DNA of 54,311 nucleotides, counting the filler, from Circinaria calcarea (taxonomy: Eukaryota): NCBI GenBank assembly GCA_051942165.1. It is 4 parts of 4 records of this genome, joined end to end, with 100 filler letters (N's around TTAATTAATTAA, not from the genome) between each part and the next. Parts side by side here need not be neighbours in the genome. Positions count along the whole stretch, not along the records: positions 27,211 to 40,712 come from JAVECS010000493.1; 3 more parts are not named here. One strand, written 5' to 3'. The notes beneath the pieces are model-generated. The model was not told where the DNA came from, did not search any database, and was given only the letters and a program-made list of their open reading frames with translations. Positions 1 through 54,311 of this stretch are shown piece by piece; the first letter of the stretch is position 1; each line of letters starts with the position of its first letter. The translations under genes were made by a program, and so were the position numbers.

Positions 1-1169
1 CCACGGCAGCCAACTCCACTTTCTCGTCGGCCGTGAATCCCCATTCGCTGGTAAAGTCGTCTCCCTCAAACACGACAGAGTTGGCACAGCCATATCTCGT
101 ACAGAAGGTCTTCACTGCCTTGATGATCCATTTCGACATGACCGTTTGACAGGGGATTCCGTGAGCCGGCGTGCGTACAGATTCATACATGGGCTTGTGC
201 AGCTGCCATCTCCGGGGAAGCTCAATAATAAGGCACTCAACAGGTCGCCTGACAATGGTGTTGAGTAGCGAATCGTCCGGATCGTCGTCCATGTCTGCCA
301 AGTCTGCCTTGAAAGCTAGGAGACACTCCCAGTGGTTGAAGCCGAGGATAATTTTCTGGATAGGGTCCCTGAATTTGTTTGGAAGACGATCGAAGAATTT
401 TGTCAATTCCGTACCATTGGAGAACCAAAAGGCCCCTTTGGTGTAAAGAATGGAAGTCGCTTCGTGGTTGATTTGGCGGTTGGCCAAGAGGAGACCCTTT
501 GTTGCCTCGGCAGGGTTCCCGTAGTAGCTATACTCCCCGTAAGGAGAATTGATCGACGGCCCATCTTTGTACCTATATGGACGGAATTCTTTAGTGGCCA
601 AGGCAAAGTCATAGATCTTGTTTCTAAGCTCGCCAGGCAGATTGAGGAATTCGGGGAATGTCTAATATTCAAGATCAGTTTATGTTCCAGACTCGAAAGC
701 AGACCGGAGAGCTTACCGCTCTCTTTACCCAAGCCTTGTACGCCTGCTCAATCCGCCAGCTCTCGCGTCTCACCAGCTCTTGCTTCCGCTCTTCATCTTT
801 CTGCTCCTTGTGTTGTTTCAGCCATTCCAATTCCTCGGCCGTAGGCGAAGGAAGCCTCGGCGTACGGCGCTCCTGGACTTTGGCGAGCTTTTGGAAATAC
901 TCGTTGCCATCAACCCAGCCTGCACCCGAGCGTACTAGTATGGTTGGACTAGTGGGTCGGGGTGAAAAGCTTGCTGCAGACAGCTTGACGCTGATCCTGA
1001 ACCACCTCTGGCTAGGTAGATCGATGGGAGCGATTTGGAAGCATTGGGGTGCTCCGACTTGAAGGGACGTCCTCGAATCTACCTGTGACACGGAAGCTCG
1101 AAGGTCTGCATCACGGCATGCTTGGGTTACACGGCGGTGGAAGGTGTCATGTGCACATTCGGACGACAT
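1..1169 (-). CDS. F-box-like / DUF7730-like hypothetical protein; 2 exons, runs off the window start
   Basis: ATG at 1169 (MSSECAHD). A GT..AG intron at 716-662 joins WVKRA in frame to TFPEFLNLPGELRNKIYDFAL ... LLLANRQINHEATSILY..AFWFS, the usual fungal F-box-like pattern. Confidence 0.65.
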
Positions 1170-2283
1170 GATGCCAAAAAAAATCAACCTCGTACGAGAG
1201 CTGAGATCTCTCGGATTGACGGTTGGACTGTGTAGGAACAAAGCCTTATGGAAGAAAGACTTTGGGAGAGCAGGTTATCGGTGCGACCAAGGACAAGAAG
1301 ATTGTTGGTGGGAAAGAAAAGAAGATTCGAGGTCAAAGACCGAAGACTTATGTGCTTTTTTAAACCAACCAGATTGTGATATTGACTGAACATCCCACTA
1401 AAAGTTGAACACTACGAGAGACGACAAGAATTCGGCTTCATGTGTTATACATTTAGGTCCATATAGGCTTCGACGATAAAGAGTACATAGATAGAGTTGA
1501 TTGAATTGATTGGATCTCCAGTAACAATATCATAATATCAACAAAAAATGTATACTTATTCCATCAGTTTGATAGTAACTTACCTATACGAACCGCGCTC
1601 CCTCAAATCAAGTTGCTTCCAATAAATAATCTCTCCTACATCCACGACGGGAGGTCACCGTCCTCGTAGTTCATATATAAAACTCCTCAACCGTCCTCCA
1701 TCCCCCGTGTCCTCTCCTCCCCAGTGCAAGATAAAATAAAGGTAGTTCATCTCCAAACACCCCAATCCCCAAAACGCAGTGAAGAAATATTAACCCCCTG
1801 ACTCCCCTAACCCCCTTCCTCTAGCCTACCCTTACCTTTCCGGCTTGCCCGCTGTAGGCCCCCCCCACTGTGAGCGAACGTGAGCCGAACAAACAATTCT
1901 GGACCATCAGTGGGAGGGGGAGAGTAAGGGCGAAAGCAAGCCTTTAGGAGAATAATAAATGGGGATCAGGAAGAAAAAAAAAAAAAAAGCCAAAGCTGGA
2001 GATTTCCTACTCAAGCAACCCCACGCGCAAACGCAAACGCAAAAATTGCACCGGGGATCCCCCCAAGCCCGCAACGCGCAAACCTCCACAAAGTTTCAGG
2101 CGGAAAGCGTTTTCGCCAAATACACTTACTACCGTGATCTTGTTTGGTGTTTGGTATGTATTACTTAGGGCCTGGAGAAGATTGTGAATTGGAATCAGGA
2201 GGCAGGCATAATAAATGGCCGCTATGAAGAAGGTAGTGAGTACCGCTGTGAACAGTTGAAAGATTAATTATCAAAGTTTGGTC

Positions 2284-2347
2284 ACTTCACTTCATTTAGC
2301 CGACTTCACTTCACTGAGCTAACTTCACTTCATTTAGCTAACTTCAC
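2284..2347. repeat. 19-bp tandem repeat (ACTTCACTTCATTTAGCYR), about 3.4 copies, downstream of RPN2
   Basis: Units start at 2284, 2303 and 2322, with a partial unit at 2341. Confidence 0.85.
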
Positions 2348-2512
2348 ACATGCCTCCTTGCTTTGCCTTCTTTCAAACTAAAGTAAAATTCTATGATACA
2401 CTCACGATGCACTCTATGCCCTCTCCGACGACCAGGCAATGCTCCAAGCCTTTTCCGGAAGATAATACCTCGAGAAGCAGTGATTAGTAATACAACACTC
2501 ATAGAAGCCCAT

Positions 2513-5500
2513 CTAGTTCTCATCCCCGCCGTCGGAATGATACTCAAACTCCCCTGGCGTATCCGCCTCCTCAGCACCCTCGCCATCTTCGTCAATGGCT
2601 GTAAGTACACCTGCAGCTTCTGCAGCCCCAGTGGCCTCATTTGAAGATCCTCCAGCAGTTGTCTGCTGGCCGAAAGCATCGTTTACGCGGTCCTGCAAGG
2701 TCTCCGACGCAACAGCAACTTTGACGCTCTTTCTGGCCTTGAATTCTATGAGGGACTTGGGCTCAGACGGTGTATTATCGATCACGAGAATAACGCCTCC
2801 AGTTGGCTATAAAGCAATTAGCATAGAGAAATAGATACATACAGAGATTAGCGTACCTTCTTGACAGGTTCATACCTCCCGTCAGGGAAGCTGATGAACT
2901 TCAACTGTGCCGGAAGTACTCTTGACATATTCTCTATCTCGTAACCGACCTTTTCCTTTTCCATACGCTTCTTAAGACCTTCTGGTGCTGCAGCTGGTAT
3001 CTCTTTTGCTTCTTCGCCTTCCTTTGCCTCAGGCTCCGATTTCTCCCCCTCTTTCTTGTCTTCATCGCCTTTAGCAGTAGGCTCATCTGTATCCATCTTA
3101 TCGTCCATGGTGCTCACCTTAGGTGTCGTGGGTGTCTGATCGATATCCATACTTTCACGCCTTTGTTGCTTTTCTTTTTTTTGTGCTCTTCGCTTCGCTT
3201 GTGCAGTTGTCGATAGTACAGCGGTCTTGACCTTTTCCGGTGCATCTTCTACCTTCGCCTCTTGTTCGGGAGGGTAGTCAAACAAGCTGGGTCGAGTAGC
3301 ACTATGAAATTTGAAGCTCGGTGCTTCGAGATCTTGATCGAGGGCAATAACCGACGTGGGCGTGAAACTGAGGGAAAGGAAATGTGTCAACGGGAACCAA
3401 TACCAGTATTGTGTGAAGACTGCCATGCCGACAATTCCGGCCATGTTAAGATTGCCAGTCTGGGTCTGCAGGCTGATGGTGCAATTTCGACCACCAGCAT
3501 CGATTATGCCTAAAGACACCGCACTGCCGAATTTAGTCATTGCATCCTCGTGTCGGTCGCCGATGGCCTTTTGCAAGGTCTTTCGAATGGTGCCGACTTT
3601 AGGATTCATAGCTTCGTTTTGCTGTACCATGATCATCGATAACGAGATCAAGGCACCTTGGCGGACAAAATCCGTGGGATCTTTAATCATTGGCTCCAAC
3701 AGGTCAATGGCTTCATCCAGGCCAGTGCCTGCGCAGGAAATACCGAGAGCCATCGCGGCGCCATACCGGACATGAGGATTGTAGGATTCTGATAGGAGCT
3801 CTACCATTCGTGGAACACTGTTTGGTTTCCGGAACAGAATGAAGCCCAAACTCATAACTGCTATCCTTCGGACGTCGTCGCTAACATCGCTAACCGCTAC
3901 GTGAAGCAACTTGCGTACGGCCTTGTTGCTGCTTGTACCACAATACGCCAACGCTAGAGTTTGAATGCCACCGTAGCGTAGTATGGGATCCGGATCCTCA
4001 AGAAGCCAGTTGACCAGCTGGTCCGCACCTTCCTGTCTACCATACATGATTAGGGCCATGCCAAGCGCCAGGCCCCGGACGATCTTCTCATGTTGTGTGT
4101 CGTGTGCGTACTGTATCATGTCCTCAAGAGCCTTGACGCTGCCAGTCCCCAGCATAATTAAACCCATAGCAATCCCAACGGCTTCACCATTAAGAGCTGA
4201 ATCTGTGTAAAGCACATTTTTCAGATCATCGTAGATACCTTCGTCCCCGGTGGCCATGCCAGCAACACCAAGACCAAGTGCACCACCATGCTGCACGACT
4301 TCTTCAGTCGCCTTCTTGAAGTGGCCACGAATAAGGTCCAGCGCGAATGTCTCATGGTTAGCATAGATCAGACCGAGTGCGTAAAGTGAACCGCCCTGAC
4401 TATATGCTGAACCAGTGTTCGCTCCCGCAATCTGATCCTTTGGTAGATATGGCTCTAGCAACTTTTGGCCTTGGCCAAGGTTTCCTCGATGTATGACACC
4501 TAGTGCTGCAGTAGCAGTAAATTTTGACCAGTTTACGGCTTTGCCAAGCCATTCAAGATTGTCTCTGAAAAACCTATCATTCGTGGTCCCGGCATGCATG
4601 AAAGCATTGGCAAGAGTAACAGCCGTGTGAAATATCGAGTTCCTTGCCTCTAAGCTATCCTTGATCTTGTTGAGAATGCTCATGTCGGTACGATTGTTCC
4701 GGTACAGGAACTCTAAATCGAGCTCTATGGTCTTAGTTCCTCGAAGAATGTCTCCTATTGACTCGAACGCCTTCTGTGCTTCTGCAGAAAGCGGCTCCTG
4801 CTTTTTTGGCGAGTCATTCATTGAGGAAGCTGGTGCGCCAGCGCTGTCATTGAGCTCTTGAAGCAACTGTTCCGACTCTTCCGTATGGGCATTAGTGTCC
4901 TGCTCCATCTGATCCGAATGCACTTCTGTAGATGGCGCAGGCGCTGTTGGTAAATCTTGTCTAACCTTCTTGAGGAATTCTTGGGTACTATTGTCATACA
5001 TGTCAAAAGCAATCTGGTAAGCAATAGCTAAGGACTTCGCGTCTCCTTTCTTCACTAGTAAACTTAGGAGATTAGAAGCCATCTTGTGTTCGTTTAGATA
5101 TACGATGCACTTTGCAATGGAGAAGTATTCAGGTGCAGGGATATCGTTCAGCAGATCGAGAATCAGTCGAAGTATCTGTGTTTGATTAGCTTTAGCCTTT
5201 ACGGTTATTCGGGCAAATGTTGCGTACCTCATTACGCAGCCCCCGCTCTTGCACAATCCCCATACAGATATCCAGCACGTATTCCATGAGCTCTTCACCT
5301 CGTTCCACCAAGTCTCCCCCGCGCGTATTCCTCTCCTTCTTCTGATCTTCGTTAGCCCGCAGAATAGTTTGCCGTAGCTTATCTAGGTTCCGGGCCTCGA
5401 CCGCAATACCCACCACCTGTCGGTATCGCCCTTTACGGTAACATCGTTCAAAGAGCTGCTCGACAATGGCGTGAAGTTGTTTCTGTATGCCCCTCTGTAA

Positions 5501-6097
5501 TATTAACGGGGAAGGGTGTGCGCCAGGAATGCCAGCGTTGCCCCCTCCCGGCAGGGACGGGTCAAAGGTAGTTGAGCTATCCTGCCGAGATAGAAGAGAC
5601 TTGGATGGTAAGGTGGACTGCGAGAAGGGAGTTGTTGGTGAGGCGAGAACGGCCGACGTACTTGCGGCGCCATTTACCGTTGAGGGAAAAGCAGTAGTGA
5701 GCTGGGGCAGAGCCTGGTTGACGGTGTTTGCCGGCACAGCGGGGTTGTGCATGGCGGACAGGGCAATGTAGGTGTCCACGCATTTTGAAATGATCGTATC
5801 CTCAAACTCGCCGTCGTTGTCGAGGTTGAACAGCTTGCCAGCACCAAGCGCAAAGACCATACTCTCGTCGTACTCTTGCAGATTGTAGTACACTTTGGCG
5901 GCTACAAGTGCTGCCAGTTCACGTTCGGGAAATGACTCGTCCTCGTACAAAGCCTCAATCTCCCCTACTGATCCTGCAACTTCGGTCCATAGTGATTCGA
6001 TCTCCTCGTCAAGTACTCGGAGCGCGAAGATTTGAAGCTCGGGATCTGGTTCTGACAGAAACCCCACAACACCAGCGGCCGATGTCAAGCCCACCAT
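2513..6097 (-). CDS. RPN2: 26S proteasome regulatory subunit Rpn2 (PSMD1); 3 exons (6097-5228, 5175-2857, 2806-2513)
   Basis: N-terminus MVGLTSAAGVVGFLSE, NLEWLGKAVNWSKFTATAALGVIH, PC repeats, LLSESYNPHVRYG, FTQYWYWFPL, and C-terminal NMSRVLPAQLKFI..RYEPVK|PTGGVIL. Two canonical 50-52 nt introns. Confidence 0.97.
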
Positions 6098-7028
6098 CGT
6101 CTCTTTCCCCTTCGATGTCCGTCCGATCGTCTGTGGTGTCTGCTTTGATAGATGAATAGGCCTAGTTCAGCGCCTCGCAGTAGATGATCAAGGCGGCTCC
6201 CGGATTCGACGGTAGGCTTAGCAGTACGGAATGACAAGTCAGGGAGCTTAGAGAACAGCTTTTTGATTAGGTATAAGGGTAGGTGAGAGTGAGGAAGTAA
6301 AGCCTTGTCATTGAAAGACCTGGGTATGGGGAAGAGAAAAGCTGGCAGCTTGATGATCAGGTGAATCAACTCCGGGCACGTCAACCTGCGCTCTCGCTTC
6401 TGCCTCCGACAACACTAGTCTTGATTTGGACGTGTCAGTGTCGAATTTTGGCCGAGAGGATTTCGTCAAACGAAAGTATTCCATAGACTTTTTATATGGT
6501 CGATGTAGGGCAATTGAGTTGTATATAATGTGAAAGGAGTGTGCTACTAGATTCTGGAGCTGCTCTAATACTCATGCCTTTGTAACTGGGTCCTTCGTAG
6601 CTACCTAGAATACCAAGAGCTGTGAAACAGAGGGCCGCTATCCAAACAGTACGCGACGCAAGCTACGGTAGATCACATATAGATGTCAAAATACATCGGC
6701 CAGGCAGCGATAGTAACCGTCTAGGATAATATTACCACCAGCAAGTTTTTGATATCTTAAGCAGAGGGTACTGCTACGGAGTACTTACTGCTACTCCAAG
6801 TCTATCAGGCTTTGATAATTTCCCAGGCCCGCTGATATTGCGGCAGAGTTAGCTTGGCGAGCTTCAAGATCTTTCCTGAGGGCTTAGCCAGAGTGTGATG
6901 CTCAATCGCACCGTATCGACTTCTCAGGGATATCTGGGAGGATAGATCTTTCGCCGTTTCAACGGGGGGGAAGACACTCCCGGCAGTACGCCGTTGAAGA
7001 GGTGGGGAAAACTCAGAGACCAGTCGGC

Positions 7029-9837
7029 ATGGATTTGAAGTCGATTATAAACTCAGACAGCACGAATGCGCCTCCGCCTCGAGCAGCATCGAATCGAGAA
7101 GCATCAGGCAGTCAAAACCATCATTACCATCAGCAAGGCCATCAAGTTCCTTACCATGCGCCGTTGCCAGCCTACCAAGGGGGCCGCCATGACACACGTC
7201 CGCCGCAACCACCTCCGCTACAGCCACCGCCGCATCGTGACCTTCGGTCCCCAACTGGGTCACTGTCACATCAATCTACGCAATCTCCTTACACAAACAC
7301 CCCTACGTCTTCCTTAGGCGGAACTCAGTATCCATTCCCCCATCATGTCAATCCAAATTCTGCGCAAGGCTCGCAGGCCGTGCCGTTTTACCCACAACGA
7401 GACCGGACCACCACTATTGTGGCTCCTGGAATACAAAACTATGGTCAAACAAGTCCGTCCATCCTGACTCCCACTACCACCACCCCAGGTAGTTCATACG
7501 GGCACCAGCAGCATCAGCGTCCCCAAAGCTCGCATTCTTCCATGACCCCAACTTCGGCGCAAAGTCACGTACAGAATTTTCCAAGGGACAGTCCGCATGC
7601 CATTCAAACTCATGTGACAAATCAACCGCCGCGATACTCTGGTCAACTCTACCAGTCTCAGCCTGGGACGCCCTTAGGCCCACCACCAATTGTTGGCCGC
7701 CCTAGTCCTAGTCTGCACCGAGAGGGATCGAGCTCCTACACATATGATCATCAGCGGACTCAGTCCGGAAGCTCTTATGGTCACCCACAAGGAGCCGCTC
7801 CTTCGCCGATTACAGAAACTCCCGGTCCTATCGCCGCATCTCCAACCGGGTATGATCACCGGCAGCATCCCTCACGTCGTCGAAGTTACCTTACGGATGA
7901 AGATCGAGAGAGGAGTTTAAGTGTAAGCCCAAAAACCAGACTACCAAGTCAGACAAGAGTAGAGCCACACGAGGTCACACAAGAGCAGCCGAGGGTTTGG
8001 GGTAACGGACAAGTGACCCCCGCAAAGCGCAAAGGAATCGACCACATCCCTGAAGAAAAGCCTCCTCTCACTACTCATGAGTCAACTCAACCTTACCAAT
8101 CAGCCCATATGGATAACGGAGTTGTGAATGGCGAGTTCATTCCTTCGAATGTCGAGGAGCAAAGGACACTTAAAGACTTGTCCCATGGTCAAGGACAGCA
8201 GCGGATGAACACAATGTCACCGAAAATTGTATCTACATCGATATGCAATCAATATAGCAAGGAAGCCGATTGGCCTATTTCTCAAGGAATACCGGATTCT
8301 GTCTCTCAAAGAATGTCCAACGCCGGGTTACCTCCTGCAACGCCTCTGCGTCAACAGCCTTCAACATCGCAGTCTCACAATGCTCATCAGACGCCCTCAT
8401 CGCGAATTTCACCCAGGGCTCCATCAGGAGGACATTCAAGCAACCCGGTCACAACGACAGTCTCGGCCGTGCCATCTTCTAGTATCAAACTCGAACCTAG
8501 ATCACCTCCGATTGCTGCGAATTTCTCACAGCCGGCTAGGAAACGCCCACGACATGAAGAACCGCCCATTTACGCCCGCAGCGTGAAAGCAAATCGAGGA
8601 AATCCCATGTTAGCCAGTAAACGTCCGCCCATAAACAGGGTAGCGACCGTGAAGCAGGAGCTTATTGACGCTCAGATCAAGAGCCCTGCTCAGGCACCTC
8701 CACTAACAATCAAAGATGAAAGTAATGGTCACCCACCACCTTGTACTGACATTCTCTTGCCCAAAGCTCAGCCTGCTTTTGAAAACGATGGACCTTTAGG
8801 GCCTTGGGAGCCAAGTATCCTAAATTTGACCCCCGCGGACGAGCTCACTCGTGAAATCAGCAATTTCCTTTTCGTACAGGTGGTTAGTCGAGACGACGTT
8901 GGATCTGGTGCTGTCATTGAGATTGAAGCCAAGCTTGGGCAGCTGATCGACAAAAACACCAACGACCGTTTGCGTTTACCAGTAGCAACAGAATGCATAC
9001 TTAGCAAAACCGACCCGAACCTACGGATCAGCTTCAAGAGTTCGATGACCGAGGTAACTGATTGTATCCCTCCGAAGCAGAGCAACTGGCTAATATCATT
9101 TCAACAAACAGTCTCAGCATCGTACTCTAAACGGCTTCTTAAATGAAGCTCTCAAGACCTCCCTCATCAAGAAGCCCCCCACCGCAGCTTCCCTCCCTCC
9201 CAAACCCCGTATCCCCATGACCTACGTCCATACCCGAGAACGCGACGCATTCTACGAGCTCTCTCAAGCCGGCGAACTCTCCCTCCCGCCCTCGATCCGC
9301 GCCCAGCTCAGCCATCGCCACAACAATAAAGCCAAAGTCCGTATCACGACCGACCAGAAGACCGGCAAGGAACTCGCCAAGATCGTGAAAGCGAGAGTTG
9401 CAGATCTGGACGTGTACAGCCCGCGCACGCCATTCGACTGGCGGGTCAGCGTGAATCTGGAAATGACTTTTGAGGGGGATATGCGGCATCTGGTCGAGGT
9501 GCAGGAGGGGCAGCGGCGGGCCAAGGATCGGAATAAGGACCGTATGACGTATCGGCATTTGGCCTATCAGATTGACCTGACGCAGGTTACGCCGGCCGAG
9601 GTTTGTTTTTCCCTAATTTGACAATTGTTCCAACGAATACCAGGAACCGGAGACTGACAAAGCATCCAGGCCACCTCTCACGCCGACAAGGAGCACGAGT
9701 TGGAAATCGAAGTCTCCACCGCCGAAGTACGCCGGCAGGGACTCTTGGCGCGGGATGGGCAGGTGACTCAGTACGAGGATCTGATCAGAGGCTTCGTGGA
9801 CAATGTACGGGTTTTGGCTAGGAATTGCGCGGGCTAG
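7029..9837 (+). CDS. CET1: mRNA-capping RNA 5'-triphosphatase (Cet1, CYTH/TTM family) with long low-complexity N-terminus; exons 7029-9053, 9112-9600, 9670-9837
   Basis: PWEPSI motif, motif A IEIEAKLG, KVRITTD, DWRVSVNLE, RNKDRMTY, QIDLTQV and motif C HELEIE. Canonical introns restore the frame; stop TAG at 9835-9837. Confidence 0.95.
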
Positions 9838-10678
9838 TGAGAAGAGGGGGGGGAAGGGAAAGAAGGGAAGGGAAGGAGGAGGGAGCCTGAGGCTGTGGGA
9901 GTGGGGAGCACGGATTCTATTCTTCTACTGTATCATATATGAGATACCCCATTTTTTGGTTTGTGAGTCTGATTCTTTGGACTCATGGGTCTTTGATTGA
10001 ATGTGAACGTGAATGTGATCATGGACGTGTGTAGAGCTTTGCAAGGCACGAAAAAGGGGAAAGCATAAGTAGAGGTTCGGGTATGGATGATCCGTAAGGT
10101 CAGATGTAGCGGATTGCTCATGGGAACAAGTAGTCTGCCATCGAATTGTTCTTACGTGGTACGGGAGCAGGTGAACAGGATAAATTGGACCCTTTCCAGT
10201 AAACATGGGGATAGATTTATTGAACTAGAGTGCCACCCATTACAATGTTACCAAGAAATCTCCATTGGTTCGAGACACGTCTGATACTTTTAATAGTATT
10301 AGATCAAGTTACTTCTCCCTTGATAGAAAACCCTCACGCTGGCCGATAGTAAAGACTCGTTGATTTTCCATGCTCCGGTCGTAGGCTCCTCTTCCGTGCT
10401 CGAGGTGCAGTATTGGGAACTGATCTGCTATCTGCTTAGCTGTGTTCATCTTTCGGTATCCGGGTTTGGGTTTCGGCTTACATTCTGTTGCCGTGGTATG
10501 GAAAGGCGCGTCTTTTTCTTTGTTAAATGTGGTAACTCCATTGAGATGGGAATCCATTGCAGGCTAGGTCTGTAACCCGCTCGTAACGCACTACCATACA
10601 TATTGTACGGAGTGCTTGATTCGCTCGCTTTGATCCAAGATACGGCCGACAGCTAGACTTTGTGAAAAGAGGCTGTTT

Positions 10679-12013
10679 TTAAGATGGTATCCTATCCTCG
10701 GGGTGGTAGGCCTTGTCAAACCAAGGTACGCAAGTTGAATTGCAGTGGCATGATGATCTCCGGCAAGATATCACACCCATGGTATCAAAGTGCTCGCTTT
10801 CGGGAAGGGCTTCGAGGAGCCGAATCGGTTCTTTTCGGTCGAGGATTTTTCGAAAGCAATCTTTTTGATCGTCCTTGATGGCACCCTCCAGTATGACCTT
10901 GAGGCCCGGCCAAATGTACTCGTAGATCGCCGCAAATATGACCCAGCAGATTGCTCTTTGACACGATGCAAAGAAATCATTACAGCGACGGCCGCGCCGG
11001 TGAGGAAATACGATTTCAAGGGTTTCCAAGTTGACAAGGTTCAATAAGCAGGTAGGAGGTCTCCTCCGTCCAAGAGGTCTACATTTCCCGTCAATGAATT
11101 CGTGAACCTCATCAAATGAAGGGTGCGACAGTGCACACAATTTTGCATCAAAGAGCATTAGGAAGCGATTGGTGGTGAGTTTGAGGCTTACGAATCGTAA
11201 GGCGGCGTGGTTACGCTGGGTCATGCTTTCCAACGATCTGGTCAATTGAAACCTATGTTTGAATTCGAAGGTTGTACGCCGGAAGATCAGGTATTTCGTT
11301 TCTTGATTTGTTTGCTTATTGACGAGGTAGAGGTTGGTTGGAGGTAATGGATGGTATTTGAAACAGGGCTTATCCTGTCCATCATCTCCACTGCGGCAGA
11401 CTCCGTCACAATGTCCAGGCGAGTAAACTCGCGGTAGTCGTTCAAGAACCATAGAGAGAATGACGTTACGGAGCTCTCCCGGCAGCTCGCGGAATGGAAA
11501 GCCATTTAGTAGCCACCACCTTCGATACAATTCTTCATGCACGCGCTCGGGGATATGAAGTTCTCTCAACTTGGCCTTGTCAGCTAACAGCAATTTCCAA
11601 AGTTTAGCCTTGTCGAGGCTCTCCCAGGACCTGATTTTGAAAGAGGTGAGGAAATCTTGAAGGGGTACCAGCTGACAGCCCCGACGCAGCATGATTTTCG
11701 ATTCTCCAACCATCCATAGGTTGACTTTGAAAGGTAATGTGCTTGGCGATCTTATGCTATAGAGGTTGACCTTTTCTTGACGGCATGAAATCCCATTACT
11801 GGCAGGCAATAACGTGATTGGATCGAGACAATGGTCGAAGTCAGAGGAATTCACAACTTGTATCATGGCACGTGCTGCAGAAAGGATAGGATTCTTTCGA
11901 GGGGATACCCCCTTCACTGGCCAAGGATCCCAGGCTGTTAGATTCGCACGGCGGGACTTATCATGTAGGTAGAAAGCACTTGCAGAGTTTGAACGTCCCT
12001 TCGACTTCGTCAT
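10679..12013 (-). CDS. Hypothetical protein with F-box-like motif; exact start and any upstream exon uncertain
   Basis: Long ORF containing FPFRELPGELRNVILSMVL and LYLVNKQTNQETKYLIF..TFEF. First in-frame ATG at 12013. Confidence 0.6.
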   Translation of the reverse strand: MTKSKGRSNSASAFYLHDKSRRANLTAWDPWPVKGVSPRKNPILSAARAMIQVVNSSDFDHCLDPITLLPASNGISCRQEKVNLYSIRSPSTLPFKVNLWMVGESKIMLRRGCQLVPLQDFLTSFKIRSWESLDKAKLWKLLLADKAKLRELHIPERVHEELYRRWWLLNGFPFRELPGELRNVILSMVLERLPRVYSPGHCDGVCRSGDDGQDKPCFKYHPLPPTNLYLVNKQTNQETKYLIFRRTTFEFKHRFQLTRSLESMTQRNHAALRFVSLKLTTNRFLMLFDAKLCALSHPSFDEVHEFIDGKCRPLGRRRPPTCLLNLVNLETLEIVFPHRRGRRCNDFFASCQRAICWVIFAAIYEYIWPGLKVILEGAIKDDQKDCFRKILDRKEPIRLLEALPESEHFDTMGVISCRRSSCHCNSTCVPWFDKAYHPEDRIPS

Positions 12014-12834
12014 GGTACCGAAGAGGGAGGGACCTTCACACCGAGAACCCAAGTACGATAGTTGTGGTAATATATGGCTTTGCTGTTTTCAATACTCCTT
12101 AACAGATACCTTGATGACAAGACAGCGTTAGCACTGGACCAAGTGCATTCGTAGCAACTGATGAAATCATGTTGAAACTTAAAGGTGTGATGGTCAAGGT
12201 AGTTGAAGCTTCAAGATTTTTGACTTTCAGACCAAAGTTCCTGAACACTGGCTGACCTGTGTCTGGAAAGATAGCCTCTTCCATACTTTTCAACGTCTTG
12301 CTTTCTGATCCTACTTGTTCATCACGGCAAGTTGAAGAAGTCAGGTAACCATTGCAGAAGAGAGGAGGGACCTCAGCCTCGAGAATGTACGAGGTGCATC
12401 ACATGCCTAATCGTAGAGGCTTTCGCCCTACCACGCGGGTGACAGACAAGATGCGACGCCCACCGTATTTACTTACCTAACTACCATATGGTAGCAGGCA
12501 TAACAGATGTTAGTGTGGTTGTCTTGCAATAATCATAGAAGGCCCAAACAACGGTTTGTTTTCATACAGAAAGACGGAATATACACCGGAGGATGTCCTC
12601 CATATTAAACCTCTTTTTAATAGAATTTATACAGCCTTTGCTGAGTGTACCGGGGTTGGTCGAAACCCACGCTAACATCTATTGTCCCTGCAACCATAGT
12701 AAGTATAGGCCCCAAATTTGTGAGGATGATTACCGTATTCGAGTAGGATACTTTGGTCCGCCGTAGAGTACGAATTGGAAAGGTTCAGGTTCAGGTTCAT
12801 CTGCAAGTTACTACAGACCTGCGCCGGGTTAATT

Positions 12835-13506
12835 ATGAACGTTGGGCGCCATTTTGTGAGGCAGCCTACTAACTACGACTCCGTCTGTATACGATGTCTT
12901 GCACGCATATCCCTATTGAAGCCGAGCGTCACAGACAGGGCTTTCTCGGCCTCCGCCAGAAGCCTTGAAGAGTTTAGCACAAAGGTCCCGCCACAGCAGA
13001 TATTTCGACGGGCATACTTCTCCGCAAATGGCTCCCTTGATGGATTACGGAGTGAGGTTCTGAAGAAAGTTTGGAAACCTTCCAACCTCGATGTACCCCC
13101 CGAGCATGATGCTTCTGCAAACCCGCCAAGGCCCCCAGATCCGCCCTCACCCGGGCTCAAGCATATTGACAAAGAACGACAGCCTTTGGAGTCCGCAAAT
13201 AGAAGGGAGGTGTATAATATAAACCATACGTCGGCCACCGAAAACACCATGGCGCCAGACGCCTCGTCTCGCCTCACAACCATCTCTACCCGCCTTCCAC
13301 CGTCGTCTTTGCGGCGCCTCTTTATGACCTACCTATCGCTTTCCAAACCTCGTCTCTCTTTTCTGATTGTCCTCACTACGGCCGCCACCTACTCTATATA
13401 CCCTGTCCCCGCAGTCTTGCTCCCATCTACCACCGTTGCGCCTTCGCTATCGGCGCTCACCCTTGTGTTCCTTACTGGTGGCACGGCGCTATGTACCGCG
13501 TCGGCA
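12835..13506 (+). CDS. COX10: Protoheme IX farnesyltransferase (heme O synthase), 5' part only, cut by the gap
   Basis: Mitochondrial-like N-terminus followed by YLSLSKPRLSFLIVLTTAATYSIYP...LTLVFLTGGTALCTASA, the start of the Cox10 UbiA domain. Confidence 0.9.
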
Positions 13507-13606
13507 NNNNNNNNNNNNNNNNNNNNNNNNNNNNNNNNNNNNNNNNNNNNTTAATTAATTAANNNNNNNNNNNNNNNNNNNNNNNNNNNNNNNNNNNNNN
13601 NNNNNN
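13507..13606. other. Artificial contig spacer (N44 + TTAATTAATTAA + N44)
   Basis: Exactly 100 nt with a six-frame-stop linker; the same structure occurs three times. Confidence 0.97.
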
Positions 13607-13739
13607 ATTTGCTGTTCCGCATGGAGTGGGCAAGCTACAGGGGCATGACTACCATAAATACTACTATAAACCCATAGTATTTCGATAGTTCAATACCAGA
13701 AATTGACCTCTCAAAATGCTACAGCACAACGTGACCGTA

Positions 13740-14790
13740 GCTATTTCATCAGTCTTTAGCATTCTACGAATTCTGTTGAAAAGTTTCTCATATATTAAGT
13801 CGTCGCGTGCCTGGAATTTGCACATATTCCAATGGTTCGCGTTAATCGGGATCTGATTTTTTCCTTGAACTTCTAATAGCGCAGAGTGCTTTTTAACAAT
13901 CTAATAATAATAATATTAATCTTGCTAGGGTTAAGTGACAAAACTCTCGATTTACGAGTGTAGAGAACATTTTTATTAATTTTATTTTATAAAAACTAAC
14001 TACTTGATAGTCAGGCAACTGATATTTAAAATCCGAAATAAATTACATCAACGAATCGCTATTACTCTGCAGAGCGCTGATCAAGCAGGATTTTAATTTA
14101 TTTATTATATAGGTAACAATATTCGCAAGAGTTTCTTTATAACTAGCTTTGTTGCTTCTTTAATGTAAAGTACTCAAAAACACAATACCAACAATGTTCT
14201 CCTTGATGTTTTAGTATTGGTTTTTAATACGTGCTTAAAAGAGTGTTTATAACATAAGACGTTACTGCCATGTTCTGTATAATCCAATAATTGTTAAATA
14301 CTTATTTTACCACGATCCTATTGAGAGAATAAGCAATAAACACCAAAGGCCTCTTCAATTCCTATAACGCGTATATTAGCCGATGGCAGAAGGCCCAGAA
14401 ATTTAACATAGGAATCTTGCATCGTTCTCTTGGCGTTTATCAATTAAACTGTTAAGGAGATCTTTGGCATGATCAATAACATCAGCCGTTATATTTTCAA
14501 ATACTACATCAGCATTGTATCCAAAAGTCATGACTCTGGCACCTGCGATATCCAGCGGAAGGTAATCTTGTAGCCAAAACGCTTTAGTCTTCTGGTTGAT
14601 TCAGGTATCGACCGGATTTCCGTTGAGACCGTGGACAGCGATTATACTATAGAACTATTAGAATCGCGTTCATAATGATTGCAATGAAAAAACGACTGAT
14701 TCGTGGGGCTTTTGGTACTCACTCAACTTTCAAAGCGTCCCTATTCTCAGCTCCTCCCTTCGGATGCAAGACCGATAAAACCATGTCGGG
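13740..14790 (-). pseudogene. SesB-like / PGAP1-like alpha/beta hydrolase pseudogene with RIP-like damage
   Basis: Minus strand reads LSVLHP..VD|intron|IIAVHGLNGNPVDT*..FWLQDYLPLDIAGARVMTFGYNAD..DHAKDLL, RPLVFIAYSLNRIVVK* (family consensus RPLIFIAHSLGGIVVKQ) and QIPINANHWNMCKF. Most changes from consensus are C>T/G>A type. Confidence 0.85.
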
Positions 14791-15332
14791 AATAGCGAAA
14801 TCGAGTGTCTCTGAATAGGAGGAATGACCGTATTCAAACACCTGAGAGTCGTTTGCGATCTTGGTACCTGTCCGTACTGGAGTAGCGATGGTTGACAGTT
14901 GTTACCAGCCTGCCCTCTATCCGTTCCCCCGACATCTTTTAGCTTCGTATGAACGAGGCTTCTGATTTGCGGCTCTTCATGCATGCACTGCGGAGGCAAA
15001 TCCCCGTACATTTGCGCCACAAGGGTTTGTTTTTACCCAAATGAATTGAAAATATCCACCTGACGGTTCATTTTGGGACACCCCTACATCTGGTCCTCCG
15101 CTGCCTACCCTCCTCTTCTGAGGATACCACATCATCTACCTCTTCCGGTAGACTTTGTATCCTTGTTGTGATCTGGCAGTTGAATTTCCGCCTCGGAATT
15201 CCCTGGATGCTAGGTAGTCTGGAGTCAAGATTCCCAGGAAACGAAGAGTCTCTCTAAGCCTATAATGCTGAAGATGGATAGAGTCTTGAAAGATGGATGC
15301 AAGAAGTATTCTGGTTCTTCATTATAGAATTA

Positions 15333-15462
15333 CAGTACCTAGACAGATCGGGTCGACCCGCGACTTGAAAATTGCAGCTTCCAATTGGTAGGGAGATATG
15401 CTCCAACCAGTCAGAAGTTCTTCCGGTGAGCGCTAGGGTCGACCCGTTCTGTCAAGGTACTG
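15333..15462. mobile_element. 130-bp MITE, Tc1/mariner-like (27-bp TIRs, TA target duplication)
   Basis: Left CAGTACCTAGACAGATCGGGTCGACCC (15333-15359) matches the reverse complement of 15436-15462 at 25/27 positions. TA at 15331-32 and 15463-64. Confidence 0.85.
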
Positions 15463-15887
15463 TACTATCCAGCTTGATTTCACGCAAATAATAGTAACCT
15501 AGGGCAATGACCTTTTATCCACACCGTGAATTTTTGCCGTGTCCCCGTAACATGTGATCCTTGATCTACTCCCATACCTCCCTTATGTTTTTGGCCATGT
15601 TAATTAACATATAGGAGGGGGCCAATGGACCACCAAAGGTAGCACTATTGGGATTTGAGCCATTCTGGTGATATTTCCTCCATGCTTTGATTGCACGCAC
15701 ATGCACTTTCAATAGGTATGAAGCACTCTGACGTGCTTTAACACAATCAGCGAAACCAACAAACTGCATCGCGCAAAGATGCATTGATCCAACAGCTAAT
15801 CTACTATAGCTAAGCTTCTGTCCCTCCTTTCTTCTTGGTTGATGACTTGACTAACTATGCATTTAGATATTGCTGGGGTTGATGTAA

Positions 15888-17867
15888 TCACTTTGAATCC
15901 TTCCTCAAGCGCTTAGTTGGGTGTTTGTAGTTTAACGCGAGCTCATCCATTGAAGTCTCAGATTCTGGAAGGTCGGCAGTTGCATTAGAACCTTTATTCA
16001 GCGAGGTTAGAGACTCTTGACTCAGCGTTTCGATCGTATAGGCTTCGTCCAATGAAGCTTCAGTAAAGTTAGAGACCCTTCCAAAGCTTTCATCAACAGC
16101 TAGCCTCCCAACTTGGCTATCATTAGCTCTCTTGTTCGCCCGCGTAATCGCTTCGTCCCTCTGATCCTTCGCCCAGTCTCTCGCATTCCGATACGCAGTC
16201 GCCCCCTGACGGAAGGTATCCACGGTGTCTGTCATAGCAAAGGATCTCAGTTGATTCATGCAATATTCAGGCCGACCTTCGCTATCATTAGCTCTCTTGT
16301 TCGCCCGCGTAATCGCTTCGTCCCTCTGATCCTCCGCCCAGTCTCTCGCGTTCCGGTACGCAGTCGCTCCTTGACGGAATGTTTCTGGATCGCTAGTCAT
16401 AGAATATCCCTTAAGCTGAGTCATGCAATATTCAGATCGATCTTCAGGATTGGTGGGCTGAGTAGGGTGACTGGTGTACAGCTTGAGCTGGCCAGCGCTA
16501 TAGATTGATGTGATGGTATAAGCATTGTTATCGTACACTGGTTCGTTTTCTCCATATAACTGCAGACTGTGCATGCCCCGAGCGCCCAGCGCACCGTCGT
16601 AACAAGCCTGTCGTCTGGCTACTGCATCAGTTCCATTCGGCCCTTTAGCCGCCAGAAAGAAGTTCGGCGCGATAGGAAGATCATCCTGCGTTGAAGGAAT
16701 GATATAGCCGCTTAAATCATCGCGGACTCGTCGGTCGAGCTGCTCTGGGCGCGCGCCGTAGTAAAGGTCCGGTTTAGCCGCTGTAAGCATGTCGTTTGTT
16801 GGAGGTGTAAGGTTTGTAAAGAGAACGTCCCCTTCAACGCATTTATTATCCGTTATCTTGCCTTCAATAGCTGGGATCACCGTCTTGGTTGCTTTATTCT
16901 CTTTGGAAATATGTGCGTCTGCTTCCTGGAATTCTTCAAAATTTTCATTGGAAAACCGTGACGGTGATAGAGAAGGTCGAGGTTGTAATAATATTTCGTT
17001 GATCTCTTTCAAATTATCCGGCTTTGGCAGGACTCGACCATCGGGATACTTGTATCTTTCAGGGTAAATGCCGTTATCAATAAGCTTTTGTTGAAAATTA
17101 CGGCTATAAGGCCCACTGCTCTCGGTTGTTTTGGTATTTGTAGGACTCGTAGTTGATCCGGTAATTAAAGTGGATGCTAAACTCCGTTTTCGACTCCGAG
17201 AATTGGACTGGCTCGAGCTCATTATGTGATTAAGAGGATCGACAGGTGCCGGTAACTGGAGAGCATCAGTTTCAATGCTTGTTGGTAGATATCTCATGAT
17301 ACTTACGCCCTTCAGATCCGAGAGGTCTGGGCCACCGTTTCTAGCAAATCGCTTTATGTCTTTCAAAGTCTCCGACTCACAATGGCCGAGAAATTCGGAG
17401 GCGGACTGAGTAACTCGGCGGTCTTTCTTCAGCTCAGCAAGGAAGTTTCGCGTAACAGGCCGGCGAGCTCGTCGATGCTGCGAACGAGGTTGATTTGAAG
17501 CAGGTTGATTGTTCCTTCGATTCAGCTCTCTTAGCGCGCCTCTAGTCAACCAGGTCTTCGATAGGTTGTCCCAAAACGCTGATGGTGGTTGAGATCCGGT
17601 GGTGGGATGATTGAGCTTCTGCCTCTTCAGTTGAGGTTGCGATGTTCCGTTTAGCTGAAGCGCACACGGCTCCGTACGTTGACGCTTGCGTGGGTTGGAA
17701 AGTGGTAATTCGGGCATATAGCAATCATCTATAACAGGTTCGTGAGGGAGGTTGAGGGCTGGTGGAGAGTAGCGCTTGCATCCTGCACTTGATGGTTGGA
17801 ATTCAAGATTTCGTGCTGGCAGGCCTTGGCATTCGTTCTGAATCACTGTCGCCAGAAAGCCAATCAT
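15888..17867 (-). CDS. Fungal accessory-genome protein (DUF7924-like, possible PD-(D/E)XK nuclease fold) with an in-frame 51-nt intron (17306-17256)
   Basis: Motifs FWDNLSKTWLT, RPSLSPSRFS, AKPDLYYG, IIPST, PNFFLAAKGPNG..VARRQACYDGALGARGMHSL and FRQGATAYRNARDWA. Intron GTAAGT..CTGAT..CAG. The exact domain name is recalled, not verified. Confidence 0.75.
   Translation of the reverse strand: MIGFLATVIQNECQGLPARNLEFQPSSAGCKRYSPPALNLPHEPVIDDCYMPELPLSNPRKRQRTEPCALQLNGTSQPQLKRQKLNHPTTGSQPPSAFWDNLSKTWLTRGALRELNRRNNQPASNQPRSQHRRARRPVTRNFLAELKKDRRVTQSASEFLGHCESETLKDIKRFARNGGPDLSDLKGVSIMRYLPTSIETDALQLPAPVDPLNHIMSSSQSNSRSRKRSLASTLITGSTTSPTNTKTTESSGPYSRNFQQKLIDNGIYPERYKYPDGRVLPKPDNLKEINEILLQPRPSLSPSRFSNENFEEFQEADAHISKENKATKTVIPAIEGKITDNKCVEGDVLFTNLTPPTNDMLTAAKPDLYYGARPEQLDRRVRDDLSGYIIPSTQDDLPIAPNFFLAAKGPNGTDAVARRQACYDGALGARGMHSLQLYGENEPVYDNNAYTITSIYSAGQLKLYTSHPTQPTNPEDRSEYCMTQLKGYSMTSDPETFRQGATAYRNARDWAEDQRDEAITRANKRANDSEGRPEYCMNQLRSFAMTDTVDTFRQGATAYRNARDWAKDQRDEAITRANKRANDSQVGRLAVDESFGRVSNFTEASLDEAYTIETLSQESLTSLNKGSNATADLPESETSMDELALNYKHPTKRLRKDSK
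16116..16435. repeat. 165-bp (55-codon) internal tandem duplication in the DUF7924-like gene
   Basis: 16116-16270 and 16281-16435; the protein repeats EYCMxQL..FRQGATAYRNARDWAxDQRDEAITRANKRANDS. Confidence 0.92.
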
Positions 17868-17949
17868 ATGTCGGAGCGTTGCCGGCGGTTAGGGCTAGAC
17901 TCATGCCTCTGGTTTGATCTTCAATTTCATCCCGACGTGCCCTCAACTA

Positions 17950-18124
17950 CGGAGCTGCACTGCAAAAGTCATGGCATGTACGCTAAAAGTTTATCCGGGC
18001 TATTGCCTCGCCAACACCAGGGGATAACACACTAAGGTTAGAGGATAAGACCCCTCCGGAGCTGAGTCTACCGATAGGCCGGAGCCTTTAGCGTATATGC
18101 CATGAGTTTTGCAATGCAGCTCTG
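17950..18124. mobile_element. 175-bp MITE with about 50-bp imperfect TIRs and TA target duplication
   Basis: Left CGGAGCTGCACTGCAAAAGTCATGGCATGTACGCTAAA versus reverse-complemented right CAGAGCTGCATTGCAAAACTCATGGCATATACGCTAAA. TA at 17948-49 and 18125-26. Confidence 0.8.
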
Positions 18125-18296
18125 TACTATGGTACAATTGGGTGGGAAGATCAAGGAGTTTTTATAAAAATCGAAGATAAGGCGAATTTGGGTAACCAAT
18201 CACAGTGATGCCTCTTAAATAAAAGTTACCCCTTCGAACGCATCTATCAGGATTCTAATCACATTTTCAGTGGATCATAAAATCACGTTTCTACAA

Positions 18297-19083
18297 TTAA
18301 AGGCATCCACGCACGCCACTATCGATCCACGGCGGGATCCTCGAGTCGGATCCTACCAAGGAGAAGATTATGGGATCCACATTAGAAACCTCGCCGGTGA
18401 ATTGCAAATTGTTGGAATCGTCGATATAGCTATCCAAATAGCCCTGCTGCTGTCGCCGATAATAGAGATCACGGTATTGCGGCTTAAGCAGAGCACCGGC
18501 GTGCGAAATAACCTCTTTTAATATAAGCACGACTGTTTGGAAAGGGAATTGGGCATTGTCATTAGATGTTTTTGTCTTTAAATATGGTTTTGTTTTTAGA
18601 ATCGCTGTACATCAAAGGATTTATATACAGGTCTCGGTTCAATGCTGGTATTATTGGGGTTGCGTATCGAAGGGGCGTTGTATGATACAGAGTGGCGTAT
18701 CTAGAGATATTATCTTGGTTAGGAATCAGGTCATAGACCGACGAATGAAAAGTAACGGACTCGATTTGTTTATAATCTCGCCACTGCTGTGAGCCAGCCC
18801 GAAGTCTTGAACTAGCATGCTCAATGATAGCTCGCAATCCGAGCGCATTTACACCAAGCTCGTTACGGAGGGTAATATTATCAACATGCGTTAGGAGGGC
18901 CGCCCCGTTAATGTAATTATCTCGAAGGCATTTTGCAAAGCTTATCGGTTCCGGGCGTAAAGATTTGAGAATGCCGGTTGGACTGCAGAAAGCGGTGATG
19001 ACCTCTTCGATCGTCCAATCCCATGGGTCTGCGGCAAGTTCTTCAAGCGGTTTTAGAGTCGAAATACTCTGAGGTGATGCCAT
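18297..19083 (-). pseudogene. Truncated gene with N-terminal SAM-like domain
   Basis: DPWDWTIEEVI..LRDNYINGAALL..LRNELGVNALGLR matches a fungal SAM-like N-terminus. It becomes AT-rich and stops at 18562; a possible continuation lies at 18530-18297. Confidence 0.6.
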
Positions 19084-19519
19084 TGCTTCCAGGATTGACT
19101 GCTTCCCGGTCTTGAGATTAGTATAGAGTGATATTCAAGCTGTCCGGAAATACGGTATATGAGAATGGGCGATGTTCGTTGTTAGGAACTCAGGTCAGAG
19201 CAACCAGGAAGTGATGTAGATTCGAGTTGTGAGTTTGAAATCACGGAGGAGGAACAGGATCGTATCGAGACCCTGCGACACTGCCCGGTTGAGGCGTGAA
19301 TGGAGTGAGGTATAGTGATAACCCTGATTGGGGAATGAGGTAAGAATGAGCTTCTGTTGGACGCTGCGCGTAGGTGACTCGGCGCAGTGCGTCAACTAAA
19401 AAGTGATGTCGCGCCGCTGAGCTGTTTATAGTATGGCTAGTCCTGGCACAGTAAAGGTGCACAGGTAAGATTTGGAGGAGAAACGTGAAGGTTGAAGTGA
19501 GGTGCATGAAGTTGGCCTA

Positions 19520-19800
19520 TCCAAATCCGGGGAGAAGGATATATTAATACTCGAGACCACTATACTTCTAATAGAAAGCAACAGACACAAAAAGGAACCG
19601 TATACCTTACACAGCGCAATTCCGCTCATTGAGAGCTAAATGGTCGATAGTATTACTTTTTGCTCTACGCGGAAGAGACGATATCTGGCCATCTGTCCCT
19701 TGTTACGATTCCTCGTCCTTGCCTTCTCTGACACGCCTTTAAGCCTCCAGACCTTCGAGAGCCACGAAGAGTTATACATATTGAGTGGAAAGATGACAAA
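19520..19800 (+). pseudogene. Fragment of DUF3435 tyrosine recombinase (Starship captain-type), central part
   Basis: SGEKDILILETTILLIESNRHKKEP, then a 51-nt GT..GCTAA..AG intron (19600-19650), then ITF..LAICPLLRFLVLAFSD; a one-base shift gives AFKPPDL..IHIEWKDD. This resembles the family pattern GERDVL.MEV.L...KG...KP..F....L.CP...LALA.AD.AF....WK. Confidence 0.6.
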
Positions 19801-20195
19801 CTGGAGAAGAGCATTTTCCGCTTCCCTGCTACCGGATTTCGATTCAAGATCAGCCGCATATTTCTATAGCGTAAAGCATCACCAGAACCTCTAATACAGT
19901 CTGTGCTACTCTCAATTAAAGCGTCCGGTCGTGATGATGTGTAAGCGCATAGCAACAGAAACAGCGAAAACTGTACCTTCTCCGTTTCGTGAAAGAATCG
20001 ATGAGGGCGGTCGTTCCACAGGAAGTACAGGAACGCGAATAGGTCCGAGACTTCCATCACCAGCTTGTGTAGAGTCTCTACGGCTAGGTCGTGGGAAAAT
20101 CCAAGTCGGGTTTTAATTGACAGCGGACGTTGATCAGTTAAGAGGGGGGCAATACGGGGTACATGTCGGGCACGAACCTTCATAAACCACCTCAT
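19800..20195 (-). pseudogene. Fragment of DUF3435 tyrosine recombinase (Starship captain-type), region around the first catalytic Arg
   Basis: HKLVMEVSDLFAFLYFLW..FFHETEKVQFSLFLLLCAYTSSRPDALIES..GSGDALRYRNMRLILNRNPVAGKR. No C-terminal catalytic residues were seen. Confidence 0.78.
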
Positions 20196-21322
20196 CAGCT
20201 AGAGGTGACGATGTTCGAGAGGAAACAGAAGTAGCACGGAACTGATTGAAAAAGCAAAAGAGTTCCCAGGGAAAAGGAGATGGGTAACCTGGAGACTCAT
20301 ATTGGCGTGCAGTCAGATACAACGGGCATAAGAAATGCCTAATTCGTCGATGTCGGGTTGAAGCATTCATTTCAGGCCCAGACGGTATATAGTCAAGATG
20401 CTTAAGCAGCATGGTCAGGTACCGCGCACGCAAGGTCGAGGTCAAGAAGACACAAAATTACCCCGAGCTCACCCCTCTTGGCGATTGGGGCGAGCGATGG
20501 TTCCAAACATTGGAAGCTTCGAGCTAGAACCTGGCTAGCGATGTTCCACATCCATCTTGAACAGAGCGATGGACTTCAGCGTCCACGAGTGCCTATCTAC
20601 AGTCACGTCTCTACAGCGTCATAGTATCTTAGCGGAATATCCTCTTTAATGAGGCAGAAAGATGGCCACATTTAGGTTCTTGGAAACACCAGTTTACGCC
20701 TTGTGGCAAAGTCGCTCGGAGTTGGCTTAGCCTAGACCAGTAGGAGCCGAGGAAATAGCCTGATTTGTCGATCGCGATCCATAGAGTGTAAGGATTGCAG
20801 CTACAGAGTTGGGTGGCTTACAAGAAGACAGTAGAGCATCCTTACACCTCCGTTGGCCTCGACTTTCCAGGTCTCTCGGGACCCCTTCATTCTTTCTGGC
20901 CTCTTGTCTTTCTTCTCCTCTTGCGTTATCTACTAAAATGTTTTCACGATCCATCAAGTCATACACGATCTGGGTAGCCGTATGTTTCTCCATTCGAATA
21001 ATGTGCCTCTCTCCAACATAGGCCAAGTAGCAAGACTGTATGCTTGCATTGGAACCTTCGAACATTTGAGCATTGCCAGTGGCCATCTACAGCTCTAAGG
21101 TAAACGCAGGCGAGCAGCCTACAAGACTGAAGCAGAAGGGATTTCGGGACAACCACAACTATGTCTCATTCCACCCAAGCGATGAGGAGCCTTGCTATTA
21201 GCAGCGCTAAGGTATCATGAGATCGCCGCCACAGATTCGCAACGGGCTCATACTCTAAGAGCCCTGGCGTCTCCCAATAACTTCTTTCTTACCATCTTTC
21301 CATTGGCTTTGTCAGAGCAATC

Positions 21323-22250
21323 ATGGACGGATCACAGAGTCAAATTTCCAAGCAAACGCCTGGCTTGGAGGTCCTCTCCACAATTGGTATAAGTCAATCC
21401 CGTGGGGAAAACTCAGAGGTTTCAGAAGCCGATGCAGGAAAGCTTCCGGTAATTGACTTATCTCAGGAGCCGAAGATTGTCAGCCTTGCATTACCCACAC
21501 AGTCAACTGATCTAAAGCATCCTTCTGTGCCGTCGTCTTCCAGAGCGACTTCTGAGCCTGCAAAGAAATCAGAACACGTTGCGGCCATTTATGCGCAGGA
21601 GAGAACTCAAAGCCACGGCGGTGCGAGTATGTTACAAGCTTTACAACTGTAGCCCTACTGATTGGAGCCCAGATAATCCAATTGTAATCGATGAATCTCA
21701 CATACCAGCTCAGAAGAGACTCCCCGTTTAGTGAAAGAGAGGGGACCGACGATGATGTCCGTACGGCAAGTGGTCAAGAACCTACTAACGAAGATGTCTC
21801 TGCATGATGGATGTACTTCTTCACTGATAGCTGCATACAGCAACCCATCCAAGCAACCGGTTAAACGACGCCGACAAAACGACAGTTCGAGGCCAGAGGG
21901 CGGGCGGCGCCAGAGCAAACGTAAACGCAAACGGTCTGAAGCCAATGAAGAGAGTCTAAATCTTCAATTAGTGAGACGACTAATGAAGAATGACGATCGT
22001 GCTCGAGCTAAAAAGGCAAGGGAGCTATTGACGGAAGTTAAAGACGTGAGCAACGAATGCCAAATTAGTTAGGAAGCAGGTGAAAGACCTTGGAGTTGCG
22101 CTTAAGAAGGTGGTCACAGCGGTTAAGGAAGTAGAAGATCAAAATAAGGAGCTTCAAGAAGTGATGGAAGGGTTAGACAAGGCGATAACGGACCTTATAC
22201 AGCAGGAACATGAGGCTCGGGTGCAACCCAATGCTATGAAGGAATTGTAA
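21323..22250 (+). CDS. Possible multi-exon or degraded hypothetical gene with coiled-coil C-terminus
   Basis: Consecutive + ORFs at 21323-21652 and 21731-22072, followed by a charged helical tail ending at TAA 22250. No family recognised. Confidence 0.3.
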
Positions 22251-22645
22251 AGGTCTCGGTTCGAATAGCACATCTGGTTTAGCCCCTAGGTGTCAACTTT
22301 GGCGCATGGGTACGGTGGCCACTAGATACTAGACCCGGAAGAAAATTAAATGCGGGCACAGACTTCCGTGAATGGGGCTGGGTTGTACCGCCACTTGCTT
22401 AGTTGGTTGGAAGGAGTTACTAAGTTAATTTCCGGACACTATTCTCTCGCTAAGCCTCTGTTATATCCTCAGACTAAAGACGAGCTCTATTATATAATGA
22501 TCCTCCCCTTTTATACGCCGTATTAGCTCTCAGCAACTCGATCTACATACATACATATTTCTCAGCTCTTGCGGCCTCAGGTTTTTCTTCTAGGTAAACT
22601 TCACTTCCACCACCACCTACTTCATATAATACAACAGCTACCGGC

Positions 22646-23551
22646 ATGGTTGAGGAGCTAAAGCTGGTATCGGATCCGCCCGATACGGCGTTATTTCGCG
22701 ACCGAAGAAAAGCAGCTTTTACTACTCTGGATGAAGCCCTATGGATGGCCGATGACGGGCCACTTTCCACTCCCGAACGGAGGCAACTCTTTATTAATCT
22801 GTGGGAAAGTCTCGAAAGCTTCCGCCGTAAAATATTTCCTACATGGCCTGAGCTCCGACCACCGTATCTAAACACTTCAACGAGCGGTCCTCCTGTTCAA
22901 ATTGGAGCATACGTTATTATCCTGAGAAATGAACTTTCCAGAGCTACGGAATCATTTGAACAACACGGAGAAATGGCGGGTCTAGCTGATCTAAATGACG
23001 CATCAAATAATCTCCAGGAACTGCTTTTAGGGGATCTGTGTCAGGCTGTCTTAGCAGCACTGGATCGCAAACTTCGTTTTGAAAGTATTGGTTCAGCTCA
23101 GGATTTCGTTCATAGCCTTTTCACTCATCCGGAACTCAGTCCTATCTGGTGGTTCCCTCCAGAAACGGACGAGCTCATCGCCCAAATACTTTGCACACAT
23201 CTAAAAGTTCTATCTTCTATCAGTCCATCTCTGTGGGATATTCCATCGATTCGGTTTCCCATCGATTTTGTGAGCCTGACCTGCGGACGTCATCAAGCTG
23301 CGATTCGGTATCTAAAGATATTCAAAATTATTGTGAAAATAGCAGACCCAGATCACCTACCTCTATTTATATGGCTGGCAACCATGGACCCATTATTATC
23401 GAGAGATATAATAAGCGATCTTCTTGATCTATTGTATCAATCCTCAGATAAACACTCGATGTATCGAAAACTCCAAGATTTTGGGATGCTACAACTTCGT
23501 CGAATTCGTCCAGCCTACGCGGTGGCATATTTTAATTCGCTATGCCTCTAG
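22646..23551 (+). CDS. Hypothetical protein (301 aa)
   Basis: ATG-initiated uninterrupted ORF with protein-like composition; family not recognised. Confidence 0.5.
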   Translation: MVEELKLVSDPPDTALFRDRRKAAFTTLDEALWMADDGPLSTPERRQLFINLWESLESFRRKIFPTWPELRPPYLNTSTSGPPVQIGAYVIILRNELSRATESFEQHGEMAGLADLNDASNNLQELLLGDLCQAVLAALDRKLRFESIGSAQDFVHSLFTHPELSPIWWFPPETDELIAQILCTHLKVLSSISPSLWDIPSIRFPIDFVSLTCGRHQAAIRYLKIFKIIVKIADPDHLPLFIWLATMDPLLSRDIISDLLDLLYQSSDKHSMYRKLQDFGMLQLRRIRPAYAVAYFNSLCL

Positions 23552-23641
23552 CTATTTACAGTTTGAGCGCTTTCTTAAATAAAGCGCGGCGGGCTCCGCC
23601 ATTATAATACTCTTCTGCTTCGTTCATTTCGCTGGCTGATT

Positions 23642-24228
23642 GCTACTCCTTATGCCCTTTAACTTCCAACAGCCATTACCGTCAGCCTTCATAGCACCCT
23701 GGCCCCTGAACTTCTTCGTGGCCGTAAGTAGAGGTTGTTTGTCGACCGAAGCTATTTTTTGACTCTCTTCTAGGTCTGCTTTACAGGTATTTGTGAATGT
23801 TAGTTAATCCCCCTTACCCTCATTGGCTTCCGCGATAACTTTCGAGATGGGACTATCAAGGTTGTTTATCACGGGTTCACTAGACCGCTTCCCCTCTTGC
23901 TCTACTGCCTTCTTTCCGTCCTTCGCCTTCGAGTTGCCTTCCTTGGGTTTGACCTCCTTCGATTGGTCCCTTGGACTTCCGGGAGTTTATTCCGGAGTAG
24001 AAAGTTCTAGTCCCACCGGGAAGAGGGTGGATGCTTCTACTCATACCGGGAAGAGGGCGGATGCTGTTAGTCATACCGGGAAGAGGGTGGATGCTTCTAG
24101 TGGTGCAGCTTTTTCTTTGTTTATACGGAAAGATGCTGTTCCTGTAGTTTTATTTTCATTATGCTCCGTTTCTGAGTGTAGCTTCTGCATTCTTTCCACG
24201 TGGTTCCGCTCCGGGACGGGTATTATTT
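23642..24228 (-). pseudogene. Relic of the pre-helicase region of a fungal SNF2-family gene
   Basis: One frame with stops reads ..AEANEGKGD*LTF..ASVDKQPLLTATKKFRGQGAMKADGNGCWKLKGIRSS, resembling the linker before the SNF2 Q-motif. The helicase core is absent. Confidence 0.5.
24015..24101. repeat. 30-bp tandem repeat x3 (ACCGGGAAGAGGGYGGATGCT...)
   Basis: Units start at 24015, 24045 and 24075. Confidence 0.9.
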
Positions 24229-24422
24229 AAATATCTTACCTATCGCTCCTCCTTCTAGCCTTCAGTTTACACAGCAATCATAAGAGCGTATGAAGATCTT
24301 AGGGGTTTAAAGGTATATCCGGACATTCCCACATTCTATCAGAACCTGAAACTAGTTTCTGACATCCTAATAGGACTCTCAGAGCTCCTTTACACAATAA
24401 TGGCAATAAAGATGTAAGCTAA

Positions 24423-25205
24423 ATGCCTTTCCTCTTAAGCCCGGTATTGATCAGTTCCAGGCTTCCAAACAGCGCCGGGTCTATCTTCCCGTTTCTCAAG
24501 TTACCCGTCGAGCTCCAATTCAAGATTCTTGAGGAGATCTTAGGCCATAGGGTTATTCATCTCACGGATGGCCTTCGAAATTGTCATTATTTTCTTTGGG
24601 ACATATGCTGGACGCATACCGAAATAATTTGGCACCCTATTGGCGGTATTCGGGAAATATACCCACGTCGTTCGCTGCCAAGCACGGGTATCCAACAAAC
24701 TTGCAGGTGGATCTCAAATGTCAGGGATGAGATATTATTAAGGACGGGCAAATTCACGTTCCATCAGCCTAAGGTGTTTATTGAGTTCCTTGAGAACAAC
24801 CGGTTTCACCGAGGGTCAATTCGGCACCTTCATATCATCGTGATGCAATCAACTACGGACGATTTAGACACGTGGAATGGAGCCCTTTCATCTGATGCAA
24901 TCCGCAGTCTTTCAGGTCTTCGAACGATACATGTGGATATCGCAATACACCTTAAGTGGGAGCAACATTTCCCGCAAACATGTATGGAGGGTTTAGCACG
25001 GTTCTCGAAGCTGAAACTCAATACAATCTCGGTGAAGGTGCATGCCGAATATCATTCCCTCAAGGACGTGGGCATGGCCCATGATTCGTGGGATGATTTT
25101 CTTCAGGCGTACTGGGCGAGAAGTGATGCCAAGCTGGACTATGCGAGCAGGGTCGTGAAGCTGATGAAAGGGGAAATAGGTTCTTTGCTGGTGGATGAAG
25201 ATTAG
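24423..25205 (+). CDS. F-box-like / DUF7730-like hypothetical protein
   Basis: FPFLKLPVELQFKILEEILGHRVIHL ... QTCRWI..E.LL...F.F ... IRHLHI ... LSGLRTIHV. Confidence 0.7.
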   Translation: MPFLLSPVLISSRLPNSAGSIFPFLKLPVELQFKILEEILGHRVIHLTDGLRNCHYFLWDICWTHTEIIWHPIGGIREIYPRRSLPSTGIQQTCRWISNVRDEILLRTGKFTFHQPKVFIEFLENNRFHRGSIRHLHIIVMQSTTDDLDTWNGALSSDAIRSLSGLRTIHVDIAIHLKWEQHFPQTCMEGLARFSKLKLNTISVKVHAEYHSLKDVGMAHDSWDDFLQAYWARSDAKLDYASRVVKLMKGEIGSLLVDED

Positions 25206-27110
25206 GTGCTTCGAGTTATGACAGGATGAAGAACTCCGAGTCACAGCAGAGAGGAGAGGTTTCTAGGCACAATAATATTTTCTCTTTCGCCACCACCCCA
25301 TTATCATCAGCATAAGGACGCAGTGTCTATTCCATTCGCAGCCTCCGAAACCTCTATGCCCGATTTTGATTCTTCCCGTGAACGAGTCTCTTTCTCCTCC
25401 TCCTCGTCCTTGGCCTCTTCTTCCTTGTCGTCCTTCACCTTTTCCATCTCACCCCTTCTCCCTCTTGATCGTCAGTACCGATGCATAGACGCTTGAAGCT
25501 TGTGCGTTTCCACTTGAAGATAAACCCCACTCGTCAAATCCACGCCAGCGAAAGCGGAACTCTCAAAAATCCTTTTTGGCTGTTGCTCTCCTGGGGCGTC
25601 CTGGCCCTCGTTGTTTAACACCGGAAGGCTTATTCGAGGTTAGTAGGGTTTGGCGATGGGAGAAACGCGTGCGCAAAAGCGCGGATATACTTGTAATGCG
25701 AAGATTACAGCTGTTACGAAGAGTCGAGGACTTGGAAGATGCTGTTGCTCATCTGGAATATAACGAACGCACTGCTCCAGGTGCCCCTCAGCGATCCGAA
25801 GGGTCAATACGGTTTAAATAGTCTAAAGAGCGAAGGCTCTGATAATAATTCGGCAGTGAAGAAGAGTAAGAAGCTATACCCCTGCTATTACGCCATCGCG
25901 TGCAACATTCACCGGCTGATGATAAAACATATGAAGAAGGTTCTAGAAGTCAGTCCGAAATAACTCCGACATAGATTGAGAAGCTTTCGTCCACTCGCCG
26001 GATTGCATGACCATAATGCTTTATATGAGGGTGTTTATATATGATTGGGTTGCTTATTTATACGCAGTCTAAGCTTGCTTATTACTGATCTTGCACTGGC
26101 TATGCCGGATTTACTTTGTATACACCTGCCATTTAGGCATGTGAGGCCGCAATGCAGCCGGAAGAAATGAGAGGTCTACAGCCGGCCCGGCCAGGGAAAA
26201 GGAAATGGGCACGAACGCTCAGCTCGGCATAGAGCAGTACAGGCAGGAGAACTTCGTAAGAACACCCCCCTTTCCTTCTACCTTCACACTCTTTTGTAAG
26301 CTAATACCCGGAATGCAGCAAATACGGAACGCCGCCTCGAGTGACTTTCGTTTCGACTTCGGACGAGAAACCGGCGTGGAGGCACTTACAACTAGAGGGG
26401 GAAGAGACTACCCTAGAGGAACGCAGGGTCCATGCTGCCAGACCAACATGTTAAGGGATAGCGGGAGTTTTCTCCTACGTAGCTCTATAGTCAAATTAAT
26501 ACACATAGACGGTAGTTACCATAGCCAATACAGCCTTTTCCACCCTGTATTATCTCACAGTATTCTAACAACGAAAAGGATGGTTACTTCAGCTTCTTAT
26601 TGCAAACGGGTTCCCCACTGGCGCTGTTGCGGCAGTTATCGTGGTCATAGCCGGTGTACTAACCCAAGGGCAGCGAGTGTAATGCCATTATCGCCCCAGA
26701 CGAGGGAGCTCAGATCATTAGCAGCTATTCTTTATTCCCTGATTTCGTCTCCACGGCATATGCTAAACTCACAAAGAATAGTTTTCGAAAGTTGTGTGAC
26801 CTTCTCCAGAAAGACGACCTACGGACTGATGGAATCAAGCGCACGCCTCGAGAAGAATTTCTTAAAGCGATACAAATATTCTCTAGAGAATTTAAAGACA
26901 ATAGCTAGAAAGCGTGGCAGCAACTCCTCTGCTTATAATAGATTTACTGATGAAATGAGGTGGTAGGGGCATAGACATAGTCCACCTACATCTGAGGTTC
27001 GTTCCTGCTGACCCTTTTAAAGCAGCCAACTATTAACCCCTTGTCTGTTCGCGGCTTCCACGACAGCCATCTATCCTGCTCTCTCTCCTGGCACTACTGC
27101 TGCCCGCCCC

Positions 27111-27210
27111 NNNNNNNNNNNNNNNNNNNNNNNNNNNNNNNNNNNNNNNNNNNNTTAATTAATTAANNNNNNNNNNNNNNNNNNNNNNNNNNNNNNNNNN
27201 NNNNNNNNNN
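27111..27210. other. Artificial contig spacer
   Basis: N44-TTAATTAATTAA-N44. Confidence 0.97.
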
Positions 27211-27222
27211 TAAAGGAATTAT

Positions 27223-27352
27223 TTACCCGGGGGTGAGAAAAGGTTTAATTTTCTCACCCCCGGGTAAGTTTTTTCAGTTTCTCACCCCCGGGTAAGTTTT
27301 CTCGATTTCTCACCCCCGGGTAAGTTTTTTCAGTTTCTTACCCCCGGGTAAT
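27223..27352. repeat. 28-bp tandem repeats (TTTCTCACCCCCGGGTAAGTTTT...) x4 plus one inverted copy; likely DNA-transposon subterminal repeats
   Basis: Direct units at 27250, 27278, 27306 and 27334; inverted copy TTACCCGGGGGTGAGAAA at 27223-27240. Confidence 0.8.
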
Positions 27353-27928
27353 TTATTATATATTCTAATTCATTAAGTAGGATAATCGCGAGCTGAATGG
27401 CGGGTCGCATTCTATTATTAAAATTATAATTTCTAATAATAATTTGATGCTGAAATTAATATTATATATCATTTTTCTTTTCCGGTAGATTCTCGGGTTA
27501 TTATATTAAATTATTCGGTTTAATATCTAATTTTTTAAATTTATATATAATTTGAAAATTGAATTCTAAAAAGAACTCAGTTCATTTTATTTGACGGCGG
27601 TTTAATTATTTTATAATTATAAAATATTTAAGATTTTTATAATTTATAATTATTTTAATCGGGTTTTTAATAAGTATTTTTATTAATTCCGGGTATTATT
27701 TTTTAAAGGCGCGGATAATTATTAATAATTTTTTATTATAAATCTCGTAATTATATTCCTGGGGTAATATTTTCTTTAATATAAAAGCAACTGAGTGTAA
27801 TATTTCTTTTTTATTTTTCTATAAAAATATTATTATTACCACGTAGTCCGAAGCGTTAGACTCGATTTATATTTTTTTATTAAAATTAAAATATATAAGA
27901 ATAAGCGCCGTGGTGAAAACTAGTTTTA
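27353..27928. other. Very AT-rich, TpA-rich relic (heavily RIP-mutated repeat)
   Basis: Abrupt AT enrichment, abundant TA, few CA/TG, with surviving CCGG/CGCG islands. Confidence 0.75.
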
Positions 27929-28101
27929 TGTCACGGTTTTAGCGTCACGTGTCACGGGTTAACATAACACCGACCCGCTTCGCGGGCCGGGTCGCGGCCG
28001 AGATCAGGTGACCCACAATGTATTTAGCTTCTGCAGTGTGGGGATTCCATCCCCACACTTAAATCATAGTAAATACTGGAACCCACGTTCAGTCCCTGAC
28101 A
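27929..28101 (+). repeat. LTR1 (173 bp)
   Basis: TGTCACGG...CCCTGACA; differs from LTR2 at 4 positions. Confidence 0.95.
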
Positions 28102-28103
28102 TA

Positions 28104-28113
28104 ATTTAAGTGT
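28104..28113 (+). promoter_or_regulatory. Primer-binding site complementary to the element's own LTR (self-priming type)
   Basis: ATTTAAGTGT is the reverse complement of ACACTTAAAT at 28055-28064. No TGG tRNA-type PBS is present. Confidence 0.75.
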
Positions 28114-28310
28114 CGCATCTTAATACAGCAGTGAGATTCCTGCTGACTACGTTGCTGAGACTAGCTACCGCCGAAAGAGAGCGTGCTACGAAGACAGACC
28201 AGACTCACGCCTGCCGAAAGAGAGCGGCGTGTTACACAAGACGCGAAGTTGACACTACTGCAGTGTCACCATCAGGCAAACTGGCTAAAGAGAGTAAGCC
28301 AGGAAGGACC

Positions 28311-29888
28311 ATGGTGTCGGGACCCAGTACTGCAGCCAGATTACAGGGTTCCATCGAGGAAGACACTCAAGGCACTATGATGGATGATCGCCAGCACCCC
28401 GCAGTCGAGGATGAACTCTACGACTCAGACCGAGAAATACCCCCTTCAGACACAGACAAGGGTAAAGGGAAAACCAAAAAGCAGCCACGGAGACGGTATA
28501 CTATCGACGTGGAAGATGACGGTGATATGATCATACTGGCAGACGAACACGCTCAGAAAGTTTTAGCTAAGGTCGATACACCAGAAGAATTCGTGAATAA
28601 TGCGCAACAACACCCAGAAGTATGGTGTCAAGGCATTAAGGACCTAGTTCGAAGTATCGTGCACATCCGCGAAGGTCATCACAATCTTTCGCAACAAAAT
28701 CAACAACTTGGCTTAGACATTGGGCATGAGAAAAGCGCTAGAAGGAAAGATATTGCAGTCCTTAAGCTCGCCCAGAAAGAGGTTGGACAACTCCAACTTG
28801 ATAATGAAAGAATCCGTAAGCTGCGTGATCGTTGGCGGACTCAAGCTGAAGAAACAGAGAAAAAGAAAGAAGAAATCTATGGAGAATTGGTGCTGATGAG
28901 AGCTCTCTATGGTCCACTCCGGAATGATCTTGATGAACCAATTGATTCAGATGACGAGCAACATCGCCGTGACTTTCCTATAAGCCGGCACACCCCAGCC
29001 ACTACCACGACTTCTGGTAAAGAAGGTCACAATAAGAAATATCCTGATGTGGCGAACTTCCGTGGCGAGGATGATAGGGAAGAATGGGAGCAATGGAGAA
29101 TGCACCTTGAAACGAAATTTCGACAGAGTTCAGTTCTCTTTGGCAGTGAACAGGATAAGATTGATTATATCCGTGATCATTGTAAAGGAACTGCGTTTAA
29201 TGTGATTAAAGCGCGGGCCAACCCCAAGTACGACAATGCTTACAGGACAGCTGAAGAGGCAATACAAGATTTGGAAAACATGTTTGGAGAATACGACAAG
29301 GTAGCAAAGGCTGACGCTCGCCTACATGATGCTAAGTTCCCGATGGGTGCCGTTAACAAGAACGAATCCTTCGACGAATTCCTTGCACGATTTACCTCCA
29401 CCGTCACGTTATTGGAACTTACAGACCTTCAGGTTATGTCGAATCTGAAGCGTTGCCTGAGTCCTCGCATTCAGTATAAGGTATTGGACGGCACTACGTA
29501 CCTGGACTCGAACCAGCTTATCAAACGCTGTAGACAATGCGATTTGGACTTCCAACAGACAGATAGTCTTAGTGCCAAACGAGGAAACAAGACCACCAGT
29601 AACGCCGCGAAAGGCACACCGAACACGAGCACTACCACAAGTGCCGCAGATGCCAATCAGCGTACCACAAAACCCAAACGGAGACACCCACAGCATGTGA
29701 TGGACAAGCTGTTCAAGGAAAACCGATGCTTCAAATGCTTGAAGGTCGGACACCAGGCTAAAGATAAAGATGCTCCCTGTAAAGGAGAGGCCTACCCGAC
29801 TGCTGAACAGGTCGCGGTCCAGTTAAAAGCGATCGGGGTCGAGGTGGACTACCCTGCCGAACTCGAAGGCAGTTCGGAAAACAAGTAG
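28311..29888 (+). CDS. gag: Gag, copy A (525 aa from first ATG)
   Basis: Coiled coil, capsid-like YPDVANFRG..WEQWRMHLETKF and C-terminal knuckle CFKCLKVGH..C. Confidence 0.9.
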   Translation: MVSGPSTAARLQGSIEEDTQGTMMDDRQHPAVEDELYDSDREIPPSDTDKGKGKTKKQPRRRYTIDVEDDGDMIILADEHAQKVLAKVDTPEEFVNNAQQHPEVWCQGIKDLVRSIVHIREGHHNLSQQNQQLGLDIGHEKSARRKDIAVLKLAQKEVGQLQLDNERIRKLRDRWRTQAEETEKKKEEIYGELVLMRALYGPLRNDLDEPIDSDDEQHRRDFPISRHTPATTTTSGKEGHNKKYPDVANFRGEDDREEWEQWRMHLETKFRQSSVLFGSEQDKIDYIRDHCKGTAFNVIKARANPKYDNAYRTAEEAIQDLENMFGEYDKVAKADARLHDAKFPMGAVNKNESFDEFLARFTSTVTLLELTDLQVMSNLKRCLSPRIQYKVLDGTTYLDSNQLIKRCRQCDLDFQQTDSLSAKRGNKTTSNAAKGTPNTSTTTSAADANQRTTKPKRRHPQHVMDKLFKENRCFKCLKVGHQAKDKDAPCKGEAYPTAEQVAVQLKAIGVEVDYPAELEGSSENK

Positions 29889-29915
29889 TCCCTGGCGATA
29901 GTCGCCACCAGGGAC
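29876..29915 (+). promoter_or_regulatory. -1 programmed ribosomal frameshift signal, copy A
   Basis: G_GAA_AAC (29876-82), 5-nt spacer, then hairpin GTCCCT-GGCGA-TAG-TCGCC-ACC-AGGGAC. The -1 frame is open into pol. Confidence 0.82.
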
Positions 29916-32900
29916 AATTGGAAACCCAATTGCGCAGAAGAATACAAGAGTTAGAAGCCACAATTGTTGCTTCCTGCGCCACCGTTAGTGTGTCATCTTG
30001 CTGCGTGGATACAGAACCATCTTTGCAGGATGGTAGACAATTTGACTTCGACTCGACCATACGTACACCGGACGGGAGCTACGTAAGGGCCAGCAGTCTC
30101 ACGGACACTGGGGCCTCGGCCGCAGGCTTCATCAACTTGACATTTGTGAGGAAGCACCAGATCCCACTAACGAAGCTGGCCAAACCGATCAACCTCCGGT
30201 TAGCAGACGACAAGCTCGCCCCCCAGATCACGCATATGGCCCAAGTAGCCTTTAAACTTGGAGGCCATACAGACGAGCTATGGTGCTTGGTAACAACGTT
30301 AGGGAAGTTCGACCTGATTCTCGGGATGCCATGGCTTGAGCAGCATGAGCCTCGAGTCCGTTTTCGAGAAAGGTCCCTGACTTTCAGCTCCGACCACTGT
30401 ATGTCCAACTGTCTGCTCCATAGCAGACCGGTGACAGTGTACAGTAAAAGTGGACCTCGGGCAGAGAAGCCAGGGGTAACACCCGGGAGAACTCAGCATG
30501 ACATCGCTGAAGTCTCCGCGTATGCGTTGTTGAAGCTCGCTGAGAGGAAAGAAAATCAAATAATCGCAATGTGGCCCAAGCAGTTTGAACAGTTGGACCG
30601 CCCTGAAACAGAAGATTTAGTGGGGTCGACCAGTGCCTTTACCACCGACGTTGCTGCCATCTCAGCAGACGATTATGACAAATTCTTCAGCAAAATGAGA
30701 AAACCCCCAGTAACAAGGACCCAGTTGAAAGAACTGGTACCACCGGACTACCACGAGTTTCTAGATGTATGGAACCCGGTGGAAGCCAACAAGCTGCCGC
30801 CGCACAGGTCGGTGGACCATAGAATTGATTTAAAAGAAGGTTCCAACCCAGTCGCGAAGAAAGCCTACGGGCTATCAAGGGACCAAGCAGCAGTGGTGAA
30901 AGGGTACATCGATGAGATGTTAGGGAAAGGATACATTAGACCCAGCACCTCCCCTTACGCTGCCCCGGTCTTAATAGTTAGGAAGCCAGATGGAGGATTG
31001 CGTGTATGCGTGGACTATAGGGCCCTGAATGCCCTGACGGTCAAGAACCGCAATGCACCACCGTTGATTAGGGAAACATTGTCCCGGTTATGCTCTGCCA
31101 GGATTTACAACAAATTCGACATTATTGCTGCCTTCAATGAAATTCGAATCAAAGAAGGGGACGAACAGAAAACAGCATTTCTCACGAGGTACGGGCTGTT
31201 TGAATATGTCGTGATGCCTTTTGGACTATGCAATGCGCCGGGTACTTTCCAGGCGTTTATTAACGAGACGTTAAGAGAATACCTTGACATCTTCTGCACC
31301 GCCTATGTCGATGATATCCTGATATATAGTGGTTCACCGGCGGAGCATACTACTCACGTGAAGAAAATCCTCCAGGCACTCCAGAGAGCGGGTTTGTATC
31401 TTGATATTAGGAAATGCGAGTTCAATGTCACTCAAGTCAAGTACTTGGGGTTGATCATCACGACAGAAGGCCTCAAGATGGACCCAAAGAAGGTAGAGAC
31501 GGTACAGCAATGGCAGACCCCAAGATGCATTAAGGATGTACAGGCATTCCTAGGCTTCGCGAACTTCTACCGAAGATTCGTGGCCGCCTATTCCAAGATT
31601 GCAGCACCACTTACTGCACTGACGAAGGGAAATCAGAAGGATTTTGCCTTCCCATGGGCAGAGGGAAGCCCAGAACAGAGAGCCTTCCAAGCCTTGAAGG
31701 GTGCTTTCACCACGGCCCCGATCCTTGTGCACTTCAACCCTGATAAGGAGGCATGGGTCGAGTCCGACGCTTCTGATTATGTGGTGGCAGCAGTGCTCTC
31801 GCAGAAAGATGAGAAAGGAGTGTTACGACCAGTCGCCTTCATGTCAAAGAAGATGTCACCCCAGGAATGCAACTACGAGATCTACGACAAAGAGTTGTTG
31901 GCCATTATTCGTGCTTTTGAAGAATGGCACCCTGAGTTGGCGGGGACCCCTGTGGAGGACCCAATCAAAGTGATTACTGATCACAAAAACCTAGAGTACT
32001 TCATGACTACGAAGCAACTAAACCGCCGCCAAGCACGATGGGCGGAATTCCTGTCCGAATTCAACTTCCGGATAACATACAGACCAGGGAGATTAGGCAT
32101 GAAGCCTGATAGCCTGACTCGGCGGCCTGGAGACCTGCCAGAAGAAAACGATGATGCCCGACATCAGTTCCAGCATCAGACCGTTATTAGGGATTACAAC
32201 CTCAGTAACGGAATGCGACCAGCTATCCAGCTTGCAACCATTATACTCGACGAGTTCGAGTGCACGGCGACCTACTTGGCTGCACTAATTTATGACCTTA
32301 GTGAAGGGGGTTCCGGGGAAGAGGAGCAACTAGAGGAATCGACCCCGCGAACCCCTGAGGTAGGGCCACCTGTAGAGGAGTCAATAGAAGAATCTACAGG
32401 CGACCCCCCTACTACTGGGCCAGAGATTATGGAGCAAGTACGAGCTGCGTACGAGGACGATGATACTGTTCAGAGGATCATGCAGGCTAAGGAAGCTGGA
32501 AAGAGGAAAATCCCGTTTGATATCGCCCATAAAGAACATATTAAACTTGAGCTGGGCGAGTGCACAATACATGATGGTCTTCTCTACGTAGGAGAGAGGC
32601 TATACGTACCACAGACCGAGGATCAGACCCTACGAACCAAAGTGCTAAAGGAGGTGCATGAATCACCCCCGGGAGGGCATGCAGGCCGGACTTCGACATA
32701 TGACAGACTGAGCCGGTACTACTACTGGCCACGCATGACAGACTCAGTGGCAAGGTATGTTAAGAGCTGTCATACCTGCAAGAGGTCGAAGAGCTACAGA
32801 GAAGGCAAGCAAGGCTTGCTTAAACCCCTGCCTATCCCAGAGAGATACTGGACAGATATTTCAGTGGACTTTATCACCCCCTTACCGTACTGCCACAGGT

Positions 32901-34066
32901 ACGGAAGGAACTATCAGCATATTATGGTAGTGGTTGACAGGCTGTCAAAGAAAAAGAAGTTTATACCACTCGACTCTCTGGAGGTAGAGGCAGTGGTGCA
33001 AGCGTTCGTGGAATGGGTCTGGAGAGAGGAGGGATACCCGAAAACAGTGGTTTCGGACAGAGGGACCCAGTTCACATCGCACTTCTGGGACCGACTATGT
33101 AAGAGAATTGGTACTAAGCCAAAGATGTCGACATCCTTCCACCCCGAAACAGACGGACAGACAGAAAGCGCGAATGCTGCATTAAAACAGTACTTACGCG
33201 CCTACGTCAATTACGACCAAGACAACTGGGTAGATTTCCTACCGATCGCTGAATTCGAGGCCAATTCAGACAGGAACGACTCCACAGGGATAGCCCCATT
33301 CCTCGCCACAAAAGGGTACCTACCACGTTCAGGAACAGAACCACCGGGCCCGTGGGACGAAGAACTAACCGCCCCAGCACGAACAGAACTGAAGGCGGCA
33401 GATGGGTTCATTAAGAAGATAGAAGACATCAGAACCTATTTAAGAGAACAACTGAAATGGGCACAGGCTCTGCAATCAGAGCAAGCAAATCGGAATCGCC
33501 AAGCTGCCCCGGAGTTCCGAGAGGGAGACATGGTAATGCTGGACGCGCGTAATATTAAAACGATGCGTCCAACTAAATCACTGGATCATAAGAATCTGGG
33601 TCCTTTCAAGATAGTGAGAGTAATCAATAACATGGCTTATGAATTAGAACTGCCCGATTCGATGAAAGGATTATTCCCTGTCTTCCACCCATGGCTGTTA
33701 CACTTGGACAATAGCGACCCTTTGCCAGGACAGACGGAACCGCCTCCACCTCCGGTTACAGTGGACACGGACACCGAAACCGGAGAGTACTACGCAGAGG
33801 AAATCCTGGACGCAAAGATGGATAAAAGACGGAAAGACCCGGTGACAGGCGAAAAGGGATGCTTAATGTATAAGATTAGGTACTCGGGCTATGACACCTA
33901 CAACACGATACCAGGATGGCAAGTATGGACAGACGCCGCAGGATCACCGGATCTAATAGCAGACTTCCACCACAAGCATGGAGGCAGGAAACCGGGGCCC
34001 CACGAGAGCTTCAGGACGCCGGAAGGATGGGCCCCCTTATTGGGCATGCTAATCAGCTCGACTTAG
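29876..34066 (+). CDS. pol: Pol, copy A (protease, RT, RNase H, integrase, chromodomain), expressed as a Gag-Pol fusion
   Basis: LTDTGAS; LRVCVDYRALN, MPFGLCNAP, YVDD; ESDASD, TDHKNL; HHCC and DDE (VDFI, SDRG, QTE); GPF; EYYAEEILD..YKIRYSGY chromodomain. Confidence 0.96.
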   Translation, partial: GKQVVPGDSRHQGQLETQLRRRIQELEATIVASCATVSVSSCCVDTEPSLQDGRQFDFDSTIRTPDGSYVRASSLTDTGASAAGFINLTFVRKHQIPLTKLAKPINLRLADDKLAPQITHMAQVAFKLGGHTDELWCLVTTLGKFDLILGMPWLEQHEPRVRFRERSLTFSSDHCMSNCLLHSRPVTVYSKSGPRAEKPGVTPGRTQHDIAEVSAYALLKLAERKENQIIAMWPKQFEQLDRPETEDLVGSTSAFTTDVAAISADDYDKFFSKMRKPPVTRTQLKELVPPDYHEFLDVWNPVEANKLPPHRSVDHRIDLKEGSNPVAKKAYGLSRDQAAVVKGYIDEMLGKGYIRPSTSPYAAPVLIVRKPDGGLRVCVDYRALNALTVKNRNAPPLIRETLSRLCSARIYNKFDIIAAFNEIRIKEGDEQKTAFLTRYGLFEYVVMPFGLCNAPGTFQAFINETLREYLDIFCTAYVDDILIYSGSPAEHTTHVKKILQALQRAGLYLDIRKCEFNVTQVKYLGLIITTEGLKMDPKKVETVQQWQTPRCIKDVQAFLGFANFYRRFVAAYSKIAAPLTALTKGNQKDFAFPWAEGSPEQRAFQALKGAFTTAPILVHFNPDKEAWVESDASDYVVAAVLSQKDEKGVLRPVAFMSKKMSPQECNYEIYDKELLAIIRAFEEWHPELAGTPVEDPIKVITDHKNLEYFMTTKQLNRRQARWAEFLSEFNFRITYRPGRLGMKPDSLTRRPGDLPEENDDARHQFQHQTVIRDYNLSNGMRPAIQLATIILDEFECTATYLAALIYDLSEGGSGEEEQLEESTPRTPEVGPPVEESIEESTGDPPTTGPEIMEQVRAAYEDDDTVQRIMQAKEAGKRKIPFDIAHKEHIKLELGECTIHDGLLYVGERLYVPQTEDQTLRTKVLKEVHESPPGGHAGRTSTYDRLSRYYYWPRMTDSVARYVKSCHTCKRSKSYREGKQGLLKPLPIPERYWTDISVDFITPLPYCHRYGRNYQHIMVVVDRLSKKKKFIPLDSLEVEAVVQAFVEWVWREEGYPKTVVSDRGTQFTSHFWDRLCKRIGTKPKMSTSFHPETDGQTESANAALKQYLRAYVNYDQDNWVDFLPIAEFEANSDRNDSTGIAPFLATKGYLPRSGTEPPGPWDEELTAPARTELKAADGFIKKIEDIRTYLREQLKWAQALQSEQANRNRQAAPEFREGDMVMLDARNIKTMRPTKSLDHKNLGPFKIVRVINNMAYELELPDSMKGLFPVFHPWLLHLDNSDPLPGQTEPPPPPVTVDTDTETGEYYAEEILDAKMDKRRKDPVTGEKGCLMYKIRYSGYDTYNTIPGWQVWTDAAGSPDLIADFHHKHGGRKPGPHESFRTPEGWAPLLGMLISST

Positions 34067-34284
34067 GGCTGACTAATGGAAGCTTAGGATCCTGGACATG
34101 TGTCGATATACCGAATCAAGGTGGTGCTCTTCTAGTCAATAGAATCACTACTGAACGACTGAGGAGGTTGACTCGTATGCCTGCACAGCACGCCTTTGCT
34201 TACCAGTTAGATCAGCACCGAAGCAGCTGTATTACACCCAGAAGATAGGGGGGACTACAAGAGACGTCGCCGGAGCTCGTGTTT

Positions 34285-34295
34285 AGAGGGGGGGG
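34285..34295 (+). promoter_or_regulatory. Polypurine tract, copy A
   Basis: AGAGGGGGGGG followed by TAA and the LTR2 start. Confidence 0.9.
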
Positions 34296-34298
34296 TAA

Positions 34299-34471
34299 TG
34301 TCACGGTTTTAGCGTCACGTGTCACGGGTTAACATAACACCGACCCGCTTCGCGGGCCGGGTCAGGGCCGAGATCAGGTGACCCACAATGTATTTAGCTT
34401 CTGCAGTGTGGGGATTCCATCCCCACACTTAAATCATAGTAAATACTGGAACCCAACTTCAGTCCCTGACA
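34299..34471 (+). repeat. LTR2 (173 bp), shared: 3' LTR of A and 5' LTR of B
   Basis: Preceded by the PPT of A and followed by the PBS and leader of B. Confidence 0.95.
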
Positions 34472-34680
34472 TAATTTAAGTGTCGCATCTAATACAGCAG
34501 TGAGATTCCTGCTGACTACGTTGCTAGGACTAGCTACTGCCGAAAGAGAGCGTGCTACAGAAACAGACCAGACTCACGCCTGCCGAAAGAGAGCGGCGTG
34601 TTACACAGAACGCGATCGTTGGCACTACTGCAGTGTCACCATCTAGCAAACTGGCTAAAGAAAGCAAGCCAGTAGGGACC

Positions 34681-36255
34681 ATGGTGTCGGGACCTAGTAC
34701 TGCAGCCAGATTGCAGGGTTCCATCGAGGAAGACACTCAGGACACTATGATGGATGATCGCCAGAACCCCGCAGTCGAGGATGAACTCTACGACTCAGAC
34801 CGAGAAATACCCCCTCCAGACACAGAGAAGGGTAAAGGGAGAACTAAGAAGCAGCCACGGAGACGGTACACTATCGACGTGGAGGATGACGGTGATATGA
34901 TCGTACTGGCAGACGAACACGCTCAGCGAGTTTTTGCTAAGGTCGATACACCAGAAGAATTCGTGAACAATGCGCAACAACACCCAGAAGTATGGTGTCA
35001 AGGCATTAAGGACCTAGTTCGAAGTATCGTGCACATCCGCGAAGGTCATCACGATCTGTCGCAACAAAATCAACAACTTGGCTTAGACATTGCGCATGAG
35101 AAAAGCGCTAGAAGGAAAGATTGTGCAGCCCTGAAGCTCGCCCAAAAAGAGGTTGGACAACTCCAACTTGACAATGAAAGAATCCGTAAACTGCGTGATC
35201 GTTGGCGTACACAAGCCGAAGAGACGGAAAAGAAGAGAATCGAACTCCATGGAGAGTTAGTGCTAATGCGAGCACTTCATGGGCAGCGCCGGAATGATCC
35301 TGAGTCGCCAGTCGACTCAGACGACGAGCAACATCGTCGTAACACCCCTATGAATCGACAGACCCCTGTCACCAATGCGACTTCGGGCACAGAAGGCCAC
35401 AACAAGAAATACCCCGATGTGCCTAACTTCCGCGGTGAAGATGATAGAGATGAATGGGAGCAATGGAGGATGCATCTCGAAACAAAATTCCGTCAAAGCT
35501 CAGTACTCTTCGGCAGTGAACAAGATAAGATTGATTACATTCGTGATCATTGTAAGGGGACTGCGTTTAACGTAATCAAGGCGCGAGCAAACCCCAAATA
35601 CGACCATGCCTACACGACAGCTGAAGAAGCCATACAAGATCTTGAGAATATGTTCGGAGAATATGATAAGGTGGCAAAAGCAGATGCTCGTTTACACGAC
35701 GTGAAGTTCCCCATGGGAATAATTAATAAGAATGAATCCTTTGATGAATTCCTCGCTCGATTCACCTCCACCGTCACTTTATTGGAACTCACCGATCTCC
35801 AGGTGATGTCGAACCTAAAGCGCTGTTTGAGTCCTCGCATTCAGTACAAGGTGCTGGATGGCACCACATATGCGAGTTCGAACCAACTTATCAAACGCTG
35901 CAGACAGTGCGATTTGGACTTTCAACAAACAGACAGTCTTGGTGCTAAACGGGGAAATAAGACGTCCAATAACGCAACAGCGAAGAATGTACCCAATACC
36001 AACACGAGCACCACTGATGTCAATCAGCGTTCAGCGAAACCTCGAAGACGATACCCCCAACATGTGATGGATAAACTGTTCAAAGAAAATCGATGCTTCA
36101 AATGTTTGAAGGCCGGACATCAGGCTAAAGATAAGGATGCTCCCTGTAAAGGAGACGCCTTTCTGACTTCCGAGCAAGTCGCTGTTCAGCTGAAAGCTAT
36201 TGGGGTTGAAGTAAACGACCCAGCCGAACTTGAAGGCAGTTCGGAAAACAAGTAG
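34681..36255 (+). CDS. gag: Gag, copy B (524 aa from first ATG)
   Basis: Colinear with Gag A; intact. Confidence 0.9.
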   Translation: MVSGPSTAARLQGSIEEDTQDTMMDDRQNPAVEDELYDSDREIPPPDTEKGKGRTKKQPRRRYTIDVEDDGDMIVLADEHAQRVFAKVDTPEEFVNNAQQHPEVWCQGIKDLVRSIVHIREGHHDLSQQNQQLGLDIAHEKSARRKDCAALKLAQKEVGQLQLDNERIRKLRDRWRTQAEETEKKRIELHGELVLMRALHGQRRNDPESPVDSDDEQHRRNTPMNRQTPVTNATSGTEGHNKKYPDVPNFRGEDDRDEWEQWRMHLETKFRQSSVLFGSEQDKIDYIRDHCKGTAFNVIKARANPKYDHAYTTAEEAIQDLENMFGEYDKVAKADARLHDVKFPMGIINKNESFDEFLARFTSTVTLLELTDLQVMSNLKRCLSPRIQYKVLDGTTYASSNQLIKRCRQCDLDFQQTDSLGAKRGNKTSNNATAKNVPNTNTSTTDVNQRSAKPRRRYPQHVMDKLFKENRCFKCLKAGHQAKDKDAPCKGDAFLTSEQVAVQLKAIGVEVNDPAELEGSSENK

Positions 36256-36282
36256 TCCCTGGCGATAGTCGCCCCCAGGGAC
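36243..36282 (+). promoter_or_regulatory. -1 frameshift signal, copy B
   Basis: G_GAA_AAC at 36243-49 and the same hairpin at 36255-82; the single change from A lies in the bulge. Confidence 0.82.
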
Positions 36283-39200
36283 AATTGGAGGACCAATTGC
36301 GCAGAAGAATACAGGAGCTGGAAGCTACAGTCAGTGCTTCCTGCGCTACTGTCAGTGTGTCGTCTTGTTGTGTGGATACAGAACCATCTTTACAGGAGGG
36401 TAGACAATTCGACTTCGATTCAATGATCCGAACACCCAATGGCAGCTACGTGAGCGCCTCCAGTCTCACGGACACAGGAGCGTCTGCTGCGGGCTTCATT
36501 GACGCGGTGTTTGTTAAGAAACAGAGGATCCCAACAGTGAAGCTAACCAAGCCTATTAACCTCCGGCTGGCAGACGATAAACTCGCCCCACAGATCACGC
36601 ACATGGCCCAAGTAACCTTTAAGCTCGGTGACCACGCAGACGAGCTATGGTGCTTGGTAACAACGTTGGGGAAGTTTGACCTGATTCTGGGAATGCCATG
36701 GCTTGAGCAACATGAGCCCCGCGTCCGCTTCAAAGAGAGATCTCTGACATTCAACTCAAACCATTGCATGTCCAGCTGTCTGCCTAACAGCAGGCCAGTG
36801 ATAGTGTACAGTAAGAGTGGGCCTCGCACAGAGAAGCCAGGGGGCATACAGCAGAGGGACCAGCATGATATCGCTGAAGTCTCCGCCTACGCTTTGTTGA
36901 AGCTTGCGGAGAAGAAAGACAACCAATTGATTGCGATGTGGCCCAAGCATTTTGAGCAGTTGGCTCGCCCGGAGACAGAGGATGTGTTAATGTTGACCAG
37001 TGCGTTTACCACTAAGGTCGCCGCCATCTCCGCCGACGACTATGACAAATTTTTCAGCAAAATGAAGAAAACTCCAGTGACTCGAACCTAGCTGGAAAAA
37101 CTAGTACCATAGGACTACCATGAATTCTTGGATGTGTGGAACCTAGTGGAAGCTAATAAGCTCCCCCCGCACAGGTCGGTGGACCATAGGATAGACTTGA
37201 AAGAGGGCTCACACCCAGTGGCCAAGAAGGCCTATGGCTTGTCTAGGGACCAAGCAGCAGTAGTGAAAGGGTACATTGATGAGATGTTAGGGAAAGGATA
37301 CATTAGACCCAGCACGTCTCCTTACGCTGCCCCAGTCTTGATAGTCAAGAAGCCAGACGGAGGACTGCGGGTATGCGTTGACTACAGGGCCCTGAATGCC
37401 CTAACAGTCAAGAACCGCAACGCACCACCGCTGATACGGGAAACACTGTCCCGGTTATGTTCTGCCAGAATCTACAGCAAATTCGACATCATCGCCGCCT
37501 TCAATGAGATTCGAATTAAAGAAGGAGACGAGCAGAAAACCGCATTCCTCACGCGGTACGGGCTGTTCGAATACGTGGTGATGCCTTTCGGACTGTGCAA
37601 TGCGCCGGGTACTTTCCAGGCGTTCATCAATGAGACGCTGAGGGAATATCTTGACATCTTCTGTACTGCCTACGTTGATGATATCCTAATCTATAGTGAC
37701 TCACAGGCAGACCATACCAATCATGTAAAGAAGATTCTTCGAGCACTTCAGAAAGCTGGTTTGTACCTCGATATCAAGAAATGCGAGTTCAACGTTACTC
37801 AAGTCAAGTACCTGGGGTTGATCATTACCACCGATGGACTTAAGATGGACCCTAAGAAGGTCGAAACGGTACAGCAGTGGCAGACACCGAGATGCATTAA
37901 AGACGTACAGGCATTTCTCGGTTTCGCGAACTTCTATCGAAGGTTTGTCGCTGCGTACTCGAAGATAGCGGCACCGCTCACAGCACTCACGAGAGGCAAC
38001 CAGAAAGATTTCGCCTTTCCCTGGGCAGAGGGGAGTGCCGAACAAGCTGCTTTCCAGACATTGAAATTGGCCTTCACCACGGCGCCGGTCCTTATGCACT
38101 TCAACCCTGATAAAGAGGCATGGATCGAGTCCGACGCTTCGGACTACGTGGTGGCGGCAGTACTCTCGCAGAAGGACGAGAAAGGAGTATTACGACCAGT
38201 TGCCTTCATGTCAAAGAAGATGTCACCCCAGGAATGCAATTACGAGATTTACGACAAGGAACTACTGGCAATCATCCGCGCTTTTGAAGAATGGCATCCG
38301 GAGTTAGCGGGGACACCTGTTGAGGACCCAATCAAGGTGGTCACGGATCATAAGAACCTTGAATACTTCATGACTACAAAACAGCTGAACCGCCGTCAAG
38401 CAAGATGGGCGGAATTCCTCTCGGAGTTCAATTTCCGAATCACATACAGACCTGGAAGATTAGGCACCAAGCCGGATAGCCTAACACGACGACCTGGGGA
38501 CCTACCGGAAGCGAAGGACGACATGCGACGTCAGTTTCAGCACCAGACCATTATCAGAGACTATAACCTTAGTAATGGAATGCGACCCGCTATTCAGCTC
38601 GCGACGATCCTGCTCGACGAGTTAGAGTACACGACGAACTACTTAACTGCATTGATTTATGACCTTAGTGAAGGGGGTTCCGGAGGTGAGGAGCAACTAG
38701 AAGAATCATCTTCGCGAACCCCTGAGGGAAGGTCGTCTGTGGAGGAGCCATTAGAAGAATCCATAGATGACCCACCTACTACTGGGCCAGAGATCATGGA
38801 GCAAGTACGAGCCGCGTATGATAACGACGAGACCGTTCAACGGATCATGCACGCTAAACAAGCTGGAGAAAGAAAGATACCTTTCGATATTGCTCACAAG
38901 GAACATGTGAAGCTCGAGTTAGGAGAATGCACGATACACGAGGGACTTCTTTATGTAGGGGAACGGCTGTATGTACCACAGGATGAAGACCAGACTTTAC
39001 GAACACAAGTCTTGAAGGAAATTCACGAATCACCACCGGGCGGGCATGCAGGCCGAACCTCGACATATGATAGACTAAGCCGGCATTACTACTGGCCACG
39101 CATGACAGACTCGGTGGCTCGATACGTCAAGAGCTGTCACACCTGCAAAAGATCGAAGAGTTACAAGGAGGGCAAACAAGGACTGCTTAAACCCCTGCCA

Positions 39201-40433
39201 ATCCCAGACCGATATTGGACGGATATCTCAGTGGACTTTATCACCCCACTACCATACTGTCACCGGTACGGAAGGAACTATCAGCACATTATGGTAGTAG
39301 TGGATAGACTGTCTAAAAAGAAAAAGTTCGCACCACTAGACTCTCTCGAGGTGGAAGCAGTGGTACAAGCCTTTGTGGAATGGGTCTGGAGGGAAGAGGG
39401 ATACCCAAAGACGGTGGTCTCGGACAGAGGAACACAATTCACCTCACACTTCTGGCAACGGTTATGCAAGAGAATTGGTACTAAGCCAAAGATGTCGACA
39501 TCCTTCCACCCTGAGACAGACGGACAGACAGAAAGCGCCAACGCTGCACTGAAGCAATACTTACGCGCCTATGTCAACTATGACCAGGATAATTGGGTAG
39601 ACTTCTTGCCAATCGCGGAATTCGAGGCCAACTCAGACAGAAACGACTCCACCGGAATAGCCCCGTTCCTCGCTACAAAAGGTTACCTGCCGCGCTCAGG
39701 GACAGAGCCACCGACCCCTTGGGATAAAGAAGTAACCGCCCCAGCACGGACGGAGCTGAAGGCGGCAGATGGGTTTATCAAGAAGATAGAGGACATCAGA
39801 ACTTATCTGAGAGAACAGCTGAAATGGGCACAGGCTCTACAGTCAGAGCAAGCAAACCGGAAGCGCCAAGCTGCCCCGGAGTTCCGAGAAGGAGACATGG
39901 TGATGCTTGACGCGCGCAATATCAAAACGATGCGCCCGACAAAGTCACTGGACCATAAAAACCTGGGTCCTTTCAAGATAATAAAAGCAATCAATAACAT
40001 GGCTTACGAATTGGAACTGCCGGAGTCGATGAAAGGATTATTCCCTGTCTTTCACCCATGGCTACTACACTTGGACAATAGCGACCCTTTGCCAGGACAG
40101 ACAGAGCCGCCTCCACCTCCAGTTGCAGTGGATACGGACACCGAAACCGGAGAGTACTACGCAGAGGAAATCCTAGATGCAAAGATAGATAAGAGACGGA
40201 AAGACCCTGTGACGGGCGAAAAAGGTTGCTTGATGTATAAGATTAGGTACTCAGGCTACGACAACTACAACACGATACCAGAATGGCAGGTGTGGACAGA
40301 CGCCGCAGGGTCACCGGATCTGATAGCAGATTTCCACCATAAACATGGAGACACGAAGCCGGGGCCCCACGAGAGCTTCAAGACGCCAGAAGGATGGATC
40401 CCTTTATTGGACATGCTAATCAGCTCGACCTAG
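36243..40433 (+). pseudogene. pol: Pol, copy B, with in-frame TAG at 37089 and 37110
   Basis: ORFs 36285-37091 and 37128-40433 are in the same frame and both align to Pol A. Confidence 0.9.
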
Positions 40434-40665
40434 GGCTGACTGATGGAAGCTTAGGATCCTGGACATGTGTCGATATACTGAATCAAGGCGGTGCTCTTCT
40501 AGTCAATAGAATCACTGCTGAACGACTGAGGAGGTTGACTCGTATGCCTGCACAGCACGCCTTCGCTTACCAGAAAGATCAGCACCGAAGCAGCTGTATT
40601 ACACCCAGAAGAGAGGGGGGACTACAAGAGACGTCGCCGGAGCTCGTGTTTAGAGGGGGGGGTAA

Positions 40666-40712
40666 TGTCACGGTTTTAGCGTCACGTGTCACGGGTTAAC
40701 ATAACACCGACC
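40666..40712 (+). repeat. LTR3, first 47 bp (truncated by the gap), preceded by PPT at 40652-40662
   Basis: Identical to the first 47 bp of LTR1 and LTR2. Confidence 0.93.
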
Positions 40713-40812
40713 NNNNNNNNNNNNNNNNNNNNNNNNNNNNNNNNNNNNNNNNNNNNTTAATTAATTAANNNNNNNNNNNNNNNNNNNNNNNNNNNNNNNN
40801 NNNNNNNNNNNN
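40713..40812. other. Artificial contig spacer
   Basis: N44-TTAATTAATTAA-N44. Confidence 0.97.
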
Positions 40813-41784
40813 CCTTTCCCCCTCCCCTCACGCATTCTCCCATTCTCCCATTCTCCCAATCTCCCAATCTCCCATTCTCCACAAACCTGCCCCCATCCTC
40901 CCCTTTAGCTTCCACCCGTCGCCATCGCCATCGCCCGCCGGCCAAGTCATCAACGCGGGAACCGTGAGCGGCGAATCGCGCGGATCGATCAGTCTCCATC
41001 CCCATCATGCGGTTGAAGGGTTCCGAGGTTGTTTGGGGAAGAGGACGGCGCCGGGGCGGAGGATGAAGACTCTGAAGTTGGACGGAAGGCGGGGACGGGC
41101 GATCCTGGTTTTGAGGGATCTGAGAGAGAGCCAGGAGGTCGAGTTTCGAGTTTCGAGTTTCGAGTTCAAACTCTGGGGTCGGGTGATTCTAGATGTCTAG
41201 GCAAGGGCGGGAGGGAGGATTGAAAAAAAAGGGGGGCGGGGAACGATATACCCCCATCCGTCAGCCTTCGACCTTCCTGCATAAAACCCGAGCGCGATCA
41301 GGGAAAACCCGCGCTCGACGACCATTCCCGCTGAGGGATACGAAGCGGGAAAGGGTGCGCCCCTTTTGGGGAGATGGGGGGGGGGAGGCGTGAGGAGAGA
41401 TTGCAAAGGCATTTTGCGGTCGGGTGAGGGTGTATACGAGATGAAGCGGTTCGATTGGAAGACCGGAAAGGGGGGGGGGAGGTGGCGATCTGGGTTCCCT
41501 CGACGACCAAGAAAATGTATAAGTTCACCACAGGGCGCTAAGGAAAGCTGATCCGAGAAGCAGTATTATTGTTATTATATTTTAGCTTCTGGGTTATCTT
41601 TTTTTCAAACCAAGCCACTTCCACATTCCAATATTAGACACGAAAGTGAATAAAGAACAAGTGACGGCAAACAGCGAAGACGATATATCCTCACCACAGA
41701 AACGTCATCTATCTGCTAGCGACCCTATACACTCTCCACATCTCTACTTTCCCCTTCCACCCAACTCTCCCCTCATCTACGGTC

Positions 41785-44700
41785 CTACTCCAGCTTCAAC
41801 CGCTCAAACTGCTGAATACTCTCCTCAAACTCCCTACACTCCGCCTCCGCATCCCTTAACTTCCTCCTCTCCACCTCCTGCAGCTCATCCGCCACTTTAC
41901 TCCGGAATCCCTCGTCGTCCAGGATCCCCCTCTGTTTCCGCACATTCTCGCTTGCCCGCTCCAGCTTCTTCTGCGCCTTCGAGATCTCGGCCTCGATATC
42001 GACTCGGCCCTTGACAAGAAGGAATACCGCGGCAGAAGAGGAGACGGCGAAGACGACGCAGCCGGTCGGTTTGTGGTCGTGCGCGCCGAGAATGGAGATA
42101 TGGGAGACGCCTTTGCCGGAGAGGGAGCGGATGGAGGGAAGTTCAGAGGTGCAGGTGGTATGAGCTTTGGAGTCGTAGAGCTGGACGTAGACGAACCCGT
42201 TGTCTTTGATCGCGTATTCGGCCATCAAGGAGCGGATACCTTTGGAGACGGCGAGGAGCAGTTCATAGGCTTCTTCCGAGGCCGAGTCGTCTTGGGAACG
42301 GTCGTAAGTGGGGTAGGCAGCTTTTACAATGGTTGGGTTGGAATCTTTGGGGCGGCGGGGAAGACGTTGCCAGAGCTCTTCTGTGAGGAACGGCATAAAG
42401 GGGTGAATCATCGTAAGGCCGCCTTCGAGGGCTGTGTAGAGGGTATTTTTAGTGGATCTTTGCTCTTCGGCCGAGCCATTATCGAGTAGAGATTTCGAGT
42501 TTTCTATAAAGGCGTCGCAGAGGTGCGTATACCAATACTGGTAGGCAACTGACGTCGATTGGGAGAATTCTCGGTCCGTCAAAGCTTGATTGATTTCCTT
42601 GGCAGCAATGGTAAGCTTATGTAGGATCCAGCGTTCTGCAAGAGATTCTTTGCCGGTTCTGGATGAGGTAGGTTCAGGCACGAAGTCAGAATCGATTCTT
42701 CCCAGGACATATTTAGTGGCCTGATATATCTTGTTGCAAAAACGTCGATAGCCATGGATGACCTTGACGTCGAAATTAAGGTCTCCTCCTAGGACATGTC
42801 AATACCAGTGGACAGTGTGGAAAAAGCAAATACTGACCGCCGGTCGTGTAAGATACCAAGGAAAATCTTAATGCATCAGCACCGCACTCAGGTATGCCAT
42901 CCGGGAAGGACGTCTTCTGAAATCTCGTAGCGGTAGTCAATTCCTTCGGATCCAAGTTTCCAACAAGTAATTTTTCATGCAGCGCCTGCAACTGGATTCC
43001 TTCAATGACATCTTGGAGAAAATGTGAGCTAAATTCTAGATAGCAAATCATGTGAAGCTTCATACCTAAAGGATCTATGACATTCCCCAGGGATTTACTA
43101 AGTCTCTATTAGTATCACAGTGTGACTCTTGGAATCCTGCTCATTGTACCTCATCTTGCGCCCTTCCGAATCCCGTACTATGTGCATAGTTAGCACTCTA
43201 AATCGTGGTCATTCAGCAAGCTAACGGTCTTACCCAACGAATGACAGTAGACTTCTCGAAAAGGAACCTTCTTTGTCAAATGGAGCGAAAGCATTATCAT
43301 ACGAGAAACCCAAAAGAACAAGATATCCCAGCCTGCAAAAGATATGAGTAGTCTATACATAATACAGCTTCAAGGAACACTTACCGGTTTCTAACATAGA
43401 TTGAGGAAATAGGCGTTCCATATCAGGAGTATCCTTAGGCCAGCCGAGAGTAGAGAAGGGCCATAGGCCCCTTTGAAGTATTAGCAAGATTGACCATGCA
43501 GTAAAAGCTTGAAATACTACTTACGAGGAGAACCACGTGTCTAAAACATCCGGGTCCCTGGTCAAGGTGATCCTCTTGCCCGGGAATTTGACTTTTGCTA
43601 TTTCTTTGGCAGCGGCTTCATCGTGCGCAACTATCCATCTTTCACCATCACTATTATCGCCGGGTTTCCCGTCGATTTCAACAAAATATGCAGGAATCTG
43701 ATGTCCCCACCATAACTGTCGGGAGAGGCACCTATCCAAGTGTCAACTGCGATGCCATGGTCGAGCTACTACACACATACCAATCATGAACGTTCTCCAT
43801 CCATCGGAGATAGCTTTTCTGAGCACTTTCTGGCCTTATTGTTATCTCCCCATCTTTGACAGCGTTAGTAGCGGCATCTGCGAGCCCTTGCATCCGCATC
43901 CACCATTGTGGTTTTATGACCGGCTCGATGACATCCTTCGACCTGTCGCTAATCGGAACCTTCATAGCGTTATGCTCCCACTTGACATATAGACCCTTTT
44001 CTTTTAGTTTGGCGATAACTTTATACCGAGCATCGAATCGCTTCATCCCGTTGAAATCTCCGGTATTGTGGTTCATCGTTCCGTTATCATTAAGGATGTT
44101 AATAAAGGCAAAGCTGTGTCGTTGACCGAGAGCGAAATCGTTGGCATCATGTGCAGGTCTGCCAGCTGGTTTATCAGCGTCTTCTAAAGTCGATATAAGG
44201 AAGCGTATTTCCAAGATAACTCACGTAATTTTAACAGCTCCAGTCCCGAATGCTAGGTTAGGGTTAGCAACCCCAAGTCAGCTTTGCTAAAGGACGGTCA
44301 ACTGGACTGGGATACGTTACTTACCGGGATCAACATAATCATCGGCAACAATAGGCATCAAGCGGTCGATAAATGGATGCCTTGCGTTCTTACCTATTAG
44401 ATGCTTATAGCGCTCATCTGCAGGATGCACCGCAATTCCGCTGTCCCCAAGCATTGTTTCGGGTCTCGTCGTTGCAATCTCTATGCTCTCATCCGACTCT
44501 TCGATTTCGTACTTGAAGTGCGTCAATATCCCAAACTCAATCTTCTTCTCGTAGCCGGGGACGTCCAACAGGGTCCGTCCTTCGAGCTCCTTATTGACAA
44601 CCTCTAGATTCGATAGTGCAGTATTGAGTTGGCAATCCCATGATACTAGCCGATTTGCCCTATATATCAGACCTTCACTGTGCAAGCGTACAAACGACTC

Positions 44701-45822
44701 ATTCACAGCAGCGGATAGTTCTGGGGATAGGGTAAACACCTCACGAGAGAAATCAACCGAGGAGCCCATACGACGCAGGACATTATTAATCTTGGTATGG
44801 TACTCATCCTTCCAGGTCCAGCAAAGTCTTACAAGCTCTTCTCTTCCAACATCATGACGAGTTTTTTTCTGCCGTCGCCACAACATGTTCTCAATAACAT
44901 TCTGTGTGGCAATGCCGGCATGATCGCTAGACGGCTGTTAGCTTTCAGCTGTGGATGATGTTGCTTGTACGTTACTTACCAACCAGGAATCCAAAGAGTC
45001 GTTTTCCCAAGCATACGATTCCACCGTATCATTGTGTCTTGAAGTGCATTCGTTATAGCATGACCCATATGTAAAGCACCCGTAACATTGGGTGGTGGGA
45101 TCGGTATTGAGAAATATCCCTCCTTCTTCACCTTTCCATCCGGGGCAAACTCTGGTTCCATAAACCCTTGTTTTTCCCACCAGGCGTACCATCCTGACTC
45201 CACGACCTTAGGATTATAGGCCTTGTGATATTGGTCGTCAAGAGGTTTGAGGACTGTGAGACTGTCAGTGCTGCTTTGTTCGATACTGGTACAAATCAAA
45301 CAAACGTACTTTTCTTCTCCCCTGCAGGCGTCTCCTCCCTGTATTCCGGTAAAGGCTCATCTTTCGCAGCTCCTAACTTGGCTTTCTTCTCCTGCGTCTT
45401 GGATGGGGCAGCCGTAGTCGGACCTTTAAGAGCAGCCTTTGCTTGCTTCTCTGCGAATTTCCTGTCCTTTTCCGCTTTCTTACGTTCCTTTTCTACTACA
45501 AGAGAAAATCAGATATCATGGATTATCATTGCGGCTAGTAGTACAATGAAAGTATGACTAGATAGGATCCCTACACTCTTTCTCGCTTTTGATTTTCTTC
45601 CCTCCTTCTTCATCGCCGCCATCTTGACCACCGGCATGTTGTCCCAGGGGATCTTCCTTCTGTGCTCCTAGAAGCTCTGCGGTAGCCTCCGAGGATAGTT
45701 GAGGCGGCTGGCCAGTGATCGGACCCGTCTTTGACCCAGCTGGGTAATCTAGATTAGTAAAGCATAAATGGCAAGGCATTTGGGCAAATACTTGGATTAT
45801 GAGACGCTGCGTTAAGTGCCAT
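41785..45822 (-). CDS. VAS1: Valyl-tRNA synthetase, multi-exon; first in-frame ATG at 45822
   Basis: [14 protein letters not shown] (HIGH-type), [85 protein letters not shown] and a C-terminal coiled coil. Confidence 0.96.
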
Positions 45823-46051
45823 GGCCGTGGTCCGTATGGTTCTGCTGTGTTTACTGAAAGGAACAGCGCGGAATACTCGCGCCTTGAAGAGAATCTTGAG
45901 GATGTTTGAGCAGGGCGTGACCCTGATATGCACAGAGGCCTTCAGTACTCAACTGAAGAGCTGGAAAGCCTTCCGTGGTCAGAGCTTCGTGAGAGGTGCT
46001 GAGGTGGTGAACCAAATATAGAGTCGTCGTTCAGTAAGAATCATGCAGCGA

Positions 46052-46198
46052 GAGTCGTACGGTGAAAGTCGTGCAGTAAAAGTCGTGCAGTAAAAGTCGT
46101 AGAGTGAAAGGCGTACAGTGAAAGTCATGTAGTAACGTCGTGGAGTGAAGGTCGTGCAGCATGCAGCGACAATCGTGTAGCAGAAGTCGTGCAGTGAA
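46052..46198. repeat. Degenerate 14-bp minisatellite (AAGTCGTGCAGTRA), about 10 copies, upstream of VAS1
   Basis: Successive units such as aagtcgtgcagtaa, aagtcgtagagtga, aaggcgtacagtga and aagtcatgtagtaa. Confidence 0.85.
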
Positions 46199-46212
46199 TA
46201 AGTTACTTGCCG

Positions 46213-46219
46213 TGACTCA
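46213..46219. promoter_or_regulatory. Gcn4/CpcA (cross-pathway control) site TGACTCA, about 390 bp upstream of VAS1
   Basis: Perfect consensus; aminoacyl-tRNA synthetase genes are typical targets. A 7-mer can occur by chance. Confidence 0.5.
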
Positions 46220-46774
46220 CGAGCTCAATGTATTCAATTGGAAAGTCTGATGACGGATAAGCCTTGTAGGGCTTATCGTCAAACAGAATTATTTCGGTGA
46301 AAAGATATTTGAACGCTTCGTGCTTAGGACTAGATGTTCGTGAAGAATCTATAAACAGTTGCTACTGAGGGTATCTACAATTATTAAACACTCCTTTCTC
46401 CACAAGTAGCTGTAGCTGGACGCCTTGCCAATTGATAAGTAACCGTCCCATCCAGTCCAAACCAGCCGGCCATAGTATTATAGGCTTCATATTCGATGCG
46501 ATGGGATTATAGTGCTTCGCGCGACTAGCACACGTAAGATGACCAATGTCGCAATCGGATATTAGAACAGCATCCGATACTGCCCATGCGACTTGGGTAT
46601 CTTCCACGGTGGATGCCCATAGGAGTTTTGGTGCGGCATCCATGTACTCTTGAAATCCTGAAGAACGGTCATTGCATTTCTTCGCAAGTATAATCACGGC
46701 CGGTCACCGCCCTGTCTCGCCTTCAATCTCCCTTAAGGTCATAACAAACGACCACCGGGTACTTTCATTTACAA

Positions 46775-47986
46775 TCATGAATGTGGGGCAGCATGATTCT
46801 GTCCAGCTGCAGCATTACGCACAGGACTGAAATATGGATGCCCCATCGCCTCCTTTGCTGTTAGTCTCTCCTGTCCGCGCATCAGCCTGCGTAACTGGAA
46901 TTTGAGTGTAAGGACTATAACTTACTTGGTGATCATAACGTAGTAGTTTGTCAAGAAAGTCGATTGCATCGTTGCTGACAAACCTCTGGTTCTCTGCATT
47001 TACGAAGGCGTGCCAGCTCTTTTTCGGGAATCTCCCGAGTATGTCATCGTACTGGGCATCGAGCTCAATGTCATATTTATCTAGGTATTCAAATAGATCG
47101 TCAGTACCGAGGACCTTTGCGATCTTGACGAGTTGATCTGAATTGCTATTGCCATGGAAGAAGGGTTCTTTGCGGAATATCATCGAGGCAAACATTGCCC
47201 CTAGAGACCACATGTCCAGGGAATAGTCGTATTCTTGGAAATCCACTAGTAGTTCCGGCCCCTTGAAATATCTTGACGCCACCCGAACATTGTACTCCGT
47301 GCCTTGGTGGTAGAACTCAGCCAAGCCCCAGTCTATCAATCTTAGCTGTATGATGTTAGTTGCTGTTAGCCTACCAAAGACGTGCACCGCTGACCTTCCG
47401 TTTCTCGTGATCGATCATAACGTTATGTGGCTTTACATCCCGATGCATAATGCCTTTGCTGTGGCAAAAGTCTAGCGCCTACTTGGAGTCAGCAACCTTG
47501 TCCAGACCTGAGCAGCCTATGCGTACTACCTTCAGCAGCTCAAGTATGTAGTACCGCACATCATAATCCACAAATTTTGGGTACAAACTCCGGAAATCCG
47601 TGTTGTTGACATACTCAAATATCAATGAAGGCGTTTTGCTTTGACTATCTCTTACAACATCCAGAAGCGCAATTACATTTGGCCCGCCGGACAGGTTCTG
47701 TAGGATCTTGATCTCTCGCTTTATCTTCTTTTTCTTGACCGGCTTGAGAACCTTGATGACACACTTTTGGTAGTTGACTATGTTGATACCTTCGAAGACT
47801 TCCGAGTATTTGCCTCGACCTAGCAGCATAGATTAGTATCGACATTCGCACCGGATTGGAAGGCATCCTACCGATCTTGCGAACCACCTCATAGTTCTCC
47901 AAGACCCCCCAGGTAATATTGACGCTATCATAGTCCCAGTAGGATCTGGGCATTTGCTGGTTGACATCGGCATACACCCGCGCCAT
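46775..47986 (-). CDS. CKA1: Casein kinase II catalytic (alpha) subunit; multi-exon
   Basis: [80 protein letters not shown]; stop at 46775-77. Confidence 0.97.
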
Positions 47987-48336
47987 GGTGCTGATAGCCT
48001 CGAGAGGCACAGACGAGTGATTTCAGAAGTCCCCCACCTGCACTATTTAGTAAAGCCCTGGTGTTAACGTTGCCATCCGGTGGCTTAGAAGTTTTGGTCA
48101 GACTGGTTTTTAAGTAAGGAAGATTGTTGGTGACTTGCTAATTCGCAACACTCTGTACGCAAGTCAAGTGTGATCGATCATGGCTCAGCCATAATCCGCC
48201 GCTCGGTTATGGTACCCGGCTGGCCAGCGCTCGGACCATGAAGCTTGGACCCTTGAGCTGTCTTGATCGATTTCCGGAATGCGAGGAAGAAGACGTTAGA
48301 ATATCGGTGGGAGTGGAGTGGATGAGGTGGGAGAGG

Positions 48337-49437
48337 ATGTATTACGACCTCAATGTTCCTTGGAGTGCTGATCAGCTTGAGATACAAAGAATATTGGCCT
48401 TCCTAGCAGAACGTGAGTCTGGAACGATCGACCGCAAGAACCAAGCTAAAATATCCCAGTAGACTACAATGTCGTCGCCCTGAATCATACCATATCCGGC
48501 AAGCTTCCAACTGACGTTGTGCGTATCATCAGAAGTAGATGAGCTTTTCCCAAGTTAAACTCTACAGTCCTGTCCGATTCCCAATCCTCTCCCATTCACC
48601 CCTCCCGCCGGTCTCCGCCTCCTCCGCCGCTGCACCCTCGTCCTCACCGATCCCTCGCAAAATCACCGGCTCAGCACCCTTGCCTCGAATTACGACCTCC
48701 TCGCACTCCGCCCTACCACCGAGAAGGCCCTTTTACAAGCCTGTCAATCCATCGAAGGTGATCTCATCTCCCTGGACCTCAGCACGCGCTTTCCCTTTCA
48801 CTTCAAACAGAAAACTCTCTCCATAGCGATCCAGCGAGGTATCAAGTTCGAGATTTGCTATGGAAGCGGGGTCTTGGTTAGTGATGGCGGGATGGCGCGG
48901 AGGAATCTCATTAGTAACGCAACTCAACTGATACGGGCTACGAGGGGGCGAGGTATCGTGATTAGTAGCGAGGCAAAGAAAGCATTGGCCTGCAGAGGCC
49001 CAGAAGATGTGGTAAATCTGGCAGCCATATGGGGATTAGGTCAAGAAAGAGGCAGGGAAGCCGTTGGGAGAGAAGCAAAGGCGGTGGCGGTACAAGCCGA
49101 GATGAGGAGGAGGAGCTTCAAAGGAGTGATAGATGTTGTGTATGGTGGGGAGAGGCCGCAGAGGGGTGCAGAGGTGGTAGGTAAGGCAGGAAACGCTGTT
49201 GCAGAAGGCAAAGGAAAGGGAAAGAGGAAGGCAGAGGTATTGGAAGGGGTGGTTAGTGAAGTTGTGGATGAAGTTAAGCCGATTTCCAAACGGGAACAAA
49301 AGAGAAGAGCCAAGAAAGCAAGAATCGAAGGTGACAAGAACGAAGGTGTCGGTGCTGAAAAGGCCGCAATTGTTTCAAAGCCAAACAAGCTACCTGATCG
49401 AATTAATTCCACGATCATCCCAAATGAAGCTGGTTGA
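48337..49437 (+). CDS. RPP1: RNase P/MRP subunit p30; 3 exons
   Basis: MYYDLNVPW..LAE|YNVVALNHTISGKLP|..LLRRCTL..YDLLALRP..DLISLD..RGIKFEICY..RRNLISNA..RATRGRGIVISSEA..CRGPEDVVNL..WGL. Confidence 0.92.
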
Positions 49438-50525
49438 AGCTGCTCTTGTTATGCAAGGGTTACTAGCTATAGGGTTTACACACGACCGTCTCCGAATCGA
49501 GCCATCCTCTAAGCCACTGTCTCGGTAAACGGCCAACTTGGAAGACTCCATTCCACTGATTTGTACCGAAAATCCACGGTAGGTACTATGAGATAAAAAT
49601 CAACAAATTCCCTACTTGCGCTCCTCAAGGGAAAACTGTGGTGGCGAGTAGAGCAACGTTTGAAGACTTGTACATCTATGCCGACAGTGAGCTGCTGGTC
49701 ATGGTTTCTCTTAGGTCAAATGAACTCGGGTGAAAAGCCTTGAGCCTGGTGCCAGCGAGGCTAGATTGGGCCCTCCGACGGAGGTTACCATTGTTGTGGC
49801 CGCGAGAGAGAATCCGGACGTACGCGTCATTACAGACAGTGGACCTGTGGGCCGAAGATGATACTAAGTAGTTGAAGTCAACTAAAGATACTGTGAAAAT
49901 ATCTATTCTGCAGTTTACTTAACCTATATCGAAGAGCAAGCAGTAGGCCGGGCCATAGGCCAGAAATGAGCGATCTTTGAGAGCCATTGAGATAACAGTC
50001 AACCCGAGATGACCCAAGCCTGAGCGTTGCATGAATCCAGTTATCCCTGCCGGAGTACAAATTGATATTGCCAGGTAGATATCGCACCTAGGCCAATACC
50101 TTGTACACTCAAACCGAAACACCGACCCCATGGACAGACACATCTGCGAATCGCTAGGCCGAAGGCATTTGAAGTAACTGGTGGGATGATAGTCACTACA
50201 TTTGTGAAACGTACAATGTTAGGGGACTGCCTTTGTTATCCCTACGAAGATGCAAAGCCTGGCGGACGCTCAATGATGCCCAACATCTATCTGCCCTACT
50301 GCGTACAAGAATGAGATCGGAGCAGCGGGTCTAGCGAATTCCGGAGCCAACAGATTAGGTTATTTTAGCGCATGTCCCGTACGGCAGATCAGCTTTAGTC
50401 CTTAGATCTCGGCTCCAAATCGTCATGGTACAGCCGAGAATGCAGTCAGCAAAAATCCTATATGAAGCCACTTTGCCCTTCCATTCATACTACCTCTGTG
50501 TTCATAGTTGAAACGCAATACCAGG

Positions 50526-51674
50526 ATGACGGAAGTCCATGCTTTAGATGACTATTATCTTGCGATCACGCTATTAATTACAATTGGATACCAACTATTC
50601 TTCTTTTCGATAGCTTTCTCTCTCAAGTTTGATAAATTGACAGGTATGGCCTTTGTGCACCCCCTATCGAGTCTTCCCATGTTTACAAAGCGCATAGACT
50701 TTGCTGGCGGAACCAACTTTGTGGTTTTAGCTATCATCACCCTAGCGTTCAGCGGCCACGACAATGCTCGTCAGATAGTCGTTTCGATTTTTATCATGTT
50801 ATGGGGCGCTCGACTCTCTGGCTTCCTACTTTTTCGGATCATCAAGACCGGGAAGGATGATAGATTCGACGATAAGAGGGACAAGTTCTTTTCCTTTTTG
50901 GGTTTCTGGATCTTCCAAATGATATGGGTCTGGACTGTTTCATTGCCGGTAACAGTCCTCAACTCGCCAAATGTTACTAGGTTTCCTCAGCCTGCGTTTG
51001 GAACGGGAAGGGACATTGCTGGCGTCATCCTCTTCGCAATCGGTTTCATACTCGAATCTGTTTCCGACATTCAGAAGTATATCTTCAGGAGCAAGCCAGA
51101 GAACAAAGGCAGAGTCTGTGATGTAGGTTTCTTTACCTGGACCAGACACCCCAACTACTTTGGAGAAATCATCATTCAGTTCTGTAAGCGCCCTTCTTGT
51201 CCATTTTTTTGATGTTTGCTGACCCCACCAGCAATCTACATGATCGCTGTATCACCAGCGGCATATGGCTATGTTACTGGGCAGGCCAATAGAGCACTTT
51301 ACGCCACCATCCTGGGGCCTTTCTTTTTGACACTTCTTCTCATGTTTGTTTCCGGTTTGACTCTACAAGAAAGACCTGGAGCCAAGAAAAGATACGAAAG
51401 TGGCAATCATTGGGATTCGTACTTGAACTATACCAAGCGAACCAGTATCTTAATCCCATTCCCGCCGCAGTTATACGTCCATGTTCCTACTATCCTGAGG
51501 CGGACAATCTTCTTAGAGTTCCCCATTTATGTGTTTGATCCCGCTAAGCATGCGGACCAAAGTAAGGTTGAGGAACGGGAAGCTGAGGAAGGTGAACGGC
51601 GACGCACCAGCGGACGTGTACAGGATGGGCAGAGCGAAGATGGTTTGGTCCATGATCAGCACCCAGAGAGCTGA
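50526..51674 (+). CDS. DUF1295 family membrane protein (steroid 5-alpha-reductase-like); 2 introns
   Basis: FDKLT|DFAGGTNF, WGARLSGFLLFRI..GKDDRFD, FWIFQMIWVWTVSLP, WTRHPNYFGEI, LLMFVSGL..QE. Confidence 0.88.
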
Positions 51675-52952
51675 GATGATATCCTGTCAAGTGGGCTGGT
51701 CTAGATATATACCTAGCATAGTGTTTGGCGTCCTTATAGATACCCTATGGCATCCATTTAGACTTAATCCTACTATTAATTTGAGACATAATCCATCGAA
51801 TCAATCGCAGTCAAAAATAAACGGCTGTGATTAAAATCTCGCTCTGTCTTACTTCAATCTGTCCACGGGAGACACTGGGGCTGCTCTTGCTTCTCTTCAT
51901 CATTTTTGTTGTGAGATGTCCGAAGAGCTCGGTTTCATGATGCCTGAGGGGCTAAGTGCCAAACAGCCTAAGACCATCGGTCCGCCACGATCCGATTCTC
52001 GCTCACCCTCGTTCTATCCCACGGTTTCCCGCTAAGCTATTGCCGTCGGAATTATATTGAGGCTCTGCGTTCAATGGGGCAGTTTGAGTTGCCTCTTTAT
52101 CCATCAACAACCAGAGCCTTCACACAATTTGAGGTCTCTACAGCTCACAGAGCCGCCCAATATCTCGACTGATGTGAGTTGCTAGATTCTTAATTCCTGT
52201 ATCATCATTGCCTTGGTCTGATGTAATGCTTGGCGGAAGCCCTATGCGTTGAACTTTGCGACTCGATTTCTGTTTCTGTTTCTATTTCGCCTAAGGCCAT
52301 AATTAGGTATCATGAAGACGAGCAATGGACTGAGTCGACGCTGCTGCTGCGGGCGAGACATGCATATGAACATGACGTACCGGTGAGAGGAGCAGTGGTC
52401 TTACGACCAGCTCGCATGCGACACGGGTAGTGGAAATAACATGCCAGTCACGACTGGTTTTCACAATGCCACCACCCGACTACACAGCTAAGGCTGGCCT
52501 ACCAGGAGTGGCAGACGGCTCTGCTTTCATTCTTCTTCAGCGCAGGGATAAGCGTTTGCCTACCTCGACCACACTCTTACCGTCTCACAACTTAGTTTGC
52601 GTCAGATCTGGAGGCCATTCCGCAAAGCACAAGTATCTCGTGGGGGCATTTCAAGGTTACTGTCATGACAGTCATGCGTGATATCTCATTTTACTCTCGT
52701 TGGACTGCTTTTTGTTCTATTCCATTACTATTGATTTTGCTTCCCGGGAAATAAAGCTTACTGGCTCTGACATAGGTCTCCGCGAGTCATGAATTCTTAG
52801 CTAGTTATGCTTTACGATCTACGATCAAGAGATTTGTGCCGGTGATAGCGAACGTCGATAAAGGTTTGCGATCCTGCCATTAACCTTAGGAGCAAACACC
52901 GCACGTCATTGCCGTATCGCCCTGGGCCTCTTCCGGAAGCTACACATCAGCC

Positions 52953-53920
52953 ATGATGGACGCTAAAACAATTCACGAAAAGTCGAAGGCTTTGACAAAG
53001 GCTTCATCAAATGGTGAATCACCCACTACCATCATCAGTCTTTTAAACGAGTTGAAGAACGGGGTGGTCCCCAGCGAAGATCTCCTACGCTCTACAAAAG
53101 TCGGTGTGGTAGTGAACAAATCAAAGCAACACAAGAACCCAGAAGTCGCCCGATTAGCCAGCGAAATCGTAAGGAAGTGGCGCGACGACATTTCCAAGCA
53201 AAAAGGCAGTGCCCCTAACGGCAAAAAGATGAACGGCATCGGCACTCCCCCAAACTCCACTGCCTCTCCCGGCCCCAACAATGAAAAATCAAAGGCCTCA
53301 TCCACGCCCTCCATCCCTCCGGAGCAGCGTACTCATGAAAAGGACAACATCAGCACCGCCAAAACCGGCCAAGCCACCCGGGATAGCTGCATCGGTCTTA
53401 TTTACAATGGTCTCGTCCACCTCTCTACCACACCGGCTCCGACCGTTCTCTCCGTCGCTGTTGCGGTCGAGGCCGCTGCTTATGCCGCCCATGGCCCCGA
53501 AGACAAAGAAACTTACAAATCCAAAATGCGCTCCCTCTACCAAAACCTCAAAAATAAATCTAACCCCTCTCTCCGTGTTCGGGTGCTCGAAGGCAAAATC
53601 ACGCCCGAGCGCTTCGTAGTCATGTCGCACGAGGAGTTGAAGAGTGCGGAGAGGAGGGAGGAGGACAAGAAGATTGCAGAGGAGAACATGAAGGCTGCGC
53701 AGGCACCGATGGTGGAGAAGAGCATCAGCACCAGTTTGACGTGCAGCAAGTGCGGACAGAAGAAAGTGAGCTACAGTCAGGCGCAGACGAGGAGTGCAGA
53801 TGAGCCGATGACGACGTTTTGCGAATGTACGGTTTGTGGGAACCGGTGGAAGGTAGGGTTTACTTTTACCGTGCTATGTTATGGCAATGGGGTTGCTAAC
53901 CGAAAATGCAGTTTTCATAA
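52953..53920 (+). CDS. DST1: Transcription elongation factor TFIIS; last coding exon is TTT TCA TAA after an intron at about 53852-53911
   Basis: LLRSTKVGVVVNK domain I, YKSKMRSLYQNLK..NPSLR, and Zn ribbon CSKC..YSQAQTRSADEPMTTFCECTVCGNRWK. Confidence 0.96.
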
Positions 53921-54311
53921 GCGGTATGCTTCGTTCACATTTGAGCACGTCTTGCTAGAAGCACACGTTACTGCGTCATCCTTTTTCATCCCGACAACCA
54001 CAGTTGGAGGGGGGGGGGGGAGCCTTTGGATTTTCTCGAAAGCATGTAACTTGCAATAGCTGACCAGTGACAACCACAGTCTTAGAGAACGTATCATATG
54101 GCGTTCTTGAATGATCCCCCCTTTTTCGAGTACAATCCTTTCAATCCCCTATCAACAGTTGGAAATTTTTCGCAGCAAACGGTGTACAAGCAGGTTCCAG
54201 AAAACCCGCTTTCCCCAACAACGCATTCACAAAACCCACGTGCTTTTTCATCCAATGCCCTTTAACATCTCAAAGCCCCTACAGCCTCATCCCATCCATC
54301 CCATCCCATCC

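Follow-up and report, generated by a model that had tools for sequence, protein, structure and literature searches.

A probable three-LTR tandem of two diverged Ty3/gypsy elements in the genome assembly of Circinaria calcarea

In the genome assembly of Circinaria calcarea, two clearly diverged LTR retrotransposons, A and B, stand head to tail with a single LTR between them, which raises the question of whether they form one real array or were joined by the assembler. The window analyzed (54,311 nucleotides) consists of four contigs separated by N-spacers, and the whole array is confined to one of them, JAVECS010000493.1 (C493; positions 27211 to 40712, 13,502 bp). All features given below are on the forward strand unless stated otherwise. 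The order on this contig is LTR1 (27929 to 28101), element A, LTR2 (34299 to 34471), element B, and a cut LTR3 of which the first 47 bp are present (40666 to 40712); the LTR starts at 27929, 34299, and 40666 delimit units of 6,370 and 6,367 bp. As the original prediction had it, LTR2 lies directly 3' of the polypurine tract of A (34285 to 34295) and directly 5' of the primer-binding site (PBS) of B (34474 to 34483) with no other DNA, and it is shared as the 3' LTR of A and the 5' LTR of B. The three-LTR tandem layout, in which three LTRs and two interiors alternate in the same orientation around a center free of host DNA, is confirmed as assembled sequence and is known from the assembly alone. 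We consider it probable that the array is a real three-LTR heterotandem; this grading is a judgement, and a likelihood table with priors of 1:1 and 3:1 was set aside as too kind to tandems.

Both elements carry the hallmarks of Ty3/gypsy LTR retrotransposons, namely, LTRs of the TG...CA type (173 bp in LTR1), a PBS, and a polypurine tract. The gag gene of A (28311 to 29888) is open and encodes 525 amino acids, with 13 homologues, the best at 58%. Its pol gene (29807 to 34066), also open and in the -1 frame relative to gag, encodes protease, RT, RNase H, integrase, an SH3 domain, and a C-terminal chromodomain-like region, with Pfam matches in Pol to RVP_2 (95 to 195), RVT_1 (391 to 551), RT_RNaseH (622 to 752), Integrase_H2C2 (939 to 996), and rve (1033 to 1113). 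Element B was predicted to retain an intact gag and its cis signals, and indeed gag (34681 to 36255) is open and both the PBS and the polypurine tract (40652 to 40662) are present. The pol gene of B (36234 to 40433) has the same domain order as that of A, the Ty3/gypsy order of protease, RT, RNase H, and integrase, and contains two in-frame TAG stops (37089 and 37110) between protease and RT.

Priming is of the self-priming type in both elements. A putative self-primer in LTR1 (28055 to 28064; the LTR2 equivalent is at 34425 to 34434) is complementary to the PBS of A (28104 to 28113), and the predicted RNA fold pairs self-primer and PBS over 10 bp for both LTR1 and LTR2 (z of -2.5 and -3.1; shuffled sequences folded equally well in 4 of 200 and 0 of 200 cases). 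In this model the PBS would pair with the 5' end of the element's own transcript, the defining trait of Tf1/sushi self-priming. The C-terminal region of A Pol (approximately 33794 to 33973) is likely a diverged chromodomain: it scores 15 bits against Pfam Chromo, under the cut-off of 25.1 (E of 0.023), its best PDB match is the Swi6 chromodomain (E of 0.011), and it aligns with relatives, several of which bear PF00385. A quick tree of 19 rows, built without any named reference chromovirus, placed A and B as sisters (99) within a set of fungal relatives, PF00385-bearing proteins among them. Overall, A and B resemble self-priming chromoviruses of the Ty3/gypsy group, from a lichen-type ascomycete. 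The family itself appears to be unnamed, with the closest pol at 88% and the best named proteins (from Pyrenophora and Periconia) only 54% identical. None of 10 gag and pol translations was found as an exact match in the public protein collection, the LTR pattern had no matches in viral contigs, and a metagenome scan returned 70 loci (best 58%), 6 of which had more than one RT. Within the assembly each interior was found once, with no second A or B interior, and 5-bp target duplications surround two solo LTRs of the family.

The divergence of A and B bears directly on how they came to be neighbors. Over 6,422 columns they are 84.96% identical, and their interiors differ at many synonymous sites, as had been noted from the sequence: pol is 91.1% identical in amino acids (dS of 0.96, dN of 0.049) and gag is 88.3% identical (dS of 0.78). 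With dS about 1 under purifying selection, the claim that this is not a simple duplication of one element stands. The divergence is uneven, since the interior ends are about 95% identical on both sides, and the longest identical run in the interiors is 117 bp. Fourfold sites differ at 4 of 66 positions in the 5' part of gag versus 281 of 654 downstream, a contrast reached in 0 of 1,000 permutations. The leader and the first ~175 gag codons (28102 to 28835) were shared recently by the A and B lineages; nucleotide-level constraint behind this similarity was rejected, as the region is among the least conserved of Gag in 12 aligned relatives. The substitutions between A and B are symmetric, with no TpA excess, and repeat-induced point mutation (RIP) was rejected on this spectrum as a source of their divergence. 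Judged from these patterns, A and B are mosaics with recently swapped ends: the coding interiors diverged long ago under purifying selection, and the LTRs, leader, 5' gag, and 3' UTR were exchanged much later.

The LTRs carry a further record. Of the 173 LTR positions, four (66, 67, 158, and 159, that is, two dinucleotides) separate LTR1 from LTR2, and LTR3 matches both throughout its 47 visible bases, in agreement with the initial count; the contig end falls inside LTR3, short of the first diagnostic base, and the visible part is uninformative on the LTR3 type. LTR2 is of the common type, its alleles at all four sites occurring in 7 of 13 other LTR copies, the commonest set in the family, whereas the full four-site set of LTR1 is found in 0 of 13, with two of the four sites present in one old solo LTR. 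Because only two dinucleotides differ, A is fully open, and the old solo LTR has two of LTR1's bases, the differences look like lineage alleles; decay after insertion would predict 1.55 to 3.1 nonsense changes in A (probability of none, 0.21 to 0.045).

The array sits in a relic of its own family. Directly upstream, on the reverse strand, lies an AT-rich (GC of 21%), RIP-decayed, inverted copy of the RNase H region of a B-type element (27348 to 27926), the apparent insertion target. Its 189 differences from B comprise 177 G>A or C>T changes and 12 of other types; of its 209 differences from A, 39 are of other types. This RIP-type excess was found in the left-flank relic only, and A and B, with their symmetric spectrum, show no RIP footprint; around the stops of B, one patch reaches 5 TpA-type differences per 100 bp, where the other three tracks peak at 3 to 4, a signal too weak to call. 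The five bases directly before LTR1, TTTTA (27924 to 27928), are a candidate for the left copy of the target duplication. The missing AT-rich half of the relic must come after the last LTR. An LTR-end pattern yielded no right flank among the matches listed (the first 100 of 225, with 12 exact matches), and a RIP-tolerant pattern for the relic continuation had one match in the assembly, which was B itself.

We propose that an element inserted into the RIP-killed B-type relic and that the other subfamily, as cDNA or a one-LTR circle, subsequently recombined by homology into the resident LTR, as Tf1 cDNA does with a resident Tf2. Such an event would place the crossover 5' of LTR position 66, within a 117-bp stretch that is identical across the 3' ends of both elements and the LTR; alternatively, both cDNAs may have recombined ahead of integration. 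A reciprocal-crossover version predicts that LTR3 has the four rare bases of LTR1 and that TTTTA and the remainder of the relic come next. In the resulting array, LTR2 would terminate the A transcript and start that of B. The joining of two subfamilies by LTR recombination, as first suggested, thus fits the anatomy and the Tf1-Tf2 experimental precedent described in the cited parts of PMC11042837, with an assembler mis-join as its standing competitor. That the A and B lineages demonstrably recombine also counts for a real tandem, as does the allele-like character of the differences between LTR1 and LTR2.

The mis-join explanation, which we regard as unlikely but the only competitor of real weight, holds that A and B are separate single-copy insertions and that the assembly graph entered the shared LTR or the 117-bp stretch from A and left it into B, dropping the true flanks. 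Separate elements are far commoner a priori than tandems, and the assembly is fragmented (5,512 contigs for 31.5 Mb). Contig overlaps point to an assembler with k=141, unable to span the 173-bp LTR. As the LTR exceeds the largest word of 141, the graph cannot fix the phase from LTR2 to B if this LTR type occurs twice. The commonness of the LTR2 alleles also weighs against a tandem, since A could own such a 3' LTR, as does the lack of a general RIP footprint on a linked, 85%-identical repeat at a site where RIP has acted. Another contig (C547) has a comparable doubtful join: the assembler ran through a 60-bp LTR end and linked two elements of another family that are ~90% identical. The flank verified there by a target duplication and by empty sites ended up on contig C4085, with a 140-base overlap, and its disagreement with C547 is a reason to distrust joins of this kind. 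Because the verified flank attaches directly to one element, the alternative that C547 holds a genuine inverted heterodimer at a single target site was abandoned.

Against the mis-join, it requires three loci to have lost links, not one, as well as a chimeric link from A to LTR2 or an A element with discordant LTRs. The place at which assembly stopped is also informative. Because the AT-rich relic half must follow the last LTR, a tandem predicts a stall at the end of B, whereas two ordinary elements predict one at the end of A, beside the relic. The contig stalls at the 3' end of B with a 99-base overlap, its last 99 bases (40614 to 40712) being an exact repeat of 34247 to 34345, whereas the flank ends in two control families (12 of 12 in one, 16 of 16 in the other) all hold at least 137 LTR bases. 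In favor of a mis-join, however, the assembler certainly dropped one true link here, that of B to its 3' LTR. If the assembler stepped through k=99, 119, and 141, as MEGAHIT does, the 119-bp span from the last private base of A to the first diagnostic base of LTR2 must have come from reads or local mates, a further point for the tandem. The displaced flank of C547 is visible as a contig, yet no displaced-flank contig on the A/B LTR type was found among the matches listed, which, with the single occurrence of each interior, we counted for the tandem; 12 contigs of this kind remained from a control family that is truly multi-copy. This absence is weak evidence, because about half of the control flanks are missing (of 6+6 flanks, only 2 exact pairs were found, or 3 with one mismatch allowed).

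The remaining alternatives are much less probable. If, as is probable, the sampled lichen thallus contained two or more fungal genotypes, the contig might be a mosaic in which A and B represent different genotypes or loci; host proteins are nearest to those of lichen fungi, many named matches are metagenome derived, and the two conflicting left ends at C547 and C4085 could also mean mixed alleles. No alternative allele contig for the A/B locus was found among the matches listed, and we give this explanation little weight. A still slighter chance attaches to a double insertion at one site (A beside B, with four LTRs), the center later collapsing to one LTR by recombination: this is a known route to tandem dimers (described in part of PMC5932611) and the relic target suggests clustered targeting, yet neither a second LTR nor a second target copy has left a trace at the junction, and, its end product being indistinguishable from that of the preferred explanation, it is a variant of the real tandem of which only the extra steps were scored. 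An old tandem duplication with in-place divergence by mutation or RIP, although the unit lengths agree within 3 bp, is highly improbable given a dN/dS of 0.05 at dS about 1 (long independent selection as active elements), the symmetric substitutions without TpA excess, and LTR1 and LTR2 at 97.7% identity.

If the real three-LTR heterotandem is accepted, B could supply its own Gag and protease but neither RT nor integrase and would move only via an A-type Pol. Mobilization of B in trans by the Pol of A, as originally proposed, is plausible in this respect; it gains no support from the assembly, in which no second B interior was found. The suggestion that the array is longer fared worse: it is unlikely because a looped B would give a well-supported link from B to the LTR, precisely the link at which assembly stalled. 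More broadly, and quite speculatively, in RIP-competent lichen fungi such a family might persist as subfamilies whose coding interiors are ~15% apart, perhaps RIP shielded, and whose LTR, leader, and 5' gag are repeatedly re-shared by recombination, with helper-passenger heterotandems escaping RIP though linked and maybe being copied as one 12.9-kb unit. In a second family of the same genome, we also observed integrated copies in which an inverted U5 end replaces the 5' LTR, a hint that integration of recombinant cDNAs is routine in this host.

A real array would be a natural filamentous-fungus example of the integrase-independent tandem formation shown for Tf1/Tf2, with partners more diverged in pol, and a natural test of the identity that RIP needs in linked repeats, as the adjoining B-type copy was destroyed while A and B are clean. 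A mis-join would instead be a caution on LTR-bridged contigs in short-read fungal assemblies. A narrow full-text literature search found no report of a filamentous-fungus gypsy tandem with a shared LTR, and a prior one may exist. Single-LTR heterotandems are already known (Tf1-Tf2 and rice) and this structure class is well documented, making the gain incremental; new here are the A/B mosaic with swapped ends and the placement of the array inside an inverted, RIP-decayed B-type relic.

Among known systems, A and B resemble Tf1/sushi- and Tcn1-type chromoviruses in the order of protease, RT, RNase H, and integrase, in the C-terminal chromodomain-like region, and in a PBS complementary to their own 5' end (as outlined in sections of PMC6317226 and PMC7175516), although no named family is close to them (best 54%). 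Ty1 and Ty2 of Saccharomyces cerevisiae are Copia-type and tRNA primed, unlike A and B. Nevertheless, the Ty1/Ty2 hybrids and Ty1' likewise show subfamilies of one genome swapping segments that include gag, in an account whose cited sections concern hybrids, not tandems (PMC7175516). In tandem LTR retrotransposons of rice and other plants, interiors alternate with shared LTRs as here; these tandems are gypsy biased and often surrounded by one 5-bp target duplication, and their authors caution that artifacts cannot be ruled out from short-read assemblies (cited sections of PMC11899658). The worked plant cases given there have interiors 94 to 99% identical (with TLI1 LTRs at 85 to 89%), versus interiors at 85% and LTRs at 97.7% here. 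For three-LTR "complex" elements, the portion of bioRxiv 10.1101/452573 cited here summarizes the models of Devos 2002 and Sabot & Schulman 2007 (unequal recombination, template switching, and pre-integration recombination of two same-family cDNAs), which the pattern of LTR distances discriminates; with LTR3 incomplete and the right target copy missing, that diagnostic pattern is unreadable at this locus. The closest parallel is the Tf1-Tf2 tandems of Schizosaccharomyces pombe, again a related self-priming Ty3/gypsy pair with a single LTR between them, formed by Rad52 single-strand annealing without integrase, reported also from wild isolates, and showing type switches inside the element and within the central LTR (cited parts of PMC11042837). 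Unlike Tf1 and Tf2, which that source describes as near-identical in RT and integrase, A and B differ in pol at about half of the synonymous sites and share their ends, and their host is a filamentous, RIP-competent fungus in which we infer the mechanism from the anatomy of the array.

The A/B array takes up most of the third of the four window contigs, each about 13.5 kb long and separated by N-spacers (C493, 27211 to 40712), in an assembly of 31.5 Mb and 5,512 contigs. The remaining window contigs carry ordinary fungal genes. An RPN2 protein shares 85 to 87% identity with its counterparts in the lichen fungi Loxospora, Lasallia, Icmadophila, and Xylographa, which makes a lichen-forming ascomycete the probable host. 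A 666-amino-acid ORF with a weak DUF7924 match (15888 to 17888, minus strand) contains a 170-bp direct repeat (84%) at 16112 to 16445.

The three LTRs start at 27929, 34299, and 40666. In the assembled sequence, LTR2 is flanked directly by the polypurine tract of A and the PBS of B, with no other DNA between, as the original prediction had described; its count of four mismatched positions between LTR1 and LTR2 (173 bp each) also held, and these positions form two dinucleotides. LTR3 runs for only 47 bp before the contig end and stops ahead of every diagnostic base. The four diagnostic bases of LTR2 are the common state, present in 7 of 13 other LTR copies; the LTR1 set is unique, and one old solo LTR has two of its four bases. 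If the difference reflected decay after insertion, the probability of no nonsense change in A would be 0.045 to 0.21, and such decay explains the difference poorly. The LTR opens with a near-duplication of about 20 bp of its own terminus (27929 to 27948; compare solo LTRs L001 to L014), and several older solo LTRs in that set are about 153 bp long and start at the inner TG. The A/B family also has young solo LTRs at C2463:491-663 and C982:8442-8614; their identity to LTR2 is about 97%, and a clean 5-bp target duplication surrounds each one. Another copy (C4119:1670-1896, L006) has a RIP-decayed 3′ LTR, a polypurine tract, and its own flank, and a long degenerate tandem repeat at C1810:3580-5328 (L088) adjoins an old solo LTR.

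A and B are 85% identical overall, and their pol genes differ with a dS of 0.96 and a dN of 0.049, which indicates that both lineages were long selected as active elements; this rules out a duplication that decayed in place and bears out the claim that the pair is not a simple duplication of one element. Both gag and pol are open in A; B also has an open gag, but the stretch of its pol that separates protease from RT carries two TAG stops. These stops and three more C/T differences that precede an A residue, all on one strand, lie within 70 bp (37089 to 37157), a patch that is suggestive of light RIP but not above background. The domain order (protease, RT, RNase H, integrase, SH3) places the elements in Ty3/gypsy. 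The Pol C terminus is weakly chromodomain-like (Pfam E value of 0.023, below the cut-off; Swi6 E value of 0.011), and several relatives at about 70% identity bear a Pfam chromodomain. The closest protein is an unnamed relative at 88%, named proteins reaching at most 54%. pol lies in the −1 frame relative to gag, and a putative frameshift site lies at the overlap, where a hairpin accompanies a short A-run. The PBS has a 10-base pairing with a stretch inside the LTR, the self-priming arrangement of Tf1/sushi and Tcn1 elements (PMC7175516, PMC6317226). Among 70 metagenome loci, six (L123, L124, L125, L128, L131, and L147) have two or three RT copies within 13 to 24 kb and represent clustered or nested gypsy elements.

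The divergence of A and B is unevenly distributed. Fourfold-degenerate sites differ at 4/66 up to about 28835 and at 281/654 beyond it (0 of 1,000 permutations), with a second, weaker break near 33335 (16 of 1,000); differences occupy 18 of the 210 leader columns and 8 of the 232 columns in the 3′ UTR. The Gag N terminus is among the least conserved parts over 12 relatives (67/147 identical in the closest Gag relative, versus 81/90 in the core), and yet it is identical at 138 of 150 positions between A and B, which makes recent exchange, and not constraint, the source of the common ends. On this evidence, A and B are mosaics. Since their 5′ segments agree at 95% rather than 100%, the upstream unit did not arise as a simple copy of the 5′ end of B, and the mosaic is probably older than the tandem.

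The left flank holds the inverted remains of a B-type element destroyed by RIP, with G>A or C>T changes accounting for 177 of its 189 differences from B; no RIP excess was found in the substitution spectrum of A and B themselves. In the lichen fungus Cladonia, young elements are reported to be nested inside RIP-decayed ones (PMC12542154). AT-rich DNA beyond the relic, at the left end of the contig, includes an imperfect 45-bp palindrome (27223 to 27267). The mosaic ends, the relic, and the LTR allele states go beyond the original prediction. A young multi-copy gypsy family on C1734 (L078) has both gag and pol open, and its LTRs at 12 contig ends are identical; it represents a recent burst as yet unhit by RIP.

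We judged the join from the way repeats are handled across the assembly. Overlaps of 141 bases between contig ends (C547/C775 and C1940/C1307), together with the many contigs that stop about 141 bases into an LTR, indicate de Bruijn assembly with words of up to 141; this value and steps of 99 and 119 are MEGAHIT defaults. As the LTR exceeds that word, the graph could not phase it if the same LTR type occurred twice. We consider the tandem to be real with reasonable confidence. The interiors of A and B were each found once in the assembly, and no contig with a displaced flank on this LTR type was found among the matches listed; for comparison, six 5′ and six 3′ flank contigs remain from a control family with many copies. 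The end of C493 and the internal copy have an overlap of exactly 99 bases, versus at least 137 LTR bases at 12/12 and 16/16 control ends (the 16 being those of 60 pattern matches situated at contig ends), which indicates a local coverage hole at the 3′ end of B. The missing half of the AT-rich relic, not found in the assembly, must follow the insertion's last LTR, so that the hole is expected at the end of B if the array is a tandem, but at the end of A if the two elements are separate. If the assembler worked through the steps given above, the 119 bases that connect the last private base of A with the first diagnostic base of LTR2 needed read support.

An assembler mis-join of separate A and B insertions is unlikely. 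Against a real tandem, such arrays are a priori a small minority of LTR loci. Only two exact target-site pairs (three with one mismatch) occur among the 6 + 6 control flanks, so flanks are often missing. A more serious objection is that C547 (1 to 5072, L073) joins two elements of another gypsy family, about 90% identical, head to head via a 60-bp LTR end. A predicted target duplication favored a real join there, but one element of the pair is directly adjoined by a verified flank on C4085 (empty sites in C3611, C1841, and C700), which was set aside in the assembly with a 140-base overlap; the join is probably a mis-join or mixed alleles, showing that the assembly can follow an unverified path when it crosses an LTR. 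Mixed genotypes behind the A/B contig are very improbable. These weightings are judgments, the priors of our likelihood table having favored tandems too much.

In two elements of that second family (C547:5006-11167, L073/L074, with C4085, L258; C775:5680-10686, L075/L076, with C1940, L262), an inverted LTR 3′ (U5) end, joined to a short end in forward orientation, takes the place of the 5′ LTR, making both termini U5 type. The first has a 5-bp target duplication confirmed by empty-site copies of a host repeat; for the second, a matching 5-bp flank occurs on 1 of 59 LTR ends (chance of about 6%), and the LTR concerned shares that element's variant sequence. This suggests that integrase inserted aberrant fold-back cDNAs; a literature search found nothing relevant on such elements.

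For the A/B tandem, the most likely origin would be that one subfamily, as a cDNA or a one-LTR circle, recombined into the LTR of a copy of the other subfamily that was already resident. The crossover would fall inside the identical stretch of 117 bp, which comprises 52 bases of 3′ UTR and LTR positions 1 to 65; alternatively, two cDNAs may have recombined ahead of integration. B keeps Gag, protease, and cis signals and might be copied by an A-type Pol, but no second B copy was found in the assembly, which leaves this as no more than a possibility. In Schizosaccharomyces pombe, single-strand annealing by Rad52 places Tf1 cDNA at Tf2 copies already in the genome, yielding mostly single-LTR tandems, and such recombination makes up about 4% of insertions even with intact integrase (PMC11042837).

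Three-LTR tandems are common in plants, with 266 candidates in a rice pangenome (PMC11899658), and three models for them are published (bioRxiv 10.1101/452573). A narrow literature search found no A/B-like case in filamentous fungi. The array, probably real, belongs to a known class of structure: a heterotandem of two families with one LTR was already shown for Tf1-Tf2, and the C. calcarea array differs in how deeply pol has diverged and in having a host competent for RIP.
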